The translations under genes and the position numbers were made by a program. A model generated the notes under the pieces. The model ran no database searches and was not told where the DNA came from. It saw only the letters and a list, made by a program, of their open reading frames with translations. From an uncultured Gammaproteobacteria bacterium (GTDB lineage: Bacteria; Pseudomonadota; Gammaproteobacteria; Burkholderiales; Burkholderiaceae_C): DNA of 64,000 bases. Location of the stretch: positions 13,864-77,863 of the forward strand of contig CAWATB010000017.1 in assembly GCA_963784815.1 (NCBI GenBank). The letters are read 5' to 3'. The stretch's first letter is position 1; each line of letters begins with the position of its first letter. This document shows positions 1 through 64,000 of this stretch, one piece after another.

Positions 1-471
1 AAGGATGAGTTCGGCGTCGACTTCCGCGCCCGGAAATCCAAGCGCTTCTGCACCAATTTGGTGGAACTGCCGGTACCGGCCTCGCTGAGGGCGTTCGTGA
101 CGGAACATCGGTCCCATGTAGTACAGCCGCTTCCCCCCCTCGTAGAGCATGTTGTGCTCAGCTACAGCACGCACCACACCGGCGGTAGCCTCCGGGCGCA
201 AGGTCAACTGCTCCCCATTGAGACGATCTTCAAATGAGTACATCTCTTTTTCGACAATATCCGTCACCTCACCGAGCCCTCTTACGAACAAAGGCGTTGG
301 TTCGACGATGGGGGTACGAATGTTGCGATAAGCGTATCGCGCCATCAACGCGCGCACCTTGTTCTCTAGCCACTCCCACTTCGCTGAATCGGGAGGCAAA
401 ATGTCATTCATCCCTTTTACTGCAACGAGTTTCTCAGGCTTCTTTGACACGGTTTTTTGTTCGGTTGTCAC
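1..471 (-). CDS. hisS: Histidyl-tRNA synthetase, 5' part (runs off the window's left edge)
   Basis: Manual minus-strand translation from GTG at 471 gives [16 protein letters not shown]...[16 protein letters not shown]...LRPEATAG...[26 protein letters not shown], which are HisRS motifs. Lies downstream of ispG as usual. Confidence 0.95.
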
Positions 472-558
472 GGTGTATTTTTCTTGGTGAGGAAAAGCGG
501 TTGGCGCATCCACAATCCCATGGGCATTCAAACCCAAAGGAGCTAGCGCTAGAAGCGC

Positions 559-1842
559 TCAGGAATTAGCCAGAACGCCCCGACCGAAACGCTGTTCGAT
601 GTACCGTTCGACGATCTGGTGAAACTCATTGGCAATGTCATCACCACGCAAGGTCATCGCTTTTTCGCCATCGATAAACACAGGCGCTGCCGGGGCTTCG
701 CCCGTCCCGGGCAGGCTAATTCCTATGTCCGCATGTTTGCTTTCGCCAGGACCGTTGACGATGCAGCCCATGACAGCAACCCGCAGGTTTTCTACGCCCG
801 GATAACGGACGCGCCACACCGGCATTTGCGCCCGCAGGAAATCATCGATCTGCTTAGCCAACTCCTGAAATGTTGAGCTGGTGGTACGTCCACATCCGGG
901 GCACGCTGTCACACTGGGTACAAATACACGCAGCCCCAGAGACTGCAGTATTTCCGAAGCAACAACAACCTCTTGGGTGCGAGCCTCACCTGGCTGGGGG
1001 GTCAATGACACACGAATGGTATCGCCAATGCCTTCTTGCAAAAGCACGGCCAGCGCGGCCGCAGAAGCGACAGTACCCTTGGTGCCCATGCCTGCCTCCG
1101 TAAGCCCCAAATGCAAGGCATAGTCACACCTGCGCGCCAATTCGCGATAAACAGCAATCAGGTCCTGAACACCGCTGACCTTGCACGACAAGATGATCTG
1201 GTTCCCATCCAAACCCATCTCTTGCGCCCTGTTTGCCGACTCAATGGCTGAAGTAATGAGCGCCTCATACATCACTTGGCGCCCCTCCCATGGCGTTGTG
1301 CGACGGCTGTTCACGTCCATGAGACCCGCCAACAACTCTTGGTCTAGGCTTCCCCAGTTCACACCAATACGCACGGGCTTGTTCCACCGCATAGCAGCGT
1401 CGATCATTTGGCCAAACTGCAAATCCCGCTTGTTGCCCTTGCCCACATTGCCCGGATTGATTCGGTACTTGGACAAAGCCTGAGCACAGTCCGGAAAGTC
1501 CGTCAGCAGACGATGCCCGTTGTAGTGAAAGTCCCCCACCAAGGGAACACTTTCGCCCATGCGGTCCAACTGCTCGCGGATGTATGGCACAGCCGCAGCC
1601 GCTTCCGGTGTATTGACCGTAATACGCACAAATTCCGAACCAGCCTGAGCTAGCTCTTTCACTTGAATTGCAGTGCTAATGGCATCGACCGTGTCTGTGT
1701 TTGTCATGGATTGGACTCGCACGGGTGCATCGCCACCAACTGTGACAACACGTGAACCCCAGACAACCTGAGCTTGTCTCGACCGCCGGGGCGAAGGCGA
1801 AGCTATCGCCACCGGCGCTATATCTCGCTGCACGTTTTCCAC
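559..1842 (-). CDS. ispG: 4-hydroxy-3-methylbut-2-en-1-yl diphosphate synthase
   Basis: [28 protein letters not shown] and the CPGCGRT / [10 protein letters not shown] Fe-S motifs. Confidence 0.97.
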
Positions 1843-2759
1843 TATTTCACCTCAAAGCGAGCAACGTTCTCGCGCGATACCGCTGCCAGTTCAAACGGTT
1901 TTCCTCGCACAAAAACTTCCGTGGCATCGGCACGCCCAATCACTACAGACAGTGGCACAGCACCTGACACAGAGACTGTCTCAGCCGCCGCCAGATTCCG
2001 TTGCAGCACCACAGCACCCGCTGAATCCTTCACTTGGACCCAGGACTCGCTGCGAGCGCGCAGAAGCAAAACCCCTGACGAAACGACCGTGTTGGCCGCT
2101 TCGCTGGTCGAAATCACGGGTGCGGAGGCTGTAACCGGTGCTGCTGTGGCGAGCGTCTCGGATGCAGGAGCTACCGACGGATCACCCGCGCCCACCGGTT
2201 CAGACGCAACCTGGCTCGTTGGAGGCGTTGCTACAACCTCAACTGACGAAACATCCCCACCGGCCACAGACGCTTGCGACCCACCACCAACAGAAGAAGA
2301 GTCGTCTGGCGAACTATCAGGCGAGCGCGGAAAATACACAAGTGCCAGGGCACCGGCAAGCAATGCAAGCACCACAACCGTCACAGAGCGAGACGTAGAA
2401 GCGGTGAACGACGAGGAGGATGTAAAGGACGTCGAAGACCTTCCGCCCCGCCCCTTGACTGGAGCATTCAAACCCGCGGTGTCCGCTTTGAGCTGAGGAC
2501 TTTGACTTTGTGGCAGCAGCGCCAAGATAGGTGCAGCATCCACTTTCAAAGTTCGGCAAACGCTTGAAGCCAGCGCTCGCACAAAGACGGTATCTGGCAA
2601 CACAGCGTAGTTGTCAGCCTCCAGAGCCTCCAGCTTGTTGACCGGCACCTTCAGCGCGACGGCCAGCGCAGCTATGTGCATGCCCGAGGCCTGCCGCGCC
2701 GCTTTCAGCATGCCCCCGCCCGTCATTCCCTCACCCACGACCACATCACCCTCACTCAT
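1842..2759 (-). CDS. rodZ: RodZ-like protein (N-terminal HTH, TM helix, C-terminal DUF4115-type domain)
   Basis: N-terminal HTH (LKAARQASG...KLEALEAD), one TM segment, S/A/P-rich linker, SWVQVKD C-terminal domain; sits between pilW and ispG. Confidence 0.8.
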
Positions 2760-3588
2760 TGAAAGCCCCGCGTTCGTATGCCCCTAACTCTTTGGAGTCT
2801 GGGAACCGCTTGCGCAACTGATCGGCCAGCTGTCGCATGGCCACCGAGTCGCCAATAGCGCGCTCAACCTTGATTCCCAACCAAAGCGATTCGGAGTTAG
2901 ACAGCTCGCTGTTGTTGAGTCGGCGAATGTAAAACTGCGCCCGGGTCAACTCATTGCGGCGCAACAATAGCGATGCAAGGTGATACCCAACCACTGGGTT
3001 CCCAGCATCCAACTCGTAAGCCTTAAGCAATGATTGTTCCGCTTCCGCAAACTGCCCAGCACCTGATTGGCACAACCCCCTCGCCATCAGCGTCTTGCTG
3101 CGCGCCGTGTAGGCAGGGTTCGCAATGGCCTGAATGAACTGCTGATCGGCCTCGGCATACTTCTGCTGCTGACACATCAGCCAGCCGTAGTTGTGCATTA
3201 GATTGGGGTCGTTCCCACGAAGTGTCAACGCGCGACGAAAGCTGTCCTCAGCCTGCGGAAAGTCATTCAGCCGCATAAAAATCAGACCGCGCAAATTGAA
3301 AGCGTCGGCGTACCCAGGGTCTGCCGCAAGTGCCTGCTTAACCTCATCCAAGGCAACAGCCGTTTGCCCCATCTCAAAATAGTTGGATGCAAGCTCAAGG
3401 CGAATGCGAGCGCGACGGCGTGACTCAGGCTCATCCGACGCCGTGAAAGTTCCCGCATTGCTGTCACTGCCAGACATCCCATCGACTTTGGTCGCGCAAC
3501 CTTGAAGCGCCGCCGCGCAAACCACCGCACTACATGCCGCGAGTGTCCAGCGGCCAAATTGCCGCCAGCCTGCATCCAATCCCACCAT
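2752..3588 (-). CDS. pilW: Type IV pilus biogenesis/stability TPR lipoprotein PilW/PilF
   Basis: Lipobox LQGC, RARIRLELASNY, TPR repeats with HNYGWLMC, C-terminal LRKRFPDS; rlmN-pilW-rodZ-ispG synteny. Confidence 0.9.
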   Translation of the reverse strand: MVGLDAGWRQFGRWTLAACSAVVCAAALQGCATKVDGMSGSDSNAGTFTASDEPESRRRARIRLELASNYFEMGQTAVALDEVKQALAADPGYADAFNLRGLIFMRLNDFPQAEDSFRRALTLRGNDPNLMHNYGWLMCQQQKYAEADQQFIQAIANPAYTARSKTLMARGLCQSGAGQFAEAEQSLLKAYELDAGNPVVGYHLASLLLRRNELTRAQFYIRRLNNSELSNSESLWLGIKVERAIGDSVAMRQLADQLRKRFPDSKELGAYERGAFNE

Positions 3589-3621
3589 GTAGAGCCTCCT
3601 TTATATGTACCGAATACGAAA

Positions 3622-4743
3622 TCACGTGACCGGTTTGAGCACGATTGTGCGCTGCTTTGCCATCCGCTCTGCGGCACGGGTTCGATCCTTCACATCGCCA
3701 GCCAATTGACCGCATGCGGCATCAATATCGTCGCCACGGGTCTTGCGCACTGTTGTGACAATCCCAGCGTCGCTCAGTAGTTTTGCGAACGCAACTACCT
3801 GCCCCTGTGGCGAACGCAAGAGCCCGGACGCGGGAAACGGATTGAATGGAATAAGGTTGAACTTGCAACGAACCCCGAGGCCTCGCACCGGTTTCACGAG
3901 GTCTATCAATTGTCGGGCGTGTTCCAACTGGTCATTGACGCCGTCGAGCATGCAATATTCGAATGTGATGAAATCCCGCGGAGCATGCGCCAGATACCGA
4001 TTACAGGCCTCTAGCAGTTCCTGAATGGGGTACTTGCGATTGAGCGGAACTAGGTTGTCGCGCAATGGATCGTTGGGCGCATGCAATGAGACGGCCAAAG
4101 CCACTGGGCAGTCCTGTGCGAGACGGTCAATCATTGGAATGACGCCCGATGTAGACACCGTGACCCGCCGACGCGACAGCCCGTACCCGTGATCGTCCAG
4201 CATTACGCGCAACGCGGGCACCAATGCAGAGTAGTTTTGCAAAGGCTCGCCCATCCCCATCATGACGACATTGGAGATGACGCGGTCCTCGGCTTTCAGC
4301 CGCCGACGCAACGAATGCTCAGCGAACCACAATTGGGCAACAATTTCACCGGTTGTCAGGTTCCGACTGAAACCTTGGTGCCCAGTGGAGCAGAAACGGC
4401 ACCCTACAGCACAACCCGCCTGAGACGAGACGCAGAGGGTTCCCCGGTCGTCTTCAGGAATAAACACGGCTTCCACGGCATTGCCGTCACCCACGTCAAA
4501 CAACCACTTGACGGTGCCATCCGAAGACACATGCTCTGAGATAACGGGTAAGGCATCGACGCGAGCGCAGCCCTTGAGCTTGTCACGCAATGCCTTCGCC
4601 AGATCGCTCATGGCGTCAAAATCACTGGCGCCGCGCTGATGAATCCAGCGGAACAACTGAGTGGCGCGAAACCGTTTTTCGCCCAGTTCTTGGCAAAAAG
4701 CTGCCAGACCGTCTAGATCAAATTCCAGTAGATTGGTGGTCAC
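3622..4743 (-). CDS. rlmN: Dual-specificity RNA methyltransferase RlmN (radical SAM)
   Basis: CAVGCRFC radical SAM motif, [15 protein letters not shown]. Confidence 0.97.
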
Positions 4744-4830
4744 TTCACCCTCCCTCGGAGGGGCCGAGCGCGGTCGTCCCCATGGCGCAGATATCCCGCA
4801 GTAGCGAGAACAGGCATGGGGATCGCCATA

Positions 4831-5256
4831 TCAACGCGAGTAGATGTTGAGGCCAGGGAAGAAGAAAGCTACTTCTGCTTGGGCAGTTTCAGCCGCGTCA
4901 GAGCCGTGCACTGCATTGGCATCGATGCTGTCAGCGAAATCAGCGCGGATCGTGCCGGCTTCTGCCTTCTTGGGGTCCGTAGCGCCCATGAGTTCGCGGT
5001 TCTTGAGAATCGCGTTTTCGCCTTCCAGGGCCTGAATCATCACAGGGCCGGAGATCATGAAATCCACCAGATCCTTAAAGAAAGGACGCTCTTTGTGCAC
5101 ACCGTAGAACTGCTCCGCTTCCAAGCGCGACAGGTGCGCCATGCGTGCGGCCACCACCTTGAGGCCAGCTGCTTCGAAGCGGGCGTAGATCTGACCAATG
5201 ACGTTCTTGGCGACTGCGTCGGGCTTGATGATGGAGAGAGTGCGTTCGATAGCCAT
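4831..5256 (-). CDS. ndk: Nucleoside diphosphate kinase
   Basis: [26 protein letters not shown] active site. Confidence 0.98.
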
Positions 5257-5343
5257 GTTAATTTTCCTGATTGGATGTTGCTGTGAATCGTTTGTCCATC
5301 GGACAAAGCCCTCGATTCTAACCGTTGATGCAGATATGTTGAA

Positions 5344-6888
5344 TCAGCGTCCGCCGCCGCGGCGAGGGCCACCGCCACCAGGGCGCCGCTTGTCCTGACG
5401 ATGCCGCGACAAACTATCCACACCGATATAACCGACCGATGTTTTCAACGGATCGGGCTGAGCAGCCCCACTCTGGCGATCATTTCCACCCGAGCTGCTC
5501 CCACGCCCGCTCTGCCCGGGCCGACCACCACCATCGCGGCGTGGCTTCTGGCCGCGCGGGCCACCAGCAGGCGCCCCTTGCGACATGTCCCGACGAGGTC
5601 CGTCACCCGCACGTTGGCCATTGCGCCCCCGGTTTCGGTTATCGCCACCTCCGCCGCTTCGCCCAGGACCTGCATCCGAACGTTTTTCCAGTGGTTCAGG
5701 CCGGTCGGCGCCCGCAGCCTGCACCAGCGCTCGGATATCACCATCGTCCAGCTCCAGCCAAGCCCCGCGCTTGAGTCCACGCGGCAACACCATCGCCCCA
5801 TAACGAATGCGAATTAGCCGACTGACGGCATGGCCCACAGACTCCAGCATGCGGCGCACTTCGCGGTTGCGTCCTTCAGAGATAGTGACGCGATACCAGC
5901 AATTCGAGCCTTCACCACCGCCATCTTCAATCGATCCAAAAGACGCCATGCCATCGTCTAATCGCACTCCGTCAAGGAGTTTTTGCTTTTCTTCGTTGCT
6001 GAGCGCGCCTAGAACACGCACTGCGTACTCTCGCTCCAGCCCAAAACGGGGGTGCATGAGCTTGTTTGCCAACTCGCCAGAGCTGGTAAACAACAGCAGA
6101 CCTTCGGTATTCAGATCAAGCCGCCCCACGGATTGCCATTTGCCCTGCATCAAACGCGGCAGCTTGCGAAAAACGGTAGGCCGATTTTGCGGATCGTCAT
6201 GCGTTACAACTTCACCCACAGGCTTGTGATAGGCAATGACACGCGCTGGCGGCGGATCAATCCGATAGCGGATGGGCTTGCCGTTGACCTTGACCTGATC
6301 GCCAAACTGGATGCGCTGGCCGATATGGGCTGGCTCATTGTTCACGGAGATACGCCCCTCCAGGATGAGTTGCTCCATCTCCAAGCGCGACCCAAGTCCT
6401 GCTTGAGCCAGCACCTTGTGAAGTTTGGGTGTTTCGACCTGCGGCAACAAAACACGCTTGGCAGGCACCAGTTCTGCAGTCGCGTCGTCTTCGTCAAACC
6501 GCCCCGAGATCACATCTTCAAACTGGTAGCCCTGCACCACGGGCGCACTGGAACCGCGCTTGTCGCGGCCAGGACCTTCTTTGCGTGGTTGTCGCCCTCG
6601 GGATTCGCCCGGGATCATCTGCTCGCGTGGTTTCGAAACGGGCGCTGCTTCTACTGCGTCCACGTCGAGTGTCACGCCGCCCGTACCCACCGCCGAAGTT
6701 GCGGAAGACTGCGCGCCAGATGGCTGCTCCGAGGCTCCGGCACCTGCGGCAACGGCAATCTCTTCAGCCTTAGCGGTCTTTTTGCGCGGCGCACGCTTGG
6801 CTACAGGCTTCTTGGCCTTGGGCACAGAGTTGGCAGCATCCGCCTGCGCTACAGCGTCAGAGATTTCGGGAGTCGAATCGTTCATCAA
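5344..6888 (-). CDS. rluB: 23S rRNA pseudouridine synthase RluB with long disordered termini
   Basis: S4 domain KLHKVLAQAGLGSR, GRLDLNTEGLLLFT, EGRNREVRR; follows scpB. Confidence 0.9.
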   Translation of the reverse strand: MMNDSTPEISDAVAQADAANSVPKAKKPVAKRAPRKKTAKAEEIAVAAGAGASEQPSGAQSSATSAVGTGGVTLDVDAVEAAPVSKPREQMIPGESRGRQPRKEGPGRDKRGSSAPVVQGYQFEDVISGRFDEDDATAELVPAKRVLLPQVETPKLHKVLAQAGLGSRLEMEQLILEGRISVNNEPAHIGQRIQFGDQVKVNGKPIRYRIDPPPARVIAYHKPVGEVVTHDDPQNRPTVFRKLPRLMQGKWQSVGRLDLNTEGLLLFTSSGELANKLMHPRFGLEREYAVRVLGALSNEEKQKLLDGVRLDDGMASFGSIEDGGGEGSNCWYRVTISEGRNREVRRMLESVGHAVSRLIRIRYGAMVLPRGLKRGAWLELDDGDIRALVQAAGADRPEPLEKRSDAGPGRSGGGGDNRNRGRNGQRAGDGPRRDMSQGAPAGGPRGQKPRRDGGGRPGQSGRGSSSGGNDRQSGAAQPDPLKTSVGYIGVDSLSRHRQDKRRPGGGGPRRGGGR

Positions 6889-7628
6889 GTATTTCCCTGG
6901 ATACCACCCGGGGTATCGCCATGGTCGTCGCGGATTTCTGTCTCCGCATCCTGAAAAAAATCGTCCGCGAGTTGCGGAACATCGTTATTGCTGTCGGGTT
7001 GAGCACCGGACTGATGAAGCTCAGCGACAGAGGGACTGGCGGCGACCAGCTCAGGCTCGGGCTCAATAACGCTCTGAGCAGCCGCAGCCATCGCCTCCAG
7101 CACATTCGAATTGCCGGTCGGGTCATCCAATACCGGCAATTGATCCAAAGACTGCAGGCCCATGTCGTCCAAAAACTGGCGGGTCGTAGCAAACAGTGCT
7201 GGACGCCCTACCGTTTCACGGTGGCCAATGACCTCTACCCAGCCCCTGTCTTCCAGCTGTTTGACGATAAGACTGTTGACCGTAACGCCCCGAATATCCT
7301 CAATATCGCCCCGAGTGACCGGTTGGCGATAGGCAATGATGGCCAGTGTCTCCATCGTGGCGCGTGAATAGCGCGGAGGTTTTTCAGGATGCAACCTGTC
7401 CAGATACTCGCGCATTTCCGGGCGGCTTTGAAAACGCCATCCCGTCGCAACCTGAACCAGCTCCACCCCACGCTGGGCCCAATCCAACTGAAGCTCATGC
7501 AACAGGATTTTGAGCGTGTCCGATCCCAACGCGTCGCTGAACAACACGCGCAGCTCGCGCAACGGCACAGGCTGCTGCGCACATATCAACGCAGTTTCGA
7601 GGACCCGTTTGGCATCCACCGTATTCAT
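6885..7628 (-). CDS. scpB: SMC-Scp complex subunit ScpB
   Basis: ETLAIIAYRQPVTRGDIEDIRGV, GRPALFATT. Confidence 0.95.
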   Translation of the reverse strand: MNTVDAKRVLETALICAQQPVPLRELRVLFSDALGSDTLKILLHELQLDWAQRGVELVQVATGWRFQSRPEMREYLDRLHPEKPPRYSRATMETLAIIAYRQPVTRGDIEDIRGVTVNSLIVKQLEDRGWVEVIGHRETVGRPALFATTRQFLDDMGLQSLDQLPVLDDPTGNSNVLEAMAAAAQSVIEPEPELVAASPSVAELHQSGAQPDSNNDVPQLADDFFQDAETEIRDDHGDTPGGIQGNT

Positions 7629-7790
7629 GATTCAGCGATTCCTGGAAAAGTGCCACGCGTTGCAACGGGTGTCACATCAACAGCAGGGGGCAATCAAAGG
7701 CAAGGGCGACAATAGCGCGCTGTATGAAAGCGCTGGCGCTACGCAGGAGCCCGGCGGGATTCCGTCTTCGGGCATGGGCCTGTCTGGCCG

Positions 7791-8828
7791 TCAGGGCGCA
7801 TTGTAGCGCAGCCCCCATAAAGACAGAAGCCGCTGCATATCGTCGGGCAAGGGGGCATGAAACTCCAGCGCCTTTCCCGTCACCGGGTGGGTAAACGCCA
7901 GACGATACGCATGCAGAGCTTGACGCTGCATCGGGTCCATGGGAGCCCCACCATACAGGCTGTCGCCCACCAGGGGGTGCTTCAACGATGCCATGTGCAC
8001 ACGAATCTGGTGGGTGCGCCCGGTGTGCAAGGTGCACTGCACCCAGCAACCCGCATCCACGCCGTCAAGGCAACGAATATCTGTGCGTGCCGTTTTGCCT
8101 GGATGAATGGCCAGATCGACCACCGCCATCCTCAGGCGATTGCGCGGGTCACGACCAATGGGCGCATTCACAGTCCGGGTTTTGGGCCCCGTCCACGCGC
8201 CATGGGCCAGCGCCAGATACTGCCGCTGCACCTTGCGCTCCGAAATGAGGGCGACCAGGGCGTCCATGGCAGCCCGATCACGCGCGACAACCATCAGCCC
8301 ACTGGTGTCTTTGTCGAGCCTATGAACAATGCCTGCGCGTGGCACCAGCAATGCTTTTTCGTCCCGCGCCAGCAGCCCGTTGAGCAAGGTACCGCTCCAG
8401 TTGCCAGGGGCTGGGTGCACCACCAAACCTGCAGGCTTGTTCACCACCAACAGGTGTGCGTCTTCGTACACCACATCGATAGCGATTGGCTCCGGACGGA
8501 AGGCCTGGCTCTGCACGGTCGGGCGCATCTCCAGCACCACATGGTCCCCCGCCTTCACACGGGTGGATGCCTTCAGAACCAGTTTTCCATTCAGGTTAAC
8601 CAGCCCTTGCGCCAGCAACTGCTGTAAATAACTGCGCGAAAACTCGGGAACCAGGTCCACCAGCGCCCGATCCAGCCGGGCGGCGTGCTGCTCCGCCGCG
8701 ATTTGCATGGGGCGCAGCTCGCTTTCAGCGTCTGACAAAGCATCGGCTTCGTCAGCGTTCAGCCCAGCGTCCACCTCCAGCGCCAAGGTCGGCCTGTCGT
8801 CGGGCAGACTCTCATTCACGGGCTTCAA
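7791..8828 (-). CDS. rluD: RluA-family pseudouridine synthase (RluD)
   Basis: S4 domain RLDRAL, NKPAGLVVHP, GIVHRLDKDTSGL, TGRTHQIRVHM, RQALHA. The TTG start overlaps the nlpD stop; the true start may be downstream. Confidence 0.88.
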   Translation of the reverse strand: MKPVNESLPDDRPTLALEVDAGLNADEADALSDAESELRPMQIAAEQHAARLDRALVDLVPEFSRSYLQQLLAQGLVNLNGKLVLKASTRVKAGDHVVLEMRPTVQSQAFRPEPIAIDVVYEDAHLLVVNKPAGLVVHPAPGNWSGTLLNGLLARDEKALLVPRAGIVHRLDKDTSGLMVVARDRAAMDALVALISERKVQRQYLALAHGAWTGPKTRTVNAPIGRDPRNRLRMAVVDLAIHPGKTARTDIRCLDGVDAGCWVQCTLHTGRTHQIRVHMASLKHPLVGDSLYGGAPMDPMQRQALHAYRLAFTHPVTGKALEFHAPLPDDMQRLLSLWGLRYNAP

Positions 8829-9748
8829 CGGGCGGGCAGGTAGCGCGACGGATCGACGGGCTTGCCTTGTCGGCGGATTTCAAAGTGCAGCTTGACGCGA
8901 TCTGCGTCGGTGCTGCCCATTTCAGCGATCTTCTGACCCTTGCGCACCGACTGGTCTTCCTTGACCAACAATGTCTGATTGTGGGCATAGGCCGTCAGAA
9001 AAGTATTGTTGTGCTTGAGGATGACCAGATTGCCGTATCCACGCAAACCAGCGCCGGCGTACACCACCCGCCCATCGGCTGCAGCCAGCACCGGGTCGCC
9101 CGCCTTGCCCGAAATGTCGTAACCCTTGTTGCGCGCCTCATCAAACCCGGCGATCAGCGAGCCCGACGCGGGCCAGATAAAGCCAACATCGTCTTCCCCA
9201 GTGGCTGCTGGCGCGGTGGCGGGCGTTGTAGGCGCGATCGCCACCACAGGAGACGCCGCCGAAGCTGCGGGCTTAGGCGCGCTGGCAGGGGCAACTGGCG
9301 TACTGGCAGGCGAAGCGGGAGTAATCGCGGAGGACGTCACAGGCCGGGTGACCACACCGGTATCCGAGGCAACCGCTTGCGCAGCAGGCGCTGGTGGTGT
9401 CACACGCAGTACCTGGCCCACCTCAATCAGATTGGCGTTGTCAAGGTTGTTCCAGCGGGCGATGTCCTTCCAGCTCTGGCCCGAATCAAGGCCAATGCGA
9501 ATCAGCGTATCCCCGGGTTTGACTGTGTAGTAACCTGGTTTGCCCGCATTTTCGGCGCCGGGCAGCGGCTTGATGGGAGTACCCACCACCACACCTGGCT
9601 GCGCACCAGGCGCGGAGGAAGAAGATGACGAAGTGCCTCGGTCTTCCACAGGAGCCTTGTACAGCCGGGTTCCACAGCCGGTGAGCACCAGACCCGCCAG
9701 TGCCACGGTAAACCCAACCACAAGACCACGCGATACGAACATAAGCAT
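8825..9748 (-). CDS. nlpD: LysM/M23 lipoprotein NlpD
   Basis: Lipobox LTGC, LysM (YTVKPGDTL), M23 domain (GYGNLVILKH, YAHN, LHFEIR). Confidence 0.92.
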   Translation of the reverse strand: MLMFVSRGLVVGFTVALAGLVLTGCGTRLYKAPVEDRGTSSSSSSAPGAQPGVVVGTPIKPLPGAENAGKPGYYTVKPGDTLIRIGLDSGQSWKDIARWNNLDNANLIEVGQVLRVTPPAPAAQAVASDTGVVTRPVTSSAITPASPASTPVAPASAPKPAASAASPVVAIAPTTPATAPAATGEDDVGFIWPASGSLIAGFDEARNKGYDISGKAGDPVLAAADGRVVYAGAGLRGYGNLVILKHNNTFLTAYAHNQTLLVKEDQSVRKGQKIAEMGSTDADRVKLHFEIRRQGKPVDPSRYLPAR

Positions 9749-9754
9749 TTCCCT

Positions 9755-10528
9755 TTAGGCAATCCCCGATTTTAGAGGGACAAAATGCACAGGCTCCAAC
9801 ACGCTTTGTTTCAATCCGTGTGGGGTTTTGTCGATCACAAGCAACATTTGCTGCCCGCCAGCCAGTGCCATGGGGGCCACCAGCCTCCCGCCCACTGCCA
9901 ATTGATCGCACCAGGCCTGGGGTACGGCGTCGCCGCCTGCTGCCGCGATGATGGCGGCATAAGGCGCGCCTTTGGCATAGCCCAGCATGCCATCCCCAAA
10001 TAAAAGATGCAGATTGGCAAGCCGAAACGGTCGCAGGTTGTCGCGGGCCTTTTCGTGCAGCCCGCGCAGCCGCTCCACAGAGTAAACCTCTCGTGCAAGT
10101 CGACTCAGCACAGCTGCCTGATAGCCGCAGCCAGTTCCGATCTCCAAGACGCGCCCCAGTCCGCCAGCCCGCGCGCCCTCGGCCCCCAGCAATAGCTCGC
10201 ACATGCGCGCTACCACATTAGGTTTGGATATGGTCTGCCCCAAGCCAATAGGCAGGCTGGTGTCTTCGTAGGCTTGATTGCCCAGGGCGCTGTCGACAAA
10301 TCGGTGGCGCTCCACGGCCCCCATCGCCTGCAATACTGGCACCGATGTCACGCCCCCTGCCGCCAGCTTTTGCACCATACGCGCCCGCACCGCCGCCGAA
10401 TCCATCCCAACCCCCACGGGCGATGTGGCCACCGGTTTGCGCGCTGGTGCGGCCGGAACCGGCGCCTTGGCTGGTGTGGGGCCAGAGCCCGGCAACCGGG
10501 CAGGAAACCCAGGCCGGCGTTGCATCAC
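9755..10528 (-). CDS. pcm: Protein-L-isoaspartate O-methyltransferase
   Basis: GQTISKP, VLEIGTGCGYQAA, FVPL; surE-pcm-nlpD synteny. Confidence 0.95.
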   Translation of the reverse strand: MMQRRPGFPARLPGSGPTPAKAPVPAAPARKPVATSPVGVGMDSAAVRARMVQKLAAGGVTSVPVLQAMGAVERHRFVDSALGNQAYEDTSLPIGLGQTISKPNVVARMCELLLGAEGARAGGLGRVLEIGTGCGYQAAVLSRLAREVYSVERLRGLHEKARDNLRPFRLANLHLLFGDGMLGYAKGAPYAAIIAAAGGDAVPQAWCDQLAVGGRLVAPMALAGGQQMLLVIDKTPHGLKQSVLEPVHFVPLKSGIA

Positions 10529-11313
10529 CCGCCAGGGGCGCCAGACGCCCCCGCCACCAGTCTCGATGCAGTTTGCGCCCAGTACCCCAGGTTATCGTGA
10601 TCCGTAAGGTCCACCTTCAGCGGTGTCATCGACACATGGCCTTGCGCCGTGGCATGAAAATCCGTGCCCTCGGCATCGTCCTTGGCGGCACCTGCGCCAC
10701 CGATCCAATACATCGCCTCGCCGCGCGGGCTTTCTTGCACGATGACGCGCTCGGCCGCGTGGCGGCGCCCCAGGCGGCACAGCTTGATGGGCTGCATTGC
10801 CTCCAGCGGCATGTTGGGGATGTTCACATTCAGCAGCCACGGAGTTTCAGTAACGAGGTTCTGCTGCCGCATCTGCGCCACGATTTCACGGGCTTTGGCG
10901 GCCGCGGCTTCGATCTCGCCCCAGCCCTTGTCCACTTGCGAAAACGCAATGGCTGGAATCCCGAACAAATACCCTTCCATGGCCGCGCCCACAGTGCCCG
11001 AATAAATGGTGTCGTCGCCCATGTTGGCGCCATTGTTGATGCCAGACACCACCAAATCGGGCCGGTAACCCAGCAACCCGGTCAGCGCGATGTGCACGCA
11101 GTCGGCTGGCGTGCCATTCACATACCGAAAGCCGTTGAAAGCCTTGTGCACATACAGCGGCGAATGCAGGGTCAGCGCATTGGACTTGGCGCTGTTGTTG
11201 TGCTCGGGCGCAACCACCTCCACCTCTACGCCGTCAAGGGTTTTGAGCGCATCGTGCAGGGCCACAATGCCGGGCGCCTGGTAGCCATCGTCGTTGGAAA
11301 TGAGAATCTTCAT
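10525..11313 (-). CDS. surE: 5'/3'-nucleotidase SurE
   Basis: Start reset to ATG at 11313 (MKILISNDDG); GTPADCV, SGINNGANMG, YSGTVGAAMEG. Confidence 0.96.
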   Translation of the reverse strand: MKILISNDDGYQAPGIVALHDALKTLDGVEVEVVAPEHNNSAKSNALTLHSPLYVHKAFNGFRYVNGTPADCVHIALTGLLGYRPDLVVSGINNGANMGDDTIYSGTVGAAMEGYLFGIPAIAFSQVDKGWGEIEAAAAKAREIVAQMRQQNLVTETPWLLNVNIPNMPLEAMQPIKLCRLGRRHAAERVIVQESPRGEAMYWIGGAGAAKDDAEGTDFHATAQGHVSMTPLKVDLTDHDNLGYWAQTASRLVAGASGAPGG

Positions 11314-11477
11314 GGTCGCAATAGTGGGTTGCAACGGATTGTAGGTGGGGCGTCCCCTTGCCCGCCGTGCAGCGGGCACGATCCGTCCCGCCGTCGCTCG
11401 TGGGACAACCGACGCGCCGCAGCCCCACCTATCATGCGGGCGATCATTGACCGACAAGACTGACAGGAGACTCCCCC

Positions 11478-12452
11478 ATGCACGCTTGGCTTTGCACCAA
11501 CCCCACCGGCGTTGAAGCACTCAGCTGGACCGAACTGCCCACGCCCGAGCCCAAGGCCGGTGAGGTACTCATCGAGATCAAGGCGGCCAGCCTGAACTTT
11601 CCCGATCTGCTGATCGTGCAGAACAAGTACCAGATGAAACCGCCGCTGCCTTTTGTGCCAGGCTCGGAGTACGCGGGCGTGGTTGCGGCAGTCGGCGACG
11701 GGGTCACCCACCTCAAGGTCGGCCAAAACGTGGCCTGTTTGTCTGGCACTGGCGGGTTTGGAACCCACACGATTGCGCCAGCAGCCCTGTGCATGCCGCT
11801 GCCCGACGGTTTTTCGCACGTCGATGCCGCCGCCTTCATCATGATCTACGCCACCTCACACCATGCCCTGGTAGACCGCGCCCAACTGAAGGCTGGCGAG
11901 ACGGTGCTGGTGCTGGGCGCTGCCGGCGGGGTGGGCACCTCCGCCATCCAGATCGCCAAGGCCATGGGTGCCCGCGTGATTGCGGCCGCCTCCAGCGACG
12001 AGAAGTGCGCGCTGTGCACCTCCATCGGGGCAGACGCGACCATCAACTACAGCAAAGACAACCTGCGCGAGGCCATCAAGGCCTTGACAGACGGCAAGGG
12101 CCCCGATGTGATCTATGACCCCGTCGGCGGCGACTTTGCAGAGCCCGCCTTCCGCTCCATCGCCTGGCGCGGGCGTTACCTGGTGGTGGGTTTTGCCTCT
12201 GGCCCCATCCCCGCCCTGCCTTTCAACCTGGCATTGCTCAAAGGCGCTTCCATCGTGGGTGTGTTCTGGGGCGACTTTGCCAAGCGCGAACCCAAAGCCA
12301 ACGCGGCCATGATGGGCGAACTGGCGCAGTGGTATGCCCAGGGCAAGATCAAGCCCGTGATCGACCGCACCATGCCCATGGCCGAGCTGCCCGCCGCCTA
12401 CGCCCACATGGGCTCGCGCGGGGTGATGGGCAAGCTGGTGATGGTCAACTGA
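11478..12452 (+). CDS. NADPH:quinone oxidoreductase (zeta-crystallin/MDR family)
   Basis: ASLNFPD, PFVPGSEYAG, GAAGGVG nucleotide-binding motif; RBS AGGAG upstream. Confidence 0.9.
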   Translation: MHAWLCTNPTGVEALSWTELPTPEPKAGEVLIEIKAASLNFPDLLIVQNKYQMKPPLPFVPGSEYAGVVAAVGDGVTHLKVGQNVACLSGTGGFGTHTIAPAALCMPLPDGFSHVDAAAFIMIYATSHHALVDRAQLKAGETVLVLGAAGGVGTSAIQIAKAMGARVIAAASSDEKCALCTSIGADATINYSKDNLREAIKALTDGKGPDVIYDPVGGDFAEPAFRSIAWRGRYLVVGFASGPIPALPFNLALLKGASIVGVFWGDFAKREPKANAAMMGELAQWYAQGKIKPVIDRTMPMAELPAAYAHMGSRGVMGKLVMVN

Positions 12453-12554
12453 CGAGGCTGCTGCAAGAGGGGCGGCGGCCCCTGCTGCCCGTACAAAAAG
12501 CCGCCCGCTGTGTCACACTCGCGCATCTCAGCCCCCTGACACTGGTGCCCTTCC

Positions 12555-14093
12555 ATGGCCGACCGACCACCTTCCGAGTTAGCGCGCGAAACACTTAAGC
12601 AGTTGGCAGCGCGGCGGCTTCCGCCAACACCCGACAACTACCTGGCGCTATACGATGAAATAGCGGGCTCTCGGAGCCCGCAACCTTTTCCCGACGGGCC
12701 ATTGAGCAGCATCCAGCGCGTATTGCCCGGCCAGACACCCGCCCAAAAGCGACTGCTGGGCCAGTTTGAACGGGCCATCATCACCAAGGACTGGACCTCG
12801 CTGCAAAGCGTGATGGTGGGCTACGCCAACCTGGGCCTCAGCGCTGCGGCCGTCTCCAAACCCATTGAAACCGCAGACGCGCCCACCGCACTGGGCGAGC
12901 TGCCCGCCGAGTTCGCCGAAGTCCTTGCCCGCCTGATCGACAACACCCTGCCTGCGCTGGGCGAAGACGACGCTCGGGTGATCGACATGGCGCGGCAGCT
13001 CATCACCTTTCTGCGAGAGCCCACGCTGCCCCCGGTCGCTGCCACGCAGCTCATGCTGAGCAACTTCACCTACCGCGTGTCGTTTGCCACCGAAGACCAG
13101 GCCGCCATCCGCACAATGCTGCTGGAGTTGTTGCACATGGTGTTCGAGAACATCGCCGTGCTCAGCGCCGACGACCGCTGGCTGCAAGGCCAGGCCGAGG
13201 CGCTGATGACAGCGTCCACACCGCCGCTCACCCTGCGGCGCCTGGACGATGTGCAGCGGCGGCTCAAGGACGTGATCTTCAAGCAGACCGAAGCCCGCGC
13301 CCGCACGGTAGAAGCGCAAGAGCAGATGAAGGACATGCTGGCCACGTTCATTGAACGCCTGGCACTGATCACTGCATCCAGCACGTCCTATCAGGGCACC
13401 ATGGAGCGCTGCGCCGACCTCATCGCCAAAGCCAACACGCTTGAAGAAATAGGCCCCCTGCTGCAAGAAGTCATGAGTGCCACCCGCGCCATGGCCCTGG
13501 ACAGCCGCGTCACACACGACGAGCTGCACGACCTGCGCGAACGCACCGAAGCCAAACGCGCCGAAATGGCCCGTCTGCAGGAAGAACTGGACCGCGCCAG
13601 TGCGCAGGCCCGGCACGACCCATTGACGGGCACGCTCAACCGCAAGGGTCTGGACGAGGCCATGGAGCGCGAAATCGCCCGGTCGCGCCGCCTGGGCGCG
13701 CCGCTGTGCCTGGCCTTGCTCGACCTCGACAACTTCAAGGCCCTGAACGACCGGGTGGGACACAGCGGTGGCGACGCCGCGCTGGTGCATCTGGCACAGG
13801 TCACCCGCGAAGTGATGCGACCCCAAGACCTGCTGGCTCGCTACGGCGGCGAAGAGTTTGTGCTGGTGATGCCGGACACCACCGTCGAAAGCGGCGTGGC
13901 CGCCATGACCCGCCTGCAGCGCGAGTTGACCACCCGCTTCTTTTTGCAGGGCACCGAAAAAGTGCTGATCACCTTCAGCGCCGGAGTGGCCCAGTTGCAG
14001 GGCACCGAGAGCAGCACGGATGCCATCATCCGCGCCGACCAGGCGATGTACCTGGCCAAACGGTCTGGCAAAAACCGCGTGATGGCGGCGTGA
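12555..14093 (+). CDS. Cytoplasmic coiled-coil diguanylate cyclase (GGEEF)
   Basis: HDPLTG, DLDNFKALND, RPQD I-site followed by RYGGEEF; no TM segment. Confidence 0.9.
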   Translation: MADRPPSELARETLKQLAARRLPPTPDNYLALYDEIAGSRSPQPFPDGPLSSIQRVLPGQTPAQKRLLGQFERAIITKDWTSLQSVMVGYANLGLSAAAVSKPIETADAPTALGELPAEFAEVLARLIDNTLPALGEDDARVIDMARQLITFLREPTLPPVAATQLMLSNFTYRVSFATEDQAAIRTMLLELLHMVFENIAVLSADDRWLQGQAEALMTASTPPLTLRRLDDVQRRLKDVIFKQTEARARTVEAQEQMKDMLATFIERLALITASSTSYQGTMERCADLIAKANTLEEIGPLLQEVMSATRAMALDSRVTHDELHDLRERTEAKRAEMARLQEELDRASAQARHDPLTGTLNRKGLDEAMEREIARSRRLGAPLCLALLDLDNFKALNDRVGHSGGDAALVHLAQVTREVMRPQDLLARYGGEEFVLVMPDTTVESGVAAMTRLQRELTTRFFLQGTEKVLITFSAGVAQLQGTESSTDAIIRADQAMYLAKRSGKNRVMAA

Positions 14094-14305
14094 CCAGAAG
14101 CCCCCCTGTGTCGCCTGCGGCGCCTTCCCCCGAGGGGGACGCCACCCCTGGCCTGGCGAAGCCAGCTCCACGGTGGCACTGGGCTTGGGGCGCGCCAGTC
14201 TCGACGATCGGTCGGTTGGCGCGGCGCAGCCGCCTGATGTGAGAGATTCCCTAAGGTAGCCTTGCTCGGCCTGCTGCCGACGAACTCCTGAAATTCCGAC
14301 CGCCC

Positions 14306-15895
14306 ATGGACCGCCGCGCCTTTTTGCAATATGCCGCATACGCGGCCACGGCGGCTGCCCTGCCCCGCTGGGCGTGGAGCAACCCGCCGTCGCTGCAAGC
14401 CAACCCGTTCGCACTGGGTGTGGCCAGTGGCGACCCGGCGCCGGACGGCGTGGTGCTGTGGACGCGACTGATGCTCACCGATCCGGCGCAGGTGCAGACG
14501 ACCCACACCGTGCGGTGGGAGAGTGGCGCACGACTGCGCGTTTTGCGCAGATCGTGCAAAAGGGCGAGGCCACCGCGCAGCCCCGCGCTCGGCCACAGCG
14601 TGCATGTGGAACTGCGTGGTCTGGCACCAGGCCGCTGGTACCACTACCGCTTTATGCTGGGCGATGCCGTCAGCGCCACCGGCCGCACCCGCACCGCACC
14701 AGCGCCCGGCGACATGCCCGCCACGCTGCGCCTGGCCTTCGCCTCCTGCCAGCGCTGGGAACACGGCCACTACGCCGCCTGGCGCCACCTGGCGGCCGAC
14801 CAGCCCGACCTGGTGCTGTTCCTGGGCGACTACATCTACGAATACGCCACGCCCAAAAACACCACCGACCTGGCGCGCACCCACAGCCTGCGCCACGCCA
14901 CCACGCTGGCGGACTTTCGGGACCGGTACGCGCTGCACAAAAGCGACCCCGCCCTGCAGGCCGCCCACGCCGCCTGCCCGTGGGCGGTGACCTGGGACGA
15001 CCACGAGGTGCAGAACGACTACGCCGCCAGCGGGCGAACAGGCCGGGGCGACGACGGCAGCTTTCTGACATTGCGCGGCGCTGCCTGGCAAGCGTTTTAC
15101 GAGAACATGCCGCTGCGCGCCGCCAGCCTGAACCGGCCCGCGTCTCACAACACGCGGTGGGATGCCCTGCAGGTCTACCGCCGCCTGCGCTGGGGGCGCC
15201 TGGCGCACATCCACCTGCTGGACAGCCGCCAGTACCGCAGCTGGCAGGCCTGCCGCACACCCCAATCCGCCAGCGCAGGCGCCGTGCGCGCGGCAGACTG
15301 CGCCGACCTGACCAGCCCCGCACGAACGCTGCTCGGCACGGCGCAAGAGCAGTGGCTGAACACTGGCTTGGCCGAAGACGCACACCCCCATGCACGCACC
15401 ACAGACGCCACCCGCTGGAGCGTGCTGGCACAGCAAACCCTGTTTTCGCCGCGGCGCTACCCCTCGGGCATCACATCCACCGACAGCTGGGACGGCTACC
15501 CCGCCGCGCGCACCCGCCTGCTGCAGGCCGTGGCCCAGCACAGCCCGCGCAATACGGTGCTGCTGGGTGGCGACATCCACCAAAACTACGTCTGCCGCGT
15601 GCATGCCGACGCCGAGCGCCCTGAATCGCCCGTGGTGGCCAGCGAGTTCTGCGGCACTTCCATCAGCTCGCGCTCGGGCACCACACAAGACAAGGTAGAC
15701 GCCATTGCCCGCCACAACCCCCATGTGCTGCTGGCCCGGTGCGACCAACGCGGCTATGGCCTGGCCGACATCACACCCGCACGCTGGACCACCACCCTGC
15801 GCGTGCTGGACGACCCGCTGCGCGCAGACAGCGCGGCATCGACCCTCGCACGTTTTGTGGTGGAAGACGGGCGGCCCGGCCCGCTGAGCGCTTGA
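14306..15895 (+). CDS. phoD: Alkaline phosphatase D family protein (Tat-exported)
   Basis: Tat signal DRRAFLQ; FALGVASGDP, FLGDYIYE, WDDHEVQND, DSRQYR, WDGY, GDIH. Locally scrambled at ~14520-14585 by three compensating +1 insertions. Confidence 0.9.
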   Translation: MDRRAFLQYAAYAATAAALPRWAWSNPPSLQANPFALGVASGDPAPDGVVLWTRLMLTDPAQVQTTHTVRWESGARLRVLRRSCKRARPPRSPALGHSVHVELRGLAPGRWYHYRFMLGDAVSATGRTRTAPAPGDMPATLRLAFASCQRWEHGHYAAWRHLAADQPDLVLFLGDYIYEYATPKNTTDLARTHSLRHATTLADFRDRYALHKSDPALQAAHAACPWAVTWDDHEVQNDYAASGRTGRGDDGSFLTLRGAAWQAFYENMPLRAASLNRPASHNTRWDALQVYRRLRWGRLAHIHLLDSRQYRSWQACRTPQSASAGAVRAADCADLTSPARTLLGTAQEQWLNTGLAEDAHPHARTTDATRWSVLAQQTLFSPRRYPSGITSTDSWDGYPAARTRLLQAVAQHSPRNTVLLGGDIHQNYVCRVHADAERPESPVVASEFCGTSISSRSGTTQDKVDAIARHNPHVLLARCDQRGYGLADITPARWTTTLRVLDDPLRADSAASTLARFVVEDGRPGPLSA

Positions 15896-15959
15896 ACACC
15901 AGCGCACGTGAGCGCTTTGGTTCCCGGTTGCGCAGGCAACCCGGCGCACCAGCAGTAAT

Positions 15960-16001
15960 ACTCCCAAATTCATAGCTACTAGCGCTTATTGGATAAGCGC
16001 T
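15960..16001 (-). repeat. Double-palindrome intergenic element (family 1), copy 1
   Basis: Perfect stem CTAGCGCTTAT-TGG-ATAAGCGCTAG at 15979-16003 plus the GCTAT half-site. Confidence 0.85.
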
Positions 16002-16112
16002 AGAGGCCAAAAACACTGATATTTCAGTCGCCTGTAGCGTGATGTAACGCTGCCGCGCCGCGCCGTGAAGGCGCCGTACCATGGCCGCTTCTTGCACAGA
16101 AGGAGACGCCCC

Positions 16113-17970
16113 ATGTCACAAACCCACACGCTTACCCCGCCCGCCAGCCGCAACCTCAGCCGCCCCTTCAGCCGGACCCTGCTGGCCACCGCAACCCTCG
16201 CCACCGTGGTTGCCATTGCGGGCTGCGCCAGCGCTCCATCCCAGTTCGCCTACACCGTGCCAGCCCAGCCCGAAGGCTCGTCGGGCTACACCGAGAAACC
16301 CGGCTGGGCCACCGAAAAATTTGCAGTGGCCGCCGCCAACCCATTGGCCACCGACGCGGGCTACCAGATCCTCAAAGCCGGTGGCTCGGCAGTAGACGCC
16401 GCCATCGCCGTACAAATGGTGCTGACCTTGGTGGAACCGCAATCCAGCGGCATCGGCGGCGGCGCCTTCCTGCTGCACAGCACCGGCAAAACGGTAGAGG
16501 CCTATGACGGCCGCGAAACCGCTCCGGCTGCTGCCGACGAAAAACTCTTTCTGGGTGCCGACGGCAAACCCGTGCAGTTCTACGACGGCGTGGTCGGCGG
16601 CCGCTCGGTCGGCGTGCCCGGCACCGTGCGCATGCTGGAGATGGCGCACAAGCAGCACGGCAAACTGCCCTGGGCCACCTTGTTCCAGCCCGCCATCACC
16701 CTGGCCGAAGGCGGCTTCAAGGTCAGCGCGCGGCTCAACACCCTGGTCAAGGCCGACGCCCATCTGAAAAAAGACCCGGTCGCCGCGGCCTACTTCTACA
16801 AACCCGACGGTGACGCCCGCGACGTCGGCTTCAACCTGCGCAACCCCGAGCTGGCCGCTGTGCTGCGCCGCATCGCCACCGAGGGCAGCAAAGCATTGCA
16901 CGAGGGCGACATCGCCCAGGCCATCGTCGACAAGGTGCAAAAGCACCCCACCAACCCGGGCAAGCTCAGCATGGCCGACCTGGCCGGTTACCAGCCCAAA
17001 AAGCGCGAGGCGCTGTGCCATGACTACCAAGTGGCCAGCAAAGACTTCCGCGTGTGTGGCTTTCCGCCGCCCAGCTCGGGCGCCATCGCCATCGGGCAGA
17101 TCCTGGGCATCCTGAAAAACACCGACGCCGCCGCCAAGCCGCTGCAAGACGGCATCCCATCGGCCGACTGGCTGCACCTGTACACCGAAGCCGCCCGCCT
17201 GGCCTTTGCCGACCGCGCGCTGTACGTGGCCGACCCCGACTTTGTGCAGCCCCCCGGCGGCAGCTGGAGCAGCCTGCTGGCCCCCGCCTACCTGGCCGAG
17301 CGCGCCAAGCTCATCGGCACGCAAAGCATGAAGGTCGCCCAGCCCGGCAACCCCGCCGCCGTGAAAACCAGCTACGCCCCCATGCCCGACCAGCCCGAAT
17401 ACGGCACCAGCCACATCAGCATCGTCGACGCCATCGGCAACGCCGTGGCCATGACCACCACCATCGAAGACGCCTTCGGTGCACGCCAGATGGTCAAAGG
17501 CTTCTCTGCTGAACAACGAGCTGACCGACTTCAGCTTTGCGCCCACCGACGCCCAGGGCCAGCCCATCGCCAACCGCGTGCAACCCGGCAAACGCCCCCG
17601 CTCCTCCATGGCGCCCACGCTGGTGTTCGACAAGGCCACCGGCGAGCTGCTGATGAGCGGCGGCAGCCCCGGCGGCGCGGCCATCATCCACTACACAGCC
17701 AAGACGCTGTACGGCGTCTTCAACTGGGGCCTGATGCCCCAGCAGGCCATCAACCTGCCCAACTTCGGCTCGATGAACGGCCCCACGCTGCTGGAAGAAA
17801 AGCGCTTCCCGCCCGCCACGGTGGAAGCCCTGCGCGCCCGCGGCGCCGAGGTGCGCGAGATGAACATGACGAGCGGGCTGCAAGCCATCACGCTGGGCAA
17901 TGCGCACGGCAAAAAGCTGTGGATGGGGGGGGCGGACCCACGGCGTGAAGGGGTGGTGATGGGGGATTGA
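16113..17970 (+). CDS. ggt: Gamma-glutamyltransferase (one frameshift near 17505)
   Basis: GGSAVDAAIA, EPQSSGIGGG, DGRETAP, catalytic GTSHISIVD; continues in another frame as LLNNELTDF...PGKRPRSSM...GGADPRREG. RBS AGGAG upstream of 16113. Confidence 0.9.
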
Positions 17971-18027
17971 TGCAGGCTTGCTGCTGCTGCTGATGCTCCA
18001 TCCCACCCATTGGCGCGATACCGGAAA

Positions 18028-18107
18028 CCGTTCACGCTGAGCCCTTCGACAGTCTTAGGACAGGTTGCCGAAGCACCTCGCAAGGCCTCGACAAGCTCAG
18101 CCCGAAC
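18028..18107. repeat. REP-like inverted repeat (family 2), degenerate copy
   Basis: CCGTTCACGCTGAGC...CCTCGACAAGCTCAGCCCGAAC, with an internal partial CTTCGAC unit; matches copies at 20507 and 46482. Confidence 0.7.
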
Positions 18108-18618
18108 TAACCGCTCAAGTTCAAAAAGTCCAACTCAAAAAAGATGCTGGCGGACAACCTGGCAGCATTGGTGTGGATGGCTATGCAGACTGACCTTGCC
18201 CCTGTTTTGTGTACTTCTTAACCCGCGAGTCACGCGGCATGTGAAGCCGTATCCATATGATTGCGAGGGGTAGCCGGGTTAATGTCGGTGGATTGAAGGC
18301 CAAACCCCGGAAGCGAAGCTTCTTCTTGCCGATGCCTTTGACTTCTTACTCCTGAGTTTCTGCAAAGAAGGCAGCTGCGTTCGCCAGCAAAAGCGGCTTC
18401 TCAAAAAAAACACGCGGGCAAGCGGAGCGTCTCAGAAGGGCCAAGGTATTAGCATTTACAACCCTCAAACCCGCGTCCAGCCTCACGCTCCAGCCGATTG
18501 GGTGTAAATTCTGTCAGCCGAACTATCCCTCTGAACTCCTCTCAACCCGCACTTCTACCGAGTTTTAAGCAAACTGGCTCAGAAGGTGTAGGATCCCCAG
18601 CGCCATTTCCTGCGCTAT

Positions 18619-19257
18619 ATGACAGTAATTTTCAGGAACCTCAGTGCGTTACTCCTGCTTAGCATGCCGTTATTTGCGGCTGCCGCAGGCTTGTACGGTT
18701 TCGAGTTGGGCACCGCACTCAAACTCCCTGACTGCAAAAAAGACCGCCTAGGCCATTACAAAAGTCGCGAACCTACGCAGTCTCCTTGTTCCCAGCACGA
18801 GGGGAAAGTCGGCTCCGTCGAGCCTCGCTACATTGAGTACAAAATCCGTTTTCCCGAGAACAAGGGGCCTTTGTACGCAAAGGATGGCGCACTTACCGTC
18901 CACATTTACAACGGAGTCATCCAAAAAATCAGCTTCTTTACCGGAGGTAAGCCAGTTTTTGAAAAGGTAAAAGCTGGACTTACCGAGAAGTTTGGGGAGC
19001 CGACCCGTGATTCAAAAGTAGAAGGTACGTTGACAATGCCGGGGCCTCAAAGAGGTCGTAGATCTAACACTTTTAGCACGCGAAATATTCTGCAAACGGC
19101 GTGGGAGGCTGAGACCTACAACCTAGTTCTAACCGAGCTAGACCGCTACACCGACCAAGGCTTGGTCACTTTGTCTTCATCCCAGTCCAAAGAAATTGAC
19201 CAAAAGCGGCTTGATGCACTTTCGGAGAGCATCAGAAACAAAGGGCCTGCTCTTTAG
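18619..19257 (+). CDS. Hypothetical exported protein in an AT-richer islet
   Basis: 212-aa ORF with signal-peptide-like N-terminus (LSALLLLSMPLFAAAA); many A/T-ending codons; no recognised motif. Confidence 0.7.
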   Translation: MTVIFRNLSALLLLSMPLFAAAAGLYGFELGTALKLPDCKKDRLGHYKSREPTQSPCSQHEGKVGSVEPRYIEYKIRFPENKGPLYAKDGALTVHIYNGVIQKISFFTGGKPVFEKVKAGLTEKFGEPTRDSKVEGTLTMPGPQRGRRSNTFSTRNILQTAWEAETYNLVLTELDRYTDQGLVTLSSSQSKEIDQKRLDALSESIRNKGPAL

Positions 19258-19368
19258 CGACCTTTTGCCCTATACAAAGGCTCCCAAATGGGCAATGCCG
19301 CTAAATTAAGCGATGGCACCGCACTCTCGGCGAGACTTAGTTCCGCTTATTTTCCAGCTCTACATAGA

Positions 19369-19536
19369 CGCCATAGCTTTGCCACGCATTTGCTGCAGTC
19401 AGGCACGGACATCCGCACCGTACAAGAGCTGCTGGGCCACAGCGACGTGTCCACCACCATGATCTACACCCATGTTCTGAAAGTGGCAGCGGGTGGCACG
19501 GCCAGCCCGCTGGATTCGATGGCACACAGGAGTTGA
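19369..19536 (+). pseudogene. intI: C-terminal remnant of an integron integrase (IntI-like tyrosine recombinase)
   Basis: [49 protein letters not shown]: box II with catalytic Tyr and the IntI-type ...SPLD tail. Upstream sequence is unrelated. Confidence 0.85.
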
Positions 19537-19586
19537 CACGCTGCGTGGGTCGCTGAGAGCGGAGATTTTTAGTCAAACCAGGCTCT

Positions 19587-19628
19587 ACCGCTTACCCATA
19601 AAGCGCCATCAGCTATCAATAGGTGAGC
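19587..19628 (+). repeat. Family 1 element, copy 2 (degenerate)
   Basis: ACCGCTT-N7-AAGCGCC-N4-GCTAT-N7-TGAGC. Confidence 0.7.
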
Positions 19629-19632
19629 AACA

Positions 19633-20388
19633 TCACCCCAGCCGCCCCAACACCTTCGGCACACTCGCCACCAGCATCGCCACCCCCGACGCCGTCAGCA
19701 TCCCCAATACGATCTGCCGAAACCGCGCCTCGCTGATCCCGTGGTACAGCCTCGCGCCCAGCAGCGACGGCACCAGCATGGCGGGCACGACGATGGCCAG
19801 CAGGGGCAGTGCCTCGCGGGTGACCAGGCCGGTGGCGAGGTAGGTGACAAACGTCACCAGCAGCATCGCCAGGTTGAAGTTCTGGATGATGGCGCGCTGC
19901 ACGTCCTTGTCCATGCCACGCAGCGTGCACCACAGGGTGGGCAGCACGCCGGTGAAGCCGCCCAGGCCGCCCATCACGCCGCCCGCCAGCCCCACCACCG
20001 CATCGGCCACGCGGCCGCCCCGGGTGATGCGGGGGAGTTGTTTGGCAAAAAGCATGGCGGGGCACCACAGCACCAGCAGCGTGCCCAGCACGATCTTGAA
20101 AGCATCCATGTCCAGGCGGGGCAGCACGGCCACGCCGAGGGGGATGCCTGCCAGGCCACCGAGCACAAACGGCAGCAGGCGCACGCGGTCGAAACCCCGG
20201 CGCACGGTGGCGGCGGCCACCAGCTGGCCGGTGAGCGCGCCGCACACGGTCAGCACGGCCGCCAGGCGGGGTTCCAGCGTCCAAGCCCAGAAGGACATGG
20301 CGACCATGCCAAATCCGAAGCCCGAGAGGCCTTGCACAAACCCGGCGACGATGGCGCCCAGGGCAACGATGCAGAAAACTGAATCCAT
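19633..20388 (-). CDS. TauE/SafE (TSUP) family membrane transporter
   Basis: AGFVQGLSGFGFG and GGVMGGLGGFTG repeats; about 8 hydrophobic segments. Confidence 0.85.
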   Translation of the reverse strand: MDSVFCIVALGAIVAGFVQGLSGFGFGMVAMSFWAWTLEPRLAAVLTVCGALTGQLVAAATVRRGFDRVRLLPFVLGGLAGIPLGVAVLPRLDMDAFKIVLGTLLVLWCPAMLFAKQLPRITRGGRVADAVVGLAGGVMGGLGGFTGVLPTLWCTLRGMDKDVQRAIIQNFNLAMLLVTFVTYLATGLVTREALPLLAIVVPAMLVPSLLGARLYHGISEARFRQIVLGMLTASGVAMLVASVPKVLGRLG

Positions 20389-20506
20389 GGTTAACAGGAC
20401 CGCTTTGTCGACACGCGTTGCGGACCAAGACCAAGCGGCTTGCGCAGCGGTTGATCTTCAAAATATGAGTCAAATTGCCTTGTTAGCGACATGCCTCAGA
20501 CCCACC

Positions 20507-20578
20507 CCGTTCGCCCTGAGCCTGTCGAAGGGCTGTTGACGAGCTGCGCCCTGGCTTCGACAGGCTCAGCCCGAACGG
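20507..20578. repeat. REP-like inverted repeat (family 2), intact doublet
   Basis: CCGTTCGCCCTGAGCCTGTCGAAG / CTTCGACAGGCTCAGCCCGAACGG; arms are 22/24 complementary with a 24-nt spacer. Confidence 0.85.
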
Positions 20579-20627
20579 ACGGGGGAGACATGTAAGACAA
20601 GTCGCTATTCAGGTCAAATTGGCCTCT

Positions 20628-20669
20628 AGCGCTTATCCATAAAGCGCTAGCAGCTATCAATTTGATTGC
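20628..20669 (+). repeat. Family 1 element, copy 3
   Basis: AGCGCTT-N7-AAGCGCT-N4-GCTAT-N7-ATTGC. Confidence 0.85.
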
Positions 20670-20712
20670 ATTGACCGATGCCGCCACGATGCTGCTTGCG
20701 CCCTGCGCTGGT

Positions 20713-22360
20713 TTACACGTCAATGGCCACGGACGACCCGGCCTGCTTGCGCAGCTCAAACTTCTGGATCTTGCCGGTGCTGGTCTTGGGCAACTCGCCA
20801 AACACCACCGCGCGCGGCACCTTGAAGCCTGCCAGGTGCTTCTTGCAGTGCGCCACGATGTCTTCGGGCGTGGTCTGGGCACCGGCTTTCAGCTCGACAA
20901 ACGCGCAGGGTGTCTCGCCCCACTTCGCGTCGGGCTTGGCCACCACGGCGGCGGCCAGCACGTCGGGGTGGCGGTAGAGCACGTCTTCGACCTCGATGGA
21001 CGAGATGTTTTCGCCGCCCGAAATGATGATGTCCTTGCTGCGGTCTTTGATCTTGATGTAGCCGTCGGGGTACTGCACGGCCAGGTCGCCGCTGTGGAAC
21101 CAGCCGCCTGCAAACGCCTCTTCCGTCGCCTTGGGGTTCTTCAGGTAGCCCTTCATGGCGATGTTGCCCTTGAACATGATCTCGCCCATGGTTTCGCCGT
21201 CTTGCGGCACGGGCAGCATGGTTTCGGGGTCGAGCACGCGCACGTCGCGCTCCAGGTGGTAGCGCACGCCCTGGCGGGCGTTGAGGCGGGCGCGCTCGCC
21301 GATGTCCAGCGCGTCCCAGGCCTCGTGCTTGGCGCACACGGTGGCGGGGCCGTACACCTCGGTCAGGCCATAGACATGGGTCAGGTCGAACCCCATCTTT
21401 TCCATGCCTTCGATCATCGACGCCGGGGGCGCCGCGCCGGCCACCATGGCCTTGACGCCTGCGGGGACGCCCGCCTTCATCGCATCGGGCGCGTTGACCA
21501 GCATGCCGTGCACGATGGGCGCGCCGCAGTAGTGGGTGACGCCGTGGTGTGCGGATGGCGTCGAAGATGGCCTGCGCGTCCACGCGGCGCAGGCACACGT
21601 TGACGCCTGCGCGGGCGGCCACCGTCCACGGAAAGCACCAGCCGTTGCAGTGGAACATGGGCAGCGTCCACAGGTAGACCGCGTGCTTGGGCATGTCCCA
21701 CTCCAGCACGTTGCTGATGGCGTTGCTGGCCGCGCCCCGGTGGTGGTAGACCACGCCCTTGGGGTTGCCGGTGGTGCCGCTGGTGTAGTTGAGTGCTATC
21801 GCATCCCACTCATCGGCGGGCAGGCTCCACGCAAACTGCGCATCGCCGCCCGCCACAAACGCGTCGTACGTGACGCCGCCCAGGGGCTGGCTGGCGGGGC
21901 CGTACAAGGCGTCTTCCACCTCAATGACCAGCAGGGGTGCCGCACTTTGGCGCAGCGCCAGCGCCTTGGCCATGACGGGGGTGAACTCGGGGTCGACGAT
22001 GACGGCCTTGGCCTCGCCGTGGTCGAGCATGAAAGCTACCGTTTCGGGGTCTAGCCGGGTATTGATGGCGTTGAGCACGGCGCCCGCCATGGGGATGCCA
22101 AAGTGCGCCTCCACCATGGGCGGGGTGTTGGGCAGCATCACGGCCACGGTGTCGTTTTTGCCGATGCCTGCGCGCTGCAAGGCGCTGGCCAGTTGACGGC
22201 AGCGGGCGTAGGTCTGGCCCCAGGTCTGGCGCAGGTCGCCGTGCACGATGGCCAGGCGGTCGGGGTAGACCTCGGCGGTGCGTTCGATAAAGGACAGGGG
22301 CGACAGCGAGGCAAAGTTGGCCTCGGTGCGGGGCAGGTGCTGGTCAAAGATAGAGGTCAT
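20713..22360 (-). CDS. Acyl-CoA synthetase/AMP-dependent ligase (one frameshift near 21548)
   Basis: YTSGTTGNPKG P-loop, TLPMFHCNGW in the N-terminal frame; VYGLTE, WFHSGD, KDRSKDIIISGGEN, LPKTSTGK in the C-terminal frame. Confidence 0.9.
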
Positions 22361-22442
22361 GGGCACTTCAAGGGGGTCATCGGGCACAAGACGGCCGGAA
22401 GGTAGCTAAGTGGTTGGGTGGAGAGGCACCGTGTGAGGGCGC

Positions 22443-24101
22443 TCAAACCCGGCTGCGGCGGCTCTGCTTGATACGGTACATCGCAGCGTCGGCACTGGCC
22501 ATCAGCGTATGCGCATCTTGCGCGTCGCGCGGAAACAGGCTCACGCCAATGCTGGCGCGCACCGGAAAGGGCTTGCCATCGATGGCAAGCGGCGCTTCAA
22601 AGGCCTGTTCCAGCTTGGCAGCAATCTGCAAGGCGGCCTCGTCGGTGTCCACGTTTTCACACAACACGGTGAACTCGTCGCCCGCAAGCCGCGCCACGGT
22701 ATCGACCTGGCGCACTGCGCCGGTAATGGTGCGGGCCACGGCCTGCAGCACCTTGTCGCCCACAGCGTGGCCGCGGGTGTCGTTGATGGCCTTGAAATCG
22801 TCCAGGTCCACAAACAGAAGTGCACAACTGCGCCCGCTGCGGCGCGAAAGCTCCAGCACCTGCGCCAGGCGCTGCTCGAACATGCGGCGGTTGGGCAAAG
22901 CGGTCAGCGGGTCGTGGTGCGCCAGGTGCGCCATGGCGTCGCGGCTGGCGTTCAGCTCGGTCATCTGGCGGCTGATTTGCTGCTCCATGTCGTGAAAGCT
23001 GCGCGCCAGTTCGCCGACTTCGTCCTTGCGGTGCAAAGGTAGCGCACCGTGTGGGCGGCCTTGGGAGAACGCCTGCGCGGCATTCACCATGGCTTGCAGG
23101 GGCTGCGTCACCACACGCGACACCCACGCCGCCAGCAATACCCCCACTATGCTCAACACCAGCAGGATCTTGAAAATGCTGCGCCCCAGGTCCAGCACCT
23201 CGCCCTGCACCGCGGCCAGCGGCTGCGAGAGGCCCACCACCATGAACCGCCCTTCATCGGCGCGACCAAACGGCATGCGTACAAACGAATACACCAGCGC
23301 CTCGTTGTTGGCAGTGCCCGGCAGGCTGAACACGGCCGTGGCCTGCGCGCCACTGATGAGCGCCGCTGTGGGCGCATAGGTGTCCTGGACCAGAATGCGC
23401 TGGCCGCGGTCAAAACCAAACGTCTGGGTGGCATCTGGATGGATCAGAAAATCGCCCCAGCGGTTGCTCAGATAAAACCCATAGGGCGAAGGCAGCGAGC
23501 CGTCTAAGTTGTCCAAGAACTTTGCGGCAGCCAAACGCACCACCACCACGCCCCGCACGCGACCGCCCGACACCACGGGCGAGGCCATGCTGAATACAGG
23601 CACGGCCTGCGCGTCGGCCACGCCTTCGTGGTTGATGCCGAACTCGGACACGTACACCTGACCGGGAGCCAGGGCGAGGGCCTCAAACACAAACGGAAAG
23701 TGCGCCTTCTCTTGCAGGTCCTCGGCGGCAGCCACGTTGGCGGTTTCGCCGTTGCGGTCTACACGCACCAGTTCAAGCCCATGGTCTTGGGCGCTGATGA
23801 ACCGGATCTGCAGATAGGCGGGGTGCGCCACCACGCTGGCCTGGAACAGCTCTGTCAGGTGGCCCAGGTCTTGCTCGACCGCCGCCGCTTTGGCCAAAAA
23901 GGCCGTGTCCCGCGCCACGGAGCCAAAACCGGCCTGCATGTGGCGCGCCAGCACCTGCGTGGTGTCCATCAGCGAGCGCTCAGCCCGGCCCTGCAGGCGT
24001 TCGCGGCTGGAATCAAAGGCGTAGTAGCCTGCCAGAACCGCGGCAAAAACACTGAACGAGGCCAGCAAGGCCCCGAGTCTCAGCGCAATGCCCCATTTCA
24101 T
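22443..24101 (-). CDS. Membrane diguanylate cyclase: periplasmic Cache-like sensor, HAMP, GGDEF (AGDEF variant)
   Basis: Two TM helices flanking a ~270-aa periplasmic region; HAMP (RKDEVGELARSF); HDPLT, DLDDFKAIND, RQVD I-site, RLAGDEF. Confidence 0.88.
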   Translation of the reverse strand: MKWGIALRLGALLASFSVFAAVLAGYYAFDSSRERLQGRAERSLMDTTQVLARHMQAGFGSVARDTAFLAKAAAVEQDLGHLTELFQASVVAHPAYLQIRFISAQDHGLELVRVDRNGETANVAAAEDLQEKAHFPFVFEALALAPGQVYVSEFGINHEGVADAQAVPVFSMASPVVSGGRVRGVVVVRLAAAKFLDNLDGSLPSPYGFYLSNRWGDFLIHPDATQTFGFDRGQRILVQDTYAPTAALISGAQATAVFSLPGTANNEALVYSFVRMPFGRADEGRFMVVGLSQPLAAVQGEVLDLGRSIFKILLVLSIVGVLLAAWVSRVVTQPLQAMVNAAQAFSQGRPHGALPLHRKDEVGELARSFHDMEQQISRQMTELNASRDAMAHLAHHDPLTALPNRRMFEQRLAQVLELSRRSGRSCALLFVDLDDFKAINDTRGHAVGDKVLQAVARTITGAVRQVDTVARLAGDEFTVLCENVDTDEAALQIAAKLEQAFEAPLAIDGKPFPVRASIGVSLFPRDAQDAHTLMASADAAMYRIKQSRRSRV

Positions 24102-24113
24102 TAGCCCGACCCT

Positions 24114-25215
24114 TCAGAACCGGGAGGGCCGGTCGCCCGACAAAATGCGCTGCCACAGCTGGGCGCGGCGGGCTTCGTCTTCGACCGGCTCCAGCCATAC
24201 GATGGCGCCCATCGGGGCGTCGTCGGAGAGCGCGGGAGGCTCATCCAGCGTGTTGGCCAACCCCTGGCGCTGCGTAAGGGTTCGGCTCACGCTCGGGTCA
24301 AGCATGTAGTTGATCCACTCTGCAGCCAACGCCACCTGGGTGGAGCGGCGGGTGATGGCCCAGCAATCCAGCCAGGCCAAGGCACCTTCACGCGGCACCA
24401 CATAGCCCACATCCAGGCCCGCGTCACGCAGCTGCTTGAGCTGTTGCTGGCCATAGTTGGCGTGCATCACCGCCACGTTGTGCTTGCGAAATAGCTCTAG
24501 CGATTCTTCCGGCAGGCTGTAGAAAGAGCGCACATTGCGGCGCAGCGCCACCAGGTCCTTGGCCAGCGCGCTGAAGTGGCCGGGCTCAATCCGAAACGGC
24601 GAAAGCCCCCGGTACATCGCCGCCAGCGAAAATCCGTGGCTGCTGCCGTCAAAGGCCAGCACCTTGCCCTGCCAGCGCGGGTCCCACAGCACCGAAATCG
24701 ACTGCGGTGGTGCCATGAACTGCCGGCGGTCGTAGATGAGCCCCATCTCCGAGTAGGTGTAGGGCATGGCATACACGTCGGGCCCTTGCGTGATGCCGGC
24801 AATGGCCTGCAACTGACGAAACCGCGGCAACTGGCGTGCGGCATTGGTAATGGTGCCCATGGGCAGCGGGGTGAGCAAACGCCGGGCTACCAAGCGGGAT
24901 ATTTCTGCGGTGTTGGCGGCCACCAGGTCAAAACCCGGGCCGCTCGGTGTTGGCAAGCTGGGCACGCAACACGTCGTCTGACGCCACCGTGGTGATCTCC
25001 ACCTTGACCCCATGCCGCTTCTCAAACACCGCCACGATGTCGGGGTCGGCATAACCGGGCCAGGACAACACCCGCAGCACCGTTGCGGCCTGGACATTCG
25101 GAGCAGTAAGACCTAGAACCACAACAACGGCCGAAAGCAACGCAGCCATGCCCCCCCGTGGCGCAGCCTGCTGCGCCCTGGCACTCGCCCGTCGCCACCA
25201 CGTTGTGAAGGCCAT
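24114..25215 (-). CDS. PotD/PotF-like extracellular solute-binding protein (one frameshift near 24940)
   Basis: LRVLSWPGYADP N-terminus; FDLVAAN, YAMPYTY, SVLWDP, VPREGALAWLDCWAI, AEWINYML. Start could be 25215 or 25149. Confidence 0.8.
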
Positions 25216-25272
25216 ACCCCAATCCCTGCCCTGTATATCTGGTAACAAACAGTTTACGCGGACAATAGCCGC

Positions 25273-27295
25273 GTGACGATCCCTCAGTCTTTCATTCAGG
25301 AACTGCTCGCCCGTGTTGACGTGGTCGACATCGTGGGCCGCTATGTGCAGCTGAAAAAAGGCGGGGCCAACTTCATGGGGTTGTGCCCTTTTCATGGAGA
25401 AAAGTCACCATCTTTCAGCGTGAGCCCTGCCAAACAGTTCTATCACTGCTTTGGGTGTGGCAAAAACGGCAATGCCATCAGTTTCTTGATGGAACACGCG
25501 GGTATGGGCTTTGTGGAGGCCGTGCAAGACCTCGCGCAACAGGTGGGCCTGCAGGTGCCGGACGATGATGTCTCACCCCAAGAGAAAGAACGCGCCGCAG
25601 CGGCCCGCCAAAAGCAAGCCACGCTGAGCGATGTGCTGGAAAAAGCGGCCGATGCCTACCGCCGCCAATTGCGGGAATCGCAGCGCGCTATTGGCTATTT
25701 CAAGGGCCGGGGCGTATCGGGTGCGGTGGCCAAACTGTACGGACTGGGCTACGCGCCCGAAGGCTGGCGCAGTCTGGCCAGCGTGTTCCCCAAGCTACGA
25801 CGACCCGCTGCTGGAAGAAAGTGGGCTGGTTATCGTCAACGACGAAGACGGGGGAAAACGCTACGACCGGTTTCGCGACCGGGTGATGTTCCCCATTCGG
25901 AATGTGAAGGGTGAATTCATCGGGTTTGGCGGGCGTGTGCTGGGTGACGACAAACCCAAATACCTCAACTCACCCGAAACTCCCGTGTTTCACAAAGGGC
26001 GCGAGCTGTATGGCCTGTTCGAAGCGCGCACTGCCATCCGCGAAGCGGGCTACGCGCTGGTCACCGAAGGCTATATGGATGTGGTGGCGCTGGCGCAGTT
26101 GGGGTTTCCGAACGCGGTGGCCACCCTGGGCACCGCCTGCACGCCAGAACACGTGCAAAAGCTGCTCCGTTTTACCGAATCAGTGGTGTTCAGCTTTGAC
26201 GGCGACAACGCCGGGCGGCGCGCTGCGCGCAAGGCACTGGACGGCGCCCTGCCCCACGCCACGGATACGCGCAGCATCAAGTTTCTGTTTCTGCCGACCG
26301 AGCACGACCCCGACAGTTTTATCCGCGCCCACGGCACCGAGGCGTTTGCCCGCCTGGTGGGCGACGCCATGCCGCTGAGCCGATTTTTGGTGGATGCCGC
26401 CAGCGAGGGCTGCGACCTGGGCACCGCCGAGGGCCGCGCCCACATGGCCAGCAACGCGCGCCCACTGTGGACGGCACTGCCCGACGGCGTGCTCAAGCGC
26501 CAGTTGCTCAGCGAACTGGCCGATCAGACCCAGCTCAATGCCCGGGATCTGTCAGAGCTGTGGAGCCAAGGAACCGGTCGGGACGCCCCCCGCCCCCTCG
26601 GCCCCGGCAACCCGCCACGCCGCAGCCACAGCCCAGCGCAAGAAGAATCGCCCCCGTGGGGCCACCCACCGGATTCGGACGGATGGCCTCCCCAAGCCGA
26701 GCCCTCCAACCCGGGTTACAGCAGCTACGGCCACTCCGTTGAGCACCAAAGCCCGCCAACGTTTCGCAAAACTGGCGACTGGAAGGGTGGCGGCTGGAAA
26801 AAGCGGGACAAAGACGCTGCGCAGTGGCCCCCTCAACCCCGACTGCCGCGCACGCCCACGGCCAGCCGCACCGACCACGCGGCGCGTCTGCTGTTGTCGC
26901 ACATGGCCTTTCTGGAAGAGCTGACACACGATGACCACGCCACTCTGTGCGCGCAGCCGTCGCCGCACGGACCCCTGTTTGCCTGGCTGGAAGACCAGTT
27001 CCACGAACATGGCCCCCTGGCCTGGGCCGTGCTGCGCGAGAGCCTGCGCGACCATGAGTGCGAGACCTTGGCCGTCAAGGTGATGACCGGATCACACGCG
27101 CAGACCGAGGGTGATCTGCAGGAACTGCGACTGGAGCTGCGCGACCTGCTCAACCGCATGCAGATCGAAGAGATCAAGGAGCAGCAAAAGCTGCTGGTCT
27201 TGCAGGTGGCGCAAGACCCGACGGCGTTGGAGCGCTACCGCGCTTTAGAGCAAAAGCGCAACGCTTTGCAGAGTGCAGCGGTCAAAATGGCTTGA
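25273..27295 (+). CDS. dnaG: DNA primase (one frameshift near 25792)
   Basis: Zn ribbon CPFHGEKSPSF...CFGC, DRFRDRVMFPI, KYLNSPET, EGYMDV, FDGD, DPD; upstream of rpoD. Confidence 0.96.
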
Positions 27296-27310
27296 AATCG
27301 GCGCAAAAGG

Positions 27311-27316
27311 TATAAT
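27311..27316 (+). promoter_or_regulatory. Probable sigma70 -10 box of an rpoD promoter
   Basis: Perfect TATAAT 15 nt after the dnaG stop and ~250 nt before rpoD; -35 is poor. Confidence 0.45.
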
Positions 27317-27562
27317 GTAGGGTTAGTTATCGGCAAGAGCGACAGCAGCACCTCCGAGCCGGGCCACCGTGACAAACGCGCACCTATGCGCTGATGGGCC
27401 CACTTATCGCAAGGACTGCACACCAAATGATCGCCCAGACATCTTGCCTCTGAGGGCCTCCCCTCGAAGCGCAAAGCAGTTGTAGCTTTGCGTTGCCACC
27501 CGCGCCGGGACCCGAGGCGCTTGCGTTTTCTTTGTGTCCGTTTTTGATCCTGAGGTTGTTCC

Positions 27563-29932
<2,370 letters not shown>

Positions 29933-29952
29933 GCCTGAACCGTCACCGGCTT

Positions 29953-29988
29953 ACGCCCTGCCCCGCAATCGCGGTGCAGGGCGTTTTT
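29953..29988 (+). terminator. Intrinsic terminator after rpoD
   Basis: ACGCCCTGC/GCAGGGCGT stem followed by TTTT. Confidence 0.75.
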
Positions 29989-30198
29989 CATGGTGACACC
30001 GGAACCCCCACGTTTACCCTGATGCCACGGACAGCAGACTGACAGTTTGGAGGGCGACCATTGCCCGCACATCGGGAGAATTCGATGCCGCGTGAGGTGG
30101 TGGGTTGCTGACACACAGCGGCACAGCCAAAGGTTCGATCACGGCAGCAACCGCATCCGGTGCTTCTGAACCACGCACTACCTCACAAGGGACGCTCC

Positions 30199-31221
30199 AT
30201 GTCTGCAGATATCAACCGCCGCAAAGCCATCGCGCAATCCGTACTGGCCGCCACGGCTTGGACCACATTCGGCCCATCTGCGTGGGCTCAGACCAGCAGC
30301 AATGCGCCTCGCCCCACACCCGCCAAAGCGCCCAAACTGACAAGCACGCTTCGCATCGTGATACCTGCCAATCCTGGCGGCGGCTGGGACCAGACCGGCC
30401 GAGCACTCGGCGCAGCGTTGGTGGCCGCGGGCGCAGCGGATCAGGTGGAATACGAAAACATGGGTGGCAAGGGCGGCACCATAGGACTTGCCAAATACGT
30501 CGAAAAGTATGGCAACGATGCCAACACCCTGTTCATGGGTGGAATGGTGATGGTCGGCGCCGTAGCACTGCAGAAACCTGCGGTGGACATGACGCAGATC
30601 CAGCCACTCGCGCGCCTGACCAGTGACTACCTGGTGGCAGCCGTAGCGGCCAAGTCCCCCATCAAGACCACCAAGGATCTGTCGGAGGCGATGCGCGCAG
30701 ATTTGCGTTCGATGCCCGTGGCGGGTGGCTCTGCCGGTGGGGTGGACCACATCTTTGCAGGGGTGCTGGCGCGTGCTTCCAAAGCCAAACCGGACGATCT
30801 GATCTACAAGCCCTTTGCGGGCGGCGCTGAAGTGGTGGATGCGCTGGTGACGGGGTCAGCTTCGGTGGGCCTTTCGGGCTACAGCGAATTCAGCGACGGC
30901 ATCGCCTCGGGCAAGCTTCGCGCCATTGGGGTGTCTTCACGCCGCAGCGTGTTTGGTTTGCCCGCGTTTCGCGAGCAGGGCCTGGACGCCACCATGGCCA
31001 ACTGGCGCGGGGTGTTCACCGGCAAAGGGGTGTCCGCCGCACGCGCTGCAGAAATGCTGGCGGCAGTAGAAGCAGCCACCGCGCACGAATCGTGGTTGCG
31101 TGCGCTCAAACAGAACCGATGGGAACCCTCTTGGCTTGCAGGCAAGGACTTGGCAGAGTTCATGGAGTTGGACCTCACCACGGCGCGGGTGATGGTGTAC
31201 TTGCTCAAGTTGAAGGCTTGA
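30199..31221 (+). CDS. Bug/TctC tripartite tricarboxylate transporter substrate-binding protein
   Basis: Tat-like NRRKAI, PANPGGGWDQTGR, ENMGGKGGTIG, NWRGVF. Confidence 0.88.
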   Translation: MSADINRRKAIAQSVLAATAWTTFGPSAWAQTSSNAPRPTPAKAPKLTSTLRIVIPANPGGGWDQTGRALGAALVAAGAADQVEYENMGGKGGTIGLAKYVEKYGNDANTLFMGGMVMVGAVALQKPAVDMTQIQPLARLTSDYLVAAVAAKSPIKTTKDLSEAMRADLRSMPVAGGSAGGVDHIFAGVLARASKAKPDDLIYKPFAGGAEVVDALVTGSASVGLSGYSEFSDGIASGKLRAIGVSSRRSVFGLPAFREQGLDATMANWRGVFTGKGVSAARAAEMLAAVEAATAHESWLRALKQNRWEPSWLAGKDLAEFMELDLTTARVMVYLLKLKA

Positions 31222-31365
31222 AACCCCGAGGTTCGCATCGCGCTTTAGTCCTCAGGCAAATGCCGCCAGTGCGACGGGGCAACCGTTGCACGGTGCTTGT
31301 TGGCGAGGGTTGCGCCAGTTTCCAAGGCAGCCGGTCAATCTGAAACGCATCGCAAGGATCCTCCA

Positions 31366-32955
31366 ATGAAAATGTCCAATCACTCCATCGGTGCCCGCAT
31401 GGCCACCGCACTGGGCCTTGTCCTCGCGCTTCTTCTCGGAGCCGCCCTGTTTGGCATCGCAGCCCTTTACAAAACCCTGGGTACCTACGACAGCACCGTC
31501 CAGGAACGTGTAGCACAAGAACGCGCCGTCAGTCGCATGGAGAGCGAATTCAAAACCCAGGTGCTGGAATGGAAAAACACGTTGCTGCGTGGGGAGGACG
31601 CCCGCAAGCGGGAACTTCACTGGGCCTCTTTCCAAGCCAGCGAGAAGCGTGTGGCCGACGCCGCCAAGGCGCTGGAGCCACAACTGACCGATGCGCAGGA
31701 AAAGGCCGCGCTGCAGAACTTCACCAACGCACACACCCAGATGGCGCAGGGCTACCGCAAAGGCTTTGAGGTGTTTCAATCCTTGGGCTTTGTGCCGTCG
31801 GCGGGAGACGCCGATGTCGCCGACATTGACCAGGGCCCCGCCAAGTTGCTGACCACTTTGGGGCAGCAGGTGGCAGCCAGCAGTGCAGCCATTGCGCAAC
31901 AAGCCGCAGTGGACGCGCGGCGTGCACTCGTCAGCAGCTTGGTGGCCCTGGCGCTGGTGACAGCGCTGGGCGGTTGCGCAGGCTGGTTGCTGACACGCTC
32001 GGTGGTTCGCCCGCTCCAGGTGGCGGTGTCGGTGGCCAACAAGGTAGCTGCCGGAGACCTGACCACCACCATTCAGGTCGACGGAAACGACGAACCCGCG
32101 CGCCTGCTGCAAGCCCTGCGGTCCATGCAAGACAACCTGGAGAACGTGGTGTCGGGCGTGCGCAGCAATGCAGAAGGCGTGGCCAGCGCCAGTGCCGAGA
32201 TCGCGCAAGGCAATGCGGACCTGAGCATGCGCACAGAAGACCAGGCGTCGTCGCTGGACGAAACCACGTCATCGATGCAGCAACTGCAAGCCACGGTGCA
32301 ACAGAACGCTTCCAACGCCCAACGCGCGAACGAGCTCGCTCGCAACGGTGCCACAGTGGCCCAGCGCGGCGGCGATGTGGTGACGCAGATGGTAGAAGTG
32401 GTGCAAGGCATTCAGGACAGCTCACGTCGCATTGCGGACATCATCGGAGTCATCGACAGCATCGCGTTTCAGACCAACATCCTGGCACTCAACGCCGCGG
32501 TCGAAGCCGCCCGAGCGGGTGAACAAGGCCGCGGCTTTGCCGTGGTGGCCAGCGAAGTGCGCAGCCTCGCCACCCGTAGCGCAGGCGCAGCCCGCGAGAT
32601 CAAGCAGCTTATCCAGACCAGCGTGGAGCGCGTGCAGGCGGGATCTGACCTGGCCCGCAATGCCGGCACCACCATGACCGAGGTGGTCTCGTCTATCCAG
32701 GGCGTAAGCGCCTTGATGGAAGAAATCAGCCAGGCCAGCGCCGCGCAAACCAGCGACATGCTGCGCGTGACGCAGGCCATCGTCCGCATGGACGAAGCCA
32801 CTCAGCAAAATGCTGCACTGGTGGAAGAAAGCGCTGCTGCGGCAGGCAGCCTGAGCGGCCAGGCCCGCCAACTGGTGGAGGCGGTAGAAGTGTTCCGCCT
32901 GCGCGGAGCCCTCCGTGCACCGGCACTGCCTTCGCCGTCGCAGCCGGGGCGCTGA
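31366..32955 (+). CDS. Methyl-accepting chemotaxis protein
   Basis: Two TMs, HAMP, signalling hairpin IAFQTNILALNAAVEAARAGEQGRGFAVVASEVR. Confidence 0.95.
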   Translation: MKMSNHSIGARMATALGLVLALLLGAALFGIAALYKTLGTYDSTVQERVAQERAVSRMESEFKTQVLEWKNTLLRGEDARKRELHWASFQASEKRVADAAKALEPQLTDAQEKAALQNFTNAHTQMAQGYRKGFEVFQSLGFVPSAGDADVADIDQGPAKLLTTLGQQVAASSAAIAQQAAVDARRALVSSLVALALVTALGGCAGWLLTRSVVRPLQVAVSVANKVAAGDLTTTIQVDGNDEPARLLQALRSMQDNLENVVSGVRSNAEGVASASAEIAQGNADLSMRTEDQASSLDETTSSMQQLQATVQQNASNAQRANELARNGATVAQRGGDVVTQMVEVVQGIQDSSRRIADIIGVIDSIAFQTNILALNAAVEAARAGEQGRGFAVVASEVRSLATRSAGAAREIKQLIQTSVERVQAGSDLARNAGTTMTEVVSSIQGVSALMEEISQASAAQTSDMLRVTQAIVRMDEATQQNAALVEESAAAAGSLSGQARQLVEAVEVFRLRGALRAPALPSPSQPGR

Positions 32956-32992
32956 AACCTGTCAACGCCCCGCCAGGGGGCAAAACGCAGCT

Positions 32993-34013
32993 TCAGTCGA
33001 TCTTCAGGCCCGACTGCTTGACCAGCTTGGCCATGCGCGCCGACTTCAGCCCGGAAAAAGGCGGTGGTCGCCTCAGGCGTGGTGCCTTGCAACTGGTAGC
33101 CCTGCGCCAGCAAGGCATCACGAGCCTCCGGCGCTGCCAAGGTCGCGCGCACAGCCTGATAGATCCGATCACTTTCTGCCTTGGGCAGACCCGCGGGGCC
33201 CACCAGGGCCACCCAGCCATCCAGCGCGTACTGCGGCAGCCCTTGTTCTGCAATGGTGGGTAGGTCTGGCAACAACGCAGAGCGGGTGGTGGATGACAAC
33301 CCGATGGCCTTGAGGGTGCCCGCCTTCACGTGGGGAACCGCCACCGCCACGGCGATGAACGCCAGCTGAATCTGCCCGCCCAGCACGTCAGCCGTCAGCG
33401 GGCCCATGCCGCGGTAGGGGATGTGCTTGATGTCGACCTGGGCTTCGTGCACAAACATTTCTGCTGCAAGGTGCAGGATGGTTCCATTGCCCGACGAGCC
33501 ATAGTTGAGCGTGCCGGGTTGCGCCTTGGCCAACGCAATGAGTTCTCGCACATTCTTGGCCGCCACTGACGGGTGCGCCACCAGCACAAATGGGGTGGCG
33601 CCAATCACCGTGATCGGCGTGATGTCGTCCACCGCGTCGTAAGGGATGTTCTTGAACACGCTGGGGTTGACCACATGGTTGTTCGACACCATGCCCAGCG
33701 CAGCGCCATCCTTGGCCGCCTTGACGATCATGGAGGTGCCAGTGATACCGCCCGCGCCGGGGAAGTTCTCCACCACCACCGGGCGCCCCAGTGACTTGCC
33801 CAGGCTGGGACCCAGCGCGCGCGCCAGGCCGTCCACGCCCGAACCAGCGCTCACCGGCAGGATCAAGCGCACCGGGCGGTCAGTCGGTTGCGCCCAGGCG
33901 CCAAAAGGCGCTGCAGCGCCTGCCGCCAAGCCAGCCAGAGTGGCCAGCGCGGTGCGCCGCGGCATGCCGCGGTGCCACAAATGCGGTGTTGTAGGAGGTG
34001 TGTCGTGATGCAT
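32993..34013 (-). CDS. Bug/TctC family substrate-binding protein (frameshift near 33042 in the last helix)
   Basis: PVSAGSGVDGLAR, ENFPGAGG, YGSSGNGT, HIPYRG; the true C-terminus ARMAKLVKQSGLKID is in the adjacent frame. Confidence 0.88.
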
Positions 34014-34087
34014 GGCGTTTGTCTCCGTTGTTGTATTCGTTCAATGCCAGGCGCTGCTGCCCACCCCGTGGTGCCGGGGCGGCGGCT

Positions 34088-35350
34088 TCAGGCCACGGCA
34101 TGCCTTTGCTGCAGCGCCCGCACCTCGTCGGGTGTGTAGCCAAGCTCTTCCATCAGTGCCGCCGTGTGCTGGCCCAGCACCGGCGGCTGCAGGCGCACCC
34201 CCAGTCGCTGGCCATCCATGCGCAGAGGGAACAGCGTGGTGCGGGCAGTCTGTCCGGCCCGCTCACCGTCGGGCAGGGTGATGTCGGCCAGCCCTCCCGT
34301 GGCGTTGAGGTGGGGGTCTTCGAAGAGTTGTTCAGGCCGCAAGATCGGAGCGAATGGCAGACCGTGCTTTTCAAAGATGGCCGCCAATTCAGCGCCGCTG
34401 TAGGCAGCGAGTCGCTGGCGCAGGTCTGGCATCAGCGTGGCGCGCGCTCGCACTCGGTCGTTGTTGGTGGCCAGGTGCGGAGCGGCTCTCAGATCGGCAA
34501 ACCCCAGCGCATCGCAGAAGGTAATCCATTGCGCATCACTGACGGCTGCCAAAAAGATCTGATCGCCGTCCTTCACGCTGAACACGTCATACAGCGCCCA
34601 CGATGAAATGCGGTCGGGCATGGGTGCCGCAGGCTTGCCGGTGACGGCGTACTGCATCATGTGCTGGCCGACCAGGAAGACGTTGTTCTCGAACAGGGCC
34701 GAATCGACTTCTTGTCCGCGCCCCGTGATGCCACGCTGCATCAAGGCCGCCATGGCGCCGATGGCACCAAACATGCCGCCCATGATGTCGTTCACGCTGC
34801 TGCCCGCGCGCAGTGGGTCACCCGGTCGCCCGGTCATGTAGGCCAGCCCACCCATCATCTGCACCACTTCATCAAGCGCCGTGCGATGCTCGTAAGGACC
34901 GGGCAAAAAGCCGGTGTGGTTTACATAGATGAGGCGGGGGTTGATCTGGCTCAGCGCTGCGTAGTCGAGCCCGTATTTGGTCATCACACCCGGCTTGAAG
35001 TTCTGGGCCACCACGTCGGCCGATGCTGCGAGTTTGCGTGCTACCTCCAGCCCCTCGGGGCTGCGCAGGTCCAGCGCAATGCTCTTCTTGTTGCGGTTGA
35101 ACATCGGAAAAAAGCCCGCCCCAGCGCCCAGCAAATGGCGCGTGCGGTCGCCGTCCACCGGCTCGACCTTGATGACCTCGGCCCCCAGATCGGCCAGCAC
35201 CATGCCGCAGGTGGGGCCCATGACCATGTGGGTGAACTCCACCACCCGCAGCCCGTTGAGTGGCAAAGGGCGTGGCGCGGGCGCGTCAGACGCGTGGGGA
35301 GCCGAAGCGCTGGCAGACGATGAAGCAGAGGGGGTGGATGTAGAAGTCAT
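34088..35350 (-). CDS. CaiB/BaiF family (class III) CoA-transferase
   Basis: PLNGLRVVEF, LADLGAEVIKVEP, NRNKKSIALDL, PVLGQHT. Confidence 0.92.
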   Translation of the reverse strand: MTSTSTPSASSSASASAPHASDAPAPRPLPLNGLRVVEFTHMVMGPTCGMVLADLGAEVIKVEPVDGDRTRHLLGAGAGFFPMFNRNKKSIALDLRSPEGLEVARKLAASADVVAQNFKPGVMTKYGLDYAALSQINPRLIYVNHTGFLPGPYEHRTALDEVVQMMGGLAYMTGRPGDPLRAGSSVNDIMGGMFGAIGAMAALMQRGITGRGQEVDSALFENNVFLVGQHMMQYAVTGKPAAPMPDRISSWALYDVFSVKDGDQIFLAAVSDAQWITFCDALGFADLRAAPHLATNNDRVRARATLMPDLRQRLAAYSGAELAAIFEKHGLPFAPILRPEQLFEDPHLNATGGLADITLPDGERAGQTARTTLFPLRMDGQRLGVRLQPPVLGQHTAALMEELGYTPDEVRALQQRHAVA

Positions 35351-35387
35351 GAGTCAACGATAAGGGATGCGAGCAGTTGCCTGATCA

Positions 35388-36380
35388 TCAAGCCGCAGCC
35401 AACACGGCATGAGTCGCGCCGTGAGCGGACGCGCGGGGCAATCCGGACCGCCACAGCGTGCCGTGCAATGTTTCGCCAGACAGCCATCCAGCAACACGCT
35501 GCCGCAGCGCCAGCAATGCGGGCAGGTCGATGCCCGTCGCAACCCCCATGCGCTCCAGCATGAAAACCAGATCTTCGGTGGTGACGTTGCCACTGGCGCC
35601 CGGCGCATGGGGACAGCCGCCTATGCCTGCCAGGCAGGCGTCAAAACGCGTAATACCCGTTTGCCAGGCTGCATAGGCATTGGCCAGCCCCATTCCCCGC
35701 GTGTCATGAAAATGCGCGCACCACAGACGCTCACCCGCCAAGGCGCGGGCTTTATCGAAAAGGCGGCAGACAGAAGCAGGGTCGGCATAACCCACGGTGT
35801 CGGCCAGACTCACCCGGTCAGCGCCTGCGTCCAGCAGTGCCTGCATCAGTCTCAGCACCTCGCTTTCAGCCACCTCGCCCTGCAGGGTGCAGCCAAAAGC
35901 GGTGCCCACACCCCCTTCAATCAGCGTGTGGTGGCTCCCTGCGTCGCGCAGCGCACGAATGCGCGCGACCTCGGCTACCACCTCATCAGGCGTCTTGCGC
36001 AGGTTGGCCAGGCTGTGAGCGTGGCTGGCAGACAGTGGTACCACCATCAGATCAGCACCCCGGTCCAGCGCCAGTTCAGCGCCCTTGTAGTTGGGCACCA
36101 GAACCGACGCGAAGAGCCCCGCCAACGTCTTGGCATGGGCCAGCACGTCAGCAGTGTCGGCCAGTTGTGGCAATAAGCGGGCAGGTACGAAGGAGCCCAC
36201 TTCAATCTCGCGCTGACCGGCGGCGTAGGCAGCGTTGATCCACTCGATCTTTTGGGCAGTGGGCACCACGGTGGCAATACTCTGCAGCCCATCGCGCAGG
36301 CCCACTTCGCGCACGACAGCGCGCGGGCGCCCTGAAGGGGTGGGCGCGCTGTGCTGAGGCGAATGAAGAGCAGTGTTCAA
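35388..36380 (-). CDS. Hydroxymethylglutaryl-CoA lyase family protein
   Basis: EVGLRDGLQ, LADTVG, HFHDTRG, GIGGCPHAPGASGNVTTED. TTG start uncertain. Confidence 0.9.
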   Translation of the reverse strand: MNTALHSPQHSAPTPSGRPRAVVREVGLRDGLQSIATVVPTAQKIEWINAAYAAGQREIEVGSFVPARLLPQLADTADVLAHAKTLAGLFASVLVPNYKGAELALDRGADLMVVPLSASHAHSLANLRKTPDEVVAEVARIRALRDAGSHHTLIEGGVGTAFGCTLQGEVAESEVLRLMQALLDAGADRVSLADTVGYADPASVCRLFDKARALAGERLWCAHFHDTRGMGLANAYAAWQTGITRFDACLAGIGGCPHAPGASGNVTTEDLVFMLERMGVATGIDLPALLALRQRVAGWLSGETLHGTLWRSGLPRASAHGATHAVLAAA

Positions 36381-36504
36381 AGCTTGTCTCCGGCAATTTT
36401 CGGTATGGGTGGATTCTAAAAATTCCCAAATGAATCAGAAAATACATTTTGGAAGTCTTATGCTTCCCAACCGGAATATCAAAACCGCCCTTCGGAACCG
36501 AACC

Positions 36505-37410
36505 ATGCGAGACCTCGACCTGCAAACCCTGCGACTCTTTGCGGCGGTGTGCGACCACCGCAGCATTGCCCGCACGGCCGAGCAAGAGTCGATCGTGGGT
36601 TCTGCCATCAGCAAACGGCTGGCCCAGCTCGAAGACACCGTTGGCACGCCGCTGCTGGTGCGCAAGCGGCGGGGCGTGGTGCCCACCCCAGCGGGAGAAA
36701 CCTTGCTGGAACACGCGCGGACCATGTTGGCCAGCGTGGGGCAGATCGAACGCGACATGGCGGCCTACGCCACCGGCACCCGGGGCCACGTGCGCATGCT
36801 GGTCACCGCGTCGGTCATGGCCGAATCACTGGCCGACGATGTGGCGGCCTTTCTGCAAGACCCTGCCCACCGCGACATCCAGGTCAGCCTGGAAGAACGC
36901 GTCAGCGCAGAGGTTGTCCACGGCATTCGCGAGGGCAGTGCCTCCATCGGCATTTGCTGGGACGCGGCCGATCTTTCCGGGCTGGAGACCTGCGGATACC
37001 GAAGCGACCACCTGGCCGTGGTGGCCCATGCCTCACACCCCGTGGCACAGCTGCCCAGCGTGCGGTTTGCGGATGTACTGGACTGCGAATTTGTGAGCAT
37101 GCCCGCACTGAGCGCAGTGCAAGTCTTGCTGGCGCGCGCCGCAGCGGTAGAAGGAAAAATGTTGGCACACCGGGTGCTGGTGTCCAACTTTGACGCCGCC
37201 TTGCGCGTGGTGCGTGCCAACCTGGCCATCAGTGTGGTGCCGCGTGAAGTGGCGGCGCACTTTGCCCAATCCGCGCCAGTTTGCATCGTCCCGTTAAGCG
37301 ATCCGTGGGCGCGGCGGCGGTTTGCCATTTGCTACCGCAGCGCCATGACCCTGTCCCCGGCAGCACACCTGCTGGTGAGCCATCTGGCCAGGCAAGGCCA
37401 CCCACAATGA
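36505..37410 (+). CDS. LysR family transcriptional regulator
   Basis: DLQTLRLF...SAISKRLAQLED...PTPAG HTH; divergent from the lyase operon. Confidence 0.92.
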   Translation: MRDLDLQTLRLFAAVCDHRSIARTAEQESIVGSAISKRLAQLEDTVGTPLLVRKRRGVVPTPAGETLLEHARTMLASVGQIERDMAAYATGTRGHVRMLVTASVMAESLADDVAAFLQDPAHRDIQVSLEERVSAEVVHGIREGSASIGICWDAADLSGLETCGYRSDHLAVVAHASHPVAQLPSVRFADVLDCEFVSMPALSAVQVLLARAAAVEGKMLAHRVLVSNFDAALRVVRANLAISVVPREVAAHFAQSAPVCIVPLSDPWARRRFAICYRSAMTLSPAAHLLVSHLARQGHPQ

Positions 37411-37471
37411 CGGTGCCGATCCGTGGCCGCTTCGCAACATTTTGATAGCGAATATCGTATTTTCTCGCCTT

Positions 37472-37513
37472 AGCGCATATGTGCCGTGCGTTCTGAGCTA
37501 CCAAACTTGTAGC
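37472..37513 (+). repeat. Family 1 element, copy 4 (divergent, with compensatory changes)
   Basis: AGCGCAT-N7-GTGCGTT-N4-GCTAC-N7-GTAGC; spacing identical to the other copies. Confidence 0.65.
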
Positions 37514-37611
37514 AAAACGGGTTCCGCGCTATAGTCTCAGCGCATCAGCGGGCTTGGCAAAGGCCACCCGTCCCGAACTTAGATTTAACACTTGCGCGAG
37601 GAGAAGCGTCC

Positions 37612-37923
37612 ATGAGCTCCAAAGAAAATGTCGCCATCAACCAGCTTTTTGAGCGACTTGAATGCCGTTATGCGTTGCGCGTGCTGTGGGCCCTGAAGGA
37701 CGGCCACCCCCAGACCTTCCGCCTGCTGCAAGACAGCGTGGGAGGTATCACCCCCAACACGCTGAACACCCGCATCAAAGAACTGCGCGAAGCTGGTTTT
37801 GTGGACCACGGCAGCGATGGCTACACCGTCACACCCTCCGGCGCTGATTTGCTCAAGCGCCTGAGCGATGTGCAAGCCTTTGCCACCCGCTGGGTCGCGG
37901 GCCGGGCCAAAAAGGCCGCATAG
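37612..37923 (+). CDS. HxlR-like winged-helix transcriptional regulator
   Basis: FRLLQDSVGGITPNTLNTRIKELREAG, YTVTPSG; RBS GAGGAG. Confidence 0.8.
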   Translation: MSSKENVAINQLFERLECRYALRVLWALKDGHPQTFRLLQDSVGGITPNTLNTRIKELREAGFVDHGSDGYTVTPSGADLLKRLSDVQAFATRWVAGRAKKAA

Positions 37924-38018
37924 GCCGAGCGCCTGCCAACCCCCTGCCCGTTCTGGGCAAAGCCCCGCCGGTCCGTCCGAGCGGGGCTTTCGTTAAAATA
38001 GGGGTCAAAATTGCTTCT

Positions 38019-38060
38019 AGCGCTTACCCATAAAGCGCTGATAGCTATATTTTCAATAGC
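38019..38060 (+). repeat. Family 1 element, copy 5
   Basis: AGCGCTT-N7-AAGCGCT-N4-GCTAT-N7-ATAGC. Confidence 0.88.
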
Positions 38061-38077
38061 AAACCAGGAATTCAATC

Positions 38078-38437
38078 ATGGCAATGACCACCACCGCATC
38101 CGGCCTGCAATACGAAGACACCACCGTGGGCGAAGGCGCTGAAGCCGCCAAGGGCCAGAACGTTTCGGTGCACTACACCGGCTGGCTCTACAACAATGGC
38201 GAACAAGGCGCCAAGTTCGACTCCAGCCGTGACCGCAATGACCCGTTTGAGTTCTCGCTGGGTGCCGGCATGGTCATCAAGGGCTGGGACGAAGGCGTTC
38301 AGGGCATGAAAATCGGCGGCCAGCGCACGCTGATCATTCCGGCAGCCCTGGGCTACGGCGCCCGCGGCGCAGGCGGCGTGATTCCTCCCAACGCCACGCT
38401 GAAGTTCGATGTGGAACTGCTGAAGGTGGGCCGCTAA
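38078..38437 (+). CDS. FKBP-type peptidyl-prolyl cis-trans isomerase
   Basis: VHYTGWL, KFDSS, VIKGWDEG, LGYGARG, IPPNATLKFDVEL. Confidence 0.96.
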   Translation: MAMTTTASGLQYEDTTVGEGAEAAKGQNVSVHYTGWLYNNGEQGAKFDSSRDRNDPFEFSLGAGMVIKGWDEGVQGMKIGGQRTLIIPAALGYGARGAGGVIPPNATLKFDVELLKVGR

Positions 38438-38484
38438 GCGCTGGCTGCTCTCTGCTCCCGCTATCACCACCACGGTGCAGCGGC

Positions 38485-38514
38485 AAAAAAAAGCGGCCTG
38501 AGGGCCGCTTTTTT
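38485..38514. terminator. Bidirectional intrinsic terminator
   Basis: A8-GCGGCC-TGAG-GGCCGC-T6 between convergent genes. Confidence 0.85.
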
Positions 38515-38567
38515 GTTTTCAACAGCCGCGAAAAGAACCTGCCCCCTGACCAGCACGAACTGGCAAG

Positions 38568-40664
38568 TCACATTTCAGAACGCACCAAGGGCTGCGGGGG
38601 TGCGGGGCGGGTAGCCCAGCTCACCAAAACCGCCGCCACCAAGCCCGCAGGCACACCAAACACGCCCGCTGAGATGGGCTGAATGCCGAACCACAGGCCA
38701 TCTGCCAGCAACCACGCTGGCAGTACCTGCAGAGCGGGCACGTGCGACAGCATGTAATACACGGCCACACCCAGCCCTGCCAACATGCCCGCTACCGCCC
38801 CCTGGCGCGTGGTGCCGCGCCAGAAGATGCCCAACACCATCACCGGCACAAAGGCCGACGCCGCCAGCGAAAACGATGCCGACACCATGGGCAAGATCTC
38901 GGACGGCTTGAGGGCGGCCACAAACGCGGCCGACAACGCAACGGCCAGCAAGGTGAACTTGGTGAGGATCACCCGCTGCTCGGGCGACGCCTTGCGCTGC
39001 GCATCCGGAAAATACAGGTCCCGCACCAGCGCATTGCTGATGGTAAGCAGCAATCCATCGGCCGTAGACAGCGCAGCCGCCAGCCCACCCGCCGCCACCA
39101 GGCCCGATACGACGTATGGCAAGCCGCCCAGTTCGGGCGTGGCCAGCATGATGAGGTCCGCCCCCAGGCGGATCTCACCAAACTGAACGAGCCCGTCACC
39201 GTTCACGTCTTCCACCGACAGCAGCGAGCTGTCCACACGCGCCCACTGCGCCATCCAGTTGGGCAAGGCCTCAAAGCTGCTGCCCACCAGGTTTTGCATG
39301 ACCTCAAACTTCACCAAAACCGCCAGTGCGGGTGCGCTCAGGTACAGCAGGGCGATGAAAAACAATGACCATCCCACCGACGCGCGCGCCGCCGACACCG
39401 TGGGTGATGTGTAGTACCGCGTCAGCAGATGCGGCAGCCCCGCAGTGCCCACCATGAGGCAGAACATGAGCGCCAAAAAGTTTCGCCGGGTCAGCTCGTA
39501 GTCGCGCTGTTCCTCAGGTGTGCCGTCGGGGTCGCCCACGTAGGCCTGGCTGTGCAGCGGCAACCCACCCAAAGGGCGAGCGCGCTCGTAGTTTTCGCGC
39601 ATTTCGCGCGTCCAGCGTTCGCGGGCGGCTGCGGCATCGCGCGGCAAGGCTGCCAGCTCGCGGCTGGCGGACACGATGAGGCCCACGTCGGCGTTCTGGT
39701 TGCGCAGAGTCCGAATGCGCTCGCGGGCTTTTTCGCGCTCGTTCTCCAGCGCGCTTTCCACGTCCAGCAGCCGCGCCTCAAACTCCTGGGCGCGGCGCTG
39801 GTAGGCCTGCACCACCTGGTGCTCGGCGGGCGAATCCAGCAACTGCGCTTCCAGGTCGGCAATCTTGCTGATCTGCGCGCCATAGACCAGAGGGGCCAGA
39901 GGGTTGCCCAATTGCTTGTACGCCAGCCACGACACCGGGATCAAGAACGCCAGCAGCAGCACCACGTACTGCGCCACCTGCGTCCAGGTGATGGCGCGCA
40001 TGCCGCCCAGAAACGAGCACAGCAGAACCCCGCCCAGGCCCAGCATGATGCCGATCTCGAACTGAACGCCGGTCAGGCGGGAAGCGATCAGGCCCACGCC
40101 GTAGATCTGCGCCACCACGTAGGTGAACGAGCACAACACCGCCGCCAGTGCGGCGATCACGCGGGGCCAGCGCCCACCAAAACGCACATGAAAAAAGTCA
40201 GGCACCGTATACAGGCCCATGGCCCGCAAATGCGGCGCGATCAGCATGGCCACCAGACAAAAGCCCCCCGTCCAACCCAGCAGATAGGCCAAACCACCCG
40301 CCTGCCCCGGCGTGCCCGAAAAGCCCTGCAGGTACAGCGCCCCAGACAGGCTGATGAACGAAGCTGCGCTCATCCAGTCAGCCGCCGCAGCCATGCCGTT
40401 GTACATGGGCGGAATGCGCCGCCCCGCCACGTAATACTCCTCGGCGTCGGTCGTGCGGCCATACACGCCGATACCGGCGTAGACCATGACGGTGAGAAAC
40501 AGAAAGATGGGTCCGATCCAGTGGCGCGACAGCCCTTGGCGCTCGGCCCAGGCCATGAGGAGCAGGAAGCTCAGGACGCCAATCACATACAGCGCCAGGA
40601 TGCGGTGCAACCGCCAGACATAGGCGCGGTCGCTCGCAGCGTCAGATGCGCTGGGCTCAGCCAC
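38568..40664 (-). CDS. Sodium:solute symporter (ActP/VC_2705-like)
   Basis: YYVAGR, NGMAAAADWMSAASF, GGMRAITWTQ, GTAGLPH, AAALSTADGLLL. Start placed at the GTG overlapping the upstream small-subunit stop. Confidence 0.88.
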   Translation of the reverse strand: MAEPSASDAASDRAYVWRLHRILALYVIGVLSFLLLMAWAERQGLSRHWIGPIFLFLTVMVYAGIGVYGRTTDAEEYYVAGRRIPPMYNGMAAAADWMSAASFISLSGALYLQGFSGTPGQAGGLAYLLGWTGGFCLVAMLIAPHLRAMGLYTVPDFFHVRFGGRWPRVIAALAAVLCSFTYVVAQIYGVGLIASRLTGVQFEIGIMLGLGGVLLCSFLGGMRAITWTQVAQYVVLLLAFLIPVSWLAYKQLGNPLAPLVYGAQISKIADLEAQLLDSPAEHQVVQAYQRRAQEFEARLLDVESALENEREKARERIRTLRNQNADVGLIVSASRELAALPRDAAAARERWTREMRENYERARPLGGLPLHSQAYVGDPDGTPEEQRDYELTRRNFLALMFCLMVGTAGLPHLLTRYYTSPTVSAARASVGWSLFFIALLYLSAPALAVLVKFEVMQNLVGSSFEALPNWMAQWARVDSSLLSVEDVNGDGLVQFGEIRLGADLIMLATPELGGLPYVVSGLVAAGGLAAALSTADGLLLTISNALVRDLYFPDAQRKASPEQRVILTKFTLLAVALSAAFVAALKPSEILPMVSASFSLAASAFVPVMVLGIFWRGTTRQGAVAGMLAGLGVAVYYMLSHVPALQVLPAWLLADGLWFGIQPISAGVFGVPAGLVAAVLVSWATRPAPPQPLVRSEM

Positions 40665-41028
40665 GGGGCAAAGCCCCGTCACTGCGCCGACTTTCCGCTT
40701 CTGACACCGGCGCGGGGGCGGCAAGACGCTCTGCATCCTGCCGCTCAAACCGGTTCATGGCCCAGCCATAAACCACCACCAGCGCAATGAACACCAGCAC
40801 CGCGCCTTGCGCCGCGATCCAGTATCCCAGGGGCCATCCACCGGCCACCAGAAACTGCAGGTCGCGTGCGAAATACGTGGCCACAAACGACACCAGCGCC
40901 CACACCACCAGCAGCCCGGCCTTGAGCCAGAGGTGCCGCACGTCATGCAGATCCGGCGGGAACGGGCCCGCCATTTCTGCATCGTGCGCACGGGGGTGGT
41001 GCGGGTTGAGGTTCCGGGGCTGCTGCAT
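40657..41028 (-). CDS. Symporter small membrane subunit (DUF4212-like)
   Basis: LLVVWALVSF, GWPLGYWIAAQGA; directly upstream of the SSS gene. Start uncertain. Confidence 0.8.
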   Translation of the reverse strand: MQQPRNLNPHHPRAHDAEMAGPFPPDLHDVRHLWLKAGLLVVWALVSFVATYFARDLQFLVAGGWPLGYWIAAQGAVLVFIALVVVYGWAMNRFERQDAERLAAPAPVSEAESRRSDGALPRG

Positions 41029-41088
41029 CACGGGCACGCGGGCAGCTGGTGCAGATGACGCATGGGCAGCCCGGTCCGGTTGGTCAAC

Positions 41089-43494
41089 TCAGGTCGACTG
41101 GCCAGTGGCTGCCAATTGCTGCCAGGTGGCGATCACGCTGTCGGGGTTGAGCGAGATCGACGAGATGCCCTCTTTGGCCAACCACTGCGCAAAATCAGGG
41201 TGGTCGCTGGGGCCCTGGCCGCAGATGCCGATGTACTTGCCTTGGGCCAGACAGGCCTTGATGGCCTGGTGGATCAGTGCCTGCACGGCAGGGTCACGCT
41301 CGTCAAAGTCGTGCGCCAGCAGTTCCAGGCCCGAATCACGGTCCAGGCCCAGGGTGAGTTGGGTCAGGTCGTTGGATCCGATGGAGAAGCCGTCAAAAAA
41401 CTCCAGGAAGCGCTCGGCCAGAATGGCGTTGCTCGGCACCTCGCACATCATGATGACCTTGAGGTCGTCCTTGCCGCGCTGCAGGCCGTGCTGGGCCAAC
41501 AGTTGCGTCACGCGCTCGGCCTGGCCCAGCGTGCGCACGAAGGGCACCATCACCTGCACGTTGGTCAGGCCCATGTCGTTGCGCACGCGTTTCAAGGCTT
41601 CGCACTCCATGGCGAACGCCTCGCCAAAATCAGCGCTCAGGTAACGCGCGGCACCACGGAAGCCCAGCATCGGGTTCTCTTCCTCTGGCTCGTAACGGCT
41701 GCCGCCAATCAGCTTTCGGTATTCGTTGGACTTGAAGTCCGACAAGCGCACGATGACCGGCTTGGGCCAGAAGGCGGCGGCAATGGTGGCCACGCCTTCG
41801 GCAACCTTGTCCACGTAGAAAGCACGGGGACTGGCATGGCCGCGGGCCACCGATTCGACAGCCTTCTTCAGATCGGCGTCGATCTGGGGGTAGTCCAGGA
41901 TGGCCTTGGGGTGTACGCCGATGTTGTTGTTGATGATGAATTCGAGCCGCGCCAGGCCCACGCCTTCATTGGGCAGCTGGCAGAAGTCAAACGCGAGCTG
42001 GGGGTTGCCCACGTTCATCATGATCTTGGTCTTGATGCTCGGCATCTCGCCGCGCTGCACTTCGGTCACTTCGGTTTCCAGCAGGCCGTCGTAGATGTGG
42101 CCGGTGTCGCCCTCGGCGCAGCTCACCGTGACCAGGGTGCCGTCTTTCAACAGCTCGGTGGCGTCACCGCAGCCCACCACAGCCGGTATACCCAGCTCGC
42201 GCGCGATGATGGCAGCGTGGCAGGTGCGCCCGCCGCGGTTGGTAACGATGGCGCTGGCGCGCTTCATCACCGGCTCCCAGTTGGGGTCGGTCATGTCTGT
42301 CACCAACACGTCGCCGGGCTGAACCTTGTCCATCTCCGAAATGTTGTGCACCAGGCGCACGGGGCCGGTGCCAATTTTCTGACCAATGGCGCGGCCTTCG
42401 GCCAGCACGGTGCCCTGGCCCTTGAGCTTGTAGCGCATCTCGGCCTGGCCCTTGGACTGGCTCTTCACCGTCTCGGGCCGCGCTTGCAGGATGTAGAGGT
42501 GGCCATCAGTGCCGTCTTTGCCCCACTCAATGTCCATGGGGCGGCCGTAATGCTGTTCGATCACCAGCGCGTAGCGCGCCAGTTGTTCTACATCGGCATC
42601 GGTCAGCGAGTAGCGGTTGCGCTGCTCGGTAGGCACATCCACCGTTTTGACCAGCTTGCCGCTGGCCGCCTTCTCTTCAGGTGTAGAGAACACCATCTGA
42701 ATCAGTTTGCTGCCCAGATTGCGGCGGATCAGTGCCTTTTTGCCTGCCTTGAGCATGGGCTTGTGCACATAAAACTCGTCGGGGTTCACAGCGCCCTGCA
42801 CCACCGTCTCGCCCAGGCCGTAGCTGCTGGTGATGAACACCACGTCTTCAAAGCCCGATTCGGTGTCGATGGTGAACATCACGCCCGCAGCGCCCAGGTC
42901 TGAGCGCACCATGCGCTGCACACCTGCCGACAGGGCCACCACATCGTGCTCAAAACCCTTGTGCACGCGGTACGAGATAGCGCGGTCGTTGTACAGCGAC
43001 GCGAACACCTCCTTCATCTTGTGCAGCACATCGTCGATGCCCACCACGTTCAGGAAGGTTTCCTGCTGGCCGGCAAACGAGGCGTCGGGCAAGTCTTCGG
43101 CGGTGGCAGACGAGCGCACGGCAAAAGATGCAGCAGGGTTGCCAGCGCTCAGCGTGGCAAAAGCGTCTGCGATGGCTTGTTGCAGGTCGGCCGGGAAAGG
43201 CTGGGCCTCGACCATGGCGCGGATTTCTGCACCGACTTGCGCCAGCGCCCGCACGTCTTCAGTGTCCAGCACCTTGAGCTTGGCGCTGATCTTGTCGGCC
43301 AGGCCGTCGTGGGCCAGAAACTGGCGAAACGCGTGGGCCGTGGTGGCAAAGCCCGTGGGTACGCGCACGCCCTGGGGCAGTTGGGAGATCATCTCGCCGA
43401 GGGAGGCGTTTTTACCGCCCACCGACTCGACATCGGTCATTCTCAGGTTTTCAAACGGTACGACCAGGGCGGTCGGGCTGAAAAGTGCAGACAT
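41089..43494 (-). CDS. ppsA: Phosphoenolpyruvate synthase
   Basis: [46 protein letters not shown] phospho-His site, [18 protein letters not shown]. Confidence 0.97.
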
Positions 43495-43772
43495 GGGAAA
43501 GCTCCAGAAGTTGAAACCGGGTCTGCATGCCGGGCTGTAGGGAGCCCCAGGCAAGCGGCCATGCACAGGCTGCGACTTTGTTGTTGTGGTTGTAGGCCGA
43601 CGGTGTGCATGGTGAGAATTGGATAATTGTGACAATTGTAGGCCTGTGCCACTGGCAGCGGGCTGACGCTTTCACACCACTTACGCAAAACGGGGATCGC
43701 CGCCTACATGCCCCAAAGTGGGCGGCGATGGCTGGAACCAGGTTTGCGCAAGTTCTTTCACAAAGGGCCTCC

Positions 43773-44594
43773 ATGCACTCGCGCACCGTATTTTTTGTCT
43801 CTGACGGCACCGGCATCACCGCCGAAACCTTCGGCAATGCCATCCTGGCGCAGTTCGAGATGAAGCCACGCCACGTGCGCCTGCCCTTCATCGACACGGT
43901 GGACAAAGCCCACCAGGCCGTGCGGCAGATCAACCACACCGGCGAGGTCGAAGGCAAAAAACCCATTGTCTTCACCACTCTGGTGAACATGGAAGTGCTC
44001 AAAGTCATCCAGGACGGCTGCAAAGGCATGCTGCTGGATATGTTCGGCACCTTTGTGCACCCGCTGGAGGAAGAACTGGGCATCCGGTCGCACCACCGCG
44101 TGGGCCGGTTCAGCGACGTGAGCCGCAGCAAGGAATACACCGACCGCATCGAAGCCATCAACTTCAGCCTGGCCCACGACGACGGCCAGAGCAACCGCGA
44201 CCTGGCCGGTGCCGACGTGATTCTGGTGGGCGTGAGCCGTAGCGGCAAAACCCCCACCAGCCTGTACCTGGCCATGCAATACGGCATGAAAGCCGCTAAC
44301 TACCCGCTGATCCCCGAAGACTTCGAACGCCGCCAGCTGCCCCCCGCGCTGGAGCCGCACCGCAAAAAGATCTTCGGTCTGACCATCCAGCCCGAGCGCC
44401 TGTCCGAGATCCGCAACGAACGCCGCCCCGACTCCAAGTACGCCAATCTGGTGAACTGCCGCCACGAGGTCGCCGAGGCCGAGGCGATGATGCGGAGATC
44501 AGGGATTCGGTGGCTGTCTACGACCACGAAGTCGATTGAAGAGATTGCGACCACCATCCTGCAAGAGATTCGGCCGGAGAGGTTGGAGTATTGA
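43773..44594 (+). CDS. ppsR: PEP synthase regulatory kinase/pyrophosphorylase
   Basis: [29 protein letters not shown]; divergent from ppsA. Confidence 0.95.
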
Positions 44595-44667
44595 GGGGAA
44601 GGCAGTGCAGGGATTGCGCTGTGTCTTTCGAACGCGCAACCGCCTTTTTTATATGAAAATTAGCTCT

Positions 44668-44709
44668 AGCGCTTATTCAGAAAGCGCTAGCAGCTATAAA
44701 TTAAATAGC
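44668..44709 (+). repeat. Family 1 element, copy 6 (left edge of islet)
   Basis: AGCGCTT-N7-AAGCGCT-N4-GCTAT-N7-ATAGC. Confidence 0.88.
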
Positions 44710-44811
44710 ATTTTTCGCCTAACGCTGCATGGATTCGTCTTGAACGGTTTTGATGGCGCGGAGAACAGCAACCATGGTTGGCGTGTGGACTGGTTTGGGC
44801 CCATAGCGGAC

Positions 44812-45153
44812 CTATGTGGAATCGTTAACGTAGCCCGATCCGGCGTGCTTGTATGTGAGGGTAGCGCCGTACTCGCCTGCTACCGCCGCCGCTTTCTCGA
44901 CAAATGCTTCAGCTTCTTTTGTAGGCCTGAATTTGCAGATGGCGTCTATCGCGACTTGCCGCCCCTTAGCTGCGGGATAAACGTCGACAAGTTCTCCGGA
45001 TTCAATGAATCCCAAGTAGCAATTGATTTTCTCCTTTAGGAGGAGCAGCGTCGTCCCCTCCCAGGGCAAGTGATTGAAGATGCTGAGATTCACCACACCG
45101 GTCAGGTTGTCGGTTCCGATAGCGTCTATGGTCCCGGGAGTCTCGATGGTCAT
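44812..45153 (-). CDS. Small hypothetical protein resembling DUF6572
   Basis: MTIETPGTIDAIG...NHLPW...LLLLKEKINCYLGFIESGEL...YP; family assignment from recalled motif similarity, not a search. Confidence 0.7.
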   Translation of the reverse strand: MTIETPGTIDAIGTDNLTGVVNLSIFNHLPWEGTTLLLLKEKINCYLGFIESGELVDVYPAAKGRQVAIDAICKFRPTKEAEAFVEKAAAVAGEYGATLTYKHAGSGYVNDST

Positions 45154-45403
45154 TGTTTGTAAGCCAATTTCAGCGTCTGGCCGAATTCTGCCTTGCGGCA
45201 AACGACGCTATCGGGCCCAAAGTTATCATCCTAGCTGTCATTTCGCGTAACGCGTGATACGAGCATGTCGTCTTGGTGCTTGGTCAAAATATCTTCGACT
45301 GGTGCCGTCGCCTACACCGCTGTGACGCTAGGGTGTTGTTGACACAAATCCTAAAGGCGACCAACCGACCGCTTAAATTTTTAGGAAACACGAGGACGCC
45401 TTT

Positions 45404-45772
45404 ATGAAAATAAGTCGGAGATGCCTGGGTACTGCGTCGCTGGTCGCGTGTTTGGTAAGCGCGTGCGGCGGCGGTGATGACGAAAGCATTGCGGGCCCGG
45501 CACTTCCCGTCATCACTCTGCAGCCCTCCGATGTCTCCATAGTCGAGGGTGGCTCTGCACGGTTCACCGTCGAGGTCAACGAGACCGCCGGGGTGACTTT
45601 CCAATGGATGCGAAATGACGTTGCTATCTATGGAGCCATTCAGGACACCATCGTGTGGAGTGGGATGCCGATGTCGTCTTCTGGCACTGTGTTCACCGTC
45701 AGGGTTTCCAATGCAGCGGGAAGCGTGCTGTCCCGGAACGCGCGGCTCACGGTGATACCCCGTCAAGACTAG
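45404..45772 (+). CDS. Lipoprotein with a single immunoglobulin-like domain
   Basis: Lipobox VSAC-GGG; PVITLQPSD...FTVEV...TFQWMRND...FTVRVSNAAGSVLS...LTV Ig pattern; RBS GAGGA. Confidence 0.75.
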   Translation: MKISRRCLGTASLVACLVSACGGGDDESIAGPALPVITLQPSDVSIVEGGSARFTVEVNETAGVTFQWMRNDVAIYGAIQDTIVWSGMPMSSSGTVFTVRVSNAAGSVLSRNARLTVIPRQD

Positions 45773-45932
45773 TAAAGTTTCGGGTATCCGCCGCTGTAAT
45801 GCTGGTTAAGTTGCTTGCGCGGGTCGAGCTGACGTCTGCGGGCAAAGTTCTCGTGAAGGAGGGGTGGAAATGGAGGTCTGCTTTTGGCCGACAAGAGCCA
45901 GCCGAAACATCAATCCAGCGAGTGGCCAAAAA

Positions 45933-45974
45933 ACTACTGATTTGATAGCTACCAGCGCTTTATAGATAAGCGCT
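45933..45974 (-). repeat. Family 1 element, copy 7 (right edge of islet, inverted relative to copy 6)
   Basis: Minus strand AGCGCTT-N7-AAGCGCT-N4-GCTAT-N7-GTAGT. Confidence 0.85.
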
Positions 45975-46049
45975 AGAGCCCAATTTCACTTAAAAATTGG
46001 CACTACTGCACCGGCAGCGTCGAAGGGCAGCTCCCTGCCCTCCTTTCCC

Positions 46050-46448
46050 TTACTTCACCGCAAACCGCACATTCGCCGCCTTCTTGCCCGGCAGCGTCAC
46101 CAGCGCCACCATCTTGGTGCCCGCTGCCACTTTGAACGTGCCCTTGGCCTCCAGCTTGCCTTCCCCTGCAGGCGCCAGCACAGCCTCGGATTTTTCGGTG
46201 CCGTTCAGCAGGGTGAGCTTGGCGCTCACGCCTTCGGTCTTGGCGGGTTTGCCGTGGTCGCGCAGGTGCAGCGTGATCACGTCGGGCTTGGCGACCAGTT
46301 CGTAGTCCATGTCGTTGGCCTCGGCCACGATGCCGCCGTGTTGAGGCTTGTGGTCGTGGCCTGCGCCGTGGTCGCCAGCGGCATGAGCGGCGGTGGTGGC
46401 CAAAGCTGTGAGGGCCAGGGCGGCGAAAAGTTGGCGGGTGGTTTTCAT
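46050..46448 (-). CDS. Small His-rich periplasmic protein, last gene of the efflux cluster
   Basis: Signal peptide ending AHA, then GDHGAGHDHKPQHGG and a beta-rich domain; RBS AAGGA. Confidence 0.8.
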   Translation of the reverse strand: MKTTRQLFAALALTALATTAAHAAGDHGAGHDHKPQHGGIVAEANDMDYELVAKPDVITLHLRDHGKPAKTEGVSAKLTLLNGTEKSEAVLAPAGEGKLEAKGTFKVAAGTKMVALVTLPGKKAANVRFAVK

Positions 46449-46481
46449 GAGAGTCCTTTCAGAGGGTGGGAAAAAATCGGG

Positions 46482-46625
46482 CCGTGCACGCTGAGCTGGT
46501 CGAAGCGCCGCACGGGGCTTCGACAAGCTCAGCCTGAACGGATGGCGGTGGTGCGCTGGCTTCGACGGGCTCAGCCTGAACGGTTGGGGATGGCGCCCTG
46601 GCTTCGACAGGCTCGGCCCGAACGG
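46482..46625. repeat. Family 2 repeat cluster: one left arm and three tandem right arms
   Basis: 24-nt units at 46518, 46560 and 46602 (period 42) plus an inverted unit at 46482-46505. Confidence 0.85.
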
Positions 46626-46669
46626 GTTGGAGGGCGATGCAAAGAACATAAAAAATGAGCACGCAAAGC

Positions 46670-49600
46670 TCAGAACGCCTCGGCGTTCTTGTCGTCCAGC
46701 AGGCGTTCGGCGTCTTTGCGGCCAAACAGCCAGAACAGGGCCGGGGTGAGGAAGGTGTCGAGCAGCGTGGAGCTGATGAGGCCGCTGAAGATGACCACGG
46801 CCACCGGGTGCAGGATTTCGGTGCCGGGGCGCTCGGCCTCCAGCAGCAGCGGCGCCAGCGCAAAGGCGGTGACCAGGGCCGTCATGAGCACGGGGGAGAG
46901 GCGTTCGAGCGAGCCGCGCACGATCATGGCGTGGTCGAAGTTCTCGCCCTCCACGCGCATCAGGTTCAGGTAGTGGCTCACCTTCAAAATGCCGTTGCGC
47001 ACCGAGATGCCGGCCAGCGTGATGAAGCCGATCAGCGCCGCCACCGACAGGGGCTGGCCCGAGATCCACAGCCCGAGCACGGCGCCCACCAGCGCCAGCG
47101 GGATGTTGGCCATGATCAGCGCCGACAGCGTGGCCGAGCGGTAGCGCGTGTACAGCACCACGAACATCAGCACCAGCGAGACGATGGCCAGCAGGCCCAC
47201 CAGGCGGCTGGCCTCCTCCTGCGCCTGGAACTGGCCGCCCAGGGTGATGAAGTAGCCATCCGGCAAGCGCGTCTCGCCCACCACCTTGCGGATGTCGGCC
47301 ACCACGTCGGACAGCGCCCGGCCCTGCGCGTTGGCAGAGAGCACGATGCGGCGCTTGCCGTCGTCGCGGCTGATCTGGTTGGGGCCGTCGCCGTCCTCGA
47401 TGCTGGCCAGGCGCGACAGCGGCACCCGCCCGCGCGGGGTCTCGATCATGATCTGCGCCAGGCCCTCGAGTGGAGCGCGCGCTCTCGGGCAGGCGCACCA
47501 CCAGCGCAAAGCGCCGGCTGCCCTCGACGATCTGCGTGACCTTCTCGCCCTCCACCAGGCCCTGCAGCGTGGCCAGCACCTGCGGCAGCGGGCACGCCGT
47601 ACTGGGCGGCGGCGGCATGGTCCACGCGCACGGTGATCTGCGGCGCCAGCACCTGCTTTTCCACCTCCAGGTCGGCCAGGCCGTCGATGCTGGCCAGGCG
47701 TGCGCGCAACGCATCGGCCTGGCCGCGCAGGGTGTCGAGGTCCTCGCCGAAGAGCTTGATCGCGATCTGCGAGCGCACACCCGACAGCATGTGGTCGATG
47801 CGGTGCGAGATCGGCTGGCCGATGGCAATGGCCGCCGGCATCTGCGCCAGGCGGCTGCGGATGTCGGCCTGTACCTCGCCCATGCTGCGCGTCAGCTCGC
47901 TGGCAGGCACAAGGCCGACGTCGAGCTCGCTCACGTGCACGCCCTCGGCATGTTCGTCCAGCTCGGCCCGGCCGCTGCGCCGGCCCACGTGCGTGACCTC
48001 GGGCACCTGGCGCACCAGCACCTCGGCCTGGCTGGCCAGCGCAGCCGATTCGGCCAGCGTCACGCCCGGGTTCAGGCGCATGCCGATGAGCAGGGTGCCC
48101 TCGTTGAAGGGTGGCAAAAAGGTGGTCGGAAAGAACGGCACCGCCGCCACCGAAAGCACCACCGCCACCGCGCTCACGGCCATGGCCGACACGCGGCCGT
48201 GCGAGCACACCCAGCAGCCCGCTGCGGTAGCGCGCCTTGAGCCAGGCCACCACGCGCGTGTCGCCATGGTCCAGCGTTCTTCATGCGCGGCAGCAGGTAG
48301 AAGGCCAGCACCGGCGTGACCGTGACCGACACCAGCAGCGAGGCGACGGTGGAGACGATGAAGGCGATGCCCAGGGGCACGAACAGCCGCCCCTCGATGC
48401 CCGGCAGCGCGAACAGCGGCAGGAACACCAGCACGATGATGGCCGTGGCGTAGAGGATGCCCGAGCGCACCTCCATCGACGCGAGCTTGACCACCTCCAG
48501 CGGGTGCAAGCGGTGGTTCGGGTGCTTGGCGCGGTCCATCTTCAGGCGCCGCAGCACGTTCTCCACGTCCACCACGGCATCGTCCACCAGGCCGCCGATG
48601 GCAATCGCCAGTCCGCCCAGCGTCATGGTGTTGATGGACAGGCCGAAGTACTTGAACACCAGCGCCGTGATGAAGATCGACACCGGGATGGCCGTGAGCG
48701 CGATCACCGTGGGCCTGAGCGTGCCGAGGAACACGAACAGGATCACCGCCACGAACACCGAGGCGCCCATGAGCTTGCCCTGCAAGGTGGTGACGGAGGC
48801 CTCGATGAAGCTGGCCTGCCGGAAGGTGACGCGCGGCGCCTCCATGCCCGCGGGCAGCGACTTCTTCAGGTCGCCCAGCGCCGCCTCGATGCTGCGCGTG
48901 AGCGCGATGGTGTCGGCTGTGGGCTGCTTCTGGATGCCAAGGATCACGGCGGGCTTGCCCTCGAAGCCTGCGTCGCCGCGCTTCAGGGCAGCGGCGAACG
49001 TCACCTCGGCCACCTGGCGCAGCAGCACGGGCTGGCCGTTCTTCGCGGTGAGGGCCAGGTTCTGCAGGTCTTCGAGCCGTGAGGTGCGGCCCAGGTGGCG
49101 GATCAGGTACTCGCGCCCGTTGAGCTCCAGGAAGCCGCCCGAGGTATTGGCCGAGAAGCCCTTGAGCGCGCCCGTGAGCTGGTCGTGCGTGATGCCCAGT
49201 TCGGCCATGCGCGCCGTCTGGGGCTGCACCTGGAACTGGCGCACCTCGCCGCCGATGGGGATCACCTGCGCCACGCCGGCAATCGCCAGCAGGCGCGGGC
49301 GCAGCACCCAGTCGGCGTACTCGCGCACGGCCATGGGCGTGGTGCGCTGCACGTCGATGGGGATCGCCACCTGCATGATCTCGCCCATGATGGAGCTGAT
49401 GGGGCCCATGCGCGGCGTGACGCCCGCGGGCAGCCCCTCCTCCATGGACGACAGGCGCTCGGACACCATCTGCCGGGCGCGGAAGATGTCCGTGCTCCAG
49501 TCGAAGGTGACGTAGATGAAGGACAGGCCCGCGCTGGAGGTGGAGCGCACGCTCTCCACGCCGGGCAGGCCGTTCATGGTGGTTTCCAGCGGGAAGGTGA

Positions 49601-49793
49601 TGAGCTGCTCCACCTCCTCGGCGGCCATGCCGCCGGCCTCGGTCATCAGCGTGACGGTGGGCTTGTTGAGGTCGGGGAACACGTCCACCGGAGTGCGCGA
49701 GAGCGTGAAGGCGCCATAGGCCATCAGCACTCCCGCAGCGATCAATACCAGCAGCCGGTTGGCCAGGCTGTTTTCGAGTAGCCACTTGAACAT
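46670..49793 (-). CDS. CzcA/CusA-family heavy-metal RND permease (about 4 frameshifts: ~48275, ~48190, ~47590, ~47475)
   Basis: PVDVFPDL, EEVEQLITFPLE, NTMTLGGLAIAIGGLVDDAVVDVENV, FLPPFNEG, ERLSPVLMTA; segments found across all three frames. Confidence 0.88.
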
Positions 49794-49804
49794 TGCGTGG
49801 CTCC

Positions 49805-50926
49805 TTAGCGGACCTGATTGATGAGCGTGGCGCCTTGCGTTGCCACGCGGTCACCGGCTTTCAGGCCCGATGTCACGGCCACCGAGGTGCCGTCGAGCGG
49901 CGCATAGGTGACCACGCGCGGCGCGAAGCGCTCGGGCGACTCCTTGACCCACACGATGGTCTGGTTGGCCGGATTGCGCAGCAGCGAAGCCACGGGAACC
50001 TGCACGCCATCGACCTTGTCGGCAGACTGCACGAATACGCGCACTGGTTGCCCCAACGCCAAGGTGCCCAGCACCGCCGAATCCCCGGCAAACTGCAGCG
50101 GCAGCGCCTGCTCGCGCAGGCTGCGCGCCGCGCCCAGGAAGCGCAGTGGCACGCGCTGCCCGCCTACGGCCAGCGCCGCGCCGGCCACGCTGTGGGCCTG
50201 CGCCGTGTCGTAGGCCAGGGCCTCGATGCGCAGGCGCGTGGGGTCCACCACCTCGAACAGCAGTTCACGCGCGTCCACCACTTGGCCCGCCACCGCGTTG
50301 GCCGAGGCGATCACACCCGAGACCGGCGCCACCAGCGCATCGCGCGTGGTCAGGCCCGCGCCCACCGCACCCAGCCGCTGGGTAAAGCTTTGTAGCTCGC
50401 TTTCAGCAGCCTCGATCTCCTTGCGCGGCACGGTGTCCGCCAGGTCCTTCAAACGCGCCACGCGGCGTGCAGCCAGGTCGCGCGCCGTGCGCAGCTCGGC
50501 CAGCTGCGCCAGCTGATTGGATCGCTCAATGGCACCCGCCGTGGGCACCACATAGGCCAGTACCTCGCCCTTGCGCACCGCCTGGCCCACGCCGGGCAAG
50601 CCCTTCGGGCCTGCCTCCAGCCGGCCGGCCAGTGCGGCCTGCACCTTGCCACCGGCGTTGGGGTCCATCACCACCGTACCGGCCAGCTCGAAGGCCTTGG
50701 GGTGCGTTCCCTCGGCCACCACCAGGGTTCGCACGCCCAACTGGCGCTGAGCGGGCTTGGGCAAAAAGACGCTGCCATCGGGCTGGCGCCTGGGGCCATT
50801 GCCGTCGGCGGCCGCAGGGGCGTCGCCATGGTCATGGCCTTCACCGGCCTGAGATGCCAGCGGCACGTACAGCGCGGCGGCAGCCAGCAAGGCAACCAGA
50901 ACATGAGGGAAGGAGAGGTGCTTCAT
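49805..50926 (-). CDS. RND periplasmic adaptor (CzcB-like MFP)
   Basis: GQAVRKGEVL, APVSGVI, VPVASL, SGLKAGDRVATQGA; His-rich N-terminus GHDHGD. Confidence 0.88.
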   Translation of the reverse strand: MKHLSFPHVLVALLAAAALYVPLASQAGEGHDHGDAPAAADGNGPRRQPDGSVFLPKPAQRQLGVRTLVVAEGTHPKAFELAGTVVMDPNAGGKVQAALAGRLEAGPKGLPGVGQAVRKGEVLAYVVPTAGAIERSNQLAQLAELRTARDLAARRVARLKDLADTVPRKEIEAAESELQSFTQRLGAVGAGLTTRDALVAPVSGVIASANAVAGQVVDARELLFEVVDPTRLRIEALAYDTAQAHSVAGAALAVGGQRVPLRFLGAARSLREQALPLQFAGDSAVLGTLALGQPVRVFVQSADKVDGVQVPVASLLRNPANQTIVWVKESPERFAPRVVTYAPLDGTSVAVTSGLKAGDRVATQGATLINQVR

Positions 50927-51501
50927 GCCGCACCTCCCAGGCGCTCGGCGCGTGCCGCGCGGCCACGTCGCAGGCCCCACACAGCCGCTAGTGCCAGCAG
51001 CACAGCGGCCACGGCAGTGCCCACCAGCATGGCGCGTCTCCAGCCCGCAGGCTCGCTGTGCGCATGCGCTGCGGCATGCACATCGATCTCACCGGCCAGC
51101 AGGTCCGACTCGTTGCCAGCTACTACGGTGGCCGTGACGGGGCTCACGCCCTCGGCCAGCGGGGCTGCGAGCGCGGCCTCAAACTCGCCCTGCGCCACGC
51201 GCGTGACGGGCACGCGCACACCGCTGACTTCCAGCTCCAGTTGGGCGTCTTTCACAGGGCTGTTGTCACCCGCATGGTCCAGGTAGAGCGCGAGCTTTTG
51301 GCCATCGAGCACGCCAACGAGCTCGAACAGATCGGAGGTGGCTGCAAAACGCGGTGATGCAGGGCCAGCGGCAGCCGCAGGCGCCTCGCCATGGTTGTGG
51401 CCATCGTCGGCCAGGGCCGACAAAGGCATGAAGGGCGCGAGGCCCAGCACCAGGGCCAGGGCCCAGGTCGAAAAAGAGGAAAGCAGTGGCATGGTGATCA
51501 C
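50923..51501 (-). CDS. His-rich exported protein with C-terminal membrane anchor
   Basis: Signal peptide, DDGHNHGEAP, beta-rich domain, HAAAHAH, C-terminal TM followed by basic residues. Confidence 0.75.
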   Translation of the reverse strand: MITMPLLSSFSTWALALVLGLAPFMPLSALADDGHNHGEAPAAAAGPASPRFAATSDLFELVGVLDGQKLALYLDHAGDNSPVKDAQLELEVSGVRVPVTRVAQGEFEAALAAPLAEGVSPVTATVVAGNESDLLAGEIDVHAAAHAHSEPAGWRRAMLVGTAVAAVLLALAAVWGLRRGRAARAERLGGAA

Positions 51502-51531
51502 AGGAAAATAGTTTTGAAAGAGGCAAGGCGT

Positions 51532-52806
51532 TCATTGCGGCAGCAGACCCAGGGCCTGGCGCAGGGTGGAGACGGCTGCAGCCGCATCGATGCGGGCGCG
51601 CGCCAGTTGCCGCTCGGCCTGCACGGCCTCCAGCTCCACGCGCAGGCGCGTGGGCCAGTCGGCCTCGCCCAGGCGGAAAGCCTTGTCGATAAAGCTGCGC
51701 GTATCACGCGCCAGGGCGGCATGCCGGGCCATGGCCTCGCGCTGGGCCTCTGTGGCTTTCACGCGGGCCGTGGCTGCTGCCACCTCGGCGGCCAGGCGGT
51801 CACGCTCTGCGTTGGCACGCACCTCGGCATCGAGCGCATCGGCGCGCGCAGCAAGCTCCTTGGCACGCGACCGATCTCCGCCACCCAGCGGCACGCGCAC
51901 GCCGACGGTGAAGCTTTGCAGGGTGCGCTCGCCCGCCTGCTCACGCCCGCGCGTGGCGGCCACGGTCAGTTCAGGGTTGGCGCGGGTCTGCACGGCGGCC
52001 AGATCGGCGGCGCGGCGCGCCACCTCGGCCTGGTCTTGCCAGTCGGCCACGGACGGGTGGTCGGCGGGGAGACCGCCGGCAGGCAGGGGCTCGGACTCGG
52101 GTTCCGCACCATCGGCCAGCGCCAGGTTGCCGCCCCATGCAGCCAGGGCCGCCTGCGCCACATCGCGTGCGCCCGTGGCCTCGGCCAGCGCGGCCTCAGC
52201 CTGGGCCACGGCGCCATCGGCCTGGGTCTGGTCGGCGCGCGACATGTCGCCCGCCTTGAATCGCCGCGCCACATCAGCGGCCAGGCGCTGCGCGTTCAGC
52301 AGACGGTCTTGCGCCAGGCCCTGCTCTGCCTGCGCACGCTGCACCGCCCACCAAGCCTCGCGCACGGTGGCGGCCAGTTGCAGCTGCGCGGCCAGGCGGC
52401 GGCTGTCCACGGCCTTCACCTCGGCATCGCCCAGCGCGGCCTTGCGTGCGCGCTCGCCGGGCAGCCACAGCGGCATGGCCACGCCCACCTCCACTTCACG
52501 GCTGCCCTGGTTGCTGCCGGGGCGGTCGGTCTTGGCCTGCAGTTCCAGCGCCACCGGCTCGGCCGTCCAGGACGAAGCGCCGTTGCGCGCGGCCTGCGCG
52601 GCCTCGCGCCGCAGTGCGGCCGACTGTGCCTCGGGCTGGCGCGCCCAGGCGCGCTCGAACAATGCTTTGAGCGTGAGGGGCTGGTCGGCAGGTGCCGCCG
52701 CAGGTGTTTGGGAAAGCGCGGCACCACAGGCCAACGCCCACCCCAGCGCCACAGCGGCCATAGACAGCCGTGGCAGCGCGTGTGTTGTTCTATTCGTTTG
52801 TTGCAT
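51532..52806 (-). CDS. TolC/CzcC-family outer membrane efflux protein
   Basis: Signal peptide, LTLKALFERAWARQP, helical repeats with RRFKAGD and KAFRLGE. Confidence 0.88.
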   Translation of the reverse strand: MQQTNRTTHALPRLSMAAVALGWALACGAALSQTPAAAPADQPLTLKALFERAWARQPEAQSAALRREAAQAARNGASSWTAEPVALELQAKTDRPGSNQGSREVEVGVAMPLWLPGERARKAALGDAEVKAVDSRRLAAQLQLAATVREAWWAVQRAQAEQGLAQDRLLNAQRLAADVARRFKAGDMSRADQTQADGAVAQAEAALAEATGARDVAQAALAAWGGNLALADGAEPESEPLPAGGLPADHPSVADWQDQAEVARRAADLAAVQTRANPELTVAATRGREQAGERTLQSFTVGVRVPLGGGDRSRAKELAARADALDAEVRANAERDRLAAEVAAATARVKATEAQREAMARHAALARDTRSFIDKAFRLGEADWPTRLRVELEAVQAERQLARARIDAAAAVSTLRQALGLLPQ

Positions 52807-52948
52807 CCGATTCCTCTGCAGTGGTGTGAACCACGGGGTTGAAATCGGCAAGGCACGACGCCCGGCACGCATGCGCGCACCGCTGCTACCCGCCAGGGCA
52901 GCGTGAAATCATCGTCAGGAAGGGGCTACCCGGTGCCCGCCTCGCCGC

Positions 52949-53350
52949 TCAGGCGAGGGGGGCCAGTTGGGGCGTTCGGGGCGAGAAAGAGGGGGATGCA
53001 CCAAGACGGGAGCTGTCTGGGCCGCGGGGCAGCGCGACCGCGACCACAAGGGCCTGGGCGCCAGCGCTCCACACCATGCCGCTGCCCGCACCGTGGCACG
53101 CATGGCAGTCCATGTCGACCGTGCCAGAACTGGTCAAGGCCTTGTGGTCGGAGGTGTCACCGGCATAGGCCGCGGCAGGCGCCGCATCTGCATCGTCACC
53201 GTGCAGATCGGCTTGGTGGTCGTGCACATGGTGGCCAAAGTGCTGCGATGCCTGCGGGGCCGACTCGTGCCCGCAATAAGGCGAAGCGGCCGCCCAGATG
53301 GACTGGAGCGGCAGAAACACCAACAGGAAAACGAGCAGCATGCGATGCAT
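52949..53350 (-). CDS. CzcI-like small His/Cys-rich protein
   Basis: LPLQSIWAAASPYCGHE, HFGHHVHDH, DCHACH; a PERPNW motif lies in an adjacent frame near the 3' end (probable indel). Confidence 0.75.
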   Translation of the reverse strand: MHRMLLVFLLVFLPLQSIWAAASPYCGHESAPQASQHFGHHVHDHQADLHGDDADAAPAAAYAGDTSDHKALTSSGTVDMDCHACHGAGSGMVWSAGAQALVVAVALPRGPDSSRLGASPSFSPRTPQLAPLA

Positions 53351-53523
53351 AGGCAGCGGGATTCTAAGCAGGCGGGCGCGCATGCCCCGAGCCCATAGCC
53401 CCCAGCGAAAAGGGTCATAGGCCAGGCAGCGCAGGTGAGCCCCCCGGGTCAGGGCGTGAACAGGCTGTGTGCACGCCGCCGCCCGGGGTGACGGGCACGA
53501 GAAGCTTTTTCACAAGTGACAAG

Positions 53524-53558
53524 AAAAAAGCGACCGGCTGCCATAGCACCCGGTCGCT
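53524..53558 (-). terminator. Intrinsic terminator after ahpF
   Basis: AGCGACCGG/CCGGTCGCT stem with a U-tract on the minus strand. Confidence 0.7.
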
Positions 53559-53599
53559 CATTTATTAATAGCTACTAGCGCTTATCCAGTTCAAGCGCC
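53556..53599 (-). repeat. Family 1 element, copy 8
   Basis: Minus strand GGCGCTT-N9-AAGCGCT-N4-GCTAT-N7-TGAGC; the only copy with altered spacing. Confidence 0.75.
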
Positions 53600-53628
53600 A
53601 GCAGCCCAATTTCATTCAGAAATTCCGC

Positions 53629-55239
53629 TTACGCAGGCTCTGCCACCGGCTCAGCAGCAGGCGCAGTCGACGCCGCCACCACCGGCATGCGAATCAGGTG
53701 GTCAAACGCGCTCAGCGCAGCCTTCGACCCGTCGCCCGCCGCAATCACGATCTGCTTGAAAGGCACCGTGGTGCAATCGCCTGCGGCAAACACGCCGGGC
53801 AGGTTGGTGCGGCCGTGCGAGTCCACCATGATCTCGCCAAACTTGGACAGTTCTACCGTGCCCTTGAGCCACTCGGTGTTGGGCACCAGGCCGATCTGCA
53901 CGAACACGCCTTCCAGCTCGACAAGGTGCTCCGCGTTGGTGGCGCGGTCCTTGTACTTGAGGCCGTTGACCTTGCCGTCGGCGCCAGTGATCTCGGTGGT
54001 CTGCGCGTTGGTGTGGATGGTCACGTTGGGCAGGCTCTTGAGCTTGTTGACCAGCACGGCGTCGGCCTTGAGCTGGTCTGCAAATTCAACCACGGTCACG
54101 TGGCCGACGATGCCTGCCAAGTCGATCGCAGCTTCTACGCCAGAGTTACCGCCACCGATCACCGCCGTGCGCTTGCCTTTGAACAACGGTCCGTCGCAAT
54201 GCGGGCAGTAGGCAACGCCCTTGTTTTTGTACTCGGCTTCGCCGGGTACGTTCACGTTGCGCCACCGGGCGCCCGTCGACACGATCACTGTTTTAGAGTG
54301 CAAAGTACCGCCGTTGGCCAGCTGTACCTCAATCAACCCACCGGGTTGTGCGGCAGGCACGATCTTGTCTGCGCGCTGCAGGTTCATGATTTCTACGCCG
54401 TATGAGCGGGCATGGGCTTCCAGTGCAGCACCAAACTTGGGGCCGTCGGTTTCCAACACGGAGATGTAGTTCTCGATCGCCAAGGTGTCGTTGACCTGAC
54501 CCCCAAAGCGTTCCGCAGCAATACCGGTGCGAATGCCTTTGCGCGCCGCATACACCGCCGCTGCCGCACCTGCTGGGCCACCGCCGACGATGAGCACGTC
54601 ATAAGGTGCCTTGGCGCTGAGCTTGGCTGCGTCGCGGGCGGCTGCGCCCGTGTCGAGCTTGGCCACGATTTCTTCAAGCGTCATGTGACCCGAGGCAAAC
54701 ATCTTGCCGTTGAGAAACACCATGGGCACGGCCATGATTTCGCGGTCGGTGACTTCCTGCTGGAAGGCGCCGCCTTCGATGACCGTCGTCTTGATCTTGG
54801 GGTTGACGATGGCCATGAGCGACAGCGCCTGCACCACGTCAGGGCAGTTGTGGCAGGTCAGGCTCATGTAGACCTCGAAGTTGAAGTCACCGTCCAGGGC
54901 CTTGATCGAATCGATCACGTCCTGCTCGACCTTGGGCGGGTGGCCGCCCGTCCACAGCAGCGCCAGCACCAGCGAGGTGAACTCGTGGCCGAGCGGCAGG
55001 CCCGCAAAGCGCAGCGAGTTGGTGGCCCCCACGCGCTGCAGGCTGAACGAAGGCTTGCGGGCGTCGTTACCGTCAGTGCGCAGGGTGATCTTGTCGCTGC
55101 GCAGGGATTGGATGGTTGTCAGCAGCTCGCGCATGTCGCGCGCCGTCTCGCTGTCGTCCAGGGATGCCACCAGCTCAAACGGCTGCTGCACGCGCTCCAG
55201 GTAGGCGGCGAGTTGGGTCTTGAGTTGTTCGTCGAGCAT
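53629..55239 (-). CDS. ahpF: Alkyl hydroperoxide reductase subunit F
   Basis: [42 protein letters not shown]. Confidence 0.97.
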
Positions 55240-55329
55240 GGTGGTGTCCTTTGAATTTCGAGTTGTGATGTCTGGGAGGTTGAAGCCAAAAGGGCTGCAG
55301 TTCAAGCCTGCAAGTCAACGTCCGGGCGT

Positions 55330-55379
55330 AAAAAAGCCGGACGGCATGGCGCACTGGCGCCATGACGCTGTCCGGCTTT
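55330..55379 (-). terminator. Terminator-like hairpin between ahpC and ahpF
   Basis: AAAGCCGGAC/GTCCGGCTTT outer stem with an inner ATGGCGC/GCGCCAT stem; U-tract on the minus strand. Confidence 0.7.
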
Positions 55380-55393
55380 GGGGAAGCCGTGGA

Positions 55394-55969
55394 TTAGATC
55401 TTGCCGACCAGGTCCAGCGAAGGCGTCAGGGTCTTGGCGCCTTCCTTCCACTTGGCGGGGCAGACCTGGCCAGGATTGGCGGCGGTGAACTGGGCAGCCT
55501 TGAGCTTGCGCAGGGTTTCCGACACGTCGCGGGCGATTTCGTTGGAGTGGATTTCCATCGTCTTGATCACGCCATCGGGGTTGATCACAAATGTGCCGCG
55601 CAGTGCCAGGCCTTCTTCAGCGATGTGCACGCCGAAAGCGTTGGTCAGCTGGTGTGTTGGGTCGCCGACCAGGGGGAATTTGGCCTTGCCCACAGCGTCC
55701 GACGTTTCGTGCCAGACCTTGTGCGAGAAGTGCGTGTCGGTGGTGACGATGTAGACCTCGGCGCCAGCCTTCTGGAACTCGGCGTAGTTGTCGGCAGCAT
55801 CTTCGATTTCGGTGGGGCAGTTGAAGGTGAAAGCTGCAGGCATGAAGATCAGCACAGACCACTTGCCCTTGAGGTTGGCTTCGGTCACTTCGATGAAATC
55901 ACCCTTGCCGTCGCGGTTGACGAAAGCGGTGGTCTTGAAGGGCTGAACTGGCGTATTGATCAGGGACAT
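55394..55969 (-). CDS. ahpC: Alkyl hydroperoxide reductase subunit C (peroxiredoxin)
   Basis: FTFNCPTE, DTHFSHKVWH, VCPAKW, SLDLVGKI. Confidence 0.98.
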   Translation of the reverse strand: MSLINTPVQPFKTTAFVNRDGKGDFIEVTEANLKGKWSVLIFMPAAFTFNCPTEIEDAADNYAEFQKAGAEVYIVTTDTHFSHKVWHETSDAVGKAKFPLVGDPTHQLTNAFGVHIAEEGLALRGTFVINPDGVIKTMEIHSNEIARDVSETLRKLKAAQFTAANPGQVCPAKWKEGAKTLTPSLDLVGKI

Positions 55970-56037
55970 GGCTGTTTCCTTTGTGGTTGGTTAACTGAAC
56001 AAGGCTGAAGTCTAGGCGCTTTGGAGCAATCAATCCA

Positions 56038-56074
56038 ATTAATTGATTTCATTGAATCAATTGGCTGCGGCTAT
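56038..56074 (-). promoter_or_regulatory. Probable OxyR binding site upstream of ahpC
   Basis: Minus strand ATAG-N7-CAAT-N7-ATGA-N7-TAAT versus the established consensus ATAG-N7-CTAT-N7-ATAG-N7-CTAT. Confidence 0.7.
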
Positions 56075-56337
56075 GTTCAGTGCCTCGCCAATGCCCGCAA
56101 TTCGGCATTTAGGCTCGGTCCCTCCTCGAAGCACGCCCTGCTCCTGCAGCCAAAGACAGCGCCTCAACGGCGCACTCCTGCCCAACCCTTGCGGCATATC
56201 AAATATTCAAATACAACTGATTCGCATTTATCCATATCATCTACCGCACTGCAGCAAAGCCGCTTCTGGCCTCTGAGTTGCAGTGTGAAGGCCGCGAACA
56301 CGTGGCTTTCACAAAAATATTGGTCAAAAAGGCCTGC

Positions 56338-56379
56338 AGCGCTTTATCAATAAGCGTTAGCAGCTCATCAATTTATAGC
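56338..56379 (+). repeat. Family 1 element, copy 9
   Basis: AGCGCTT-N7-AAGCGTT-N4-GCTCA-N7-ATAGC. Confidence 0.8.
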
Positions 56380-56396
56380 AAAGACCTGAATTCACC

Positions 56397-57215
56397 ATGT
56401 TCCAAACACTTTTGATCTGTTTCCGTGAAGGGCTGGAAGCCCTGCTGGTCATCGCCATCGCCACGCTTTACCTGCGCAAAACCGGGCGTCTGAACCTGCT
56501 GCTACCGCTGCGCGCCGGGGTGGGTGTCGCCGCCCTGCTGTCTTTGGTGCTGGGCTGGGTGCTGTCGCAGGTGGGCGCCGTGTCGCCCGCAGCCGAGGGC
56601 GGCATGGCCCTCGTGGCCGCCGCTGCAGTGGCCTGGTGTGTGGTGCACATGCGCAGTGCGGGCAAAGGCATGGGCCAGGAGATTGCGCAGCGCATGGACC
56701 GCGCCAGCGTGCTGGAGGGCCCGCGCGCTGGGATGGCCGTTTTCCTGTTCGCCTTGTTCATGGTGGGCCGCGAAGGCGTGGAAACCGCCACCATGCTGGC
56801 CGCGCTGGCCCGCAGCGCCGAGCTGGGTTATATGGCCTGGGGCGGCGCGGCGGGCTTGGCGCTGGCCATTGCGATTGCCTGGGCGTGGACTCGGTATGGC
56901 CGTGCGGTCAACCTCGGCCGGTTCTTCCGCGTCACGTCGTGGTTCATGGCCGTGTTTGCGCTGCAACTAGTGGTCTATGCGTTTCATGAGTTCACCGAGG
57001 GCGGCGTGTTCCCTGGCATCGACAACGCTTACTGGCATGCAGCCACAGAAGACTTGGCTGAGGGCAGCATTGCGCAGGCCATCTCACTGGCGCTGGTGGT
57101 GGTGCCCACGGCGTGGCTAGGGGTGGCGCACTGGCGGGAGCGCCGCGCGGCACCGGCCCCAGCGAAGGCATCAACGGCCAATGTGTCGTCTTCAGCCACG
57201 TCCGCCGTGCAGTAG
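56397..57215 (+). CDS. FTR1/EfeU-family iron permease
   Basis: Two RExxE motifs (REGLE, REGVE); about 7 TM helices. Confidence 0.88.
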   Translation: MFQTLLICFREGLEALLVIAIATLYLRKTGRLNLLLPLRAGVGVAALLSLVLGWVLSQVGAVSPAAEGGMALVAAAAVAWCVVHMRSAGKGMGQEIAQRMDRASVLEGPRAGMAVFLFALFMVGREGVETATMLAALARSAELGYMAWGGAAGLALAIAIAWAWTRYGRAVNLGRFFRVTSWFMAVFALQLVVYAFHEFTEGGVFPGIDNAYWHAATEDLAEGSIAQAISLALVVVPTAWLGVAHWRERRAAPAPAKASTANVSSSATSAVQ

Positions 57216-57371
57216 TTGGCACAACGCCTGGGCTCCGCGTGGGGATTTTGAACGCGAACACAACTCAACCTCACACGCAGCCATTGCGTACGAACAGGGG
57301 CTTGCCTTGCATGGGTTGATATTGATCACGACAATCGGGGCCGAATCAACACAACAGAACAAGGAGTCCCC

Positions 57372-57848
57372 ATGAAAGGCGACGCACAAGTTATTGGCCA
57401 TCTGCAGGCCCAGCTCAAGAACGAACTCACGGCCATCAACCAGTACTTCTTGCATTACCGCATGCTCAAGCACTGGGGTTTCGACAAGCTGGCCAAGAAG
57501 GAATACTCAGAGTCGATTGGCGAGATGAAGCATGCCGACTGGCTGATGGACCGCATCTTCACGCTGGACGGCCTGCCCAACCTGCAGGACCTGGCCAAGC
57601 TGCAAGTTGGCGAAGACGTGCCGGAGATTCTGGCGTGCGACTTGAGCTCTGAACTGGGCGCCCAGGCCACCATCAAGGACGGCATTGCCCACTGCGAATC
57701 CGTGCGTGACTACGTCTCGCGCGACCTGCTGCAAAAGATTCTGGACGACACCGAAGAGCACATCGACTTTCTGGAAACCCAGATTGATCTGATCGCCAAG
57801 GTGGGCTTGCAAAACTATTTGCAATCGCAAATGGGTGAGGTGGAGTAA
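57372..57848 (+). CDS. bfr: Bacterioferritin
   Basis: MKGD, NELTAINQYFLH, EMKHAD, EEHIDFLETQ; RBS AAGGAG. Confidence 0.97.
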   Translation: MKGDAQVIGHLQAQLKNELTAINQYFLHYRMLKHWGFDKLAKKEYSESIGEMKHADWLMDRIFTLDGLPNLQDLAKLQVGEDVPEILACDLSSELGAQATIKDGIAHCESVRDYVSRDLLQKILDDTEEHIDFLETQIDLIAKVGLQNYLQSQMGEVE

Positions 57849-57924
57849 CTGCGGCGCTCTCTCTACCGCTTTCTGGGGACTCGGCGGGGCTGGGTACCCT
57901 GAAGACGGCGGGGAAGATTTCATC

Positions 57925-57947
57925 AACGGGCTGCGGCCCGTTTTTTT
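57925..57947 (+). terminator. Intrinsic terminator after bfr
   Basis: CGGGC-TGCG-GCCCG followed by T7. Confidence 0.8.
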
Positions 57948-58028
57948 ATGCCCGTCTGCCGTCGAGTGCGCGCTCTTGAGCGGACGGTGTTGTTGCAAAT
58001 GCACAAACCTTGGTATTCCCCAAAAAAA

Positions 58029-58060
58029 TGCAATGAGAATTGTTCGCAATTGAATAAACT
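58029..58060 (+). promoter_or_regulatory. Fur box next to a putative -10 (TAAACT)
   Basis: GCAATGAGAATTGTTCGCA resembles the Fur consensus GATAATGATAATCATTATC; upstream of an iron receptor. Confidence 0.7.
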
Positions 58061-58066
58061 CAACGT

Positions 58067-58250
58067 TTCAGCCAGCAGCGCACCTCACTGAGAAGACTGG
58101 GCGACGGGCCTTTCGAGCCCGCCTCGACGCTTCTTCTCTGTTCTCTTCTGCCAGCCAACGCTCAAGCCAGAGGGCCTTGCCTTCGGCTCCGCGCACCAGC
58201 GCGGTACCGCCCGTTGGCTGCGCGTCTTCAGCTCGCAGCCTTTATTTTTT
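58067..58250 (+). ncRNA. Candidate Fur-regulated structured leader RNA or sRNA ending in a terminator
   Basis: No ATG in the interval; several perfect stems; terminator GGCTGCG/CGCAGCC plus TTTATTTTTT. Function is inferred only. Confidence 0.45.
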
Positions 58251-58532
58251 CTACTTTTCGACCGCTATCGCTGGCCATCAGATGGCGGGGTGGAGTCAAA
58301 AAGATTTTCACAAAAATCGCGCGCCAGCGAGCGAATGACATGCAACGCCGCCGACCCATGAATGCCACCCCGCTTTGCTCACAGCCTTGCATCGCCAACG
58401 CGTGCCCACTCTGATTTCACTGCTTTCTCGCCGGACACCGCGCCCCAGACAGCAGGCCACTTTTGGCCCGCGCCAGGCACCGCGTTGCACGGGTTTTCTG
58501 CCAACTGCGTTGTGCTTACTCCAAGGAAAATC

Positions 58533-60680
58533 ATGCACGCTCACACCCCAACCCGCCACCGTCTGAACCCGCTGATGGCCGCCTTGCTCGCGACTCTCTG
58601 TGGCCCTGCACTGGCGCAGCCGACCCCGCCGCAGACACTCGGCGAAGTCACTGTGCAGTCTGGCGCAAACGACGACGGCTATTCACCAGCGGCCAGCACT
58701 GCTGCCACCAAGGGCCGCGCGCCCCTGCGCGATGTGCCGCAGGCCGTCAACGTGGTGCCCGCGCAGCTGCTGCGCGATCAAGGCGCCCGCTCGATGGAAG
58801 ACGCTCTGCGCAACGTGCCCGGTGTGGCCATGAGCCACGGCGACGGGCAGCGGGACCAGGTGGTGATTCGCGGCTTTACGGCGATTGCCGACCAGTTTGT
58901 GGACGGCGTACGGGATGACGCCCTGTACTTTCGCGACCTTGCCGACATCGAACGCATCGAGGTGCTCAAAGGCCCAGCCGCCGTGTTGTATGGCCGTGGC
59001 TCATCCGGCGGCTTGATCAACCGTGTTACCAAAAAGCCAAAGTTTGGTGAAACCTCGGGCGAGGCCACGCTGGGTCTGGGCAGCTTTGATTTCCGCCGCG
59101 CTACGGCCGATGTGAATGTGGGCATCAGCGACACCACTGCTTTTCGCATCAATGCCGCCGTGGAAGACTCGGGCAGCTACCGCGAGCAGCAGTTCGTCAA
59201 GCGCCACAACTTTGCGCCCTCGCTTGCCCTCAAGCTCGCTGCGCAGACCGACCTGCTGCTGCAATACACCAACGCCCGCGACAAGCGCCTGACGGACTTC
59301 GGCATCCCCGCGCTCAATGGACGCCCGGTCAATGTGCCCGCCCGCACCTACTACGGCTCCAGCAACGCCGCGCAGGATGACACCACCACCAGCACGATGC
59401 AGTCGTTCGCAGCCACGCTGAACCACCGTTTCAACGATGCGTGGTCGGTGCGAAACGTCACGCGCGTGTACGACTACGCACTGGACCGGTACAACACGCT
59501 GCCCAGCGGCACCACCGACCCGGTGAATCTGACAGTGGGCCGCACGCGGGCCTTTATCCTGCGCGACGAAAAAGGAGTCTTCAACCAGACCGACGTCACC
59601 TGGCGCAATCAGCTCGGCGGGTTCAAGCAAGAGTGGCTGATGGGCATGGAGTTGGGCCAGCAGAAAAAACGCTCTGAATCCGTCTCGGGCGGTGCGGACC
59701 GTGTGTCCATCTTCAACCCCACAGGCGCGGCTCCCGTTATCCCGGCAGCCAACTACAACGCCGACAACGCCATCCCCAGCCACACCACGCAAGACACAGC
59801 CGCGCTGTACTGGCAAGACCAGATCACGCTGGCGCCGCAATGGAAGGCGCTGGTGGGCGCGCGATACGACGTGTTCAAGCAGCAAACGGCTTACGACCGC
59901 AAGCTCACAACGCTTTCTCGCACCGATCGGAAGTTCAGCCCCCGCGCTGGTCTGGTCTGGCAACCCAGCGACACCGTGTCGTACTACGTGTCATACAGCA
60001 AGTCGTTCCAGCCTTCTGCCGAAGCCTTTGCGCTGTCGGCCAGCAACACCGCCAGCGAACCCGAGATCACGCAAAACAAAGAAATCGGCGTCAAGCTGGA
60101 CTTGCTGGATGGGCGCATGAACATCACCGGGGCTCTCTTCAATTTGGAGCGCACCAACATCAAAAACACCGACCCAGCCAATCCCTCGCGCCAGATCAAC
60201 GTGGGCACACAGCGCACCAATGGGTTGGAGCTGACCACCAACGGCCGCCTCCCTGGTCGCTGGGATGTGAGCGCTGGCTATGCCTGGCTGGATGGCCGCA
60301 TGACGAAATCTCTGGCCACCACGGGGTCGCTGCAATTGCCTACGGCAGCAGTCCCGGCACAGGGCAAGGTGGCCGCCCTCACACCACGCAACTCGGCCTT
60401 CCTGTGGGCCATGAAGGACATGGGGCACGGCCTGCGCGTGGGCGGCGGCGTTAACTACGTGGGCGCGCGCTTCACGTCGCTGACCAACCTGGTCACCTTG
60501 CCCGGCTACACCACGCTGGACGCGGCGCTGCAGTACACGCTGGGCCAGTGGGATGTGGACGTCAATATCAAGAACCTGGCCAACCGCAAATACTACGTAT
60601 CGGCCCATGGGAGCAATGACAACCTGATCCTGCCGGGGTCGCCGCGCACGCTGCAAGTCACGCTGCGCACGCGGTTCTGA
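58533..60680 (+). CDS. TonB-dependent siderophore receptor
   Basis: RBS AAGGA, signal peptide, TonB box EVTV, plug motifs (LRNVPGV, IRGF, ERIEVLKGPAAVLYG), NLANRKY, C-terminal F. Confidence 0.93.
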   Translation: MHAHTPTRHRLNPLMAALLATLCGPALAQPTPPQTLGEVTVQSGANDDGYSPAASTAATKGRAPLRDVPQAVNVVPAQLLRDQGARSMEDALRNVPGVAMSHGDGQRDQVVIRGFTAIADQFVDGVRDDALYFRDLADIERIEVLKGPAAVLYGRGSSGGLINRVTKKPKFGETSGEATLGLGSFDFRRATADVNVGISDTTAFRINAAVEDSGSYREQQFVKRHNFAPSLALKLAAQTDLLLQYTNARDKRLTDFGIPALNGRPVNVPARTYYGSSNAAQDDTTTSTMQSFAATLNHRFNDAWSVRNVTRVYDYALDRYNTLPSGTTDPVNLTVGRTRAFILRDEKGVFNQTDVTWRNQLGGFKQEWLMGMELGQQKKRSESVSGGADRVSIFNPTGAAPVIPAANYNADNAIPSHTTQDTAALYWQDQITLAPQWKALVGARYDVFKQQTAYDRKLTTLSRTDRKFSPRAGLVWQPSDTVSYYVSYSKSFQPSAEAFALSASNTASEPEITQNKEIGVKLDLLDGRMNITGALFNLERTNIKNTDPANPSRQINVGTQRTNGLELTTNGRLPGRWDVSAGYAWLDGRMTKSLATTGSLQLPTAAVPAQGKVAALTPRNSAFLWAMKDMGHGLRVGGGVNYVGARFTSLTNLVTLPGYTTLDAALQYTLGQWDVDVNIKNLANRKYYVSAHGSNDNLILPGSPRTLQVTLRTRF

Positions 60681-60732
60681 TTGCTGTGCGCGACAAAGCG
60701 CAAACCAAAATGTTTTGACCAAATTAGCCGAA

Positions 60733-60774
60733 AGCGCTTTATCTAAAAGCGTTAATAGCTATAAATTGGATAGC
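60733..60774 (+). repeat. Family 1 element, copy 10
   Basis: AGCGCTT-N7-AAGCGTT-N4-GCTAT-N7-ATAGC. Confidence 0.85.
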
Positions 60775-60816
60775 TAAAATTGCAAACGTTGCGCACAACA
60801 CACGCTCTTTAACGCA

Positions 60817-60848
60817 AAACGTAATCATTCCTATTTGCAATGTAAAAT
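60817..60848 (+). promoter_or_regulatory. Probable Fur box and -10 (TAAAAT) upstream of the PepSY operon
   Basis: AAACGTAATCATTCCTATT resembles a Fur box; precedes iron-uptake genes. Confidence 0.55.
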
Positions 60849-61052
60849 TCGGTTTCCGCAAGCCACAGCCACATTCGTTGTCTGCAGCCAGCACCCACCG
60901 TCTTCAGATGTTTTCGGGTTGCCTGGCTTGAACCACTCCTTCCCATTGATTGCCTCAGCGGCATGGCCGCAGCGTTGCCCGCCCACGGGTAGCGCCGCGG
61001 GTTGCGGCGTGGTGCGCCGAGGCTGCAATCTCTGTTCCACCCCCGTGCCGAC

Positions 61053-62275
61053 ATGCTGAGCCCCACCGCCCTGCGCCGCTGGAGCTGGACCCACAAGTGG
61101 TCCAGCCTGGTGTGCACCGTTTTCATGCTGCTGCTGTGCCTCACGGGCCTGCCGCTGATCTTTCACCACGAAATCGGCCACCTGCTGGGCACCGAGGTCG
61201 AAGCGCCCGCCATGCCGGCCGACACGCCGCGCGCCAGTCTGGACAAGGTACTTGCCGCTGCGCATGCACTGCACCCCGAGCGCGTGGTGCAGTTCGCGTC
61301 GCAGTCCGACGACGATGCCAACGTGTGGTTCGTCACGCTCACGCCCACCCCCGCGCCCACCGAAGACTTCAAGTCGATTGCTGTGGATGCGCGTACGACC
61401 GAAGTGCTGTCGCGTCGGCCCGTGGACGAGGGTTTCATGTACGTGATGTTCCGTCTGCATGTGGACTTGTTTGCGGGTTTGCCTGGCAAGCTTTTCCTCG
61501 GCTTCATGGGCCTGCTTGCTGCTGGTGGCCATCGTCACTGGGGTGGTGCTGTATGCGCCGTTCATGCGCAAGCTGGCGTTTGGCGATGTGCGGCGCGACC
61601 GGTCCAGCCGCGTGAAGTGGCTGGACCTGCACAACCTGCTGGGCATCGTCACGCTGGTGTGGGCGTTTGTGGTGGGAGGCACCGGCATGATCAACACCTG
61701 GGCCGACCTGATGATCAAGTACTGGCAGTACGACCAGCTGAGCGTGCTGCTCAAGCCCTACGAAGGCCAGCCCACCGTGCCTGTGGCCGAGCGCGGCCCG
61801 CTGCAGCAGGCGATGGAGGCCGCGCAGGCCCATGCGCCGGGCACCAAGCTGTCGTTCATTGCTTTCCCCGGCACCGCGTTTTCCAGCCCGCACCACAACA
61901 CGTTTTTCATGCGCGGCAACGAGCCGCTCACCTCGCAAGCTGCTCAAGCCCGTGCTGGTGGATGCGCGCACGGCGCAGGTCACGGCATCGCCCGCACTGC
62001 CGTGGTACCTGACGGCGCTGCTGGTGTCGCAGCCGCTGCACTTTGGCGACTACGGCGGCATGCCGATGAAGATCCTCTGGGCGCTGCTCGACATCGCCAC
62101 CATCGTGGTGCTGGGCAGCGGGCTGTACCTGTGGCTGCGCAAAGGGGTGCAGGGCAATAACGCCAACGCCAACTTGAACTCAAACACTAACCACATTCCG
62201 GGCGAAGTTGACCTTTCAACTCCCGCAGCAACGCGCACGACCGGTGCCGTGGCCCGAAAAGAGGTCACGCCATGA
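61053..62275 (+). CDS. PepSY-associated TM helix protein (frameshifts near 61515 and 61935)
   Basis: HKWSSL, CLTGLPLIFHHEI, LHVDLF, DLHNLLG, SQPLHFGDYGG, spread over three frames. Confidence 0.85.
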
Positions 62276-62544
62276 GCAAGCCCCGCCCCGCCCTGGCCCC
62301 TTTCCTCGCGCTCTGGGGCTGGCCCATCGCCCTGGGCCTGCTGACCACCACCGGTCTCATCTCCGCACTGGTGTCCGACACCTGGGGTGACTGGTGGTCG
62401 TGGCTGGGCCTGGGCGTTCCCGTGGCGGTGATGGGCTGGTTTGCATGGCGGCGTCCTGCCACCTCAGCCACTTCACCCCAAGGTCGGCCGACGGTGACCG
62501 CCCTTGCCGACACCGCAGAGCCGCGCGCCAGCGCCCGCTCCTAG
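62272..62544 (+). CDS. Small two-TM hypothetical protein in the PepSY operon
   Basis: ATGA overlap with the PepSY stop; WGWPIALGLLT...GLISALV...WGDWWSW. Confidence 0.75.
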   Translation: MSKPRPALAPFLALWGWPIALGLLTTTGLISALVSDTWGDWWSWLGLGVPVAVMGWFAWRRPATSATSPQGRPTVTALADTAEPRASARS

Positions 62545-62576
62545 CACCTTCGAAAAATTGAAAACCCCTCCACCCC

Positions 62577-64000
62577 ATGAACCACGCTACACCTCTGCAC
62601 GCATCCACGCACCGCCCATCACGCCCCTGCTTTGCGGCCACGCCTGCCGCCGTTGCCGTTGCGGTGATGTGTGCGCTGGCGGCACCTGTTGCGCTGGCGC
62701 AGACAGCCGCTGCCCCTGCCCCTGCCGACGCAGGCAAGACGCTGTCGACCGTCACGGTCAACGCCAGCGCCGACGCATCGGCGCAAGGCCTGTCACCCGC
62801 CTACCCCGGCGGCCAGGTGGCCCGTGGGGGCCGCGCGGGCATCCTGGGTACCAAGGACGCGCTGGACACGCCGTTCTCCATCACCAGCTACACCAACGAA
62901 CTCATTCAAGACCGCCACGCCCGCAGCGTGGGCGACGTGCTGCAGAACGACCCTACGGTGCGCGTGGCACGGGGCTTTGGCAATTTTCAGGAGGCGTTCT
63001 TCATCCGCGGCTTCATCCTCGATTCGGACGACACGGCCTACAACGGCCTGTACAGCCTGCTGCCGCGCCAGTACATCGCGACCGAGCTGTTTGAGCGGGT
63101 GGAAGTGCTGCGCGGTGCATCCGCCTTTTTGAACGGCGCCAGCCCCAATGGCGGTGGCCTGGGCGGCAGCATCAACCTGCTGCCCAAGCGCGCGCCCAAC
63201 GAACCCTTGAACCGCGTGACATTTGGCGTGGCCAGCGGCGGCCAAACCCAGGTGGCAGCCGACATCGCACGGCGTTTTGGGCCCGATGGCAACACCGGCA
63301 TCCGCGTGAACGCCGCCGCCCGCAATGGCGGCACGGGCGTGGATGACGAGGACGTGAAACTCGGCCTGCTGGCCGTGGGCCTGGACTGGCGCAGCCGCGA
63401 TGTGCGCCTGTCGGGCGACATCGGCTGGCAAGACCACAAACTGAAGAACACGCGCACCAACGTCACCCTGGGCAGCGCTGTCACCAGCGTGCCCAACGCC
63501 CCCGACAACCAGACCAACTTTGCGCAGCCCTGGAGCTACTCGAACGAGCGCGACGTGTTCGGCACGCTGCGGGGCGAGTGGGACCTGTCGCCCAGCACTA
63601 CGGCCTGGGCTGCGGCGGGCGCACGCCGTGGCGAAGAAGCCAACTCATTGGCGAACCTGACGGTGTCCAACGCCAGCACGGGCGCGGCCAGCACCTATCG
63701 TTTTGACAACACCCGCAAGGACAGCGTGAACACGGGCGAACTGGGCCTGCGCGGCAAGCTGCAGACCGGCAGCGTGGGGCATGAATGGGTGGCGGTGGCG
63801 TCGCACTACGACTTCGACAAGAAGAATGCCTATGCGATGGACTGGCGCAATACGCACGCCACCAATCTCTACAACCCCGTCGCCACCAACCTGCCGGGCT
63901 TCAGCGCGCAACACCCTGTTTGGCGGCGACCTGGCCAACCCGCTGCGCACCGGCAGCACGCGCCTGACCAGCTTTGCACTCGGCGACACGATGTCGTTGC
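62577..64000 (+). CDS. TonB-dependent siderophore receptor, 5' part (frameshift near 63910; runs off the window)
   Basis: Manual translation: signal peptide, TLSTVTVNA, YPGGQVARGGRAGILG, DTPFSITSYT, IRGF, ERVEVLRGASAFLNG. Confidence 0.9.
   Translation, partial: MNHATPLHASTHRPSRPCFAATPAAVAVAVMCALAAPVALAQTAAAPAPADAGKTLSTVTVNASADASAQGLSPAYPGGQVARGGRAGILGTKDALDTPFSITSYTNELIQDRHARSVGDVLQNDPTVRVARGFGNFQEAFFIRGFILDSDDTAYNGLYSLLPRQYIATELFERVEVLRGASAFLNGASPNGGGLGGSINLLPKRAPNEPLNRVTFGVASGGQTQVAADIARRFGPDGNTGIRVNAAARNGGTGVDDEDVKLGLLAVGLDWRSRDVRLSGDIGWQDHKLKNTRTNVTLGSAVTSVPNAPDNQTNFAQPWSYSNERDVFGTLRGEWDLSPSTTAWAAAGARRGEEANSLANLTVSNASTGAASTYRFDNTRKDSVNTGELGLRGKLQTGSVGHEWVAVASHYDFDKKNAYAMDWRNTHATNLYNPVATNLPGFSAQHPVWRRPGQPAAHRQHAPDQLCTRRHDVV

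Follow-up and report, generated by a model that had tools for sequence, protein, structure and literature searches.

A Fur-boxed leader RNA with predicted competing P1 and terminator helices between bfr and a TonB-dependent receptor gene, from a small family found in a few Acidovorax species

The DNA downstream of the bacterioferritin gene, bfr, in the stretch analysed here (64,000 nucleotides in all, hereafter the window) encodes a structured leader RNA, preceded by a putative Fur-controlled promoter and followed by the gene for a TonB-dependent receptor, receptor B. With its relatives it makes up a small and as yet undescribed family of leaders, restricted to a few Acidovorax species, albeit one of a known general kind. 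It contains a conserved three-way junction whose closing helix shares bases with an intrinsic terminator. The reading we prefer, and to which we would give about an even chance, is that the RNA is the Fur-repressed, cis-acting 5' leader of an iron-uptake unit and serves as a leaky or regulated attenuator. All features described below are on the plus strand unless otherwise stated.

Anatomy and folding of the leader

A −10 hexamer, TAAACT (58055-58060), can be read in the sequence and would place the transcription start near 58067. Close to the expected 5' end of the RNA lies M1, CAGCCAGCAGC (58069-58079), a motif which is identical in eight of eight type I leaders. It is followed by stem-loop 1 (SL1, 58086-58140), the outer stem of which (GAGAAGA, 58090-58096, with TCTTCTC, 58132-58138) is found in both the MFE and the centroid structures and encloses a CGGGC/GCCCG hairpin. 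Every homologue has a hairpin at the position of SL1, of unrelated sequence, and this is the fastest-evolving segment of the leader. A pyrimidine-rich (C/U) tract, from about 58127 to 58151, is partly paired in SL1 and partly predicted to be unpaired; it is pyrimidine-rich in all homologues, with conservation limited to its last few bases (YCUGCC).

The next element is the three-way junction (58152-58220), with a folding energy of -38.1 kcal/mol alone. It is closed by P1, a perfect 9-bp helix in which CAGCCAACG (58152-58160) pairs with CGTTGGCTG (58212-58220). The first-pass annotation had described this stem as enclosing one hairpin, CCGCGC-ACCA-GCGCGG (hairpin B, 58189-58204). The stem and hairpin B are both there, but a second hairpin was missed (hairpin A, 58165-58188); since P1 encloses both A and B, the element is a three-way junction. 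An intrinsic terminator (58216-58250) follows directly, GGCTGCG (58216-58222) pairing with CGCAGCC (58234-58240) ahead of TTTATTTTTT (58241-58250), in which nine of ten bases are U. The terminator hairpin alone has an energy of -13.7 kcal/mol. The start codon of receptor B, an ATG at 58533, lies 283 nt past the U-run, in keeping with the distance of about 280 nt given earlier; the Fur-like box, TAAACT, the SL1 stem, the C/U tract, the 9-bp stem and the overlapping terminator of the first-pass annotation were likewise all recovered.

The proposal that P1 and the terminator are mutually exclusive was upheld. The 3' strand of P1 and the 5' arm of the terminator have five nucleotides in common (58216-58220), and in the full RNA the two states are only 0.7 kcal/mol apart (-70.1 kcal/mol for P1, -69.4 kcal/mol for the terminator), with pair probabilities of 0.80 and 0.15, respectively. 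With so little energy between them, one would expect a terminator that is either leaky or regulated. When the 5' strand of P1 was blocked in silico, the downstream hairpin formed in six of six homologues. The folding energy of the RNA as a whole is unexceptional (z = -1.8), so the case for the reality of the structure rests on conservation rather than on energy.

An octamer is repeated in the leader, as CAGCCAGC at its 5' end, as CAGCCAAC within P1, and as GUUGGCUG, termed M3, in the 3' strand of P1; it is unchanged across homologues. M3 has alternative partners, M1 among them, the calculated duplex energies being -16.4 kcal/mol with M1, -19.5 kcal/mol with M2 and -14.3 kcal/mol with the terminator arm.

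These elements suggest how the leader may work as an attenuator. At low iron, Fur would leave its site at 58032-58050 and transcription would start near 58067. The nascent RNA would fold into SL1, the pyrimidine tract and the junction closed by P1. With P1 formed, polymerase would read through into the receptor B gene; with P1 prevented, the terminator would form, GUUGGCUG being both the 3' strand of P1 and the 5' arm of the terminator, and an RNA of about 180 nt would be released. On the simplest model, both this short RNA and read-through transcripts would be made. The likeliest point of control would be the frozen octamer, in its 5'-end copy (CAGCCAGC) and its P1 copy (CAGCCAAC). A trans-acting factor binding there, whether protein or RNA, would free the terminator arm.

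The promoter region and the distribution of the leader

The upstream neighbour of the leader, bfr (57372-57848; Pfam Ferritin PF00210, E 2e-36), is kept in 55 of the 60 genus genomes searched. It is followed by an intrinsic terminator (57925-57948), a terminator scan match with a 7-bp stem and a T-run, which like bfr is near-universal in the genus. Since bfr ends at its own terminator, the leader is a separate transcription unit. A 64-codon ORF spanning the region before bfr (57181-57375) was considered as Bfd and rejected, having neither a Pfam match nor a Cys motif. In the intergenic DNA 5' of bfr, GATATTGATCACGACAATC (57316-57334) shares 13 of 19 positions with the Fur consensus of E. coli.

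Overlapping the leader promoter is a Fur box, AATGAGAATTGTTCGCAAT (58032-58050), with one mismatch to a betaproteobacterial-style consensus. It is the sole match in the 64-kb window, where shuffled sequences gave an expectation of zero, and comparison of loci places a Fur box at the same site across the genus; Fur probably binds here. A genome-wide scan with the E. coli 19-mer was discarded as too noisy. The consensus promoter scan did not call the TAAACT −10, the position of which is kept in homologues as TAAACT, TAGAAT, TAAGAT or TAGACT. Some 60-75 nt 5' of the expected start there is a further motif, GTTGTTGCAAATGCACA (57989-58005), present in nearly all Acidovorax loci downstream of bfr, whatever the leader type (I or II). 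It may be the site of a second regulator. It occurs once in the window's own genome, and neither the Fur-box variant nor GTTGTTGCAAATGCACA was found a second time elsewhere in that genome.

The Rfam search of the whole window returned nothing at the gathering score, and a search of 57850-58540 at E-values up to 10 gave nothing meaningful, the best regional E-value being 2.3. No second copy of the leader was found in its own genome. Homologues were sought by BLAST and with a covariance model in the GTDB genus whose named members are Acidovorax. Intact copies are present in 5 of 66 other species (G229 and G220, together with G258, G261 and G259, which came via the covariance model), and truncated copies, retaining the 5' two-thirds and lacking the 3' strand of P1, in two more (G219 and G239). 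The synteny of the homologues is that of the window: bfr, terminator, Fur box, −10 and leader. The leader of G229 is 89-93% identical to that of the window and has the same layout, whilst that of G220 is split by about 43 kb of an apparent Mu-like prophage carrying genes for a Mor-family activator and a Dam-like methyltransferase. The two halves of the G220 leader lie in L014 (about 2150-2290) and L041 (1357-1620), with a possible CCAGC target duplication at both junctions.

Wider searches extended this distribution very little. An exact-pattern scan of all GTDB species gave real matches only in the leader-carrying genomes already named, a metagenome scan added one near-copy of the G261 leader and nothing more, and a second covariance model found no leader in 150 other genera of the family. 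Family-wide BLAST matches of 30-60 nt in seven genera were rejected as homologues, those inspected being inside coding regions. Four of the matches inspected are a conserved SpoU/TrmH-type methyltransferase motif read antisense, with a shared peptide of 14 residues. In the window, hairpin B and its flanks give this SpoU/TrmH-like 14-residue match on the minus strand (58171-58214), probably by chance.

The leaders that follow bfr in the genus are of two types, which have in common the motif GTTGTTGCAA..GCACA, the Fur box and the −10. Type II leaders are the commoner (L013-L038, 19 Acidovorax loci); after the −10 they carry two invariant CAGCCAGC-like direct repeats which flank a covarying hairpin. 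They were tried as members of the junction model and do not fit it. Further along they have a conserved CTGGAGCC and a small-ORF start, ATGCTGCGC, 5' of a DUF3649-like gene. At the same place in G246, a close relative (L011), the upstream motif runs, just past the bfr terminator, into sequence resembling a receptor signal peptide, without a Fur box or leader; this looks like another rearrangement at the same spot. Outside the window, contig C28 of the same genome (assembly 81% complete) has at about 540-570 kb an AT-rich, repeat-like stretch, unlike the remainder of the GC-rich assembly, which may be contamination or an island.

Within this family the junction is the best preserved part. The first-pass annotation had made its proposal depend on conservation of the stems in relatives, and homologues do keep the structure: in an alignment of six junction sequences, 96% of pair cells hold standard pairs, versus 31-41% when the partners are slid. 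The covariation it had proposed as a check is present in part. Hairpin A has been rebuilt with new sequence from lineage to lineage, and three of its pairs show compensatory changes, whereas P1, invariant at eight of its nine pairs, and the stem of hairpin B, wholly invariant, give no covariation among these six sequences, which represent about four independent lineages. The strands and loops of the junction vary freely between lineages. With only about four independent lineages in the homologue set, conservation of the junction structure constitutes moderate evidence, not proof. A coding explanation was rejected: an ORF crosses the junction in G258, G261 and G219, its start codon and frame are not those of G259, G239 or the window, and the changes in hairpin A are moreover compensatory.

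Divergence between the window and G229 points the same way. The junction has diverged by 0.043, versus 0.154 at four-fold sites of the receptor gene, and the five changes found in the 99 nt of junction plus terminator all fall on unpaired bases; by this comparison junction and terminator have changed at about a third of the rate of four-fold sites. SL1 with the C/U tract (0.19, no lower than the neutral proxy, 0.154) and the segment 58250-58337 (0.17, neutral-like) look unconstrained.

Conservation of the terminator is less uniform. Its 5' arm is kept in all six homologues, and a U-run follows the competing hairpin only in the window, in G229 and, weakly, in G220. G258, G261 and G259 have the hairpin without the U-run and hence no intrinsic terminator, so that attenuation is not family-wide. 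The earlier proposal of an attenuator or leader is accordingly retained for the Fur-boxed, structured leader with alternative helices, and narrowed to these few genomes as regards termination. G219 and G239 keep their cargo without the 3' strand of P1, and the junction would therefore be dispensable for expression there.

The downstream genes and the competing readings

The genes behind the leader differ by species. In G259 they comprise an intact receptor gene, TBDR-A, followed by DUF3649-like, PepSY_TM and DUF3325 genes; in G258 and G261 a small ORF beginning like TBDR-A precedes a DUF3649-like gene; and in G239 there is a third receptor. TBDR-A is also intact behind the same leader in G220. 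In the loci compared, the leader always lies between the conserved Fur promoter and an iron-uptake cargo, as a 5' UTR would.

In the window the cargo is receptor B (58533-60680; Pfam Plug and TonB_dep_Rec_b-barrel). The protein is 96.4% identical in amino-acid sequence to that of G229 despite 15% change at four-fold sites, so the gene is under purifying selection. Between leader and gene lie 24 codons (58340-58414) which align to TBDR-A of G220 at its true start, one also found in G259, and then, from 58420 to 58532, the upstream DNA native to receptor B, which has 79% identity to the intergenic segment 5' of the orthologue in G234. This remnant of TBDR-A, with receptor B's own upstream sequence resuming at about 58420, points to a deletion of about 4 kb in the window and G229, which looks to have put receptor B directly behind the leader. 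The remnant ORF is also a possible upstream ORF before receptor B. In G234 the receptor B orthologue is operon-internal, as the last gene of an operon. Scans of 58250-58532 found no Fur box and no recognisable promoter, the promoter scan being the same one that missed the Fur promoter. For an intact and constrained receptor gene whose upstream region shows no Fur box and whose orthologue is operon-internal in G234, iron control would most simply come from read-through of the leader.

The principal alternative to a cis-acting leader is that the RNA is a Fur-repressed, trans-acting sRNA, an analogue of RyhB, PrrF, NrrF or BrrF, which arose from a 5' UTR when the window lineage gained a strong terminator and which pairs with its targets through the C/U tract or the 5' end carrying CAGCCAGC. 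The shape of the gene is classic for such an RNA: a Fur-boxed promoter past the bfr terminator, a structured RNA of about 180 nt and a strong terminator, the U-tail of which could bind Hfq. The C/U tract is in part predicted to be single-stranded. In the literature searched no Fur-regulated sRNA has been described for the host family, BrrF being reported only from Burkholderia, Pandoraea and Cupriavidus (PMC7377471). Against this, SL1 and the putative seed tract diverge between the window and G229 at 0.19, where the neutral proxy is 0.154, and, when matched to about 7,700 crudely defined translation starts, the tract gave duplex energies no better than those of five shuffled seeds. The top matches from this crude set of gene starts were mostly doubtful GTG ORFs, the start region of bfr stood only at the 28th percentile, and the starts of receptor B and of the TBDR-A remnant were unremarkable. 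Neither the divergence of the tract nor its pairing thus supports the earlier suggestion of an sRNA that would target bfr through a C/U seed. Furthermore, the RNA is single-copy, is confined to few species and has no Rfam sRNA match, and most homologues are without the terminator and so would yield no discrete short RNA; a transcript ending at the terminator is predicted for the window and G229 only. We consider the sRNA reading unlikely, whilst noting that such a role could coexist with that of a leader.

A second alternative is that the leader is an evolutionary leftover, an ancestral 5' UTR which lost its original cargo in the ~4-kb deletion, the terminator now ending an orphan transcript and receptor B being expressed from its own upstream region. 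The TBDR-A remnant and the neutral-like divergence of 58250-58337 would be expected of such a relic, and the locus is a rearrangement hot spot, with the prophage in G220, truncations in G219 and G239 and a fusion in G246. The segment 58421-58532 is also very conserved (divergence of 0.027 from G229) and could hide a promoter for receptor B, making read-through unnecessary. This reading fits poorly with the constraint on junction and terminator, where changes spare the paired bases, and with a Fur box and −10 that remain intact, and no promoter or Fur box was recognisable in 58250-58532. Loss of Fur control from a siderophore-type receptor would also be unusual among Fur regulons. Taken together, we regard it as distinctly unlikely.

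A bolder version of the preferred reading, about as improbable as the leftover, is that of a multi-state iron-uptake leader of a new kind. In it GUUGGCUG would pair with either copy of the octamer or with the terminator arm, and an octamer-binding protein or RNA would provide a second input over Fur. In the window lineage, having gained the U-run and lost its original cargo, the leader would be on its way to becoming an independent sRNA gene under Fur control.

Finally, a riboswitch for a small molecule or metal, in which the junction would be the aptamer and its ligand would stabilise P1 and prevent termination, has the standard ON-switch layout in its favour (an aptamer-like three-way junction, with the 3' strand of P1 overlapping the terminator), as well as the precedent of cis-acting RNAs before TonB receptor genes, such as the cobalamin riboswitch at btuB, but this early suggestion is highly improbable, given that stems and octamer are frozen while junction strands and loops drift, the reverse of known ligand-binding aptamers, that two species keep their cargo after losing half of P1, that three lineages are without the terminator, and that the family, which only a few Acidovorax species carry, has no Rfam match.

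Significance and relation to known systems

Post-transcriptional control of iron in the Comamonadaceae is essentially uncharted, and the literature searched describes neither a RyhB-like RNA nor leader-based control of a TonB receptor in this family. The leader described here offers a concrete candidate, joining a Fur promoter, a three-way junction kept by its homologues and a terminator in near balance with P1. Its natural variants may serve as controls, some having the U-run and some not, others missing half of P1 or interrupted by a prophage. It also shows how one promoter-leader cassette has come, by one rearrangement after another, to serve different receptor cargo. Only a handful of Acidovorax species carry it, which limits its reach, and its mechanism is ordinary in kind.

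A number of parallels can be drawn with RNAs of iron regulation elsewhere. PrrF1 and PrrF2 of Pseudomonas aeruginosa and RyhB of E. coli resemble the leader in having a promoter overlapped by a Fur box, a structured RNA of short length and an intrinsic terminator. PrrH arises by read-through of a terminator, and the leader possibly likewise reads through into downstream sequence. There is, however, no sequence or Rfam similarity to these RNAs, the leader has no conserved seed and no target signal, and its homologues are plain 5' UTRs of uptake genes, lacking terminators. BrrF of Burkholderia cenocepacia is again betaproteobacterial, induced by iron starvation, under Fur control and in an iron-gene neighbourhood, albeit a cleavage product of the hemP mRNA's 3' end and without a Fur box of its own (PMC7377471). 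The RNA described here is by contrast a leader at the 5' end, served by a Fur box of its own, and its sequence shows no relationship to that of BrrF.

Among cis-acting RNAs, the cobalamin riboswitch upstream of btuB is likewise a structured 5' leader that controls a TonB-dependent receptor; the present leader differs in lacking an Rfam match, in its unconserved junction nucleotides and in having a control that would begin with Fur at the promoter. Attenuators of the TRAP-trp, PyrR-pyr and Bgl/Sac type switch between terminator and antiterminator through a protein or an RNA. No binding factor is encoded adjacent to the leader and CAGCCAGC matches none of their motifs, so the likeness is one of logic only: there as here, some bases belong both to an antiterminator helix and to an intrinsic terminator, and a short motif repeated in the 5' strand of the antiterminator provides a possible site for a factor acting in trans.
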